Shown here: positions 1 through 64,000 of the stretch, in pieces
Position numbering within the stretch: the first letter of the stretch is position 1
Layout: every line of letters begins with the position of its first letter
Source of the DNA: Mobula hypostoma
Taxonomy: Eukaryota
Direction: 5' to 3'
Assembly (NCBI RefSeq): GCF_963921235.1
Contig: NC_086097.1
Coordinates: forward strand, 57,104,001 to 57,168,000
DNA length: 64,000 bases
Made by a program: the position numbers and the translations under genes
Notes under the pieces: generated by a model
The model's database searches: none
Seen by the model: the letters and a program-made list of their open reading frames with translations, nothing else
What the model was told of the DNA's origin: nothing

Positions 1-1455
1 GGCAGGTAGTGTTGAGGAAACAGGTAGGCTGCAGAAGGACTTGGACAGATTAGGAGAATTGGCAAGAGTGGCAGCTGAAATACAGTGTTGGAAAATGCAT
101 GGTCATGCACTTTGGTAGTAGAAATAAATGTGCAAATGATTTTCTAAGCAGGGAGAAAATCCAAAAAATTTGAGATGCGAAGAGATTTGGCACTCCTTGT
201 GCAGAACACCCTAAAGCAGTGGTCACCAACCACCGGGCTGCAAAGCGTGTGCTACCGGGCCACGAGGAAACAATATGATTTGACGATATGAAACAATATA
301 AGTCCACTGCACCTTTCCTCATTCCCTGTCACGCACTGTTGAGCTTGAAATAACCTACCAAATCATACCAAATAACACAAAACCTAAAATAACACTAACA
401 TATAGTAAAAGCAGGAATATGATAAGATAAATACACAGCCTATATAAAGTAGAAATAATGTATGTTCAGTGTAGTTTCACTTAACAGAATTGGGAAGATT
501 AAGCCAAAATGGATTTGTAGAAAAAAAATCGACACGTACACACATGCACACACTGGTGCCCGCGCAAGGCTTCATGGTCATGGTAGTCTTTTTTTTGGGG
601 GTAAACACAAGTGTCCCGTATTTGAATGCTACTTTTGTCCCTTATTTGGGAGTGAGAAAGTTGGCAACCCTACTTCCTACTTGAACAACCGCCCCCCTCC
701 GTCGGCCGCTCTGCAAGAGCAGTGTCAATATTAAACTGGTCTGCGGTGCAAAGAAGGTTGGGGACCCCTGCCCTAAAGGTTAACTTGCAGGTGGAGTTGG
801 TGGTGAGGAAGGCAAATGCAATATTCACATTCATTTCAAGAGGTCTAGAATACAAGAGCAGGGATGTGATGCTGAGGCTCTATAAGGCACTTGTGAGGCC
901 TTACCTTGAGTATTGTGAACAGTTTTGGGCCCCTCATCTTAGAAAAGATGTGCTGGTATTGGAGAAGGTTCAGAGGAAGTTCACAAGGATGATTCCAGGA
1001 ATGAAAGGGTTATCATAAGAGGAATGTTTGATGGCTCTGGGTCTGTACTTGCCGGAATTTAGATGAGTGGGGAATCTCATAGAACCTTTTGAATTTTGAA
1101 AGGTGTAGACAGAGTGGATGTGGAAAGGATGTTTCCCATGGTGGGGGAGTCTAGGACAAGAGGGCACAGCCTCAGGATAGAGGAGTATCCCTTTAAAGCA
1201 GAGATGCAGAGAGATTTCTTTTGCCAGAGGGTGGTGAATTTGTGTAATGTGTTACCACAGGCAGCTGTGGAGGCCAGGTCATTGGGTATATTTAAGGCAG
1301 AGCTTGATAGGTTTTTAAATTGGACATAGCATCAAAGATAATGGAGAGAAGGCCAGGATGTAGGGCTGAGGAGGGGAAAAAAGGATCAGCCATGATTGAA
1401 TGGTAGAGCAGACTGGATAGGCCAAGTGGACTAATTCTGCTCCTATGTCTTATGG
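1..1455 (+). mobile_element. CR1 LINE 3' fragment (RT C-terminus and 3' UTR), interrupted by a hAT MITE
   Basis: LYKALVRPYLEYCEQFWAPHLRKD and TRGHSLRI motifs typical of CR1 ORF2; stops and frameshifts present. Confidence 0.9.
217..770. mobile_element. Non-autonomous hAT (Charlie-like) MITE, 554 bp
   Basis: TIRs CAGTGGTCACCAACC / GGTTGGGGACCCCTG (13 of 15 match); perfect 8-bp TSD CCCTAAAG at 209-216 and 771-778 with a central TA. Confidence 0.9.
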
Positions 1456-1459
1456 GCTA

Positions 1460-2432
1460 AATGAACAGGTTTTTTTAATCCAGGATCTCTCAAAATTTTA
1501 GCAGCATTCATATTCTCATCAATTCTGACCATATTTTTACTCCCTTCTTGCTGAAAAACATCCCCATTGCATGATGCTACCTCTACTGTACTTTACACTA
1601 TTGATGGTGTTATCTGGCTGATGCCCAGTATTAGATTTAATGCTGAGGCCAAAAAGTTCCACTTTAGTCTCATCCAATCACAAAACCTTCCACATCTTTA
1701 CAGTATCTTGGTAATGCTTTGCAAAGTCTTTACAGGTAAGGATTCTTTTTGTGCAAGGTCTTAGTGATGGCAGAGCAATGAACTTCATCTCTAGTTGCAG
1801 CCACTGACTTCTGCAGGTCACATAGAGTGACTGTTGGCGTCACAGTAGCCTCTCTTACAAGTGCCATTCTTCTCCACTGACTAAGTTTAGAGAGGCGGCC
1901 TGACTGTGGTTTCATAGTTTTTCTATCTTTCACAATGGACTGCAGTGAGCTCCAAGGTATGTCCAGTACCTTTCAGATGGTCTTATTCACTTCCCCAGAT
2001 TTGTGCATCTTTATGATCATTTCCCTGACTTGTCTTGAATACTCTTTTGTCTTAAGTTTGGTTTGGTCTGTTGGAAATCTACCATACTATTGGATCTTGC
2101 AGAGAGATGGGGTAATTATTCTTATTAATTCATTGAAAACAGGTGATCCTCCAATTTTCTACATCTACGAATTGGGTGAGTTGGTAAGGTAATATAGAGC
2201 AATGCACCTGAGGAAAGTTAATGTAGTAATTACAAAGGGGATGAATAGTTTTTCAGCCCCCAGTTTTTTTAAAATTTTAGTATATTGTTGACAGGTTTTG
2301 GATTAACATGATGCACAATGTTTTGTAGATTAGCCCAAACAAAATCCTACTTCAATATATTTTAAATGTAGAAAATGAGACCGTAAAATATGCAAATATT
2401 TGTGGGGGCTGAATACTTTTTCCAAAGCACTG
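1460..2432 (-). mobile_element. Tc1 transposon remnant (left TIR and transposase N-terminal part), same family as 38684-40235
   Basis: Terminus reads CAGTGCTTTGGAAAAAGTATTCAGCCCCC on the minus strand; ORF remnant RRMALVREATVTPTVTL.DLQKSVAA closely matches the 39-kb copy. Confidence 0.85.
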
Positions 2433-2528
2433 CAAGTCCCTTTACATTGACTTTATTTGTGCTTACAAATTCTAAAGTCATGTTTCATATTACATTGTTT
2501 ACATTTGTTTTTAAATAACTTACTTCAG

Positions 2529-2578
2529 GAAGAAGAAAACAGAAACAACAGGATAAAGCAAATGATTGTATTGGCAAG
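2529..2578 (+). CDS. TOMM20L: TOM20-family mitochondrial import receptor (TOMM20-like), coding exon 2: (R)RRKQKQQDKANDCIGK
   Basis: ttcag acceptor and AAG|gtaatt donor; phase 1 to 0 joins the next exon in frame; basic segment equivalent to TOMM20 RRKKQK. Exon 1 (transmembrane anchor) lies upstream of the window. Confidence 0.75.
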
Positions 2579-3661
2579 GTAATTCATCCTTGTATATTGG
2601 CAAGCAGTATAATGCATAAATTCACGAGAATTGTGTATGTATCATATCCGGTTCTGATGCATCACCTGATCACACTTAAGAATAGACAGTGCTGCTTACA
2701 GTAGTTTTATTTGGGATATCCAAAGGGTAGGGGCAGGAGGTACTTAAATTACATTGAGGGTATGCTTTGGCTGAAGTGTGGAGGGACAATACTTGAACTG
2801 CATTTAACACTCAATACGTGAATGATGATAATGAAGTAGTGTTTCTAAACAGGTTGTTTGATAGCCAGTTCTGAAAGAGTAGGAATTTCTTCATCCTATT
2901 AACAAGACCAGAACTATTGTATTCAGTCCTTGTTGAACTTCATTTCACTGTTTGAAAGTGAATTATATTTCTCAACTTTGGTGTCAAAGGTGAACCTCGA
3001 TGTGCTTCAAAAAAATGCTTCCATGCTCTCACTAACAGCAGTGACTTCCTTTTCCTTAATATCTTCATTTGAGCTTTTTTTTAAACCCTTGGACATGAGT
3101 GTTTTAAACTATCTTTATCTTTTCATATTTCAAATTAAAACTCACTTTCCTTTATTTGCATCCGATCCTATCCATATTGCTTCTGAGCTTGCAACATTTT
3201 GTTTTTAAAATTCTCAATCTTGTTTACAGTTCCTTTGAGGACCTTCTCTCCTTTTGTCAATTCTATGACTTTGAAATAAATGTCTTCTTCCAAATTTGGC
3301 TTCTTAATCACCCCTGATTAATTACTGCATGGTTGCTGACTGTGCATTCAACTGCTTAAAATGTCATGCTCTGGAATAAACCCTCCTAAAAATCTTTACT
3401 TTTTTCTACTCCTACTTAAAACAGCTTTTGGGACGTCTGCTTATCTTCCCCAGTCTTTCCTCTGATGTTAGAATAATTTGCATATTCATACAATAATTTG
3501 TATATTAATACAGATTTTCATTGTAGCTTAAATTAATGATTGGTTAAAATTTATTACTTATGTGTATAAAATGAAACTTTATATAACTATAATGCACTCT
3601 TCACATTTAAGGTGAATATCAGTAGGCATGTATGTTTCTCAATGTCACGTTGTAATTTCAG

Positions 3662-3743
3662 TTACCTGACTTAAAAAATGTTGAAGCAGTACAGAAGTTT
3701 TTTCTTGAAGAGGTCCAGTTGGGAGAAGAATTGTTGGCAAGAG
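3662..3743 (+). CDS. TOMM20L: TOMM20-like coding exon 3: LPDLKNVEAVQKFFLEEVQLGEELLAR(G)
   Basis: Near-identical to the TOM20 motif LPDLKDAEAVQKFFLEEIQLGEELLAQG; tttcag and G|gtaaac splice sites; 82 nt. TOMM20L rather than TOMM20 is assigned from synteny with TIMM9 and KIAA0586. Confidence 0.9.
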
Positions 3744-3957
3744 GTAAACCTGGATTGTTATTGTTCATCATCTACTTCAAAAGCCAGAGCAAATTTTGTT
3801 CAGATACTGTTTGATTGCCTAAGTGTTGCCCCAATAACACTATCAAAACCATCCAAGATCAAGCAGGCCACTTGTCTGACACCTCAACCATCAAGTCCAA
3901 CTCCCTTTCATAATCCATGTGCCATGTCTAATGTGTATCATCTGTATTTGCTTATGT

Positions 3958-4150
3958 GAAAACAGAAAATGCTGGAAACACAGTAGACCAGGCAATATCT
4001 GTGGGAGGAGGAAGAGAACTAGAGGTAACATTTCAGGTCAAAGACCCTTTATCAGATGTTAACTGTAGTTCTCTTGCCACAGACGCTGCATGATCTGTGT
4101 ATTTCTAGCATTTTCTAATTTATCAGATTCAATATCTGCAGTTTTATTGG
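3958..4150. repeat. Head-to-head inverted pair of degenerate Penelope pseudo-LTR fragments
   Basis: 3960-4056 is the reverse complement of the Penelope 3' repeat and 4057-4150 is the forward copy; the junction lies at the degenerate hammerhead core. Confidence 0.6.
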
Positions 4151-5326
4151 TTTCTAATGTATTTACTTCAGGTCTTTCACTTTTAAGACCCTGGTTTCAT
4201 ATTGAACTAATCTAAAAAAGTAAACTACAAAGGCATGGAATCTGAATTGATTGTAAAGTGACATTTAAAAACATGCCAGTTGACAAATTGATAAATGTAT
4301 TGTTTACAAGTCAACGTCCAAGGTAAAGTAAAAATTAAATAAGTGAACTGGTCTATTAGTGGCCATCAGGAGAAGTTTAAAATGGTATTAATTGTAGCAG
4401 GAGGTTTATGATATCATTAGGGGAGGACATAGACTTTGAAAAAGGGTGAAGTAGAATCTGACAGTTGTCTCCTGAAAAACAGAGATGGCCTTTAAGTTTC
4501 CGTAAATCACTATAAAAGGATATGATTGATAAAATGTAATGTGAGCCCCTTAAAGATTGAGATAGGAGAAGTTGGTGCCACAAAGATGGTGGATGTACTA
4601 GTTGTCATATTCCAAATTTTCATAGATTTTTATCATAAAAATTAGTGAATGTAACTCCAGTACTGAAAAGAGGAAGAGAGAAAGCAGGGAAGCAGGTTAA
4701 CCTGGCTTCAATAGTAGAGAAGTTGCTGAAATCTATTGTGAAGAATATATTTTAAAGAAGTGACAAAGTAGAGCTCTTGGGGGGGAAAAAGGTTTTAAAA
4801 GACACACTTAATATTAGATTTCAACATTTTTCCTATTAGTGAAAGAGGCTAATAGCTGCTAGATGCAGTACCCCTTGTCTACCTGTCTTATTTATCATTT
4901 TGACAAAGTGGAAAGGAGACTTCCCTGTTCATCTGTGCAGGTATATTCAATTTGAATCAAGGAGCAGGTGGAGATTTCGTTCCTGTAGTTGTTGAGATTG
5001 GATTAGACAGAATGTACTGCAACTCTGATATGGTTGACTATTTAATTTTTTAAAAAAAAGGTTGGTTACTGTAGGTGGAGTTGCTTGGAATTCAAACTAG
5101 TCTCTTTAAAAATAGTTTTATGGAAATCAATATTATTGTGCTAAAAGCTTAGTCGTCCTACATATTATTGGAATGACCTAATTTTTAAAAAACCATAGAA
5201 CGTGAAATTGACAGAAAGGGCACGTTATTTCCCTTCTCTATTTAATAATTTGACTGGGATTACATCATTGATCATCTTGCAGGACCATGGTTTTAATCAA
5301 TGCACCACTCTTCACTGATTTTTCAG

Positions 5327-5469
5327 GTGACTATGAGAAAGGAGTTGATCATTTAAGTAATGCCGTGTCAGTATGTGGGCAACCACAGCAACTATTGCAC
5401 GTTCTCCAGCAAACGCTACCACATCAAGTGTTCCAGATGCTTATCCAAAGATTGCCAGTTGTTAGACAG
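5327..5469 (+). CDS. TOMM20L: TOMM20-like coding exon 4: (G)DYEKGVDHLSNAVSVCGQPQQLLHVLQQTLPHQVFQMLIQRLPVVRQ
   Basis: TOM20 presequence-binding core (GVDHL..A..VCGQPQQLL.VLQQTLP..VFQML); tttcag and CAG|gtttga sites; 143 nt; frame continuous with exon 3. Confidence 0.92.
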
Positions 5470-5806
5470 GTTTGATGGGATCCCTTTCTTTCTCCATACC
5501 TATTCAATTATTTTCTTCAATATCTAGCATTTACTGATTGTGATTTACTGTTTTCTATTTCTTTAAACATCTCATGATTTCAAAAATGAGTCAACATAAT
5601 TTAAATCTTGATTCTATTTACCAAAGAAATTATTCTGAATCAGGTTGACTATTTTGAATTAAATGGTTATTTTTGAAAGCAATAAGTATGTGTCCTATTG
5701 ATGTCAAGTAGTGTAAAGTGCAAATTGTATTTAAACAACTTTTTTCAAAAAGAATACAATGTGTAATTTATGATATTTTTAATAATTTCTCTTTCCCTCC
5801 TCACAG

Positions 5807-5860
5807 CGTTTTCTTGCAGGAATGAATGCACAGAATTTGGTAGATGATGATGTTGAATAA
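5807..5860 (+). CDS. TOMM20L: TOMM20-like last coding exon: RFLAGMNAQNLVDDDVE*
   Basis: Polypyrimidine tract plus cacag acceptor; acidic C-terminus DDVE-stop typical of TOM20; AATAAA at 5856-5861 and 5982-5987. Confidence 0.88.
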   Translation, partial: RFLAGMNAQNLVDDDVE

Positions 5861-6160
5861 AATATTTACACTTTCTTCGGCTCCAACAAAGTTTATTCCA
5901 TCATTGTGAACTCCTAACTTCAGTGATTTAATGTTGAATTAAGTTTACAAACTAAGTCAAAACTGTACCATTAACTTTCAAAATAAAACAGAAACCTTGG
6001 TCCATCAGTATATTGTATTCCTGTTTCCATCTACTTTCACTTGATTATAACACTCATTTCACTTGGAACCAGCATTGTGTACATTAAAAATGTGGTCATT
6101 CTTCAGCTAATACAAGTAGCTTACACTCCATTTATACCCTACCTCCCAAATGGTCCTTTG

Positions 6161-6298
6161 TTATACACGAGGTTGGCTAATCAGTCCTGCTTTTGCTGCT
6201 AATGCTTCATTTTGTTGAATATGATATTCTTGAAAACGCATTGATATTCTTTGGGTCATCTTCAAATATTTTTGAAGGCAGTGTTCTGAACAAGTTAC
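6161..6298 (-). CDS. TIMM9: TIM9 small Tim chaperone, last coding exon: [45 protein letters not shown]
   Basis: Reverse-strand translation nearly identical to the vertebrate TIMM9 C-terminus; second CX3C motif (CSEHC); ttcag acceptor at 6301-6299; TAA at 6163-6161. Confidence 0.97.
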
Positions 6299-6759
6299 CT
6301 GAATTTAAAATAAAAATCAAATTTTGCTCACAAAAATGAAGTTATCATATTCTGAAACTTTCTGCAGTATATATTTTAGTGTAAAAGTAAAATGTGCACA
6401 AATCTTCAGAACAATATTTGTAAATTTTCCCCATTTTTTGGGATTTGGTGTTCATTGGCAAGACAAGTATTTATACCTCATTTCTAAATGTCTTTGAAGT
6501 TGTGGTGGAATGCTGCTATTGGACAGATTGCTCAAAATATAGACTCAGGATTGATGAAGAAAGAGCACATTATTTCCAGGTAAGGTTGGTGCTCGACTCA
6601 GAAGGGAAACTCTAGGTGATGGTGTTCTATGTGCCGATTGTTTTCTCGGTGGTAGAGATAATGGATTTATGAAGTACTGTTGGAGTAGCCTCAGCAAAGT
6701 ATTTTTGCAGATGGTACATGCTTCAGTCACCATATCTATGATATCTTCATATATATTGC

Positions 6760-8236
6760 CTCTGGCGATGACCTTTGCATCATCAATGGGGACAGGAGAG
6801 GTCTGGAGGATTGGAGTGTTGCAGATATTGTTCCCTTATTCAAGAAAGGGAGTAGGGATAGCCCAGGAAATTACAGACCAGTGAGTCTTATTTCAGTGGT
6901 TGGTAAGTTGATGGAGAAGATCCTGAGAGGCAGGATTTATGAACATATGGAGAGGCATAATTTGATTAGGAATAGTCAGCATGCTTTGTGAGAGGCAGGT
7001 CATGCCTTACGAGCCTGATTGAATTTCTTGAGGATGTGACTAAACACATTGATGAAATAGAGCTGTGGATGTAGTATATATGGATTTCAGCAAGGCATTT
7101 GATAAAGTACCCCATGCAAGGCTTATTGAGAAAGTAAGGTGGCATGGGATCCAAGAGGACATTGCTTTGCGGATCCAGAACTGGCTTGCCCACAGAAGGC
7201 AAGGAGCGGTTGTAGATGGGTCATATTCTGTATGGAGGTTGGTGACCAGTGGTGTGGCTCAGGGATCTGTTCTGGGACCCCTACTCTTTGTGATTTTTAT
7301 AAATGACCTGGATGAGGAAGTGGAGGGATGGATTAGTAAATTTGCTGATGACACAAAGGTTGGGGTTGTTGTGGATAGTGTGGAGGGCTGTCAGAGGTTA
7401 CAGCAGGACATTGATAGGATGCAAAACTGGGCTGAGAAGTGGCAAATGGAGTTCAACCTAGATAAGTGTAAACTGGTTCATTCTGGTAGGTCAAATATGA
7501 TGGCGGAATCTAGTATTAATGGCAAGACTCTTGGCAGTGTGGAGGAGCAGAGGGATCTTGGGGTTCGAGTCCATAGGACACTCAAAGCTGCTGTGCAGGT
7601 TGACTCTATGGTTAAAGAAGGCATATGGTGCATTGGCCTTCATCAATTGTGGGATTGAGTTTAGGAGCCGAGAGGTAATGTTGCAGCTATATAGGACCCT
7701 GGTCAGACCCCACTTGGAGTACTGTGCTCAGTTCTGATCGCCTCACTACAGGAAGGATGTGGAAACCATAGAAAGGGTGCAGAGGAGATTTACAAGAATG
7801 TTGCCTGGTTTGGAGAGCAATCTTTATGAGAATAGGTTGAGTGAACTTTGCCTTTTCTCCTTGGAGTGACAGAGGATGAGAGGTGACCTGATAGAGGTGT
7901 ATAAGATGATAAGAGGCATTGATCGTGTGGATAGTCAGAGGCTTTTTCCCAGGGCTGCATGAGATGGCACAGTTTTAAGGTGCTTGGAAGTAGGTACAGA
8001 GGAGATGTTAAGGGTAAGTTTTTTTACGCAGAGTGGCAAGTGTGTGAAATGGGCTGCTGACAATGGTGGTGGAGGCGGAAACAATAGGGTCTTTTAAGAG
8101 ACTCCTGGATAGGTACATGGAGCTTAGAAAAATAGAAGGCTATGAGTAACCCTAAGTAATTTTTAAGGTAAGGACATGTTTGGCACAGCTTTGTGGGCCG
8201 GAGGGCCTGTATTGTGCTGTAGGTTTTCGATGTTTC
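6760..8236 (+). mobile_element. CR1 LINE 3' portion (RT domain to 3' tail) in a TIMM9 intron
   Basis: YMDFSKAFDKVPH, SGVAQGSVLGP and KFADDTK motifs; 3' ttctatgtttcta-like tail. Confidence 0.92.
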
Positions 8237-9007
8237 TATATTTTACTGATGACTGAAAGTATTAGATTGAATTTGATCCACTTTTTCCATTCAGCTAGTG
8301 CTGTGAAAGTTCTATTAACCCTCCTCCCAGATGTATGGGAGTTTTCCAAAGGTTCACTTAATGTCAGAGAAATGTATACAATATACATCCTGAAATGCCT
8401 TTTCTTCATCGTGTGACAGTCACTGCCTTTGTTACAGACTAGACAATTCCAGCTTCTTTCATTATATTCCACATTAACATGTTCATCTAAACTCCGCTTA
8501 ATGTCGTCCAACTTGTGCTTTATTTAAATTTGTTCATAAAGGTGGGTGTTGTTGGCCAATCGGTGCAGATGAAATGAATAGCTTGATAAAGTATTTTAGA
8601 CAATTGCTGGCATCAAATTACTCAGGGTCTGGTCACAAAATGGATCATTTAGGTAAGAATGGTAGACATCCTTTCACAAAGTACAAAACTGAATACACAA
8701 ATGAGATTTTAACATCTCTCTGGTAATTTCATGGTAACAAGACATTTTAATTCCTTTGAAAAGGTATTTTTAAAAATCCCACAAAATTGATCCACTTAAA
8801 TTGGATGACTTAATGTTTAAAATAAATAGTTTATCTTGTCAAGACTGGCAAGAAGAGATCATTGGATTGCTTCACATTTGTGCAAGTTCAAACCAAAACA
8901 AGGCTGATATACCTTAAGCGATTTCATAAAATTTCGACTGAATATCTAAAGTAATTTAAATTGGGTTAACTTAAACCACTCAAGTAATAAATCAATACAG
9001 GATGTAC

Positions 9008-9103
9008 CTCTTCTGTTTTCACATCCCTGGTTGTAAAATCCTTTACACAGTCCATAAAACAGTGCTCTGTAAGTTTGTTGTATGTACCCAGGAATTCTCT
9101 AAA
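9008..9103 (-). CDS. TIMM9: TIMM9 coding exon 2: [32 protein letters not shown]
   Basis: First CX3C motif (CFMDC); gtgcag acceptor and GAG|gtacat donor; 96 nt, phase 0. Confidence 0.97.
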
Positions 9104-9213
9104 CTGCACATAGAAGAGAGAAAAAAATTATTAAATCCCAGACTGCCTCCATTGGAAACTCACAAATACATCAATTAACTTTCAGCAACAAGCAAACATT
9201 GGATGAAAATTAC

Positions 9214-9252
9214 CTGTTTTATCTGGTCTGTTTCTGATATTTGTGTTGCCAT
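9214..9252 (-). CDS. TIMM9: TIMM9 first coding exon: MATQISETDQIKQ
   Basis: ATG at 9252-9250 and CAG|gtaatt donor; matches the TIMM9 N-terminus (MAAQIPESDQIKQ type); the spliced CDS gives 90 aa. Confidence 0.95.
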
Positions 9253-10599
9253 TACAACAATGTTTTCAGGTCTTGGGAAATGTTACTGCATCTGGCACCA
9301 AAACAACAATTCAATATATAATTGGAAAGAGAAAGATATTAAATCTATGTATTGCCTTGGAGAACCAATTATGTCATTTAAGTAACTGATGATATTGAAA
9401 GGTTACCAAAATAGAGGTTAAATCACATGGAAAAAGAAATGAGATTGAATCCCTTTTCTTTAGTTTCAAAAGGTGAAGGGGTCATGGAAATCTTTCAGAT
9501 ACTGTTTTAAAAGTCTCCTTTGATGCTTCCTTCAGAACAAACAATCTCTGGCTATTCAAATTCTCTCCTGGGTCGAATACCAAAAGATTAGTCATGTATC
9601 CGTTTTTGAAATCTAATCATTATCACAAAAACAATTCAGGAAGGATAACTAGAGTTTAGGTATATTCTCACCAATGTTATAGTACCTAATGTCACAAAAA
9701 TGCTTATAATCTGAAACTTTAAAACAATCTGAAAATTTAAAGGAAAAAGTCTCAGTCAAGTAGCATTTGTGGAGAAGTTAGAATCAGAAATCCAGAAAGA
9801 TCCTACAGCAAAATCTGAGAAATGTTAGAAACAGACCTCATTTTAATAAAGGTATAGAACATTAAAAATAGGGGTGGGGGGGGGAGGAAGACAAATGGAA
9901 AAATAAACAGGAATGGTTAAATGGTGCGGATATCCACCAGAATGAAGGAAAACTGTGGAAAAAATTATTGTCAATCTGACAATAAAGGGGAAGAGTACTA
10001 AAGAATAAAGAAAAGTAGGCTGTGACGCTGAAAAGAATTTGAAAGCCTTTTGTACATAATAGCAGCTGGTCTTTTGAGAGGGTTTCCCCTGCTTTATACA
10101 GCAACCTGTTCCCCAGAGTCACAGCATTAATGTGGAAACTTGCTAGAAACTATGGATGAAATTACTTAGAACCTTTGGAACAATATCAATGGCTAAAGGT
10201 ATGAGTAAGAAAGAACGTCAGAATTAAAATTGAAGATAAATCATATAGGCAACTTTTGTGAAGAGAATACTTTTTTAAAAATATATTTGTCAATTAAGTG
10301 ATACACAACTTTGTATGACAAGATGAACAATCTAAATAATATAATTACCACTAAGGCAAAATATTGTCAGCACACTATTTTCAGTCATGCATACTGTATT
10401 AGGTAAAATAAGTACTTTTTTACAGTACCTATTGCCTTCAATACCTGCTCGCTGGAATACAGACAGTAAAATAAATGAACACCTAAGCTCATACTTTGTC
10501 ACATTCATTTAAACAAGTTATTTGATGTTCATTAAGTAACATTTTTAAACCTTTTAAATCTTATTTTGTTACAAAAGTATAATTTAAATCATTTTTATT

Positions 10600-11190
10600 C
10601 TAAAAGAATGGATTTGTCATGAAGATACAAGGTAGTGGTAGAGGGATATTTTTATGACTGGAGATCTGTGACTAGTTGTGTTCTGCAAAGTTCAGTGCTG
10701 GGACCTCTAATTTTTAATGACTTGGATGTAAATGTAGATGATTGGATTATTAAATTTGCAGATGACAAAGATTGATTGTGGATAGTGAGGATACTAGGTG
10801 GAGAAGTGGCAGATGAAGTTTAATCTGGATGAGTGTGAGATGCATTTTGGTAGGTAAAATGAAAGAGGCTAAGTATAGCGTAAATGGCTTATGAAACTTG
10901 ATGTACAGAGGAATCTGGAGGTGCAGAGGTGATTCTGAAAATTGCAACACGGGTAAGATGGTAAGGACCTAAGAAATGATTTCCTTCATCATTTGAGGCA
11001 CTGAATATAAAAGTTGGGAAATCCTGTTGCAGCTGTATAAAACTTTAGTTATGCCTCACTTGATATACTGTGTGCAGTTCTGGTCACTACACTATAGGAA
11101 GGATGTGGAGGCTTTAGAGAGGATGAGAAGTAGTTAACCAAGTTGTTGTCTGGATTAGAAAGTATTAATGAAAAGGAAAGATTGTTTTCT
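10600..11190 (+). mobile_element. Old degenerate CR1 RT fragment
   Basis: Remnants of the SVLGP, FADD and CVQFWS motifs. Confidence 0.7.
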
Positions 11191-11885
11191 GTGGTGTATT
11201 ATATAGTCGTGGAATACTACAAATAAACAGTAGTCTGTGCCAAACCGTTAATCTGTCTGGTCCCATCCACCTGCACCTGGGCCATAGTCCTCCATACTCC
11301 TCCCATCCATGTACCTATTAAATTTCTCTTCAATGTTGAAATTGACTCTGCATCCGCCACTTGTGCTGGCAGCTTGTTCCACATTTTCGCCACCATCTGA
11401 GGATGAAGAAGTTTCCCCTCTTGTTTCCTTTAAACATTTCATCTTTCACCCTTAACCCATGACCTCTCACTCTCGTCTCACCCAACCTCAGTGGGAAAAG
11501 CCTACATGCATATACCGTATCTACACTCAATTTTGTATACCTGTATCAAATCTCCCCTCAATCTTCTACATTCTAGGAATAAAGTCCTAACCTATTCAAC
11601 CTTTCCCTATAACTCAGGTCCTGAAATCCCGACAACATCCTTGTAAATTTTCTCTGTACTCTTTCAATCTTATTTGCGTCTTTCCTATAGGTAGGTGACC
11701 AAAACCGGACACAATACTCCAATTTAGTACTCACCAATGTCTTCGACAATTTCAACATAACATCCCAACTCCTGTACTCAATACATTGATATTTGAAGCC
11801 CAATGTTCCCAAAGCTTTATTTATGATCCTATCTCCTTGTGATGCCACTTTCAAGGAATTACGGATCTGTAATCCCAGATCACTC
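11190..11885 (-). mobile_element. CR1 LINE 3' fragment
   Basis: LEYCVRFWSPTYRKD.NKIERVQRKFTRM and TRVRGHGL motifs on the minus strand. Confidence 0.85.
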
Positions 11886-11964
11886 TACGCAGACACAACA
11901 GAAGTGTTCCCATGCAGGTCTGGCAAAGAGTTTTAAAAACCCAATCTCCATAAAAGAGGTATTG

Positions 11965-14900
11965 CCTAGTGGAGCAGTCATCGTTGGAGTAGGCTGAGGC
12001 AGAGTAGCAAGGCTTTGGTGAGAACAGCCGGAGGCAAGGTAAGTAGGTAAGTTTATTTCTTATTTAGATCTTGAGAGAATAGGGGATATGTCTGCAGAGC
12101 CAGTGTTCTGTCCTGGGGTGTCAAATGTGGGATTTCCAGGAAACTTCCAGCCTCCCCACTGGCTATATCTGTGCCAGGTGCTTCGAGATGCAGCTCCTTA
12201 GGAACTGTGTTACGGAACTGGAGTTGCAGCTTGATGACCTTTTGGCTTGTTAGGGAAAGTGAAGCAAGGATAGATAGGAGCTACAGGGAGGTAGTCACTC
12301 CAGTTCTACAGGAGACAGGTAAATGGATGACTGTCAGGAGAGGGAAGGGAGAACGTTACATAGTGATAAGCACCCCTGTGGCCGTCCCCCTCAACAATAA
12401 GTACTCCTTTTTGAGGACTGTTGGAGGACAACCTACACGGGGGAAGCAGCAGTGGCTGTGCCTCTGGCACTGAGGCTCAGAAGGGTAGGGAACTGAAGAG
12501 GATGGCAGCAGTAATAGAGTCCTCCACAGTCAGGGGGACAGGTAGGCGATTCTGTGGACACGAAAGGGAAACATGGGTGGTAGTTTGCCTCCCAGATGCC
12601 AGGGTCTGTAATGTTTCTGGATGTGTTCTCAATATCCTGGAAAGGGAGGGTGTGCAGCTAGACAGGTAGAAAAAAGGAGGTCCTGAAAAAAGAATACAAG
12701 GAGTTAGGAAGGAAGGAAACAGAAGCAGGACCTCAAGGGTGGTTATCTCAAGATTGTTGCCTGGATAGGAATAGAATGAGGTGGCAGATAAATGTGGGGC
12801 TGAAGAATAGGAGCAGGGAGCAGGGATTCAGATTTCTGGATAATTGGGACCTCTTCTGGAGCAAGTGGGACCTGTACAAAAGGGATGGGTTGCACTTGAA
12901 TCCGAGGGGGACCAATATTCTTGCAAACAGATTTATTAGAGCTGTTGGGAGCAGTTTAAACTAATATGGCAGGGGGATGGGTACCAGTATGACAGAGCTG
13001 AGGATGAACCAGCATGTTTGTAAGTAGATGATGGGTGTAACATGAATGTAAGGAAGGACAAGCCAATGATTGGGTACAAATGCAGAGAGAGCAAAGAGTT
13101 GAATTTTGCCTCTGATACAATTTAAAAAGGCAAGAATGCAGGACTGAAGGTGTTGTATTTAAATGCACACAGCATTTGGAGTAAGGTGGACGAACTTGTG
13201 GCGCAATTAGATTGGTCGGTATGACATTATGGGCATCACTGAGTCATGGCTGAAAAAAGGACATAGTTGGGAGCTTAACAACAGAGGATATACTTTGTAT
13301 CAAAAGGAAAGGCAGAAAGGCATAGGGAGTGGTGTGGCTCTGTTGGTAAGAGATGGAATTACATCTTTAGAAAGCGGTGACATAGAGTGACAATGTTGAA
13401 TTTTTGTGGGTGAAGTTAAGAAAGGGCAAAAAAAAAATAGGAATCATATATAGGCCTCCAAATAGTAGCCAAGATGTAGGGTTGAGATTGCAAAGGGAGC
13501 TGGAAAAGTCATGTAATAGGGGTAATGACACAATTGTAATGGGGAACTTCAATATGCACAGGGATTGGGAAAATCTGGTTTGTCAGATCGCAAGAGAGGG
13601 AATTTGTTGAATGCCTACGAGATGGCTTTTTAGAGTAGCTTGTGCTTGAGCCTAATCTGAGAAAAGCTATCTTAGATCAGGTGTCGTATAATAACCCAGA
13701 TCTTATGAGGGAAATTAACGTAAAGGAACCCTTAGGAGGTAGTGATCACAATATGATTGAATTATACTGCAATTTGAGAGGGAGAAACAGAACTCACGTG
13801 TATCAGTATCACAATGGAATAAAGGGAATTATAGAGACATGAAGGAGGAGCTTGCCTATGTGGATTGGAGGAGGATGCTGGCGGGATGACAGCAGAGCAG
13901 AGATGGCTGAAGTTTCTGGGAATAGATCACAAGGTGAAGAATAGATGTATCCCACAGAGGAAGAGGTTCTCAAATGGCAGGGGTAGGCAGCCGTGGCTGA
14001 CAAAGGAAGTTAAGGACTGTATAAAAGCCAATGAAAGAGCACATAAGGTAGCAAAAGCAAGTGGAAAGTTGGATGATTGGCAAGCTTTTAAAATCCAACA
14101 GAAGGCAACTAAAAAAGCTATAACATGAAGTATGTCACTCCACTTTTTAAGAAGGGAGGAAGGCAAAAAAAAAAAGGAAATTAGGCCAGTTAGCCTAACC
14201 TCTGGTTGGGAAAATGTCGGAGTTTATCATTAAGGATGAGGTTTCCCTCTTTTTCGAGGTACTCGACAAGGTTGTCCTCTTAGTCCTTTATTATTTGATA
14301 TTGCATTAGAACCTCTTGCAATTGCCATTCGAGGATCTCCAAATATTACTGGGATAACTCGGGGCCTAAAGTCCCATAAAATATCACTCTATGCTGATGA
14401 CTTACTTTTATATATTTCTAATCCTCAAAAATCCATCCCTGCTGTTTTAGAGTTATTAGCACAATTTAGTCTCTTTTCAGGTTATAATTTAAATCTTAGT
14501 AAGAGTGAACTTTTCCCGATTAATAAACAACTTCCCTTATATCATAACTTTCCATTTAAATTGATTAATAATTATCTTTCATATCTTGGGATTAAAATTA
14601 CTTGTAAATACAAAGATTTATTTAAGATTAACTTTTTACCCTTAATTGACCATATTATTCAACTTTCATCTAAATGGTTTCCTTTATATTTAACTTTGAT
14701 TGGTCGTATTAATGCAGTTAAGATGTTTTTTTTGCCAAAATTTCTATATATATTTCAGGCATTACCAATCTTTGTCCCAAAATCTTTTTTTGATAAAGTT
14801 GACTTAAAAATTTCTTCATTTATTTGGCAAAATTAAAACCCGAGGCTGGGTAAAATACATTTACAGAAAGCTAAGAGAGATGGAGGTTTAGCATTACCTA

Positions 14901-17755
14901 ACTTTAGATTCTATTATTGGGCAATTAATATTCGACATATGAAATTTTGGTTACTTGACCAGGATATACTATCTATTCCTAAATGGGTAGCATTGGAATT
15001 ACAATCTGTTCAGGGTTATACACTTGGCTCTATTTTAGGTTTCTCTCTTCCTTTTGATTTGAAACGCCTCAAACAGGTATCTAACCCGATCGTTAAATAT
15101 ACCTTACGTATTTGGTTTCAATTCAGAAAATTTTTTGATCTTAACCAATTTGGGTTAGCGATTCCTATTTTAGGTAATATATTTTTTCCTCCCTCGTTTA
15201 CGGATTGTGCTTTTCAAATTTGGAAGACTAAGGGTATTTCACGGTTTTTGGATTTATTTTTAGATGGTTCCTTATGTCTTTTGAACAATTATCTAATAAA
15301 TATAATTTATCAAGAATACATTTTTTTAGCTATCTACAAGTTAGAAATTTCTTAAGTACTATACTTTCTTCTTTTCCTATGCTTCCTCCTACATACATTT
15401 TAGATACTATAATTAACCTTAATCCATGTCAGAAAGGTGCATCGGCTATGATTTATAATATTATTATGAAACTTAGGAAAGCTCCATTTGATAAGATTAG
15501 GGTAGATTGGGAACAGGAATTGGGGTCTATCATTTCCGTGGATGACTGGGGGCAGATTTTACAATTAGTCAATACTTCCTCTATATGTGCTAAACATTCC
15601 CTAATTCAATTTAAAGTTGTTCATAGAGCACATATGTCCAAAGATAAATTAGCTCGCTTTTATTCTCATATTAATCCTTTTTGTGATAGATGTCCGGGAC
15701 AGATAGCCTCTTTAATTCATATGTTTTGGTCTTGTCCTACTCTGGAAACTTTTTGGAGAGACATTTTTAATATTATCTCCAAGGTATTGAATATAGATAT
15801 CTCTCCTCACCCTATTACTGCTGTCTTTGGACTACCTAAAATTTCCAGTAATCTTTCTCCTTCAGCCCGTAGAATGATTGCATTTCTTACTTTAATGGTG
15901 AAAAGATGCATCTTACAACATTGGAAAGAGCTTAATGCTCCAACTACCTTTTTTTGGTTTTCTCAGACGACATTATGCTTGAATTTGGAGAAAATTAGAA
16001 GCAATCTTTATGATTCCTCACTTAAATTTGAACAGACCTGGAGATCTTTTATTCAATATTTTCATTTAATGTAATTTTTTTCTCTTTTTTTTGCTCCATA
16101 TTTGTATACCCTTCTTGTTTTTTTCTACTGTTTTTAATGGAGGTCGGGATTGAGGACGTGATTTTAAGTTTTTTTTTTAACTCTGTTTGGTTCCAAGTTA
16201 GCCCATTGCTTTGCTTTGCTTTTAGTTAGTTGCACGGTGGGTTTTTTTTTGGGTTTTTTTTTCTTTTTCTCTATTGATAAATTAGTATACTGTTACCTTA
16301 GTATGTTATGTTTAAATTACATTGTTTGTATTATTTTTTGTGTATTAATATCTCCTGTAATTTTATTATATTCTAACAGTGTATTAGTGCTTATATGGCT
16401 TACCTTTTTGTATACTTATTCAATAAAAAGATTTAAAAAGAAAGAAAGGATGAGGTTTCAGGATACCTGGAGACTAATAATAAAATAAGTCAAAGTCAGC
16501 GTGGTTTCTGTAAAGGAAAACCTTGCCTGGCAAATCTGTTAAGAGTTCTTCAAGGAACTAACAAGCAGGGTGGACAAAGGAGAGGTAGTGGATGTTATTC
16601 ACTTGGATTTTCAGAAGAGGTTTGATAAGGTGCCATATGAGGTTGCTTGACAAGATAAAATCCTAAAGTACTACAGAAAAAATTACATGGATAGTGGAAT
16701 GGCTGACAGGCAGGAGGCAGCGAGTGGGAATAAAAGGGGCCTTTTCTAATTGGCTGCTGGTGACTAGTGGTGTTCCTCAGGGGTCAGTATTGGGACCACT
16801 ACTTTTCACATTGTTTGTCAATAAGTTGGATAATGTCATTGATGGCTTTGTGGCAAAGCTTGCAGATGATATGAAGATAAATGGAGGGTTAGGTAGTGCT
16901 GAGGAAAAAATGTGATTGCAGCAGGACTTAAGACAATTTGGAAGAATGGGCAAAAAGTGGAAGTTGGAAGACTGTTGGGAAATGTACAAAAATGCATTTT
17001 GGTAAAAGGAACAATAATGTGGACTATTATCTAAATGGGAAGAAGGTTCAAGCATCAGAGGTGCAGAGGGACTTGGGAGTCCACATGCAAGACTCCCAGA
17101 AGGTTAATTTACACGTTGAGTATGTAGTAAAGAAGGCAAATACAATGTTGACATTTATTTCAAGGGGAATAGAATATAAAAGCAAGGAGATAATCTTGAC
17201 CCTTTATAAGACACTGGTCAGGCCGCACTTGGAGTATCGTCAACAGTTTTGGGCCCCAAATCTGAGAAAGGATGTGTTGTCATTAGAGAATATCCAGTGG
17301 AGGTTCACGAGGATGATTCAGGAAATGAAGGGGTTAACATATGTGGAGCCTTTGGCACTTCGGGCCTGCACTCACTGGAATTTAGGACAATGTGTGGTGA
17401 TCTCATTGAAATCTATCGGATGTTGAAAGGACTAGATATGGTGGATGTGGAGATGTTTCCTATAGTGGGGGTCTCCAGAACTACAGGGCACAACCTCAAA
17501 ATTGAGGGATGACCTTTTAGAACAGAGGTAAGGAAGAATTTTTTTAGCCAGAGAATAGTGAATCTGTGGAATGCTCTGCCACAAACTGCAGCGGAGGCCA
17601 AGTCTATGGGTATATTTAAAGCGGAAGTTGATTGTTTTCTGATCGATCAAAGCATTAAAGAATATGGCCAGAAAGGCAGGTGTATGGGGTTGAATGGGAT
17701 CAGGGATCAGCCACGATGGAATAGTGGTGCAGATTTGATGGGCTGAATGTCTTAT
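11965..17755 (+). mobile_element. Degenerate near-full-length CR1 LINE (ORF1 zinc finger and SGNH esterase, APE, RT), internally deleted and interrupted by an L1
   Basis: ORF1 remnants (ICARC, VVCLPDARV, DGLHLN, ...SLN*), APE remnants (YRPPNS, MGNFN, GSDHN) and RT motifs (GVPQGSVLGP, LADD); the sequence resumes across the L1 TSD. Confidence 0.9.
14246..16445 (+). mobile_element. 5'-truncated L1-clade LINE (ORF2 RT C-terminal half, CCHC region, 3' UTR)
   Basis: RGTRQGCPLSPLLF, LYADDLL, YLGIKI and CDRC..HMFWSC motifs; AATAAA at 16422-16427 followed by an A/GAAA tail; 14-bp TSD AAGGATGAGGTTTC at 14232-14245 and 16446-16459. Confidence 0.93.
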
Positions 17756-18160
17756 AGTCACTGAAGTTAGGCTCACCGGCCTATAATTTCCTGGCTTATT
17801 TGTAGAACCTTTCTTAAACAACAGAACAACTTTAGCTATCTTCCAATCCTCTGGCATCCACCTATGGCTAAGGATGCTTTAAATATCTCTGCTAGGGCTG
17901 CTTCAATTTTTGCACTATCCTCCCACAGGGTCTGAGGGCACATTTTCAGGCCCTAGGGATTTATTCACCCTAGTCTGCCTCCAGACAGCAAGTCCTTCCT
18001 CCTCTATGATCTATATAGGGTCCATGACTTTGCAGCTGCATTGACTCTGTATCCATCTCCCAAATAAAAATAGATGCAAAAAAATCCATTCAAGACCTAC
18101 CCCATCTTTTTTAGCTCCATGGTTAGCTTACCAGTCTGATCTTACAGAGGACTAATTTTG
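17756..18160 (-). mobile_element. CR1 ORF2 fragment
   Basis: PEDWKIAKVVLLFKKGS..PGNYRPVSLTS motif. Confidence 0.8.
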
Positions 18161-18399
18161 TGCAGCAGAGGAAAAGTGAAAGGAATGTTCGAAATCACAT
18201 ATTAGAAATAGTGAAAGTTTTGTTTAGATGTAATCATAGTGGACATATTGAAATTGGATACAATTCATCAATTGCAGGATGGAGGACGATTAAAAGAGAA
18301 ACAATTGGTTGGTAGGGGAAGGGCAAGGCAAGTGCAAGGGAACGAAAGCTGAACTATCAGATGGAAACTTCAAACTGAAAAAAAATCAGTACAGTATAG

Positions 18400-19860
18400 G
18401 ATTTTAACAAACGTAGACATTAAAGGAAGTGAACGGATATATCGGCGCTGAAAGTGAGGTATCCAGGGTTTATGTGAAGCGGGTCACTGAAACTATGACT
18501 AACTTTCATTACGACTACAAATATAACTACACATGGACGGGGCAGCTACACATAAGGTGGGGTCGTTGTTCTCGACAACGGAACCCTGAACTATTGAGCA
18601 GAAGCAGGTTACCCGGACCAGAAACCAAAGAAGTAAAAGGCAATTTGTTGTTAGAACTGAACGGGTCCAACAGCGTCCGTTCGAAATGAACACCAGTGTT
18701 TCGGGGAGAGACCCCCGTGTCCTTCGCTCTCACTCAAACATCTGCAGTCTATCTCGTGTCTCCGGGAACCAAAAGAAGAGATCGTCCTTTGAACCTAACA
18801 CACAGTTTAAACATGGTCGGCAAGCATGAAACCTCTTCCCCACAGGGCGACCTTTCGGTGACGGCGGCCCTGCACCCCTCTTTGCTGACCGCGCCAAACA
18901 CAACCAACGCCGCCTTCATCACCATGACTTACCTAAACCCTGCTCCCGCCGTAAATCTGGACTCGCGCTCGCACATTCACTACTACTATCGCAGAGGCAG
19001 AACAGCACGATCTTGTGTTGTTTTTAACCAGTGATCAAGGAATATTCGGCTAACAATTTTTTTAAACGATTAAAACACGTGAATAACTGGTGGATGATGG
19101 AAAGTCACTTTTGAGTCAGGGAGTAACTTTACGTCAGGTTCAAGACCCGGATGCGGCGCGAGACTTTTTTTGAATGTTAATCCCGATCCTCAGCCCAACT
19201 GCAGCAGCGGGCAGAAAGGTCTGGCTTTAGCCCCCGGGACTTCACATTGAGGTGGCTGCCCGAGCTGCAGAGAACGATCCGGGACCTAGAAGTGAGGTGC
19301 GGCGGTGGTGCTGTCCGAACCGCAGAGAAAAACCCCGCTCTGGGCTGACTGGGCGGAGAGTGTCTATTCCCTGGGCAACGGGGACGGGATGGGCACAGCA
19401 ACTTCATGAAGCTCTTGGTGGGTTGCTGTAATTGAGAGAAAACTTGCCTCCCGACGCATTTAACAGTCAGCTGTGTACAATGCACTCAGTTTGAAACTGC
19501 TGTCGTGTAACGCTGAGGAGCGGGAAGAAATCGCTGGGACGCGGGACCCGGCAGGTTAGAGCGAATTTTACCTTGGATCCCATAGAGCCTATGAACGCAC
19601 ATCCACAACCAAAGGAACTGGATGCTGACGAGGGCAAATGGCGAAGGTATTTGAAGAAGATCGCACCTTCCCTTTTCGGACTGTGAGCGGAGTCCAAACT
19701 TCGGCAAAAAAGTTATGTCGAGTTACTTCTCCGCAGCATGTGGAGGACTTTGTTTACATCCCACCGGCTCTGCCAGAAAATAAAGCAAGCTTTGAACTTT
19801 TAGCACCAGCTGCGGATGTGTCAGAAGGAGGAGGAGGAGGAGGATTTTCTCAAGGTTAAT
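18400..19860. promoter_or_regulatory. CpG-rich bidirectional promoter region shared by TIMM9 (-) and KIAA0586 (+)
   Basis: Sharp local CpG enrichment in an otherwise CpG-poor window. A consensus minus-strand donor AG|GTAAGT at 18933/18932 marks a probable TIMM9 non-coding first exon. Motifs: ZNF143/THAP11-like 18982-18998, TGAGTCA 19112-19118, TTACGTCA 19129-19136, GC box 19351-19356, X-box-like 19366-19379. Confidence 0.75.
19638..19854 (+). CDS. KIAA0586: TALPID3 coding exon 1: MAKVFEEDR...SAKKLCRVTSPQHVEDFVYIPPALPENK...GGGGGGFSQ
   Basis: ATG preceded by an in-frame stop (19626-19628); IPPALPENK resembles the TALPID3 VPPALSANK motif; CAAG|gttaat donor, phase 1, matching exon 2. Confidence 0.7.
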
Positions 19861-20201
19861 AACAATTCTTCACTTAATGTGTTAGCTTGGATAATTTGGT
19901 AAAATGTAAAACATAGAACGACATCCAGTGATTGATTTGCACGATGGGTGATAGTCAGTATACAAGTGTAGTTATTTTGTAACTTGTTATCAGCATTGTC
20001 ATGTCGGAATTTTCAAGTTTTGCAGTGTGGCAAAATTGATGTTAAAGGTATTCATAAACATACCTGAAGCAATAAGTTATTGATTTGATATTTGCTGATA
20101 AATTCCCCAACCTCTGGGGTTATCACTTCATTAAATCTAAAGTTTTCAATAGGATAAGGCAAAGATCAATATCTACTAAAAAGCAAACACATATTTTCCA
20201 G

Positions 20202-20296
20202 CAACACACATAAAAGTTGCTGGTGAACGCAGCAGGCCAGGCAGCATCGCTAGGAAGAGGTGCAGTCGAGGTTTCAGGCCGAGACCCTTGGTCAGG
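20202..20296 (-). mobile_element. Short Penelope-derived insertion with a degenerate hammerhead motif
   Basis: 13-bp TSD ACATATTTTCCAG (20189-20201 and 20297-20309); 8 differences in 96 nt from the copy at 24143 by manual alignment. Confidence 0.85.
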
Positions 20297-21796
20297 ACAT
20301 ATTTTCCAGTCTTGAAGGTGACGTGCTGGAAGTAGGGAAAAGCTTGTAAGGATTAATCCTGTAGCAGACTTGAGGGACTGTCATGCTATTGAAAAGTCAA
20401 TCTTCATCTTAACACCATTGATCTGTCTTACATAAAACACTATAATCAGGAACAGGGTTTTCAACCCACAATGTGTATACCAATCTTTGTCATTGAAGTC
20501 TAACCCAATGTTGTTTGCTCCATATCCTTCAATATTGTGAAATAAATCTGTTTCAGATTTTAAAATGTTAAGATGTGGTGACTAGAACATTCTAGGCAGT
20601 TATGGTGTAATCCAACTGAAACTGCACAGTTGGAAATTACTAGAATGATCACTGTTTTATATTTTAGATTTCTTCTTGTGACTTAAATTCTTAAAAATTT
20701 TTTTATTGATAATCTGCTTACGTACATAGCTTGTAATCTCTTAAAACATCCATTGTTATTACCTCTTCACCATAATTATTTTATCACCTGCCCTACAATT
20801 AAAAAAAGCCAGGAGAGAAAAGATGAAATATGAAGATAAGCTAGCCAATAATATAAAAGAGGATACCCAAAGTTTTTACAAATATATAAAGAGTAAAAGA
20901 GAGATGAGATTAGATATCAGACTGCTGAAAGATGATGCTGGAGAGATAGAAATGAGGAACAAAAAAATGGCGGACTTTGAACTTTGGTTTCATTTTTCAT
21001 CCGTGCAGCACTACTGGTGTCATACAAGGAGAAATCCTCGATCATATCCTGCATTCTCTTATTTTCCTTTTGTTCTACCTCAGTGTACTTACTTACAGAG
21101 TGAGCTGCCAAGTGGCATACAAACAAAAGCTTTGCACTGTATCTTGATATACATGACAATATTAAACCAATTATCAATTCTTCCTAGCTTCCAGTGGTCC
21201 CCAGCAGCTAACCTGAAAATGCAGCTACTGTTTCATTGTGCACTTTTTTTGTATTATCATCCAGCTCTATTTCATTGCCATCTGGCTCCTCCATTAATTG
21301 TATATTTTCAGATTAGGTGAGCAACTATCCTCACCAGGCAAATACTATAAAGACTAAAAGCATTGTATTTGCTCCAGCATAAAATCTTTTCCATGGCACC
21401 AATTTCTTATCTCTTTCACTGGGATTCTCTGAAACTCAGCTAATCTCTGTCTATTCTTTGATATTCTATTCAACTTTAAGATGAGCTTTTGCACTATAAG
21501 AAGAAAAGTTGTAACATAGTCCTGTTATAGGAATTTCTACATTAGAAAACATTCTTTGAGATATGGTCTTTTACTGTTAATTGGACACTATTTGGATTCT
21601 AATGAAACAATAGTATATGGTTTTGTTAGGTTTGTTTTAATTATATCTTGGACTGAAGAAAAAACTTCAAGTGTGCGTAATTTTTGAAAGCTTATTCCTT
21701 GTATCTGGTTTTTGTGGATTTTTAAAATTAAATTTAAGATTTGCAACTCTTTTGTGAGGATTGTACACAATCTTATTTGCAATTATTTGATTTCAG

Positions 21797-21879
21797 TGCA
21801 TGATTTGTCCAGAACAAAATCAACTAGTCAGCGGGCACAAGGAGAAGGTGGATGTGACCATTACAAGTCATCTCAATGG
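21797..21879 (+). CDS. KIAA0586: TALPID3 coding exon 2: (V)HDLSRTKSTSQRAQGEGGCDHYKSSQW
   Basis: tttcag acceptor and TGG|gtaaaa donor; open in phase 1 to 0. Sequence conservation is low, so the call rests on splice sites and frame. Confidence 0.6.
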
Positions 21880-22289
21880 GTAAAAAAAAATCTTATTTTA
21901 TTACCATTGCAATGACAGCTGTGCTATTTTGCAGTTTTCATAAGGGGCTTTACTTTTCTACGTTGTTTGGTCATATACACTAATATCTCTTGATTGAAAA
22001 TTCTTGATAATTTTACGTAAATTAAATGAAAGTGTACTGTTTCAGCTTAGACGAATGACAACAACTTGAATGTTTAGTTTGGTGTTGACCGGAGGAAATA
22101 AGAAATAAAGGAGGAGAATTAAAATTAAATTGTGTGACTGCCATTTTTGCTCAGCAAATTGGTTTATTACTGTCACATACACTAGGTTACAATGAAAAAC
22201 TTGTCTTGCATATTGTCCATACAGATCATTTCATTATGATAGTGCATTGAGTTAGCACAAGGTAAAACAATAACAGAGTGCAGAATAAG

Positions 22290-22690
22290 GTCATAAGACA
22301 CAGGAGCAGAATTCAGCCATTCAGCCCATCGAGTCTGCTCCATCATTTAATCATGGCTGATTTACTTTCCATCTCAACCCCATTTTTCTGCCTTCTCTCC
22401 GTAACCTTTGATGTCCTTACTAATCAAGAATCTATCGACCTCTACTTCTAAATATACCCTGTGATTTGGCCTCCATAGCCATCTGTGGCAGTGAATTCCA
22501 CAGATTCACCACCCTCTGGCTAAAGAAATTCCTCCTCACCTCTGTTCTAAAGGTACATCCTTGTATTCTGAGGCTGTGCTCTTTTGTCCTAGACTTCCCC
22601 CACTATAGGAAGCATCCTCTCCATGTCCACTCTATCTAGGCTTTCAATATTCAATGAGCTCTCCCCTCCTAACACCTTATTCTTGTCATA
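22290..22690 (-). mobile_element. CR1 3' end fragment
   Basis: Reverse complement of the CR1 3' UTR and of the RVVNLWNSLP region seen at 1100-1455. Confidence 0.8.
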
Positions 22691-24142
22691 AAGTGTTATA
22701 GTTACAGAGAGTGCACTGCATGGAGTTAATAAGGTGGAGGGTCACATTGAGGTAGACTGTGGGTCAAGAATCCATCGTTCTGTACTAGGGAACCATTCAA
22801 TAGTCTTATAACCACAGGATAAACACTGTCTTTGAGCCAGGTGATACATGTTTGCATGTTTTTCTAAGCAAAGGATCATTGCACTGAAGCCATAATGGAC
22901 GTGCAACAGATCAGTCAGTACCTGGGCAGTGAGAGAATGGTGGCAAGAATGAAACTTTGTGGGATCATAAAGATTAATAGTTAATACCATGAGCTAATAT
23001 AGATCAACAAAGATGGGCAATAATTGTGTGGAACTTTGTAATATAATATGCTTTATGGGTGAGAAGGTGAGCTAATATTTTGGAAGGTAGGGTAGCTGGC
23101 CAAGAAATTATCAGAGTAGTCAAGTATGGAAATGACAAAAGCAAGGCAGAGTAATATCAGCTTTGGCAGGTGAAGTGGTAGATGATATGAAAGTGGAGGT
23201 AGATTGTCTTGTGCTGGGTTAGATATGAGATAAAAAATTTAACTTGTTGTCAAAAAGATTGTTGAAGTGGTGAGTGTTCCTTCTCAGTTCAAGTAGTGAC
23301 AGGCACCCCAGACAAAATGGATTGACTGCAAGAATAGAGTTAATGAGGGAGATGGGAGATGGTGCCTTTTGTCCTGTTATTAACCAGGTGTCTTACAAAT
23401 TTTGTAAAGTTGGGTTGAAGGGGTACCTGACAACCTAGGCAAGGGTGGTTCGAATCAAGTGTTGGAGAGTTGTAACTTGGATCTTCAATTTTTTACTAAG
23501 CTGTCTGTTCCCCTGCCAAATTAGAATGTTTTTAGAGTATGATTGTGGGTAATAGTTGGCATCTATGTCTGGAGTCAAGGTTCTGCAATTTGTTCCAATT
23601 TGTTTTCCTTTTAAGGTGGTCTTTAAGTCCCAGCTCAGTGTTTGAACTTTGAATGGATATCTTATTCCATTTGTTACATGGTTTGTAACTTCTCTGTGAG
23701 GTGCCTGGAACGTTTTTCTTGTGTGTTAAAGTTACTTTATAAATGCAAATATCCATCGTAAAAGATACTTTATATGGTTGTATATAGTTGTTCTTGCTGT
23801 ATAATGCATAGCCAGGAAAATATAGGCCTCAACTTTTAGTTGATAAAATTAACTTAGTTAACAAATAAATTAGTTAATAATAACCACATTTGCATGGTTC
23901 AACATTAAACATTCTGATCCTTAGATCTTATATCGTTTCTCACTATCACCTTGATCTCATCTTTAATTAAGAGTGCTACCCCACCTCCCTTACCTTCAGA
24001 ATCAGAAACAGGTTTATTATCACCGGCATGTGACGTGAAATTTGTTAACTTAGCAGCAGCAGTTCAATGCGATACGTTATCTAACAGAGAGAGAGAAAAA
24101 AATATAATAATAAATAAAATAAAACATAATAAATAAACAAGT

Positions 24143-24239
24143 CCTGACGAAGAGTCTCGGCCCGAAATGTCGACTGTACCTCTTCCTAGAGATGCTGCCT
24201 GGCCTGCTGCGTTCACCAGCAACTTTGATGTGTGTTGCT
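24143..24239 (+). mobile_element. Short Penelope-derived insertion (97 nt) beginning with a minimal hammerhead motif
   Basis: 13-bp TSD TAAATAAACAAGT (24130-24142 and 24240-24252); CTGACGA-A-GAGTCTCGGCCC-GAAA-TG-TC-GACT. Confidence 0.85.
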
Positions 24240-24308
24240 TAAATAAACAAGTAAATCAATTATGTATATTGAATAGATTATTTTAAAAAATGTGCAAAAA
24301 CAGAAATA

Positions 24309-25215
24309 CAGTTGGCCCTCCTTATCCGCGAGGGATACCAAAATATGCGGATGCTCAAGTCCCTTATTCAACCTGTCTCAATATGGTGGACCATAGGACC
24401 CAGCGGAACCCCAGACCTTATTTAACCTGTCTCAGTGCGGTGGACATTAGGACCTGGCGGCGGAGCTCTGAATCCGCAGTGTTTCTGTTCACGAAAATAA
24501 TCACGATCACGATTGAAAATAGGATGGAAATAATAAAGCGATCAGAAAGGGTTGAAACGCCATTGGTCATTGGAAAAGTGTTAGGCTACAGTCGGTCAAC
24601 GATTGGAACAATTTTAAAGGATAAAGTGAGAAAGGCCCTGCCCCGATGAAAGCTACAATTGTAATGTACAATGAAGCAACGCAGTGGTTTAATTATTGGG
24701 TTTTGGGTTTTTGGGGTTTTGATCCTCCACATCAACCCAACATAGATGGAGAATGTGCTCGGGAGCGGTCTGTCACTGGATTGAACTCGGCAACTTCCAT
24801 TCCCCAGCCTGGCGCTGAAACATAGGTTTCTTAAGTGTTTTATATGCATAGAAAGGTAAAATATATACTATATACTAAGACAAACATTTGACTAACTGAC
24901 GCTAAATAATACCAGATGTAGCTGTTCCAACTTACTTAGTAAGAGAACTTCCGTTTTTTTTTTGATCCCGATCCATGATAACCTATGCACATCCTCCCGT
25001 ATACTTTAAATCATCTCTAGATTACTTATAATACCTAATACAATGTAAATGCTATGTAAAATAGTTGTTATACTGCATTGTTTAGGGAATAATGACAAGA
25101 AAAAAAGTCTGTACATGCTCGAACAACAAGTGCTGGAAGAGCACTTCCGGGTTTTCTGGATTCGTGGTTGGTTGAATTCGCGCATGTGGAACTCGCAGAT
25201 AAGGAGGGCCGACTG
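24309..25215 (+). mobile_element. Tigger/pogo-like non-autonomous element
   Basis: TIRs CAGTTGGCCCTCCTTATCCGCG / CGCAGATAAGGAGGGCCGACTG; TA TSD; CENP-B/psq-type HTH remnant TITIENRMEIIKRSE..GYSRSTIGTILKDK. Confidence 0.88.
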
Positions 25216-25661
25216 TACTGTATATTAAAAAAGTGAGGTAGTGTCCAAGGGTTCAATGTCCATTTAGGAATCGGATGGCAGACAGGAAGAAGCTGTTCCT
25301 GAATCGCTGAGTGTGTGCCTTCAGGCTTCTGTATCTCTTACCTGATGGTTACGTGAGAAAAGTGCATGCCCTAGGTGCTGGAGGTCTTTAATAATGGACG
25401 CTGCCTTTCTGAGACACTGCTTCCTAAAGATGTCCTGCATACTTTGTAGGCTGGTACCCAAGATGGAGCTGACTAGATTTACAACCTTCTTCAGCTTCTT
25501 TCAGTCGTGTGCAGTAGCCCCTCCATACCAGACAGTGATGCAGCCCGTCAGAATGCTCTCCACGGTGCAATTATAGAAGTTTTTGAGTGTATTTGTTGAC
25601 ATACCAAATCGCTTCAAACTCCTAATAAAGTATCGCCGCTGTCTTGCCTTCTTTATGACTA

Positions 25662-26364
25662 CAGGCAGTCCCCGGGTTACGAACGAGTTCCGTTCCTGAG
25701 TCCGTCTTTAAGTTGGATTTGTACGTAAGTTGGAACAGGTACATCCGGTATTATTTAGCGTCAGTTAGTCAAACGTTTGTCTTGGTATATAGTATATATT
25801 TTACCTTTCTATGCATATAAAACACTTAAGAAACGTATGTATTTCAATAATTAAATCAGTGCGTTGCTTAGTAATGATTGTATCTTTCATTGGGGCAGGG
25901 CCTTTCACATGCTCCATTATTCTCACTTTATCTTTTATCCTTTAAAATTGTTCCGATCGTTGACCGACTGTAGCTTAACACTTTTCCAATGACCGATGGT
26001 GTTTCATCTCTTTCCGATCGCTTTATTATTTCCACTTTATTTTCAATCGTGATCGTTTTCCATCAACGGAACAGAAACACTGTGGATTCAGCTCCCCTGG
26101 GTCCTAAAGTCCACCAGCACAGAAACAGATTAAATGGGACAAGTGGGGGCGGTGCTGACTGGAAAAGGGTGGGCAGGGTGAATCTTGCTAAGAAAAATTT
26201 AAGCCAAATACAAAGTTACACACTCAACACAGTGTTAATGGCAATGACTTAAAATGGCGGACGGCATCATGATCCGACTTAAAATGACGGACGGCGTTCT
26301 CCTTCCTCTGTTCGTAAGTACGAGTTGTTCATAAGTCAGACGCTTATAACTCGGGGACTGCCTC
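25662..26364 (-). mobile_element. Second Tigger-like MITE with a different TIR family
   Basis: TIRs CAGGCAGTCCCCGGGTTA / TAACTCGGGGACTGCCTC; TA on both sides; the same HTH remnant on the minus strand. Confidence 0.85.
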
Positions 26365-28442
26365 TACATCAATATGCTGGGACCAGGTTAGATCCTCAGA
26401 GACCTTGACACCCAGGAACTTGAAGCTGCTCACTCTCTCTACTTCCTATCCCTCTATGAAGATTGGTACGTGTTCCTTCGTCTTACCCTTCCTGAAGTCC
26501 ACAATCAGCTCTTTCATCTTACTGACGTTAAGTACCAGGTTGTTGCTGTGGCACTATTCCACTAGTTGGCATATCTCACTCCTATACGACCTCTCGTCAC
26601 CACCTAAGATTCTCCCAACTATGGTTGTATCATCAGCAACTTTGCAGGTGGTGTTTGAGCTATATCTAGCCACACAGTCACGTGTATACAGAGTGTAGAG
26701 CGGTGGGCTAAGTACACATCCCTGAGGTGCGCTAGTGTTGATCGTCAGCGAAGAGGATATGTTATCACCAATCCCCACAGACTGTGGTCTTCCGGTTAGG
26801 AAGTCAAGGATCCAATTACAGAGGGAGGTACAGAGGCCCAGGTTCTGCAACTTCTCAATTAGGATTGTGGGAATGATGGTATTAAATGCTGAGCTATAGT
26901 TGATGAACAGCATCCTGATGTAGGTGTGTGTGTTGTCTAGGTGGTCTATAGCTGGGTGAAGAGCCATGGAGATTGCTTCTGCTGTTGACCTGTTGTGACG
27001 ATAGGCAAATTGCAATGGGTCCAGGTCCTTGCTGAGGCAGGAGTTCAGTCTAGTCATAACCAACCTCTCAAAGCATTTCATCACTGTCGATGTGAGTGCT
27101 ACCTGGCGATAGTTGTTAAGGCAGCCCACATTATTCTTCTTTGGCACTGGTATAATTGTTGCCTTTTTAAAGCAAGTGGGAACTTCTGCCCATAGCAGTG
27201 AGAGGTTGAAAATGACCTTGAATACTCCCGCTAGTTGGCTGGCACAGGTTTTCAAAGCCATACCAGGTACTTCATTGGGACCTTCTGCCTTGCGAGGGTT
27301 CACTGTCTTTAAAGACAGTCTAACATCGGCCTCTGCGACAGAGATCACAGGGTCATCAAGTGCAGAAGGGATCTTCACAGCTGAGATGTGTTCTGCCTTT
27401 CAAAGCGTGCATAGAGAGCGTTGAGTTCATCTGGTAGTGAAGCATCGCTGCCATTCATACTATTGGGTTTCACTTTGTAGGAAGTAATGTCTTGCAGTCC
27501 CTGCCAGAGTTGCCGTGCATCTGATATCGCCTCCAACCTTGTTCAAGGTTGTCCCTTCGCCCTTGAAATAGCCCTCCGCAAATCATACCTGGTTTTCTGG
27601 TACGGGCCTGGGTTGCCGGACTTGAATGCCACAGATCTAGACTTCAGCAGACAACGTACCTCCTGGTTCATCCACGGCTTTTGGTTTGGGAATGTACAGT
27701 AAGTCTTTGTAGGCACACGCTCATCCACACAGATTTTAATGAAATCGATAACAACTGCAGCATATTCAGCCAGATTCAAAGATGAATCTTTGAATACAGT
27801 CCAGTTCACCGATTCAAAGCAGTCCTGTAGGCACTCCTGTGCTTCCCTTGTCCAAACCTTCTTGGTCCTCACTGCTGGTGCTGTGGTTTTCAGTCTCTGC
27901 CTATACTCAGGGAGTAGAAGTACAGCTAGGTGATCAGACTTCCCGAAGTGAGGGCATGGAATAGCACTGTAGGCGTTCTTGATGGTGGTGTAACAATGGT
28001 CCAGTGTGGTGTTTCCTCTGGTTTTGCAAGTAATCTGTTGATGGTAATTGCTTAGTGATTTTTTTCAGACTAACCTTGTTAAAATCTCCCAAAACGATGG
28101 TGAAGGCATTAGGGTGCGCTGTTTCGTGCATGTTGATCCCATTGCTTAGATCATCCAAAGCCTGCTTGACATTGGCCTGAGGTGGAATGTAAACAACTAC
28201 CAAAATGACCCCAGAGAATTCCCGTGGTAAGTAAAAAGGAAGACACTTTACTGCTAGATATTCCAGGTCTGGTGAGCAGAATTGGGACAGCACTGATATA
28301 TTTGTGCACCAAGAAGAGTTGATCATGAGGCATACACCTCACCTCTGCTTTTGAGAGACTCTATCGATCTATCCTGACGGTGTATAGTAAACCCGTCGAT
28401 CTGAATCGCTGCATCCAGTATGGAAGGGAAGATCCCTGCTGC

Positions 28443-30050
28443 ACCTTGGATATTTAATTCCCAATCCTGTCCGCCCCGCAACCACAGTTCTGTAATGGCC
28501 ACTAAATCACACGCCCTTGTGCTGATTTGTGCCACAAGTTCACTGACCTTGTTTCGAATACCACGGGCATTCAAATAAAGTGCCCTTACACTCATTGTAC
28601 TTTAAAAATCTTGTAATCTTGTACTCCCTTGCACTTGACTTTTCTTCACTCCACTCTCACTTTCCTCTTTTTTATCTTTTGTTTTTTCTTTATGTTTATC
28701 TACACTTTTCTACTTTACTTCTGCAATCTGTTGAACCCATTCCCCCTACTATTTAGTTTAAAGCCCTATCCACAGCCCTAGTTATGCAATTCACCAGGGT
28801 CCAGGTCCCATTATGGTTCAGGTGGAGCCCATCCCATTGGTACAGCTCCCTCCTTTTCCAATACTGATGCCAATTTCCCGTGAATTCAAACCCACTTCTC
28901 TCACACCAATCCTTGAGCCACGCATTTAACTCGCAAATCTTCTTGACATGCTAATTTGCACATGGCTCAGGTAGTGATCTAGAGATTACCACCTTTTTGG
29001 TTCTGCTTTTTAATTTAGTCCTTAGCTGCTCAAATTTCCTAAGCAGAACCTTTTCCCTCATTCTACCTGTGTCATTGGTCCCACATGTACCATGACAACT
29101 GGATTTTTCCCTTCCCGCTGCAAATTCCTCTGCAGGTCAGATAAGATGTCTCGAACCCAGGCACCAGGCAGGCAACACAGCCTTCAGGACGCTGTATCCT
29201 TGCAACAGAGAATTCTGTCTATTTCCCTGACTATGCTATCCCCAGTTACCACTACATTTCTCTTCTCTCTTCCCCTCTTTAATCACTCCCTGAACTATGG
29301 TGCCACAGTTAGGTTGCTCATCCTTCCTACAGCCCCAACTCTCATCCACACAAGGAACAAGAATCTCAGACCTGTTTGACAAGCTCAAGGGCTGAGGCTC
29401 CTCCAGCGCTGTCTCTTGGATCCCAGTACCCTCCCCACTCACAGTCATACCCTCTTGCCCCTGACCACAGACCGAATTTGAGGCAGCTAATCTAATGGCT
29501 GTGACTACCTCCTGAAACAGAGAATCGAGGTAACTCTCCCCCTTCCTGCCACAGTGTTTGAAGCTCATAATCCAGGTCTTACTTTGAGCCTGAGTTCTTG
29601 ACAAGCCAACACTTGCTGCAGATGTGGTCACCAGGAACCACAATGGGGTCCACCAGCTTCCACATCATGTAGCTGCAGCACATCACCTGATCCTGCATCA
29701 TCCCTTTATTTAATTAGCTGCAATTTAGTGTCTTTTTTTTCAACCACTAAAAAAGCCTTACCTGCTACTTACTTGTGCCTCCTTGCTGAAGCCTCTTGAG
29801 CCAAAGCCTCAAGTTCCCACTCCTACACTGGTTCACTCACACAATGGCTGCTCTGCTTTACTTTTATTTACTCCTGCTAATGAATCGCAAATCGATTGGT
29901 CCACCACTAATGCACCAAGCCCTGTGAAACGCTTCTGTTTTGAACTCTTCTCCCCAACCTCTGTGCAGCTCTCTCTCTGTGAATCAGTTGGTCTGACTCT
30001 AATGCGCTAAGCCCCGTGAAACAAAATTCTTTTGCCCGACCTGTGCGAAG
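28443..30050 (-). mobile_element. CR1 5' portion (5' UTR, ORF1, start of ORF2 APE); continues at 23900-23997
   Basis: ORF1 ends DGLHLN...VDRALN*; APE YLNARGIRNK..AITELWL..WELNIQG; EGKGGGVALLIKDEI resumes on the far side of the Rex1 element. Confidence 0.85.
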
Positions 30051-30054
30051 CGCG

Positions 30055-30058
<4 letters not shown>

Positions 30059-30086
<28 letters not shown>

Positions 30087-30227
30087 TCCCCCTCTTCCCC
30101 CTCTTCCCCCTCTTCCCCCTCTTCCCCCTCTTCCCCCTCTTCCCCCTCTTCCCCCTCTTCCCCCTCTTCCCCCTCTTCCCCCTCTTCCCCCTCTTCCCCC
30201 TCTTCCCCCTCTTCCCCCTCTTCCCCC
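30059..30227. repeat. (CT)n followed by about 16 copies of the 9-mer TCTTCCCCC
   Basis: Directly visible pure pyrimidine tandem array of about 170 bp. Confidence 0.95.
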
Positions 30228-30494
30228 ACCCCGAATTGATTGCTTTGCCACTAATGCTTATTATTTCAAAATCTTTTATTCCTCTCCAAGATTTATGCCT
30301 GCTAGTTTTAAATGCATCTATGGTAGGTCACCCCTCGGTCTCTCGTGCTCCAGGGAAAGCATACCAGTTTGTTCTCATAATTTAAATAGTCCATCCCAGG
30401 CAACATCCTGGTGAATTTCTCTGCATCCTGTCAGATGCAATCATGTGTTTATTATAATGTAGTGACCAGAAATGCACATGATATTCTCAGTGGA

Positions 30495-30980
30495 TTGTCA
30501 CCTTTTCGTGGTGGAGAGGCTTGTGTGGTCCTGAGACCCTGAGAGCAATGCCTCTGGAGCTATGCTCCTGGTAGGGTCACCCATGGTGGTAAGGTTGAGG
30601 GTGAGGTCCCTGACAAAGAACAATCCAACCAAGACCTCAACGGTGGAACAGGCGGATGAAGTTACTTCGAACTCAATGGCTGTGAAGGCAGATGAAGGCT
30701 GCAACAAATCCGTCAGCTCCAATCATCGTTGTTTCCATGCCATTGGAATCAGTTGGTTGATTTGTGAAGTATGATGTGCTTCTTGGAGTGCAACATCAAG
30801 TACACATTAAACAAATACACGCACAGGCGTCTTTGCTCTGTGGGCCACTTCTTCAAGTCTTTCGGTGATCGGGGGAGGGTGACAGGAGCAGGCAATGTGA
30901 TACTTGAGAGCCCATAAGTAAATCAACAGAACGAAGACCTTCATCCTCGACCTCGAGGGATAGCCACGATGACGACGATT
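30495..30980 (+). mobile_element. Short RTE-derived non-autonomous element (RTE 5' UTR joined to a GAC/GAT tail)
   Basis: CTCCTGGTAGGGTCACCCATGG motif similar to the RTE 5' end at about 38.45 kb; 3' gatgacgacga tail; embedded in an old minus-strand CR1 (about 30300-31940). Confidence 0.6.
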
Positions 30981-33044
30981 CCAATTACAGTCTAACCTTG
31001 TTTATAAAGCTGTACCATAACCTCTTTACTCATAATCTAATCTAATTTTAAGTCACATCTAATGGCAAGTATCCCAGATGCCTTCTCTACCACTTTTTCT
31101 ACCAGTGCTTCCACCTTTAGCAATCTTTGGACTTGTATTCTAAGGTCCCTCAGTACTCCCTAATGCTCCTGCATTCTTTTGTTAAATGTTATTCTTATTG
31201 TTCCTTGGTGCTTCTGCTCGTACTTATGAGGACTAAGTCCTGCCTGCCGTTCCTCTGTCCATTTTGCTAACCAGTATCATCCTAAAACTTACAACAATTC
31301 TCACTGTCAACAGAATTATCAATTTTCATGTCATCTACAAACTTATTAATCATTTGCCCTCATTCACAACCATATTGTTAATGCATATGAGACAACAATT
31401 GAAATTGGTTTGCTATCGTCACATGTACCAAAATGGAGTGAAACTTTTCTTGCTTATTGTTCATGCAAATCAGATCATTACAGTGCATTAAAGTAAAACA
31501 ATAACAATTGTAGAATAAAGTACAATCGTACCATTTCCTTTGGTATGTCATTGGTCATAGGCTTCCAATCACATAAGCAATCCTCTACCATTAATCTCTA
31601 TCTCCTGTGACTAAGCCAATACTGGATCCAGCTTTCCAACTTGTTCTGGATCCCATGGGCTCTAACCTTTTCGATTTGTCTCCCATGTTGGACCTTGTCC
31701 ATGCCTTTACTGAAGTCCTCATCAAAACATGTTGTTACCTCTTTGAAAAATTTAATCACAGTAGACAAACAGGATTAAAAAATTCCATGTTGGATGTCTT
31801 TGATCCTCACTTTTCCAAGTGTAGAGTAATCCTGGTTCTCAGATTTTTCTCCAATAACTTTACAATGACTGAAATTAGACTGTAATTACTTGATTTATCC
31901 TTCTGGCCCTCTTGAATCTGTTGTCCTTCAGTCATCTAGCATTTTTCATGTTACTTACTGCCCACTACACCACTTGGATTTACGGTGGCATGTAAGCCCT
32001 CCATCTCTGTCTGTCTCTCCTTCGCTATCTTCTCTATTGTGCCCCAGGGATCAGGATCCCCATTTTTGTCTCTACAGAAAATCACCAAGTTGTCTTCAGT
32101 GTCTTGCTTTTCCTCTGTCCTTCAGGGGTTCAATAAAATGCTGTCTTGATGATGTGACCTCTCTTCTTATCCCATTTCCAACCCATATCCAGTGTTTCCT
32201 CATGATGATTGTGGCCATGTTCTCTTGCTGACAGTAAAGAGGAGTAGGGCATGGTTGGAGATATTTCTTGGCCAGAAAATACCGAGGATCTTCCAGAGGC
32301 TTGGAGTGTGGAATGATGGTAGCTTGGCAAGATTGATCTCTGTCATGCGCCAGCATTCTGACCTGTACAAGAGTGAGGACAGAACACAGCTCTAGTACAG
32401 CTTCACCATGGTGTTCACACTGTACTTGGTTGATCCCCGTCTGTTGCTATTGACCTGAAGATCAATGGGTGAATCTGCTGGTGCTGGGTAAGTTAATCCC
32501 ATATGCCTTGACGGGAGGAGGAGACTTTACATTGAGGGTCGTGGTCTCAGTCTTTCTTTGGCTGACTCTGAGTCCAACCTGTACACAGGCATTGAGTTTT
32601 CTCTTGCATGTGCTGATGTGTATGTGATAGTAATGTGAGATCATCCCAGAGCCAAGGTCTTCTCATGTTGTTTGCCTCATAACCCAGTCAATCACTAGGT
32701 TAAACAATATCACCAGTCTGTGCACTACTCTATGATGTTATGCAGTATGAAGATCTGGTCAGCACAGTCTCCTGAAGCCAACTTGCTTCTTCCTCAGCAC
32801 ACATTAACAGTATCTGTAATCTGTTGGACAATGACTTTGGTGAGAAGTTTAATGGGCAAAAGTTTGAAGCCACATTGGTTCTTGCAATCATTTGGTGCTC
32901 CTTTCTTGGGGATCCTAACAATAACTCCCTTTGTCCAGTTCTTGAGTACTTGTCCTCATTCCCAAATTATAATAAACAGTGTTTGCAGGATGGGTGCTGC
33001 AACTTTTGCTTCAGTTTTGGACAGTTCGGCTTTCAAATTGTCAT

Positions 33045-33150
33045 GTCTGATGAAGGGTCTCGGCCCGAAACGTTGACTATATTCTTTTGCATAGATGCTG
33101 TCTGGCCTGCTGAATTCCTTCAGCATTTTGTGTGTGTTGCTTGGATATCC
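33045..33150 (+). mobile_element. Short Penelope-derived insertion with an intact hammerhead core
   Basis: CTGATGA-A-GGGTCTCGGCCC-GAAA-CG-TT-GAC at 33047-33077; it interrupts the RTE ORF between tcatgt and cctggagc. Confidence 0.8.
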
Positions 33151-33985
33151 TGGAGCTTTGCTGTTCTGTACTGATTTAATCGTAGCAACAATCTCTTCTT
33201 TCTTGGGTGGATCTGTGTTGATGCCAAAGTCCTCTGCTGCCTTTTGTACGTCAGATTCTTCCTGTGGTGGTGTCTATTCAAAAATATTCTGAAATACTTC
33301 GTCCATCTTACCTCTTGCTCTTTCTCAGTTGTCAAAAGCTGACCATTCTTAACTCTCATGGGCCCACTGGATCTGGTCTGGTACTTTCCACATACTAATT
33401 TTGAAATCTTGTGCATATTTCTTTGATCACCTTGAATGGCTTCTGCTTTGGCCTCCCCTGTAAGGTCTTCCGTGTAGATGCTCTTACCTTTTTAACAAAT
33501 CTCTTCACTTTGATGTTAGCTTCAGTATATGCTAGTTGAATTTTCACGTTAATTTGTGTTGACTTTGCCTCTAACACTTTATTCTTAATTTTCTGTCTTT
33601 CCTCTAAGGCTGTCCATGGTTCCTACTGTATCCACTCATTGTTCTTTTTTCTAGCTCTGTATCCTAGACAAGCCTTGCTTCTATCCTTGAAGACTGTGGG
33701 AATCTGTTTCCGCACTGTGTCTTTCTTGTCTACTGACGTATCCTTGTCAAGGTCTTGCAAGCCCTGAAATCTGTTCTTAAATTGAATAGTGAAAGCAGAT
33801 CTCACACTGGTCTCACACCTTGAGCTTCTCAACATCGAAGTGTCTTTGTACATGTGTTCTGGTCCCAGTGCTTCTCAGTTTGAGTTTCATCACTGCTACA
33901 ACAAGCTGGTAATCACTTCCTGTAACTGTTTCTGTCTTCACCTTTACATTCTGCAAGGATTTTCTCCACTTACCATTAGTCATGA

Positions 33986-36900
33986 AATAGTCCCTCTGAG
34001 GATCCCAGGTACTCACATTCAATTGACTGCTTTTCCCACCACATTCTATGCGCCACACTGTCTGCTATGAGGAGGTACTTGGTGTCCCTGTCCCAGTCGC
34101 TGCCTCAACTCTGGGATTCTCTCTGCCACCTGCAATGAACCTGTCTGATACTTTCAATCGACGGTTCTTTGCTTTTCTCATGTTCAGCAAGGATTTGAAG
34201 ACTGTAGAACCTGCCACTTCCAATGCTGGCAGTGACAGGTGTCCCCAGATCATGATCCCTGCAGCTGACTTCGATGGTTCCAATGATCCTGAGCAGATTA
34301 AGAACCCAGATTCCCCTGCCAACAGTGTGGGTTCCAACAATCCTGGACACCTTCAGAGTGCCTATTGTAAAACCTTTAACACCGATTCCAGCATGGACCT
34401 TAACCGACAGCACGTCCAGGCAGAGATTTTACGCACTGCCGCTGGAACCCCAGTCTCCCCTTCCCCCACCGCTCCACACTCCCATGTGTCTCAGGTCCCA
34501 TTGTCAGCTGTTGGGTCCTCAGAGACTCTATCTTACTCCCACTCCACCTTCCCTGAACACCCCAACCCTCCCCTCTCCTTTGACACTACCAACCCTTTCC
34601 TTCCTCTGATTCCAGCTCTCATTCGTGCTGGGTCTTCACAATTCTCTCTGACCTTACCCTTTCTGATATAAAACAATCAGTCCTCAGTAAAGGCCTCACC
34701 TTTGTCCCCTCGCGCCCGCACTTCAGTGAGTTCTGTGCTCGCCATGACACTGACCCCTTCTGTTGCCTGTCTCTGTGCCTATTTCTTTGGCAAGGAGTTT
34801 CCAGCCTGCACTGATGACCCTTTTCCCTGTCTTCAATCCTCCTCCTCTTCCTGGATGCCTGCCAACGGGACATCAACTGCCTTGACTTTGCCACTCCTCT
34901 CTCCAATTCTAACCACACTCCTTCTGAACATGCTACTCTTTGCACTAATCCTAACCTCTCCATTAAATCTGCAGATAAGGGAGGGTGCTGTAATGGTCTG
35001 AAGGACTGACCTCTACGTTGATGAGGCCAAGTGACAACTCTTAAGACTCCTCCTCTTACTTACCCCTCGAACAGGACCCCACTAAGGAGCACCAGGCTAT
35101 TGTCTCCCCCACCATCATCAACGTTATTGACTCTGGGGATCTCCCATCCACTGCCACAAACCTCATGGTTCCCTTGCCTTGCACCTCCTGTTACTATCTC
35201 TTACCCAAGATCCATAAACCTGTCTGTCTAGGTAGACCTATTATTTCTGCTTGTATCTGCCCCACTGAACTTATGTCTGCATATCTCAACTATTTTATTC
35301 CCCCAGGTTCAGTCCGTTCCTATCTACATCTGTGACATTTCACACTCTCTGGATCTTTTCAATGACTTCAAGTTCCTTGGCCCCCATCATCTCATTTTCA
35401 CCGTGGATGTTCATGCACCCCCCACCCCCCCAATCAGGAAGGCCTTAAAGCTGTCTGCTTCTGGATAACAGACCAAACCAGTTCCCTTACACCACCACTC
35501 TCCTCCATCTGGCAGAATTGGATACCCTCTATAATTTCTCCTTCAGCTCCTCCCACTTGCTTCAAACCAAAGGTGTAGCCATGGGCACTTGCAAGGGTCA
35601 CAGCTATGCTTGCCTTTTCATTAGCTATGTAGAACAGTCCACTTTCCAAGCCTACACTGGTATCGCTCCCCAACTCTTCCTATGACTGCATTGGTGCAGC
35701 TTCTTGCACCCATGCTGAGCTTGTCAGATTCATCAAATTTGCCTCCAATTTCCACCCTGCCCTCAAATTTACTTGGTCCATTTCCGACACCTCCTTCCTC
35801 TTTCTCAATCTCTCTGTCTCTATCTCTGGAGGCAGTCTATCTATTGATACCTTTTATAACCCACTGATTCTCACAGCTACCTGGACTATTCTTCTTCTTA
35901 CCCTGTCCCTTGTAAAAATGCCATCCCCTTCTCTTAGCTACTCTGTCTCCGCTACATTTTTGCTCTCAGGATGAGGCTTTTCTTTCCAGAACAAATGGGA
36001 TGTCCTCCTCCTTCAAAGAAAGTGATTTTCCTTCTTCCACCATCAATGATACCCTCACCTGCATCTCTTCCATTTCACGAATGTCTATCCTCCCACTGGC
36101 ACACCAGGGATGGGGTTCCTCTTGTCCTCACCTACCGTCCCACAAGATTCTGTGTACATCATATAATTCTCTGTAACTTCTGCTATCTCCAATGGGATTT
36201 CACCACCAAGCACATATGTCCTTCCGCAATCCCTTCCCCCACCAACTTTACACTTTCTGTAAGGACTGCTCCTTCAGCGACACCCTTGCACGTTCATCCC
36301 TTGCCACAGACCTCCCTCCTGGTACTCATCCTTGCAAGCAGAACAAGTACCACTCTTGTCTCTACGCTTCCTCTCTCACTAACATTCAGGGCTCCAAACA
36401 GTCCTTCTAAGTGAGGTGACACTTCACCTGTGAGTCTGTTGGGGTCATTTACTGTATTTGGTGCTCCCAGTGTGGCCTCCTGTATATCAGTGACACCCGA
36501 CGTAGACTGGAAGACTACTGTCGAGAACCTACACTTAGTTGACCAGATAAAGCAGGATCTCCTGGTAGCCACCTATTTCAATTCTATTTCCTATTCCTAT
36601 TCCAAAATGTCACTCCATGGCCTCCTTTACTGCCCTGATGAGGCCACACAGGTTGGAGGAGCAACACCTTGTTCCTCTGGGTAGCCTCCAGCCTGAAGGC
36701 ACGAACATCGATTTCTTAAACTTCCGGTAATTGCCCCCCACTTCCCTTACCATTCTCTATTCTTGTTTCTCCTTTTCACCTTATCTCCTTACCTGCCCAT
36801 CATCTCTCTCTCATGATTCACCTCCTTCCCTTTCTTCCATGATCTTCTACTTCTATCAGGTTCCCCCTCCTCCAGCCCTTTATCTCTTTCACAGATGGAC

Positions 36901-37582
36901 TTCCCAGTGCTTAACTTCACCCCCACCCCCACACCCAGTTGCACCCATCACCAACCACCTTGTATTTCTTCCTCCCCTCCCTCACCTTCTTACTCTGACT
37001 TCTCATCCTTTTTTCCAGTCCTGATTGTTAGAGTGACTTTTGGGTTCAGCACATTTACATTTAGCAAATGGCTACAGCCACCAATCTTCAAATCTGAATA
37101 TGAATTGTAGATTTAATTTGAAGTGCAGCTCTGAATAAAGAGTTCCTAAAAGCCTTAAATCACAGACCAGATAATGCTAGTTAAAATTAATTTAGATGTT
37201 TGTGGTGTGGCTGTGAATTAGGAGGTGTGAAGTTTGTGTGTAGTTTCATGGAAAGCATTGTGGAAACATTTTAAATATGGAATTGCCCTTTGATGTTTAG
37301 CACATAAAATATCAAGCCCCATGTTGGGCCAGACAGACCTTTTCCACCGAAAGCGTCTCCATATGATGCCTGATGTATCGTGTTTTGTGGAATAAAGAAG
37401 CTGCTTTGTATCTAACAGTATTTTTTCCAGTGACTTAATTCATGCAGCAAACCTGATGAAGGGTCTCGGCCTGAAACATTGACTGTTTAGTCTTTTCCGT
37501 AGATGCTGCCTGGCCTACTGAGTTCCTCCATCATTTTGTGTGTGTTGCTTGGTTTCCAGCATCTGCAGATTTTCTTGTGTTT
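33986..37582 (+). mobile_element. Penelope-like element (Neptune-type), degenerate RT and GIY-YIG endonuclease with a 3' pseudo-LTR
   Basis: KGLTFVP, ADK.GAV, PKIHK..GRPII and KGVAMG remnants; GIY-YIG with an internal CxxC (VIYCIWCSQCGLLYISDT, about 36445-36500); ATGA repeated at both junctions (33982-33985 and 37583-37586). Confidence 0.88.
37026..37451 (+). mobile_element. Probable solo LTR inserted in the Penelope pseudo-LTR
   Basis: Starts TGTTAG; AATAAA at 37391-37396; a TCCAGTGA..TCA U5-like end shared with the 51.6-kb LTR; flanked by CCTGAT duplications (37020-37025 and 37452-37457); the 3' CA end is imperfect. Confidence 0.65.
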
Positions 37583-38683
37583 ATGATCAAACGGTTAATC
37601 TGGTTCTTGTCACAACCATTGGATGAGTATCATGTTAGTTTGTATATTTCATGGTGCAGAAAGGGGATCCCGTCTATGATCAGATTGTTCATGGCACAGA
37701 ATTCCACCAGTCTTCCATCATTGTTATTCATCATTCCACATCCATGAGTGCTCGTGATCCTAGTGAAGTGTAAGTTGTTATTTCCCACTTTGGCAGTTAG
37801 ATCTCCCATGACGATGATTATATTATGGCATGGTTAACTCTACCTCAGATTGCAGATGCTCGTAGAAGACATCCTTTTCTTCAATGTCACTATCATTAGT
37901 TGGAGCATAGCACTGGATCGCTCCCGTGTTCACTTGCTTCCCTTTCAGCTTACTTCCGCTCCAGCAAATACTTCTCAATGCATTTTTTCAAAATGACAAC
38001 TACACCATCATGATGCTGACTGTCTTCCTTTCCTGAGATTAAAACCGTTTCACCAGTTGCTGCCTTTAGTTAGCCGGACCCTGTCATCTGCTTTCATTGA
38101 CGCCCAGTATTTGTAGGTTGTAACAACACATTTCTGTAATTATTTGTGCTAACTTGGTGGTTTGTACATTCCAAAAACCAATTTTGGTCTTGATCTTGGT
38201 GCCATTTCGGGCTTCCTTCATCATGCCATTAGCTTCCTCTTGGTTTTCACTACTGTCAGCCATGCAAGTTCTGGGTGGAGACCTAGGCATACCATTACAC
38301 ACAGGTGTAGAAGGATTCTTCATTGCTGTTTCTGTAACAATTATTTTTGAACCAGTCAGGGTTGTTAGCCCTGAGCTGAGCACCCGAACCTGGAGGACCA
38401 GTGGACCACTCTTCGTCAGGCCTCTACTCTTTTACCTGTTTGGCATGGGTGACTTTACCAAGAGCACAAGTCCCTGACTCCAGCCAACAAAGCTCTCTGG
38501 GTCTTTCAGGCATTCAAGCCTTCAATCCTGCAAACAAATTTATGGTCCTCTTGGTGGTTCTTCCATGCAGTCAGCAAAGATTTAGAAACCTCTATCAGTG
38601 CCTCAGCTATCTCGTTCTTTGCAGTTTGAGATATATCTCAGTAGTCCCTGAGGATTTCTTGCTAATACTGTACCATTTTTGTA

Positions 38684-40235
38684 CAGTTCCTTGAAAAAGT
38701 ATTCTCACATTTTACTGTCTCATTATCTAAATTTAAAATGTATTGAAGTAGGAATTTTTGAGCTAATCAACAAAACACCGTGCATCATGCAAATCAAAAG
38801 AAAAATTTCAAAACCTGTCAACAATTTACTGAAAATTTAAAACCAAAATTATGAGGCCGAAAGAGTATTCATTCTCTTTGTAATTACTATGTTACCTTTT
38901 CTTAGTTGCAATACTATATATTACCTTACCAATTCAATCAATTTGTTGATGTAGAAAATTTGAGAATCACCTGTTCTCAATGAATTTGTAAGAATAAATA
39001 CCCCTCTCTCTGTAAGGTCCAACAGACCAAACCAAAATGAAGACAAGAGCATTCAAGACAAGTCAGAAAAATGATCATAGAGAAGCAGTAATCTGGGGGA
39101 GGGTACAAGACCATCTCAAACGCACTGGGCATACCTTGAAGCTCAGTGCAGTCCATTGTGAAAAAGTGGCAAAAGTATGAAACCACAGCCACGCTGCCTA
39201 GATCAGGCCGCTCCTCTAAACTTAGTTGCCTGAGAAGAATGGCACTTGTAAGAGAGGCTACAATGATGCCAACAGTCACTCTGAGTGAGCTGCAGAAGTC
39301 GGTGGCTGCAATTGGAGATGAAGTTCATGGCTCCACAATTTCTAAGGCCTTGCACATAAAGAGCATTTATTAAAGAGTGGCCAGGAAGAAGCCCTGGCTT
39401 TAAAAAAGCATATCTTTGCCCGTAAAGACTTTGCAAGCGTTACCAAAGATAGTAAAGTGGAAGGAGGTCTTGTGGTCAGATGGGACTAAAGTGTAACTTT
39501 TTGGCCTCAACACTAAGCGAGTGGTGGGGCACACATCTAATACTGCACGTCAGCCAGGTAATACCATCCCTACTGTAAAGTATGGTGGAGGTAGCATCAT
39601 GCTACGGGGATGCTTTTTATCAACAAGGACTGGTAATCTGGTCAGGATTGATGTGAAAATGAATGCTGCTAAATACAGAGATCCTGGATAAAAACTTGCT
39701 AGCCTCTGCCAGAAAGCTTCAAATAGGGTAGAAGTTCGTCTTTCAGCAGGACAGTAACCCTAAGCACACTGCCAGAGGAAACGTGGAGTGGCTTTAAATG
39801 AAGAAAATTGATGACCTTGATTGCCGTAGTCAGAGTTCTGACTTTAACCTAATTGAACATCTCTGGCGAGACTTCAAGATTGCTGTCCACTGCCACTCCC
39901 AATTAACTTGGCACAGCTTGAGCAATTTTGTAAGAAGGAATGGGCAATCTTGTTGCATCACATTGTGCGAAGCTTATAGAATCCTATCCAAAAGGGCTGT
40001 AATAGCTGCAAGAGTTGGTTTAACTAAGTGCTGAGGAAAGGGGGATGAATGCTTTTAAACTGTTGATATTTCAAATAAAATTTTAAAAATATTTTATATG
40101 CTTTGCAATTTCCCCTGTTTTTGTTTAGCTCTACTATGAGAAAAATGAACATGTGATTTACAAACAAAAATTCTGATTGTAATACTCATTTATGTGAACA
40201 AAGGGTAGGAGGCTGAATATTTTTACATGGCACAG
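38684..40235 (+). mobile_element. Full-length degenerate Tc1 (DD34E-type) transposon with IR/DR-type ends
   Basis: TA-CAGTTCCTTGAAAAAGTATTC left end and GGCTGAATATTTTTACATGGCACAG right end; inner repeats near 38861 and 40041; transposase pseudogene with GYKTIS, LPRSGR, VLWSD.TK, TVKYGGGSIM, FQQD.NPKH and S.DFNLIEHLW motifs. Confidence 0.92.
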
Positions 40236-40739
40236 CATATTCTGGAATTTTGTTGTTTCTCCCTTCTCAGTCATCTCGAACTGCAATGCCCTTTAGTGAA
40301 GAAAGATGAAAAGTATTCATGCAGAACCTTATCTGTGCCTTATGACTGGCATAGGGTTGGTCCACACTGGGTCCTAAAATTTTGTGATTATCCTCTTGCT
40401 GTTAATCTACTTATAAAATGATTTGGCCTTTTTCTTAATCTTGTCCACCAATGATATTTCATGCTCCGCTTTAACTTCCTAATTTCTTTGATCAGTACCC
40501 CTTTATACCTTCTATATTTCTGTAGGCTCCCCTTCTGTTTCAGTTCTCTAGACCTACCATATGCTTCCTCTTTCTTTTTATCCAGTCCTCCATTTCCTTG
40601 ATATTTAGGCTTCCTTGAAAGTATTCTCCATACCTTCTAACTCTTATGGGATCATGACAGCTCTGAACTCTCATTGAATGACCCACACTTATGTGAAGTC
40701 GATCTGTCTGAAAGTAGCTGCTCCTTGTCTTCTTGTGGC

Positions 40740-41345
40740 AGTCTTGTGGTATTTTGAAGTGAGAAGATGGGAAGTGATAGTTGGAAAATGTAAATGGCTG
40801 AAGAAGGTATCTGATAGGAGAGGAGAATTCTCCGTGGAAGAAAAGAAAGGAGGATGGGCACCAGAGGAAGGTGATAGGCAGGTGAGGTGAGGTGAAGAGT
40901 AAGAGGGGAGCCGGAATGGAAAAGGAGAGAAGGGGGTGGGGGGGGGGGAATAACTAGAATTTGGAAAAATTTATGTTCATGCTCTCAGGTTAGAGGCTAC
41001 TTAGGTGGAATATGGATGTATTGCTTCTCCAACTTTAGAGTGCCCTCATCGTAACAGTAGAGGATGCCATGGACTGACATGTTGGAATGGGAATGGGGAG
41101 TGGAATTAAAATGGTTGGCCACTGGGAAATCCTCCCTGTTGTGGTCCCACCCACCTTCCTTCCCCCTCACCTGGCTTCACCTATCACCTTCCAGCTTGTA
41201 CTCCTTCCCCTTCCTTTTCCTTATTCTAGCTTCTCTCTTTCTTTCCAGTCTGGATGAATGGTTTCAGCACAAAGTGTTGACTCTTTTTCCCTTTCCATAA
41301 ATGCTGCCTGGCCTTCTGAATTCCTCCGCCGTTTTGTGTGTGTTA
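40740..41345. mobile_element. Inverted pair of degenerate Penelope 3' fragments
   Basis: 40740-41140 is the reverse complement of the 36550-36900 region; 41140-41345 is a forward pseudo-LTR with a decayed hammerhead. Confidence 0.7.
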
Positions 41346-41856
41346 AATGTGATGATCCTCAAATATGCATTTTTTTATTTAATTGAGGGAAAGTGATTAA
41401 ATCTCTAACCATATTGCCAAAAAAAAGATCTTTAGGTAATGTCCTCTGAGCATGGAACATGCACTGATCCCTTGTCGGAGCAGCATCATCAACAATGGTC
41501 TAGAGTCACTGCCTTCAGGCGCAAGATTGAAGGGCCTACCTGCCATGATATTGTCCAGTAAATGAAAGAAAGGAATTTGCTTCTGTCATGCTGACCTGGG
41601 GAGGAAAAGATGTGGGGTGGGCTGGGTGGTGCTAGTGGAGGGAATTGATTGGGAATTGTGGCATAACGTGGAAAAAGGAGGGCAGGTCAGATGTGTCTCT
41701 TCTCTCTCCCAGTCTCTCTTCACTACTACTGCATCCCATTCTCCCAGCTCCAAAAAGAGGCAGTTTTTCAGAAAATAATTATTGTCTTTTTAGGTCTGAT
41801 GCATTTATGCAACTTCATTGTAAAATTTTACTTATTTTTGTATTTCATGAAACCAG

Positions 41857-41932
41857 CGTTCAAATTCAAGTGATGTACACGGAACTGTAGAAAACCTTTC
41901 AACAGCAGCAGCAGATGGCAGCAAACTCAAAG
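41857..41932 (+). CDS. KIAA0586: TALPID3 coding exon 3: RSNSSDVHGTVENLSTAAADGSKLK(G)
   Basis: accag acceptor after a T-rich tract and AAG|gtatga donor; phase 0 to 1 exactly bridges exons 2 and 4. Confidence 0.6.
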
Positions 41933-43356
41933 GTATGACTAAGACAATTCCTTCCAAGTTGCTTTAGCATTACTTTGACAATGAATCATAAGGACACGTA
42001 TTTTACCAAGCAGATATTGATTGATTCACCAAGGAATTACATTCCAGACAAAGTTGTGTTAAGTGACAATGCATAAATTGCAAAAGTCTGTACCTTTAGT
42101 CTCAATGTAAAAATTCTGGCTGCTCTCCTGAACTCAAATTATGGTGGGAACACATAAGCTCCTAAAGAAACGTCAATGCAAGTACATAAAATGATAAAAT
42201 ATTGTTTTATTAGTAACTAAAGCTTTGGGTTATTACTAAGATTCAGGGTACATGTCAAGTGAAGCATATAGGATGTCTTTCTGTATATCTGTCTCTTTTT
42301 TTCCTTCCAGCTTTTGCTCCCCTGGTCATCTCATACTCCCCTAGCTTTTGCTTTCTCTTTCCCCACCTATTCTTCCATAAAGTCTGTATGACCCACTTTA
42401 CCCTTCAGCTGCAGTTGAGTTTGCTTGCCATGATTTGCTATGATTACTCTTCCTTAGTCCACAGGAAATTCAATATCCCAGGAATAAGGTAGTTAATAAC
42501 ATTCACTACTGCTATTGTGTGTGTTATTTTTACTAAAGATATGGTATTATTGGTGTTGCAATATTTGATTGATTTTAAAAGCTGAAACAGGAATGCAATT
42601 AGATCTTGCAAACCTCACATTAAATTATATTGTTTTCATCTGTGACATCTTCATTTACTCCACCCTAATGAAACCTAATGATTTCTTGATCCTTAATACT
42701 TGCCATTTAAAAATTGGCAAGTAGTTTTGAATTTTTCTATGTACCTACCTGCAACAGCATTTAGGTAATCAGTGTTCCAACCTTACACTTGCATGTGAAG
42801 AGCCTAGTTTTAATTTTAAGTTTATGCTTCAATGTTTTGAACTCACTCATCCATTATATCCTTTCAAATCATTCATCCCTTTCGAAGAGGTTAATTAGAC
42901 CTGTCATCTTTTACTCTGAAGCAAATATTTGCAAGGTCTTTTCAGCCTGCCTGTTTGAATCCATTTTTTGCCCTATTGTAATCTGGTGAATAAATGTTCT
43001 GTTTCCTATAATGTCAGTAAATATTTCCTAGAGAGAGATCCTCTGAACTCAGTCCAGTGTTCTTAAGACTGTGGCAAAGACTCAGACTATTTATACTGTA
43101 AGCCTGTGATATAAATTTTATCCTTCTGCACTGAAAATTCCATGAGAAAAAGGTTAATATTCCCTCAGCCTTTGGGAATTCTTGTGCATATGTGCACAGT
43201 TTACATTCATTTATATACGTGGATCCCTAAATTTCTCTACTGCTTCAGAATATTTAGTTTCCATCCATTTGATCTACAGCCATTAAATATGACTGTCAAC
43301 TACTCTTTGAGACCATGAGTTGTAGTCCTCTGAGTGAAAAGAAGATTTATTTCATT

Positions 43357-43800
43357 AACACAAAATACTTTGCAGATGCTGGGGTCAAAGCAACACTCAC
43401 AACATGCTGGAGGAACTCAGCAGGTCGGGCAGCATCCGTGGAAACGATTAGTCAACGTTTCTGGCCGGAACCCTTCGTCAGGACTGAAGAGGGAAGGGAC
43501 AGAGGCCCTATAAGGAAGGTGGGGGGAGGGTGGGAAGGAGAAGGCTGGTAGGTTCCAGGTGAAAAACCAGTGAGGGGAGAGATAAAGGGGTGGTAAAAGG
43601 GAAGCAGGGAGGTGATAGGCAGGAAAGGTGAAGAAGGAATAGGGGAAAACACAATGGGTAGTAGAAGGAGGCGGAACCATGAGGGAGGTGATAGGCAGCT
43701 GGGGGAGGGGACAGAGTGAAATAGGGATAAGGGAAGGGAGCGGGAGGGATTTACCGGAAGTTGGAGAATTCTACTGCCATGATGAGGCTAAACTCAGACC
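43357..43800 (-). mobile_element. Penelope 3' fragment with a hammerhead motif at 43485-43450
   Basis: Minus strand AGTC-CTGACGA-A-GGGTTCCGGCCA-GAAA-CG-TT-GACT, with a pyrimidine-rich 3' UTR like the 36.7-37.0 kb region. Confidence 0.82.
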
Positions 43801-44154
43801 AAATACAAATTGAATAACCAAATAACAATTGAAAACAAAGAAACTTTGGAATGTATGCCCATAGATCCTTAAAGGTAGCAGGACAGGTCAATAGGTGGTT
43901 AAAATGCCCTTATGATGCTCTCCTTTCTTCAGAATGGCTAAGAACAGGAACAGGGAACTTATGCTGCACATGACACAGCTTGAATACTGCAATGATTTCT
44001 AGAAACACCATGGTAGGAAAGATGTGTTTGCACTGGAGAAGACGCAGAGGTGATTTAAGAGGGTTTTACAGGACAAAAAAACTGTAGGATTGAAGAAAGA
44101 CTTGATATGTTAGGGCTACACACACACACACAAAATGTAGGAGGAACTCAGCAA

Positions 44155-45071
44155 ATAACCATATAACAATTACAGCAGGGAAACAGGCCATCTCGGCCCT
44201 TCTAGTCTGTGCCGAACTGTTACTCTCACCTAGTCCCACCGACCTGCACCAAGCCCATAACCCTCCATTCCTTTCCTGTCCATATAACTATCCAATTTAA
44301 CTTTAAACTACAACATCGGACCTGCCTCAACCACTTCTGCTGGAAGCTCATTCCACACAGCTACCACTCTTTGAGTAAAGAAGTTTCCCCTCATGTTACT
44401 CCTAAACTTTTGCCCTTTAACTCTCAACTCATGTCCTCTTGTTTGAATCTCCCCCACTCTCAATGGAAAAAGCCTATCCACGCCAACTCTATCTATCCCC
44501 CTCATAATTTTAAATACCTCTATCAAGTCCCCCCTCAACCTTCTACGCTCCAAAGAATAAAGACCCAATTTGTTCAACCTTTCTCTGTAACTTAGCTGAT
44601 GAAACCCAGCTAACATTCTAGTAAATCTCCTCTGTACTCTCTCTATTTTGTTGACATCTTTCCTATAATTTGGTGACCAGAACTGTACACAATACTCCAA
44701 ATTTGGCCTTACCAATGCCTTATACAATTTCAACATTACATCCCAACTCCTATACTCAATGCTCTGATTTATAAAGGCCAGCATACCAAAAGCTTTCTTC
44801 ACCACCCTATCCACATGAGATTCCAACTTCAGGGAACTATGCACCATTATTCCTAGATCCCTCTGTTCTACTGCATTCTTCAATGCCCTACCATTTACCA
44901 TGTATGTCCTACTTTGATTAGTCCTACCAAAATGTAGCACCTCACATTTATCAGCATTAAACCCCATCTGCCATCTTTCAGCCCACTCTTCTAGCTGGCC
45001 TAAATCTCTCTGCAAGCTTTGAAAACCTACTTCATTATCCACAACTCCACCTATCTTAGTATCATCTGCAA
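44155..45071 (-). mobile_element. Young 5'-truncated CR1 (RT C-terminus open, 3' tail)
   Basis: Uninterrupted frame from ADDTKIGG through LYKALVRPNLEYCVQFWSP to FFTQRVV.VWNELP. Confidence 0.92.
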
Positions 45072-48000
45072 GGTTTAAAGTAATTTGCCAGGGGGACGAG
45101 AACCAGAGTGGTAGGAGAAGAGCTGGTTTAAAGGTAGGTACAATCTGTAGAGAGACTGTGAGGAAGGATAGGCAGTGGTTAGGGTACAATTGCACTCGGA
45201 TGGGTTGAAATATATTTACTTTAATCCGAGAAGTATCAGGAACAAAGGTGATGAACTTAGAAGGTGGATCAGTACATGGAACTATGATGTTGTGGCCATT
45301 GTGGAGACTTTGATGTCACAAGAGCAGGAATGTTCTGGGGTCTCAGATGTTTCAAAAGCGATAGGGAGAGATGTAAAAGAGGTGTGAGAGTGGCATTGCT
45401 AATCAAGTATAGTATCAAAGCTGCAGAAAAGAAGGACCTCGTGGAGGGATGATTTACTGACTCAATATGGGTGGAAGTCGGAAACAGGAAGGGAGCAATT
45501 ACTCGGTTGGGAGTTTTCTATAGGCCTCCCAGTAGCAACAGGGACAGTGAAGAGCAGATCAGTAGGTAGAATTTAGAAAGATGTGAAAATAATGGTTGTT
45601 GTCATAGGAGACTTCAACTACCTTAATATTGATTGGAACCTCTTCAGTATGAGATGGGGCAGAATTTGTTAGATGTGTCCAAATAGGATTCCTGACACAC
45701 AATATGTGGACAGGCTGATGAGAGAAGAGGCCATACTGGATCGAGCAGTAGTAAAAAACCTGGTGAGATGCCAGCACCCTCTGTGGATGAGCGTTTCAGA
45801 GATAGTGATCATAGCTCCTTAGCTTTTAGCATAGCCTTGGATAGGGGTAGGTGCAGACAGTATGGAAAAGTGTTAATTTGGGGGGAAGACTAATTATGCT
45901 ATTAAACTGTAACTTGGAAGTGTAAATTGGGAACAGATGTCTCTGAAAAATGTACAATAGAAATGTGCATGTTGTTTAGGAAGTGCTTACATGGGGTTCT
46001 GAGTAGGTCTGTCCCATTCAGGCATGGAACCATAAGTGAAGGAACCATGGAAGAAGGATAGAAGAAGGAACATACTTGAGGTTTAGTCAGGACTCTTCAT
46101 AGTTAAAAGTTAGCCAGGAAAGAGCTTGGACTTAGGAGAGCTAGAAGCGGACATAAGAAGGCCTTGGCCAATAGAATTAAGGAAACCCCAAGGTGTTTTA
46201 CACATGTAAAGAACTGAATGAAGACTGTAAGACTGATCAGAGATAAAGGAGGAAATATGCCTGGAGTTGGAGGGAGTCAGGGAGGTCTTTAATGAATATT
46301 TTGCTTCAGTATTCATCAGTGAGAGAGATCTTGACATATGTGAGGTCAGTACAGAACGGGCTAATATGCTGGAACATGTTGTGGTTAAGGAAGAGGATGA
46401 TTTGGAACTTTTGAAAAATATTAGGATGGATGAGTCCCTGAGGCAGGATGGAATATATCCTAGGTTACTAGTGAAGAGGGAAAAGATTGCTTGGAAGTTG
46501 ATGATGATCTTTGCTTCTTCACTACTCACTGGATTAGTAGCAGAAGATTGGAGGATGGCAAATGTTATTCCTTTTTTTCAAGAAAGATAATAGGGATAAT
46601 CCTGGGAATTATAGACCAGTGAGTCTTGGAGAAAGAGATACAATTTACAAGCACTTGGAGAAGCATTGTCTGATTAGAGATATTCAGTGTTGCTTTAAGA
46701 GGGGCAAGTCAGACCTCATGAGCCTGATGGACTTTTCTGAGAAAGTGACTAAATTAATTAAGGTAGAGCAGTGGATGTAGTATGTATAGATTTTATTATG
46801 GCGTTCAAGCAGTTTCCTTTTGGTAGTCTTATTCAGAGGTCTGGGGGCAAATAATCCAGTGAAACTTCGTTGTGTGGACTCAGAATTAGCTTGCTCACAG
46901 AAGGCAGAGTGTGGTAGTAGATGGAGTGTATTCTGCTTGGAGGACCGTAACTACTGGTGTTCTGCAGGGATCTGTCCTGGGACCACTGCTCCTTGTGATT
47001 TTTTATAAATGACTTGGATGAGGAAGTGGAATGGTATGTTGATAAGTTGGCAGATGATGAGAAGGTTGGTAGTGTTGTACATAGAGTAGAAGGTTGTCAT
47101 AGGTTGCAACAGGACATTGATAGGATGGAGAGCTGGGTTGAGAAAAGGCAGATGGATTTCAGTCTTGGAAAATGTGAAGTTATTAAGATCTAACGAAGGC
47201 AGAGTACAAGGTTAATGATAGGATTTTTAACACTGTGGAGGAACAGAGCAGAGGTTTCTTGAGGTTCAAGTCCATAGATTTCTCAAAGTTGCCATGCAAG
47301 TTGTTAGGAAGGTTAAGAAGGTAAGTGGTATGTTGGCCTTCATTAGTTGGGGGCGGGGTGAGTTCAAGAATCACGAGGTAATGTTGCAGCTCTGTGAATC
47401 TCTTGTTAGAGTACACTTGGAGTATGTGTTCAGTTCTGGTTACCTCGTTATAGGAAGGCTTTGGAATATTTAGAAAGGGTGCAGAGGAGATGTATTAGGA
47501 TATTGCCTGGATTAGAGAGCATGTCTTATGAGGAAAGATTGAGCACGTTAGGGCTTTTGTCATTGCAGCAAGGGAGGATGAGAGACAACTAGACAGAAGT
47601 ATATAAGATGGTGAGAGGCATAGATAGAGAGGACAGCTAGCACCTTTATATGGTTCCTTAAGATTGTCATAGTCAGGGGAAGTAGTGGGGATAAGCTCCA
47701 CTACCTACTAAATGCTCCCAATGGTGTGCATCTCAAATAGACTCTTTCCTAACTTCTGGTTTAAGATGGTGCTGGTAAAGCACAGTGATGACTTGCTGGT
47801 AACAAACAAAAGTATAAGTTACTGTATTAATCAGACTTTTTCCTCAGATACGATCACTGCAATCAATAGCCTGTAACTTCCCTTTCAGAGTTGAGCTTTT
47901 GAACCACCTGGCATTTTTGTAGTGTGAATTGAAGTCTTGAATGTGCAGCAGTGAAGCTGTCAGGGCCCAAGGCGAGGGACAGGCCCGGTGTTCAGCTCAC

Positions 48001-48960
48001 TGCTCCATGAGGTTTACTCTGTGCGGAATTGAAGCCTGGGCTGCAACTAACGGGCTCCTGGGTCAGCTGCAATGATGACTGGCTTCGTGGATGTGGACTC
48101 ACTATCATGAACTTCCGTTCTGAATGTTATTTGCTCATTTTTATTGATTTATACGATTTGTTTTTTTTCTACACATTGGCTGTTTGATGGTCTTTTCAAT
48201 GGTTTCTATTAGGTTTCTTTGTTTTGTGGCTGCCTGGAAGGAGATGAATCTCAAGGTTGTATATAGTATACTGTATGTGCTTAATTTAAACTTTGCACTT
48301 TGACAGCTAAGTCCAGCCCCTGGCCTTCATGTGTGGCTTTAGCTACCAAGTCCAATGGAACCATTTCTACTGATAGAAGAAGAGGAAAAGGTGCCTTAAA
48401 ACCAGTTACTTCAGCCAGATGGGGCTTTTCAGCTGTGGTTGGCAGCTCACCTAAGAGAAAGAAAACTCTGATCTCAAAGCTCCGCTGCCTTGCGGCTATA
48501 CCCACTCATGGGGAAGGCTTTGGGAGTAAACCCTAAGGAAAAATTCTGAGCTGGAGTCCCTAAGAGAGTCCTATGTTGAGGACTGCAACGCCGGTGGTGC
48601 CAAACTATATCAGTCTCTGCTCTTCCTTTGGATTCGTCAGCTGTGTGGTGAGGGGGAGCCTGCTGCATGGGCATCAGCTGGCTCTCCAGATCGTAGTGGC
48701 CTGCCTTGTGCATTGTCTTGTGTATCACATAGACAGCGAAGATGCTATGGTTGACCCTGACCAACGGAGGACCCATAAGTAAGTTTATGGAATGCACTGC
48801 CAGGACATTTAGGAGGCTGTTGGATAGGCACATGGATGATAGAAAAATGGAAGGCTATGTGGGAGAAAATGGCTAAATTGATCTTGGAGTAGGTTAAAAT
48901 GGTCGGCACAACATTATGAGCCGAAGGGCCTGTACTGTGCTCTACCGTTCTATGTTCTGT
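45071..48960 (+). mobile_element. Old CR1 (ORF2 APE-RT to 3' tail) interrupted at about 47.66-48.78 kb by nested short elements
   Basis: YFNPRSIRNKGDEL, NEYFASVF, DNPGNYRPVSL and LADD remnants; the 3' UTR resumes at about 48785. Confidence 0.85.
47664..48784 (+). mobile_element. Short non-autonomous retroposon with a TAAG-type tail, itself split by a ~560-bp element with an ACTTTG-type tail (about 47745-48302)
   Basis: Tails acccataagtaagt and aactttgcactttga; no coding capacity; family assignment uncertain. Confidence 0.5.
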
Positions 48961-49764
48961 TCAGTTTTCTAATTTGCCATTTGCAGGCAAGGCGTTTGTT
49001 GCCCAGCACTTGTATTCCTGAGGATGGCAGTAAGCTATTGATTTTGACATACATGGACATTTTTTTCCCACACGTTAGAATGTGTATTACTTGGAGAGGA
49101 ACCTCGAAGTGGTGCTGTCCCCAGGTTTAATGGGCTAGGCAGATACAGATGGAGTATCCCATGTGAACAAATGCACTCAAATTATGTAATATATAATTTG
49201 GCAAATTACATATACTAAAGCCATAGTGTACTGGTGAGAAAGGGAATAAATGTTTAGTCTGGCAGGTAGGAGCCTGTCAAGCACACTCTTGATTGTTGTT
49301 GGAACTGTGGTTGTCCAAGCCAGTGGAGAGTATTCTGTCATTCTGTTGACATGCTGCTTGTAGGTAGTGAAAGGGTTTTGGGCTATCATGAGATAGGTCA
49401 TTTACTGCAAGCTACCCAGTTTTTGCCATAGTTTTTATGAGTTATCCAGGTGGGTGATTGTGTTTATATTTGTTGGTAAACCCAGGGTGTTGATGGTGGG
49501 CCTCTTGATAATGGTAATGCCATTGATTATCAAAGACAGGTAATTAAAATATAACCTGCTGGAATTGGTCATTGCCTTTTTTTTGTTTGTGGAATACACT
49601 TTGCATTTATCAGCCCATGCCTGAATATTGTATGGTTTTTAATTTGCTGAAGAGTTGTAAATGGAAATTAACTTTGCATGATCATCAACTATATCTATTC
49701 TTGCATATACATTGGAAGAAGGCACATTGAAGAAGCAGCTGAAGATGGTTAGGCCACTTCTATG

Positions 49765-50675
49765 AAGAATCAAATCTCTAGTCAAGTTTATTGTCATTTA
49801 ACTATATACATGTACACCACCAAACGAGACAACATTTCTCTGGACCAAAGTGTAAAGCACAGTAGTACATATAATGCACAATAACTTAAAAATTAAATTT
49901 ACAAATGAATTGCTGGTAGATAAACATAGTAAAGTGCATACATTAAGTATTGTAGGGTACAGTACAAATTATCTGGTGACACTTCGAATGCAATGTTGCA
50001 GGAAGTTCGAAAGCCCAGTGGCCTGAGGGAAGAAGTTGTTTCTCATCCTGACTGTTCTTGTGTTTGTGCATCGGAGTCTCCGGCCTGATGGTAGAATGCC
50101 AAAGAGAATGCTGGATGAATGGGTGGGATCCTTAATAATGCTCAGTGCCCTCTGTACGCAGTGTTCCTGGTAAATATCCCTGTTGGGTGGTAGGGAGACC
50201 CCAATGATCCTCTTGGCCATATTTACAGTCCTTTGTAGGGACTAACGGTCTGATGCTCTGCTGCTGTCATACCAGATGGAGGTAGAACTTGTCAGGACAC
50301 TCTCAATGGTGCACCTGTAGAATTCATTTAAGATAGAGGGGAGGGAAGCCTCACTTGCCTTAATATCCTCAGGAAATGGAGGTGTTGCTGTGCCTTCTTA
50401 TTCAGAAAGGTGATATTGAAGGACCAGGTGAGGTCGTCCATGATGTGAACTCCCAGAAATTTAGTGCACTTGACTCTCTCTATGGAGGAGCCATGTATTT
50501 GCAGAGGTGGGGTGGTTCATCTGAACCTTCTGAAAGTGCACAATCATTTCCTTGGTCTTCTCCACATTCAGATTTTGGTTGTTTTTCTCATACCAGTCCT
50601 GCTTCCTCTCCACTTCCTCGGTGTACTCTGACTCATCGTCGTCGTTGATGAAGCCAAGCATCATTGCGTCATCCA
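49765..50675 (-). mobile_element. Rex1/Babar LINE 3' fragment
   Basis: DD..LGFINDDDESEY, LNVEKTKEMIV and LPSGRRLRC..T.T.RMRNNFFPQA motifs. Confidence 0.82.
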
Positions 50676-50935
50676 AATTACTTGTTTATAATTTTACCTG
50701 CATATAATGTTTTTACAAGACAGTAGTTGTGTTGTAGACTGAAGGAAACAAATCAGAGCATAGATTGCTGTTGTAAATTTCATTAGTTGTAATTACAATA
50801 TTTTGATTTTCTTTTTTGCAAACCTTTTGGTTGGCAGTACATGAATTATCAATGACATATGTTGAAGAATAAAATTTTTTTGCTATTTGCTGTGGTAGTT
50901 GCAAGAGGTATAAAGTGAATTTGTATACCTTTCAG

Positions 50936-51002
50936 GAAATGATATTTTGATCTCCCACTACACAGGAGGACAAAACGAAGCAATGAAAGCTATTGTTCAG
51001 CG
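50936..51002 (+). CDS. KIAA0586: TALPID3 coding exon 4: (G)NDILISHYTGGQNEAMKAIVQ(R)
   Basis: Matches the TALPID3 motif NDIFISQY..GQKDALR.VL; tttcag and CG|gtaagt sites; phase 1 to 2. Confidence 0.88.
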
Positions 51003-51289
51003 GTAAGTTACAAAGTGATCATTTTTAACAGCCCATCCAATTTTTTTAGGGTGAAAGGAGCAACATAGAATGTGGTAACACACATAAAAGTTGCTGGTGA
51101 ATGCAGCATATCTTTACTTAAATTCCTGTTCAATAATGTAATTTCTGTGAACAGTGTAAGAGTTGTTTCTTAAAATTTAATCGCTTTTAATATGCTATTT
51201 ATGTGCTACCTCAGTATACCAGCAGGCCTACTTTAAACTAGTGTCCTAATTGATTCAAAGTTCATCTCCATTGATGCAAAAACTTGCAT

Positions 51290-51574
51290 TAGGTAAGATT
51301 TTTGAGGATCTCAATGTTCCAAATAATTTTCGAACCACTTTAAAATTAATCCATGAAAAATGGTGCTGCTAATTTGTGTATAGCAAGCTCACTGAACAAC
51401 AATATCCAGATAATTTTATTTAGTTTTATTGATGATTTAAGGAATAAATATCACAGCCCTTACTTGGAGTAGTGCTGTGGATTCTGAAACATCTATGTAA
51501 TAGAGCAGTTAAAGGTCTTAGTTTAATATCTCCTCTGAAAGATGATGTCTCTGACAATGGAAGTGTTCTACAAA
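51290..51574 (-). mobile_element. Degenerate DeuSINE-like SINE
   Basis: Minus-strand CTTTCAGAGGAGATATTAAACTAAGACC resembles the Deu-domain core as I recall it; heavily diverged. Confidence 0.4.
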
Positions 51575-51579
51575 GCAGT

Positions 51580-52288
51580 TGTTAGGGAGTATTCTTGAGT
51601 TGAGTGAGTATCGGCAGCAATTAATTTAAACAAGAACCACAGCTTCATTTCTTAATGTGGATTGTAAATTGCAAGCAGTAAATTGAAGTTAAAAGTATGC
51701 CTTTGCTCTGTCGGTGGAGCACAGGTTGCCCACAGGCTAAGACAGATGGTTTGCAAAATGGTGACCATGAGATGTTTGCATATGCATCAGCCAAACATTA
51801 AGACAATGGGAGGTTATTATAATTGACCGTGCATCAAGCCAGGCAACATGGGCTAAGTTATTTGTACCATTGTGACTTGTTCAAGCTGGCAAACCAGGCT
51901 GATGATGTCACTTAGCATATCAAACAATCAATAGCTGTTGGAACAATCAATAGTTCCAATCAATAGCTGATGTATTGTGTACTCTGGTATCTGGCTGTCT
52001 GTCTTCATCTGTTTTTAGAATATCTTTGTTCTAGCATGGGTGTTTGAACATTAGAGGTTGATATGTAATTCAAAGGAAGCATTGTTAACCCAAAATATTG
52101 AAGTAAACGATGTTATTGTAATTATTGAAATTACATTGTATCAGTTACTTGTTCTGTTTGATCTTAAAGGTATTAAATGTAATGTACTATGAGTTTGTGA
52201 GACTCTAGCATGAGTGTCTTCACAAGAATGCCTGGTGATTAAAGATTCCTTCAGTGCCTCTCCAGTGATTTTGATCACAGTAACAACA
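51580..52288 (+). mobile_element. Solo LTR, 709 bp
   Basis: TGTT...AACA termini; 5-bp TSD GCAGT (51575-51579 and 52289-52293); ATTAAA at 52238-52243; triplicated CAATCAATAG motif at about 51925-51965. Confidence 0.85.
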
Positions 52289-53369
52289 GCAGTCACCTTA
52301 TCTGTGCTTGTACTTCCCAGTGTGCAGAAGACAATATTATGAGTAGTGGATATAGTGTACTAACTGAAAGGAGTGCAAGTAAATTTTACTTCTCTTGCAT
52401 TGATAGTTTGGGATCACGGGTACTAAGAGGGGAGGAGCTAAAATGACCAGTCATGTATTTTCTGTGATGGATTGGAAGAGTGATTCTGATAGTACTAAAA
52501 GGCATTATCAATGTAGAATGTTGGAAAAATAAGAGAGGGGTGGTTATGCCAGGTAGGCTTGGAGATATTGGATTTAATTTGACAGGCATGAATCTTTTCT
52601 CAGTAAAATTAATATTTAAAAATTAAAACACATTGCAGAATTTCTGTTTTGCTCACATAATTTCTTTTAATTCTCTTTATATCTAAAGCATTTTTTGGAT
52701 TCTTTGTAATAAATTTAAATATTATTTATGCTTCTTGATTGATAAACTGTGTCCTTGCAATGAATTTTGCATTCATTTGGTTAAGAAGCTGATAGTCTTA
52801 TTTCGGTGATCTCTTAGAGGAGTTTAACAGCATTGGTTCTAATGGATATTTCCTGCAACTGAGAAGTCCAGTGTTGGGGCATTGTGGAAAAGCTAAGTGT
52901 GTAATAATGCAGCTTCTTAGAGCAATATCCTTTCATTCAGCGTTTTAACCTGAAGAGGTGTCTTACCATCTATTAATTAATAAAGCAATGCTTAGGGAAA
53001 GGCAAAAGCATTTGTACAGTTGGTCTATGTTAATGTCAAGCTGACAATTTATTACACAAAGTGAAATATATTATGTGTAATCAATGCAGTGGCACAAATT
53101 AGTTATAGTTGTTGCCTAAGTTATACTTTTAACTTAACTAGAATAGGAACAGGAATGAGCAAATTGGCCTTCAAGATTCCACTGCCATTCAGGTACAATC
53201 ATTACAGCTCTGATACTAAATTAAAAAATACTTTCTTAAAAAATTCGGTGATCCAGTTATGAAATCATCTCATGAAGTAAACCTTGAAATTTAAATTTTG
53301 AGTAAACTATATCAAAATTTTAAACTGTAGTTTTATTCATGATTTTAGTTTGTAGGGTGGTATGCAATA

Positions 53370-53620
53370 TATGGATGCATGGTAACATGGAGTTTTGAGT
53401 AACGCTTTACAGCATTAGTGATTCTGGTTCGATTCCCCTGTTGTCTGTAAGGAGTTTGTACTTCTCCCCATGACCGTGTGAGTTTCCTCCGGATGCTCCA
53501 GTTTCTTCCCATATTCCAAAGATGCATGGGTTAGGTTAATTGGTTACATGAGTATACTTGAATGGCACAGGCTCATTGGACCAGAAGGGCCTATTACTAT
53601 GCTGTAAGTCTAAATAAAGT
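53370..53620 (+). mobile_element. tRNA-derived V-SINE (HE1-like)
   Basis: B-box GGTTCGATTCC near 53426; V-domain GGAGTTTGTACTTCTCCCC..GTTTCCTCCGGATGCTCCAGTTTC; CR1-type 3' tail. Confidence 0.75.
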
Positions 53621-54189
53621 TGTCATGTTTCCTCAGTTGAAATGGTAATGAAAAACAAAAGATTTTTGGAAGCGTTGGAAATTATGTTAAAAAATTTCAG
53701 TTTTGGAAAATTATAGGTCTGTAATAAAGTATGCCATTATTTTGGTAGAATAACTGATTAAAATCAATTAATTGGAAAATTTAAATTTTCTTAAAAGTAA
53801 TTCAATTCACAGATTTCACTCAATCCTAGAAATCTGGGCATTTTGACCTTCAGTTGCTAAAACATATAATCTTTACTTGATAACTGCAACTTGTGAAACA
53901 TATTAATAAACTGCCAATTAGTGATTTGTATTGTCATATTAATTTACCTTTAAAACTTGTAGAAGAAAATTTTGAAGCATGCCTAGTCTACAATGGATGC
54001 TACAAGTTAAAACAATTCTTTAAACAAAACTTCTGCAATAGATACTTTTTCCTTAATAAGACCTTTTTCAGCTGATCTTAAATTATTTACTTCAGTGTTG
54101 AAATCCCGCAAGTGGAATTTGTGCATTATTGATCTTAATTCCAAATCTATGCTAATTATCTCAGATCTAACTGTTAATCCTCCTGCTTG

Positions 54190-54530
54190 TCCATTAGATA
54201 TAGGAGCAGAATTTGACTATTTGGCTCTGCCATTCAACTATGCCTGATTTTTTTCCAATCCTATTCTTCTGCCTTCACCTCATAATCCTTAAACCCCTTA
54301 CCAATTAAGAATCAGAAATGCACCCAATGACTTGGCCTCTGCAGCATTCTGCAGAAACAAATTCCACAATGTCACCACCCTGTATCTGAAACAATTCCTC
54401 ATCTTAGTTTTAAAAGGATATGTCTTTATTCTTGGGCTGTGCTCTCACATCCTAGGCTCTCCTACTAATGGAAGCACCCTCTCTGCACCCACTCAGGCCT
54501 TTCATATTTGATTGGTTTCAGTGAGATCTC
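54190..54530 (-). mobile_element. CR1 3' end fragment
   Basis: Reverse complement of the CR1 3' UTR, similar to 22290-22690. Confidence 0.7.
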
Positions 54531-54851
54531 TCCTTGATATTATTGGTAACCATGCTGTACAGACTGCAACCATAAACTTCCATTTCTTTTGCATTTGCTT
54601 GTTCGAAAAGACAGTGGTATCCCTTTTGGTAAGTTATGCATGTTGCTGTTTTAAAGTAACCTCAGCTAGCTTTGTATTAATATACAGTATACCTATGTAA
54701 ATATAATGCTTAAAAACACCGCAGAAGCATTTCCATCACTTATCTCTCTTTCACTCACCATAAAATAGACATTATAAATAGATATAACATTAGATTTAAA
54801 AAGTAACAAGTTATATGTCAAGGTTGTTTCTGTTTTCCCTCATTTACACAG

Positions 54852-55029
54852 AAAACGGCAGAGTAACCCCAAAGGAAAAAACATTAAAGTACAGCTTCTG
54901 CAGAAGCCTTCTTTTGAAGACACAAAGTCATTTATACAGGGTGCTAGAGAGATCAACTGTAACTCCAATTCCATTACGACAGCAGCTGCCACTGCCGCAG
55001 CCATTGCTGCAACTGCCCCTCTGATTAAG
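54852..55029 (+). CDS. KIAA0586: TALPID3 coding exon 5: KRQSNPKGKNIKVQLLQ...SITTAAATAAAIAATAPLIK
   Basis: Diagnostic TALPID3 motif AAATAAAIA..APLIK; acacag and AAG|gttggt sites; phase 2 to 0. Confidence 0.93.
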
Positions 55030-55063
55030 GTTGGTGAATCTTTAGATGATACATTTATAATGG

Positions 55064-55190
55064 TAAATAAGAGAAAATCTGCAAATGCTGGAAATCCAAG
55101 CAACACACACAAAATGCTGGAGGAACTCAGCAGGCCATGCAGCATCAATAGCAAAGAGTACAGTCGATGTTTTGGGCCGAGACCCCAGGG
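55064..55190 (-). mobile_element. Short Penelope-derived insertion 35 nt downstream of the KIAA0586 exon 5 donor
   Basis: 8-bp TSD TATAATGG (55056-55063 and 55191-55198); hammerhead core partly deleted. Confidence 0.8.
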
Positions 55191-55394
55191 TATAATGGCA
55201 ACTTAGTACCTTATTACTTTAGCAATGGTTAATTCCATTGTTCAGCCAATATGAGCTTTAGAATGTTTTTGCAAAAGTCATTGTAAGGTTTTTAATACTG
55301 CTATTTTCATAGAAATAAAGAAACAAATTGGCCACTGTTATTAATCATAACCCAGGAGCAGGTTGATTTGCGTATAGAATCATAGTTGAGTTCT

Positions 55395-55860
55395 CAAGAG
55401 GCTGCAAATGCTGGAAATCTGGAGTAACACACAAAAATGCTGAAGGAACTCAGCGTGACAGGCAGTATCTGTGGAGGGAAATGGACAGATGACGCTTCAG
55501 GTCAGGCCAATAGATTGGTCTGGGGAGAAGGAGGGGAGGTAGCTAGTATAACAAGATGGAGGAAAGGGGTGGCGCAAGAGCTGGGCGGGTGATAAGTGAG
55601 AAAGATGATCGACAGATTAAACATAGAAACATAGTAAACCTACAGCACAATACAGGCCCTTCGGCTCACTAAGTTGTGCTGAACATGTCCTTACTTTAGA
55701 AATTACCCATTAGATGAGGAATGGTGGAGACTGGGAATGATGGAGGAATGGGCGAGACAAGGAATGATGTAAGAAGCTGGGAGGTGATAGGTGGATGTAA
55801 TAAATGGCTGAAGAAGGTGGATGCTGGTAGGAAAGGACAGTGGCTAGTTGAGTTCTTACT
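55395..55860 (-). mobile_element. Older Penelope 3' fragment containing a short CR1 tail (about 55620-55710)
   Basis: gctgcaaatgctggaaatctggagtaacacacaaaaatgctg head and purine-rich body; the embedded piece aaacatagaaacatag...tacaggcccttcggc is a CR1 3' tail. Confidence 0.6.
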
Positions 55861-56959
55861 GTAATTTTCATATTTCATATTCAAACTGAATCATTAAATA
55901 TACAATATGATGAAAGTTGGTTGACAACATTTCTGATAAAATTCTTGTCTTGCTAGACATTGACTTCTTTTGCTAAATGCTTTATCCTTATTAAGGTTTA
56001 ATTGCATAATGACTCTAGTGAATAATTCTGCTGAGATTAAATGGTAGAACTTGATCCTTATCAATAATTCCCAAAATACTGAGTTTTTGTATTTTCACTT
56101 GCTCAAGCTGCTCTTAACTTTAGCGGATGATTATAGAATGGCATTGACAGGTGTTATCTTTCCAACATATGGGGAGCAGTAAAATCTGTCTAAAGAATGG
56201 AGTGAACAAATACAAAATAACTTGGCAGAGAAATTCTAAGCTTTGGGCAGTTTAGTCACCTTAAGCAATTAGAACACTTTTGGGTTTGAAGAATTGTTTT
56301 CTTTGGTAAATTTCAAATCTTTGAGTAATTGAGTTGAAAAGAAACAGAAGTCAGTGGTGGATTTTTATAAAGTGATGTTATGAACATACACTATAGTTTT
56401 GATAGGAATAGAGAAAAGCAATGGTTTACAATACTAATTACCAAGGAAGGTAAGTAAGCAAATTCAATATCAGTAACTTTGTGGTAACAGCAAGTAACTG
56501 GTCTTGATGTTATGTACCTGGAATTGGCACGAAGTGTATAAGTGAGAAAGATGTAACTTTAAGTTCACAGGGAATTCTAAGCAAGCTTGACTTGTTGAGG
56601 AAACATTTAAAAAAAAAGAAAAGCAAAATGTATAAAAAGAACTCCAAGTACAAAAAAATGGAGAGTCCCTTATCCTAATTTGTGAAGGGGTCAGAAAGGT
56701 GTGACTTGTCAGAAAAGATTTTTTTAAAATTTGAGAATGGATTATTAGGTGTATGTTCAGGTTTAGATGAAATGTGACATATGGATAAACAATGGATGAT
56801 GTCTTTTGAGGAGAGAAATTTTATTTCCTTTAAGATAGCTTACTTATTAGTTGATATGATTGCAGCTGGGTTAGAGGAAGCATGATTATTCATGCAAATA
56901 AAACTCACACTGCCTTTTAAAATTAGACTATCCTTAAATATAACAGTAATCTATTATTC

Positions 56960-57640
56960 TCCTTCTACACTTGCAAACGAAATTTGAACTAGTGTTTGTC
57001 TAAATGTCTTTCAACTGTTGTAATTGTACCCACTTCAATGACATTCTTTTGCAGCTCATTCCACTTACCTCCACAATCTCTGGAAAATTTGTCCTTCAAC
57101 ACCTTTTTAGCTCTTTCCCCTCTCACCTGAAACTTATGCTCTCTAGTGTTTGACTTCCCTGCCCTTGGAAAAAGACTGACCATCCTGATTTTGTAAACCT
57201 CTCATTCCAAGGAAAACTGTCGCAGCCTATCCTGTCTCTCTTTTTATCTTAAACCCTAAATTCCCAGCATCATCCTTACATTTTCTACCTTCTCTAGTTT
57301 AATAGCATTCTTCCTGTATGGCTGTTAGACCTGCTCACAGTACTCCAAATGCAATCTTATAAACACTTTGTATGTCCGTAACATGATGTCCCAAGTCTTG
57401 TACTTACTGTCCTGATAATTGAAGGCATGAAAGCCATGCACATTCTTCACCGCCCTGTCTAATTGTATTGCCACTTTCAGAGGACTATGTACTTGTACCC
57501 AGGTCTCTCTTCTCTGCAACACCCACCAGGGCCCTGTCGTTCACTATGTCTGCCAAGCTTTAGTTTAACATCCCAAATTACGTCATTTAAGGGGATGCAG
57601 CACACCACTGATCACGACCTCCAATCTGAAAATAATGTGT
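56960..57640 (-). mobile_element. Degenerate CR1 RT 3' fragment
   Basis: YKVFIRLHLEYCEQ and SNTREHKFQV remnants. Confidence 0.7.
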
Positions 57641-59167
57641 CATCTTAAGTTTTTGAAAATCCCAACAATTCAGCATCTGACTCATCAGTAATGATGCCTG
57701 TGGAAAATTTATGATATTACTGTGTAACGTCTAACAAAGTGTGTAGGGATAATAGTTGAGTAGTGGGAGAAATCTGTTAAGTCTGTCCCACTCAAGTCTC
57801 GAGAGTGCTAGCTTATTGGAATTTCACTTTATATATTCAGAACTCTCCTACGGCTCACTGCTCCAATGAACTGTTGAGACACAAGTCCAATTAATTGGCT
57901 GTTGCACTTTCTTGAGAGCAGTTTGTATATCAGTGGTCCAGTTGTCAATATTTCTACTGGTGAATGACCAGTTTACCCTTGCTGACATAGTGTCTTATTG
58001 TATAACTGTATGCTGACTGAAGTTCTTGTCCTGAATTTAGTTATTCTGTATATGGTGAAGGGCATTTTTAAGGTAAAATATTTCCCTTATCTGATCAACT
58101 ATTTTAGATGTGTAGTGCAGAGTACATTGACTAGCTGCATAACAGCTTGGTATGGAAACAGCCTTGAATGAAAAATTGTACAAGAAGTAATGGATATAGT
58201 CCAGTCCATTGTGGGAAATGCCCTTCCAACCACTGAGCACATCTTTTTGAAATGCTGTCACAGGAAAGTAGCATCCATCATCAGAGACACACTTTCTTCT
58301 CACTGCTGCCATCAGGAAGAAGGTGCAAGAGCCTCAAGACTCACACCACCAGGTTAAGGAACCGTTACTTGTATCACCTGAATTTAACTATTAAAATGTA
58401 AAAAAAATTATAGCACATTTTCAAATGAATAAGTAAGTTTTTAAACTTCCCAGCACCTGCTTTCTTATGTGAAAGGAGCCATACACAATCCATACCTACT
58501 GTATGTCATGTATAAACAAACAACTGCTACTATCAATATTCCCAAAAGCTCTCGAGGATAAAATTCATCCGTAAGATGTCTCTATTTTAGGAAGTTATTG
58601 TGCAGGCAAGCTCTTTGGATAAATAAGTACTCCAGATGGCTAGACTTGTTGACTCCTTGCTGTCACACATCTGTTCTGTTTCTCAGAGACCAATGTCTCC
58701 ATTCAGAGCCTTCTATAAGTTTGCTGCTCCCAAAACATGACAAGGAGCTGTAATACTTGGATTTATTTTATACTGCACTGTACTGGCAAAGACTCCAACC
58801 TTGTTAAAGTAGATTCTTCTTCCTCCTCTCTGATTAAAAATAATGCAAATTAATTCTGGGGTTTGCTTGAAATCTCATATTGATCATTCATTTACTATGC
58901 TGATTGCAGAACCGGAGACTTGGACTCAATAGCATCACCTTAGTGGAGTTAGGAATGTTTCAAAATGCAGACTTTCACCATAAATCCCAATCCTAAAAAT
59001 AAAGTACAAACCTCAAACATAACCAAATACCATGGAAATTATTTGACTGATGTCATGAGTCCATCATTTGATATAGTATTGAATATCATGGTTTGTTTGA
59101 TCTGCACAATTAAATTTTTGAGAATTGTGTTAGGTCTTTGTAGTTAATTGAAATGTATTAAATATAG

Positions 59168-59404
59168 GCTCAGAGTGACCTTGGAGCTAAGATTGCTACT
59201 GTGAATGAGTTGGTGACTAAACTCCAGGAAATGGATCAACAAGTAAAACAGATTGCTGAAGAGCAAGCAAAGGCTTCAACTCAGGATCCAAAGTCCAAGA
59301 AGCATACAGAAAGAATCAGGGAATTGGAGGCGCAGTTAAGCATGCTTTTAAATCAACGACTGAGCCATCTGGAAAAAATTCAAGAACATCAGCTAGAACT
59401 TCAG
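59168..59404 (+). CDS. KIAA0586: TALPID3 coding exon 6 (coiled coil): AQSDLGAKIATVNELVTKLQEMD...QRLSHLEKIQEHQLELQ
   Basis: Matches TALPID3 QSDLEAKV..V.ELL.KLQE.D and HLEKLQQQQ motifs; atatag and CAG|gtattt sites; 237 nt. The gene continues beyond the window. Confidence 0.93.
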
Positions 59405-60282
59405 GTATTTTTTAAATTCATTTTCCATGGTTTGGGCATTGATGGCAAGGAGAGTATTTATTACCTATCTCTGATTAATCTTGGGAAGGTGATGGTGAGC
59501 TGCTACTTTAAAACTAGTTTGGTGAATGTAAGATCTAGGATTTGAACCCTGTAACACTGAAGGACAAGTCATATATTTCAAAATAAGAAAAATGTTTGAC
59601 TTGAATGGAAACTGCAGGTAGGTATTCCAATCTGGTTATTGTCCTGATTTGAGAGGTAAGGGTTGCTGTAACCTGGTGGTGTTCCTGTGGAGCATTTTGT
59701 ATCCTGTGCCACTAAGGATGTGAGTGATTTAGGGTGGTTAATGAGCTGCCACTTAAATGTATAATTTCTTTCTTGGGTGCTGTTGAGCTTCTTGAAATTG
59801 GAGCTGCTTTCATCCAGACAAGTGGAGAGTATGGCATCAGACTCGTGAGTTGCAGCATCTGTTGAGGCAAAGGATGTAAATTGACACTTTGACACTGTGT
59901 CAGGACTGAGTGGAAAGAGGAAAGATTGCCAGCACATAGCAGTAAGTGGAAGGGTGGATGGGATAGATACTGATAGGTGAGGATAGTTAGTTGATAGTTA
60001 GGTGGAATGGAGTGAGAAGACAGATGGGAGAGGGGAACAAAGGAACAAGAAAACTAGGTGGTTAGGTAACTTTGTGTGAAAAGAGAACACCAGGGTGTGT
60101 GGTACCCAAAATTGGAGAATACATTATTCATGCCATTAAGCCATTCAAATGGTGTATATGATGTTCTTCTAATTTATATTGGATTTTCCAATTTAAATTT
60201 TACTTTGTTGTACAGTGATTTGTTTCCAGTGAATTTAAAGGGATTGGAAAACTGAGACCCTGAGAGTTTGGAGGGAATGTAT

Positions 60283-63200
60283 ATAGAACATATAGAATAG
60301 TACAGCACAGTACAGGCCCTTTGGCCCACAATGTTGTGCCGACCCTCAAACCCTGCCTCCCATATAAGCCCCCACCTTAAATTCCTCCATATACCTGTCT
60401 AGCAGTCTCTTAAACTTCACTAGTGTATCTGCCTCCACCACTGACTCAAGCAGTGCATTCCACGCACCAACCACTCTCTGAGTAAAAAACCTTCCTCTAA
60501 TATCCCCCTTGAACTTCCCACCCCTTACCTTAAAGCCATGTCCTCTTCAACTGAGCAGTGGTGCCCTGGGGAAGAGGCGCTGGCTATCCACTCTATCTAT
60601 TCCTCTTATTATCTTGTACACCTCTATCATGTCTCCTCTCATCCTCCTTCTCTCCAAAGAGTAAAGCCCTAGCTCCCTTAATCTCTGATCATAATGCATA
60701 CTTTCTAAACCAGGCAGCATCCTGGTAAATCTCCTCTGTACCCTTTCCAATGCTTCCACAACCTTCCTATAGTGAGGTGACCAGAACTGGACACGGTACT
60801 CCAAGTGTGGCCTAACCAGAGTTTTATAGAGCTGCATCATTACATCGCGACTCTTAAACTCTATCCCTCGACTTATGAAAGCTAACACCCCATAAGCTTT
60901 CTTAAGTACCCTATCCACCTGTGAGGCAACTTTCAGGGATCTGTGGACATGTACCCTGAGATCCCTCTGCTCCTCCACACTACCAAATATCCTGCCATTT
61001 ACTTTGTACTCTGCCTTGGAGTTTGTCCTTCCAAAGTGTACCACCTCACACTTCTCCGGGTTGAACTCCATCTGCCACTTCTCAGCCCACTTCTTCATCC
61101 CATCAATGTCCCTCTGCAATCTTCGACAATCCTCAACACTATCTACAACACCACCAACCTTTGTGTCGTCTGCAAACTTGCCAACCCACCCTTCTACCCC
61201 CACATCTAGGTCGTTAATAAAAATCACGAAAAGTAGAGGTCTCAGATCAGATCCTTGTGGGACACCACTAGTCACAATCCTCCAATCTGAATGTACTCCC
61301 TCCACCACCACCCTCTGCCTTCTGCAGGCAAGCCAATTCTGAATCCACCTGGCCAAACTTCCTTGGATCCCATGCCTTCTAACTTTCTGAATAAGCCTAC
61401 CATGTGGAACCTTGTCAAATGCCTTACTAAAATCCATATAGATCATATCCACTGCACTACCCTCATCTATATGCCTGGTCACCTCCTCAAAGAACTCTAT
61501 CAGGCTTGTTAGACACGATCTGCCCTTCACAAAGCCATGCTGACTGTCCCTGATCAGACCATGATTCTCTAAATGCCTACAGATCCTATCTAAGAATCTT
61601 TTCCAACAGCTTTCCCACCACAGACGTAAGGCTCACTGGTCTATAATTACCTGGACTATCCCTACTACCTTTTTTGAACAAAGGAACAACACACGCCTCC
61701 CTCCAATCCTCCAGTACCATTCCCATGGACAACGAGGACATAAAGATCCTAGCCAGAGGCTCAGCAATCTCTTCTCTCACCTCGTGGAGCAGCCTGGGGA
61801 ATATTCCGTCAGGTCCCGGTGACTTATCTGTCCTAATGTATTTTAACAACTCCAACACCTCCTCTCCCTTAATATCAACATGCTCCAGAACATCAACCTC
61901 ACTCATATTGTCCTCACCGTCATCAAGTTCCCTCTCATTGGTGAATACCGAAGAGAAGTATTCATTGAGGACCTCGCTCACTTCCACAGCCTCCAGGCAC
62001 ATCTTCCCACCTTTATCTCTAATCAGTCCTACCTTCACTCCTGTCATCCTTTTTTTCTTCACATAACTGAAGAATGCCTTGGGGTTTTCCTTTACCCTAC
62101 TCGCCAAGGCCTTCTCATGCCCCCTTCTTGCTCTTCTCAGCCCCTTCTTAAGTTCCTTTCTTGCTTCCCTATATTCCTCAATAGACCCATCTGATCCTTG
62201 CTTCCTAAACCTCATGTATGCTGCCTTCTTCCACCTGACTAGATTTTCCACCTCACTTGTCACCCATGGTTCCTTCATCCTACCATTCTTTATCTTCCTC
62301 ACCGGGACAAATTTATCCCTTACATCCCGCAAGAGATCTCTAAACATCGACCACATCTCCATAGTACATTTCCCTGCAAAAACATCATCCCAATTCACAC
62401 CCGCAAGTTCTAGCCGTATAGCCTCATAACTTGCCCTTTCCCAATTAAAAATTTTCCTGTCCTCTTTGATTCTATACTTTTCCATGATAATTATAAAGGC
62501 CAGGGAGCGGTGGTCACTGTCCTGCAGATGCTCACCCACTGAGAGATCTGTGACCTGACCCGGTTTATTACCTAGTACTAGATCTGGTATGGCATTCCCC
62601 CTGGTCGGCCTGTCCACATACTGTGACAGGAATCCATCCTGGACACACTTAACAAATTCTGCCCCATCTAAACCCTTGGAACTAATCAGGTGCCAATCAA
62701 TATTAGGGAAGTTAAAGTCACCCATGATAACAACCCTGTTATTTTTGCACCTTTCCAAAATCTGCCTCCCAATCTGCTCCTCTGTATCTCTGCTGCTACC
62801 AGGGGACCTATAGAATACCCCCAGTAGAGTAACTGCTCCCTTCCTGTTCCTGACTTCCACCCATATTGACTCAAAAGAGGATCCTGCTACATTACCCACC
62901 CTTTCTGTAGCTGTAATAGTATCCCTGACCAGTAATGCCACCCTTCCTCCCCTTTTTCCGCCCTCTCTATCCCTTTTAAAGCACTGAAATCCAGGAATAT
63001 TGAGAATCCATTCCTGCCCTGGTGCTAGCCAAGTCTCTGTAATGGCCACTACGTCATAATTCCGTGTATGTATCCAAGCTCTCAGTGCATCACCTTTATT
63101 TCTGATGCTTCTTGCATTGAGGTACACACATTTCAGCCCTTCTACCTTACTGTCTTTACACCGTTTATTCTGCTTCTCTTTCCTCAAACCCTCTCTGTAT

Positions 63201-64000
63201 GTTAGATCTGGCTTTACTCCATGCACTTCTTTCACCGCTCTATCGCTCTGGGTCCCATCCCCCTCGCAAATTAGTTTAAACCCTCCCAAACCATGCTAGC
63301 AAACCCACCTGCAAGGATATTGCTCCCCCTCGAGTTCAGGTGCAACCCATCCAATCTGTACAGGTTCCACCTTCTCCAGAAGAGATCCCAATGATCTAAA
63401 AATCTAAAACCCTGCTCCCTGCACCAACTCCTCAGCCACGCATTCAACTGCCATCTCCTCCAATTCTTACCATCTCTGTCACGTAGCACTGGCAGCAATC
63501 CTGAGAACGTCACCCTTGAGGTCCTGTTCTTCAGCCTTCTACCTAATTCCCAAAACTCATCCCTCTTCCTGCCTATGTCATTGGTCCCAACATGTATTAC
63601 GACTTCTGGTTGCTTTCCCTCTCGTACCAGGATGTCGTGCACCCGGTCAGAGACATCCCGGACCCTGGCACCCAGGAGGCAACAAACCATGCGGATGTCC
63701 TTCTCACGTCCACAAAATCTCCTGTCTGCTCCCCTGATTATAGAGTCTCCAATGACGACAGCTCTCCTCTTCTCCGTCCCACTCCTCTGCACCACAGGGT
63801 CAGACTCAGTGCCGGAGGCCCTGCCACCGTGGCTCACATCTGGTTGGTCGTCCCCGCCAACAGTATCCAGGATGGTAAACTTATTATTCAGGGGAATGGC
63901 TACAGGGGTGCTCTGCATTACCTGTCTGCTCACCTTCGCTTTTTCCTCCTCTGACTGTCACCCAACGACCTGCTTCTGACAGCCTAGGTGTGACTACCTC
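60283..64000 (-). mobile_element. Young near-intact CR1 LINE: ORF1 (SGNH esterase, ending at 63271) and ORF2 APE-RT (63289-60547, frameshift near 61590); the 5' end runs off the window
   Basis: ORF1 GDSIIRG / HVGTNDI / DGLHLN; ORF2 YLNARS, AITETWL, GDFN, SDH, NYRPVSLTS, YMDFSKAFDKVPH, GVPQGS, FADD; CTATT/CTATGTT-type 3' tail. Confidence 0.96.

Follow-up and report, generated by a model that had tools for sequence, protein, structure and literature searches.

A near full-length, dead LINE lies on the minus strand at the right end of the window, by which we mean the whole 64-kb stretch of DNA analysed here, much of which is taken up by CR1 sequence. The locus raises the question of how ribosomes reach ORF2, which encodes the endonuclease and reverse transcriptase (RT). 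The reviews consulted treat the translation of LINE ORF2 as unsettled, and the tested cases, SART1 and L1, rely on re-initiation. A first-pass annotation of this DNA had proposed that a −1 programmed frameshift at a U_UUA_AAC heptamer joins ORF1 to an ORF2 lacking an AUG. We conclude that the junction is a real, deeply conserved candidate recoding site, and comparative sequence evidence leads us to place the probability of a programmed −1 frameshift that gives an ORF1–ORF2 fusion at about 0.65. This is the best explanation of the junction, but the arguments drawn in that annotation from the missing AUG and from a G-rich tract proved weaker than stated.

The CR1 element and its ORF1/ORF2 junction

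ORF1 of the element contains an SGNH esterase domain (PF13472; PDB 4C1B), and ORF2 contains an APE endonuclease and RT (PF03372, PF14529 and PF00078, with a match to the L1 endonuclease); the features are listed in Table 1. Among named proteins, the closest matches come from rays (Mobula; as high as 93% for ORF2). The copy is called dead because its frames are broken, in ORF1 near 63930 and in ORF2 near 61600. Its probable assignment to CR1 rests on the esterase ORF1, on RT identity (51% across 183 aa) with an element of a swallow, the ORF1 of which groups with that of the window CR1 family, and on motifs that we take to be of CR1 type. The short-repeat tail is like CR1 octamer tails. An esterase (type IV) ORF1 followed by an APE–RT ORF2 is shared with vertebrate CR1 subgroup 7 as described by Metcalfe and Casane (2014; PMC4120745), a paper whose main text nowhere uses the term ‘frameshift’.

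Table 1. Features of the CR1 element at the right end of the window and of the three other CR1 junctions (window coordinates).
Feature	Position	Strand	Remarks
CR1 ORF1, 3' part, with SGNH esterase domain	63271..63957	−	PF13472, E 6e-12; PDB 4C1B, E 2e-40 with A1 profile
ORF1, remainder past the frame break near 63930, as far as the window edge		−	
ORF2, APE endonuclease and start of RT region	61586..63139	−	PF03372; first in-frame ATG 62725
ORF2, RT, beyond the frame break in the window-end copy	60547..61632	−	PF00078
Element 3' UTR and short-repeat tail	60281..60345	−	read from sequence
Putative slippery heptamer U_UUA_AAC in ORF1 register	63274..63280	−	directly before UAA; no variant among 40 of 54 variant rows, three runs
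Overlapping second heptamer G_GGU_UUA	63277..63283	−	not conserved; residue ahead of Leu-Asn varies
ORF1 stop UAA overlapping near-cognate AUU of the ORF2 frame (UAAUU)	63269..63273	−	sister subfamily has Met at the same codon
G-rich tract, candidate stimulator	63254..63264	−	9 nt after heptamer; codes Glu/Gln-Gly-Asp-Gly in ORF2 frame
Poorly conserved ORF2-frame linker, slip site to endonuclease	63140..63280	−	about 47 codons
Second CR1 junction, other subfamily	12955..12981	+	same heptamer, UAA and G-tract; ATA after FKL
Third CR1 junction, distant subfamily	28736..28762	−	same heptamer, UAA and G-tract; codons 4–5 without near-cognate
Fourth junction, 5' break of rearranged copy	45074..45100	+	last base of heptamer G instead of C

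On the minus strand, 63286–63271 reads GAG GGT TTA AAC TAA, which places UUUAAAC in the X_XXY_YYZ register of ORF1. ORF2 is open across this site in the −1 frame, from 63295, with a TAG just ahead, to 61586. Its first in-frame ATG (IMGDFN) lies two-thirds of the way into the endonuclease, at the position of residue 143 when aligned with the human L1 enzyme; a product begun there would miss the stretch with the equivalents of the catalytic residues N14, E43 and Y115. In the register of the heptamer, the open −1 frame, the late first AUG and the G-rich tract 9 nt downstream, the sequence agrees with the first-pass annotation, to which we add the overlapping G_GGU_UUA, the near-cognate AUU at the stop and the fact that the copy is dead. 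Nine out-of-frame AUGs separate the ORF1 stop from the first in-frame AUG; the first of them, in strong context, is 12 nt past the stop, and an out-of-frame AUG lies inside the G-rich tract at 63258. The pattern TTTAAACTAR occurs four times in the window against 0.64 expected, a count reached in none of 100 shuffles, and three of the four occurrences are exact CR1 ORF1 ends.

Conservation in DNA and in ORF1 proteins

Four CR1 junctions in the window were located by protein match and not by motif. The exact heptamer is present in three, and the fourth is off by a single base, the G for C being likely decay. In all four the G-rich tract stands at the same spacing and ORF2 is in the −1 frame. The three intact junction copies are 60–71% alike upstream of the junction and 54–57% downstream. 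The fourth belongs to a pair of CR1 pieces in opposite orientation, 44464–45075 (−) and 45072–47645 (+), which meet exactly at the ORF1/ORF2 junction, an arrangement that could stem from a 5' inversion or from a nested insertion broken at the slip site.

We then compared close relatives of the window-end copy in 8483, 9630 and 9483 contigs from three runs (X1, X2 and X9 among those named; run X24, with 6 reads, was left out). None of 40 of the 54 variant rows falls within 63267–63286 or 63250–63264, the intervals that hold the heptamer, the stop, the AUU codon and the G-rich tract; the spacer bases 63265–63266 and the flanks do vary among these contigs. No A>C change is present anywhere in runs X1 and X2, and the single one in X9 lies outside the 40 rows. 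An AUG at the AUU codon is therefore absent from the family at a level of 4% or more in X1 and X2, and the AUU is not a decayed AUG. Loose contig ends in these runs start just beyond the G-rich tract, which suggests that other subfamilies have the junction in common and diverge past the tract.

A motif scan of metagenomes, covering 60 of about 160 stretches, left 14 CR1-like loci of bird type (11 of them with a tblastn match) after 46 stretches had been discarded as unrelated; because these loci were selected on the motif, they show its presence and not its frequency. With that reservation, the site appears conserved beyond coding need: the bird-type copies carry the same junction nucleotides as the window copies, and upstream of the junction the two agree at 8 of 33 conserved Leu codons and at 207 of 548 third positions. 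In four of these loci the match to ORF1 runs up to the final base of the heptamer and no further. Three queries from ORF1 and one from ORF2 brought up no unselected junction DNA in viral contigs, and nine esterase matches in prokaryote genomes were set aside as weak. About 30 of the metagenome loci (L001–L059) are chance pattern matches in AT-rich contigs that finish in GGGGATT-type repeats and are probably either telomere-like sequence or the ends of assemblies.

At the protein level, 31 close ORF1 proteins extend to the last helix, and 29 of them terminate in Leu-Asn; the residues ahead of this pair vary, and the terminal Asn is invariant in alignment A1. A distant set consisted of the best 150 of 8446 representatives, 107 of which reach the last helix. 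Here Leu-Asn ends 55 proteins, Gly-Asn 10 and Lys-Asn three, in total 68 of 107 against 1.3% from composition, the A1 profile itself ending in Leu-Asn and perhaps slightly favouring such proteins; the proteins are related and the counts not independent, and we claim no p-value. The other 39 have different ends. The Leu-Asn end is kept although its distance to the catalytic His ranges from 21 to 35 residues, and its named hosts include rays, a shark, a sturgeon, an eel, frogs, turtles, lizards and a swallow. In a quick tree of 102 of the 107 proteins, Leu-Asn ends 34 of 38 in the clade with named vertebrate proteins and recurs in two other clades. None of the eight proteins of a clade with tails resembling PDB 4C1B, which we take to be the ORF1 of a zebrafish L2 element, has a Leu-Asn, Gly-Asn or Lys-Asn end, and the esterase fold therefore does not need them; this clade likely comprises L2-type esterases.

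U_UUA_AAC, A_AAA_AAC and G_GGA_AAC are named among the shiftiest heptamers in the part of a 2016 frameshift review covered here (PMC5009743). The three kinds of end would match the Leu, Gly and Lys encoded by the UUA, GGA and AAA of these heptamers, the Gly-Asn and Lys-Asn cases being read from protein alone. Some distant ORF1 proteins without an Asn end have Lys-Asn, Phe-Phe or Gly-Phe-Leu a few residues ahead of the stop (P0119, P0120, P0169, P0178 and P0185; P0093, P0140, P0159 and P0164); these may point to internal slip sites of a different type, or have arisen by chance.

The motif might be kept for a reason other than decoding, either because the C-terminal Leu-Asn matters to ORF1p or because the site is an RNA or DNA element for packaging or ORF1p binding, with ORF2 expressed by another route. 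The invariant Asn, a short palindrome within the site and the failure of folding to find a stimulator structure (see below) are consistent with this. We nevertheless consider it improbable, as codon choice is fixed at the site whereas that of upstream Leu codons is not, the Leu-Asn end is tied to the stop and not to the fold, the likely L2-type esterases lack such an end, and ORF2 is at −1 in every window junction.

Frameshift or restart at the stop codon

We favour a −1 frameshift because of the fit of register and frame, the shiftiness of the heptamer, and its conservation in the window, in relatives, in bird-type copies and in protein ends. It is further supported by the out-of-frame AUGs that precede the first in-frame AUG, and by the AUU of the window-end family not being a decayed AUG. 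A fraction of ribosomes would slip by −1 on U_UUA_AAC to make an ORF1p–linker–endonuclease–RT fusion in the style of Gag–Pol, and most would stop at UAA and release ORF1p. The adjacent stop and the G-rich tract would stimulate slippage, and the fusion might be loaded into ORF1p oligomers. The variable linker, which puts tens of residues ahead of the endonuclease, would suit a fusion. Counting against a frameshift are the lack of a stable or conserved downstream structure, the sister subfamilies with a junction AUG and the 39 distant proteins with other ends. Natural in-frame ORF1–ORF2 fusions were absent from the three longer matches, which is weak evidence.

Ribosomes might instead terminate at UAA and restart on an overlapping AUG or near-cognate codon, AUU in the window-end copy, with the help of the G-rich tract, thereby making free ORF2p as in SART1. 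We judge this unlikely as the sole route, though it has substantial evidence in its favour. In one stingray protein the junction is translated as FKLMWQGDG, in which the Met is codon 4 of the ORF2 frame and overlaps the ORF1 stop, and another stingray protein starts at that Met (P0305, P0306; also P0218); we therefore infer UAAUG for this sister subfamily. AUU or AUA occupies the same codon in three of the four window junctions. Among the 14 bird-type loci, codon 5 is ATG, two bases past the stop, in three and TTG or GTG in six, hence nine of 14; it is TTC or TTT in four and GCA in one. Gene calls for P0211 and P0222 begin at the G-D/E-G motif. There are precedents in SART1, with UAAUG, and in L1, where any sense codon can stand in for the AUG of ORF2, according to the part of the L1 study covered here (PMC1965478).

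This tolerance and the AUGs of sister subfamilies mean that lack of an AUG does not by itself force a frameshift. The first-pass annotation had argued that re-initiation could not give an intact endonuclease, and had named a conserved in-frame AUG upstream of the APE domain as a finding that would speak against its proposal, one that sister subfamilies bear out in part. Its argument stands for the window-end family, which has no such AUG; it fails for the stingray proteins and the three bird-type loci with in-frame ATGs, and is weakened by the L1 precedent.

Restart leaves unexplained why the heptamer is fixed at synonymous sites upstream of the stop, why protein ends switch between Leu-, Gly- and Lys-Asn, and why out-of-frame AUGs stand beside the stop. 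With seven of the 16 possible codons after UAA being AUG or near-cognate, chance alone would often place one there. None is present at codon 5 of one bird-type group (TTC, three loci) or at codons 4–5 of the third window junction. In the second window junction an out-of-frame AUG one base past the stop would divert restart, and in ORF2 homologues the starts assigned by gene callers vary in place and share no conserved Met. Frameshift and restart could both act in subfamilies with a junction AUG, which may make free ORF2p in addition to the fusion.

Even less probable, in our estimation, is that ORF2 is reached by scanning re-initiation, by internal initiation at a downstream near-cognate codon, or by splicing. 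The linker does contain near-cognate codons (GTG at 63235 and 63226, CTG at 63136), and the portions of reviews covered leave ORF2 initiation open. Yet the nine out-of-frame AUGs would capture scanning ribosomes, the CTG is CTA in about 98% of the depth of run X9, and the heptamer goes unexplained by scanning or internal initiation. All readings other than frameshift or restart alone have, taken together, a small chance of being correct.

The consensus −1 signal is an X_XXY_YYZ heptamer plus a downstream structure, as stated in the part of PMC3542737 covered. Folding of single copies and of the four-junction alignment yielded no stimulatory structure 5–9 nt downstream, only the linear G-rich tract being conserved. 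Single-copy folds were no better than shuffles (z −0.4 to −1.5 at the 63280 junction; +0.7 and −0.7 in the other two copies), the consensus fold was empty (−0.2 kcal/mol), G-quadruplex prediction on the downstream sequence found none, and Rfam returned nothing relevant, with one chance match (E 0.25). The stimulator envisaged in the first-pass annotation is thus conserved as a tract, but forms neither a predicted G-quadruplex nor a conserved fold. A C-rich ORF1 site (A-I/V-P-L codons; 63889–63899, −) about 600 nt upstream can pair over 10 bp with the tract, and an equivalent site lies about 580 nt upstream of the 12955 (+) junction, two one-sided changes keeping the pairing; in these two ray subfamilies one of 25 and none of 25 shuffles did as well. 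This long-range pairing was rejected, being absent in the third copy and without a consistent place in the 14 bird-type loci.

That no pseudoknot was found is not fatal to a frameshift. According to the 2016 review, −1 shifting is stimulated in arteriviruses by proteins and can be stimulated in pea enation mosaic virus by a stop adjoining the shift site; the same review knew of no natural G-quadruplex stimulator.

Relation to known systems

In Dictyostelium TRE5-A and TRE3-A, ORF2 is stated to need a −1 frameshift in a figure legend of PMC5911963; the text of PMC5006619 consulted, also on TRE elements, does not contain this statement. Like the CR1 element, these are APE-type LINEs. They belong to another LINE group and host kingdom, have no esterase ORF1 described, and are known to us from the review statement. 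SART1, in the part of its source covered, uses stop–restart at UAAUG dependent on a downstream RNA element. It resembles CR1 as a non-LTR element whose stop overlaps the ORF2 frame in the same geometry; the window-end family differs in its UAAUU, in the conservation of a slippery heptamer and in the long linker that precedes its endonuclease.

The −1 frameshifts of retroviruses, LTR elements and coronaviruses resemble the CR1 junction in the U_UUA_AAC heptamer and its register, in the fusion of a structural protein to a polymerase and in a conserved element 9 nt downstream. CR1 is unlike them in that no pseudoknot or stem-loop was found, in the stop directly after the heptamer and in being a non-LTR LINE. 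In arteriviruses, nsp1beta and PCBP bind to a short linear motif located some 10 nt past the shift site. The resulting nsp2 frameshift, stimulated by protein in trans, is an analogy only, as the CR1 motif is G-rich and a binding protein hypothetical.

−1 shifting has thus been stated already for TRE LINEs. The CR1 claim is new as far as we have searched: it was not found in the literature covered, which excludes two 1997 CR1 papers and Kojima 2005, any of which may already raise the idea. ‘CR1’ is absent from the part of the 2016 review covered (PMC5009743), and ‘frameshift’ from the main text of the LINE papers searched by term, in one of which ‘frame-shift’ refers solely to mutations.

In the chicken, CR1 is the main family of LINEs, according to the source consulted. 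If the proposed frameshift is real, CR1 ORF2p would be an ORF1 fusion, present gene models beginning at internal Mets would be in error, and the G-rich tract would count as an unusual stimulator. With a slip site conserved in this way, the translation of LINE ORF2 becomes testable in a reporter of 150 nt. A broader proposal, which we put forward tentatively and think unlikely to hold in full, is that all esterase-type CR1 elements across jawed vertebrates, together with distant relatives that changed to G_GGA_AAC or A_AAA_AAC, produce their polymerase as a Gag–Pol-like −1 fusion. The stimulus would come not from a pseudoknot but from the neighbouring stop codon and from a linear, G-rich motif 9 nt downstream, which might be bound by protein or form a small G-quadruplex; this would be a new class of natural stimulator.

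Several NCBI ray gene models named as host genes incorporate CR1 fragments (P0010, P0021, P0038, P0043, P0045 and P0224), the names including ribosomal protein S24, TMEM204 and GPR139. Two further CR1 proteins, P0017 and P0209, are filed under Pseudomonas aeruginosa and Carnobacterium maltaromaticum on contigs of 3–4 kb, likely through contamination from fish hosts.
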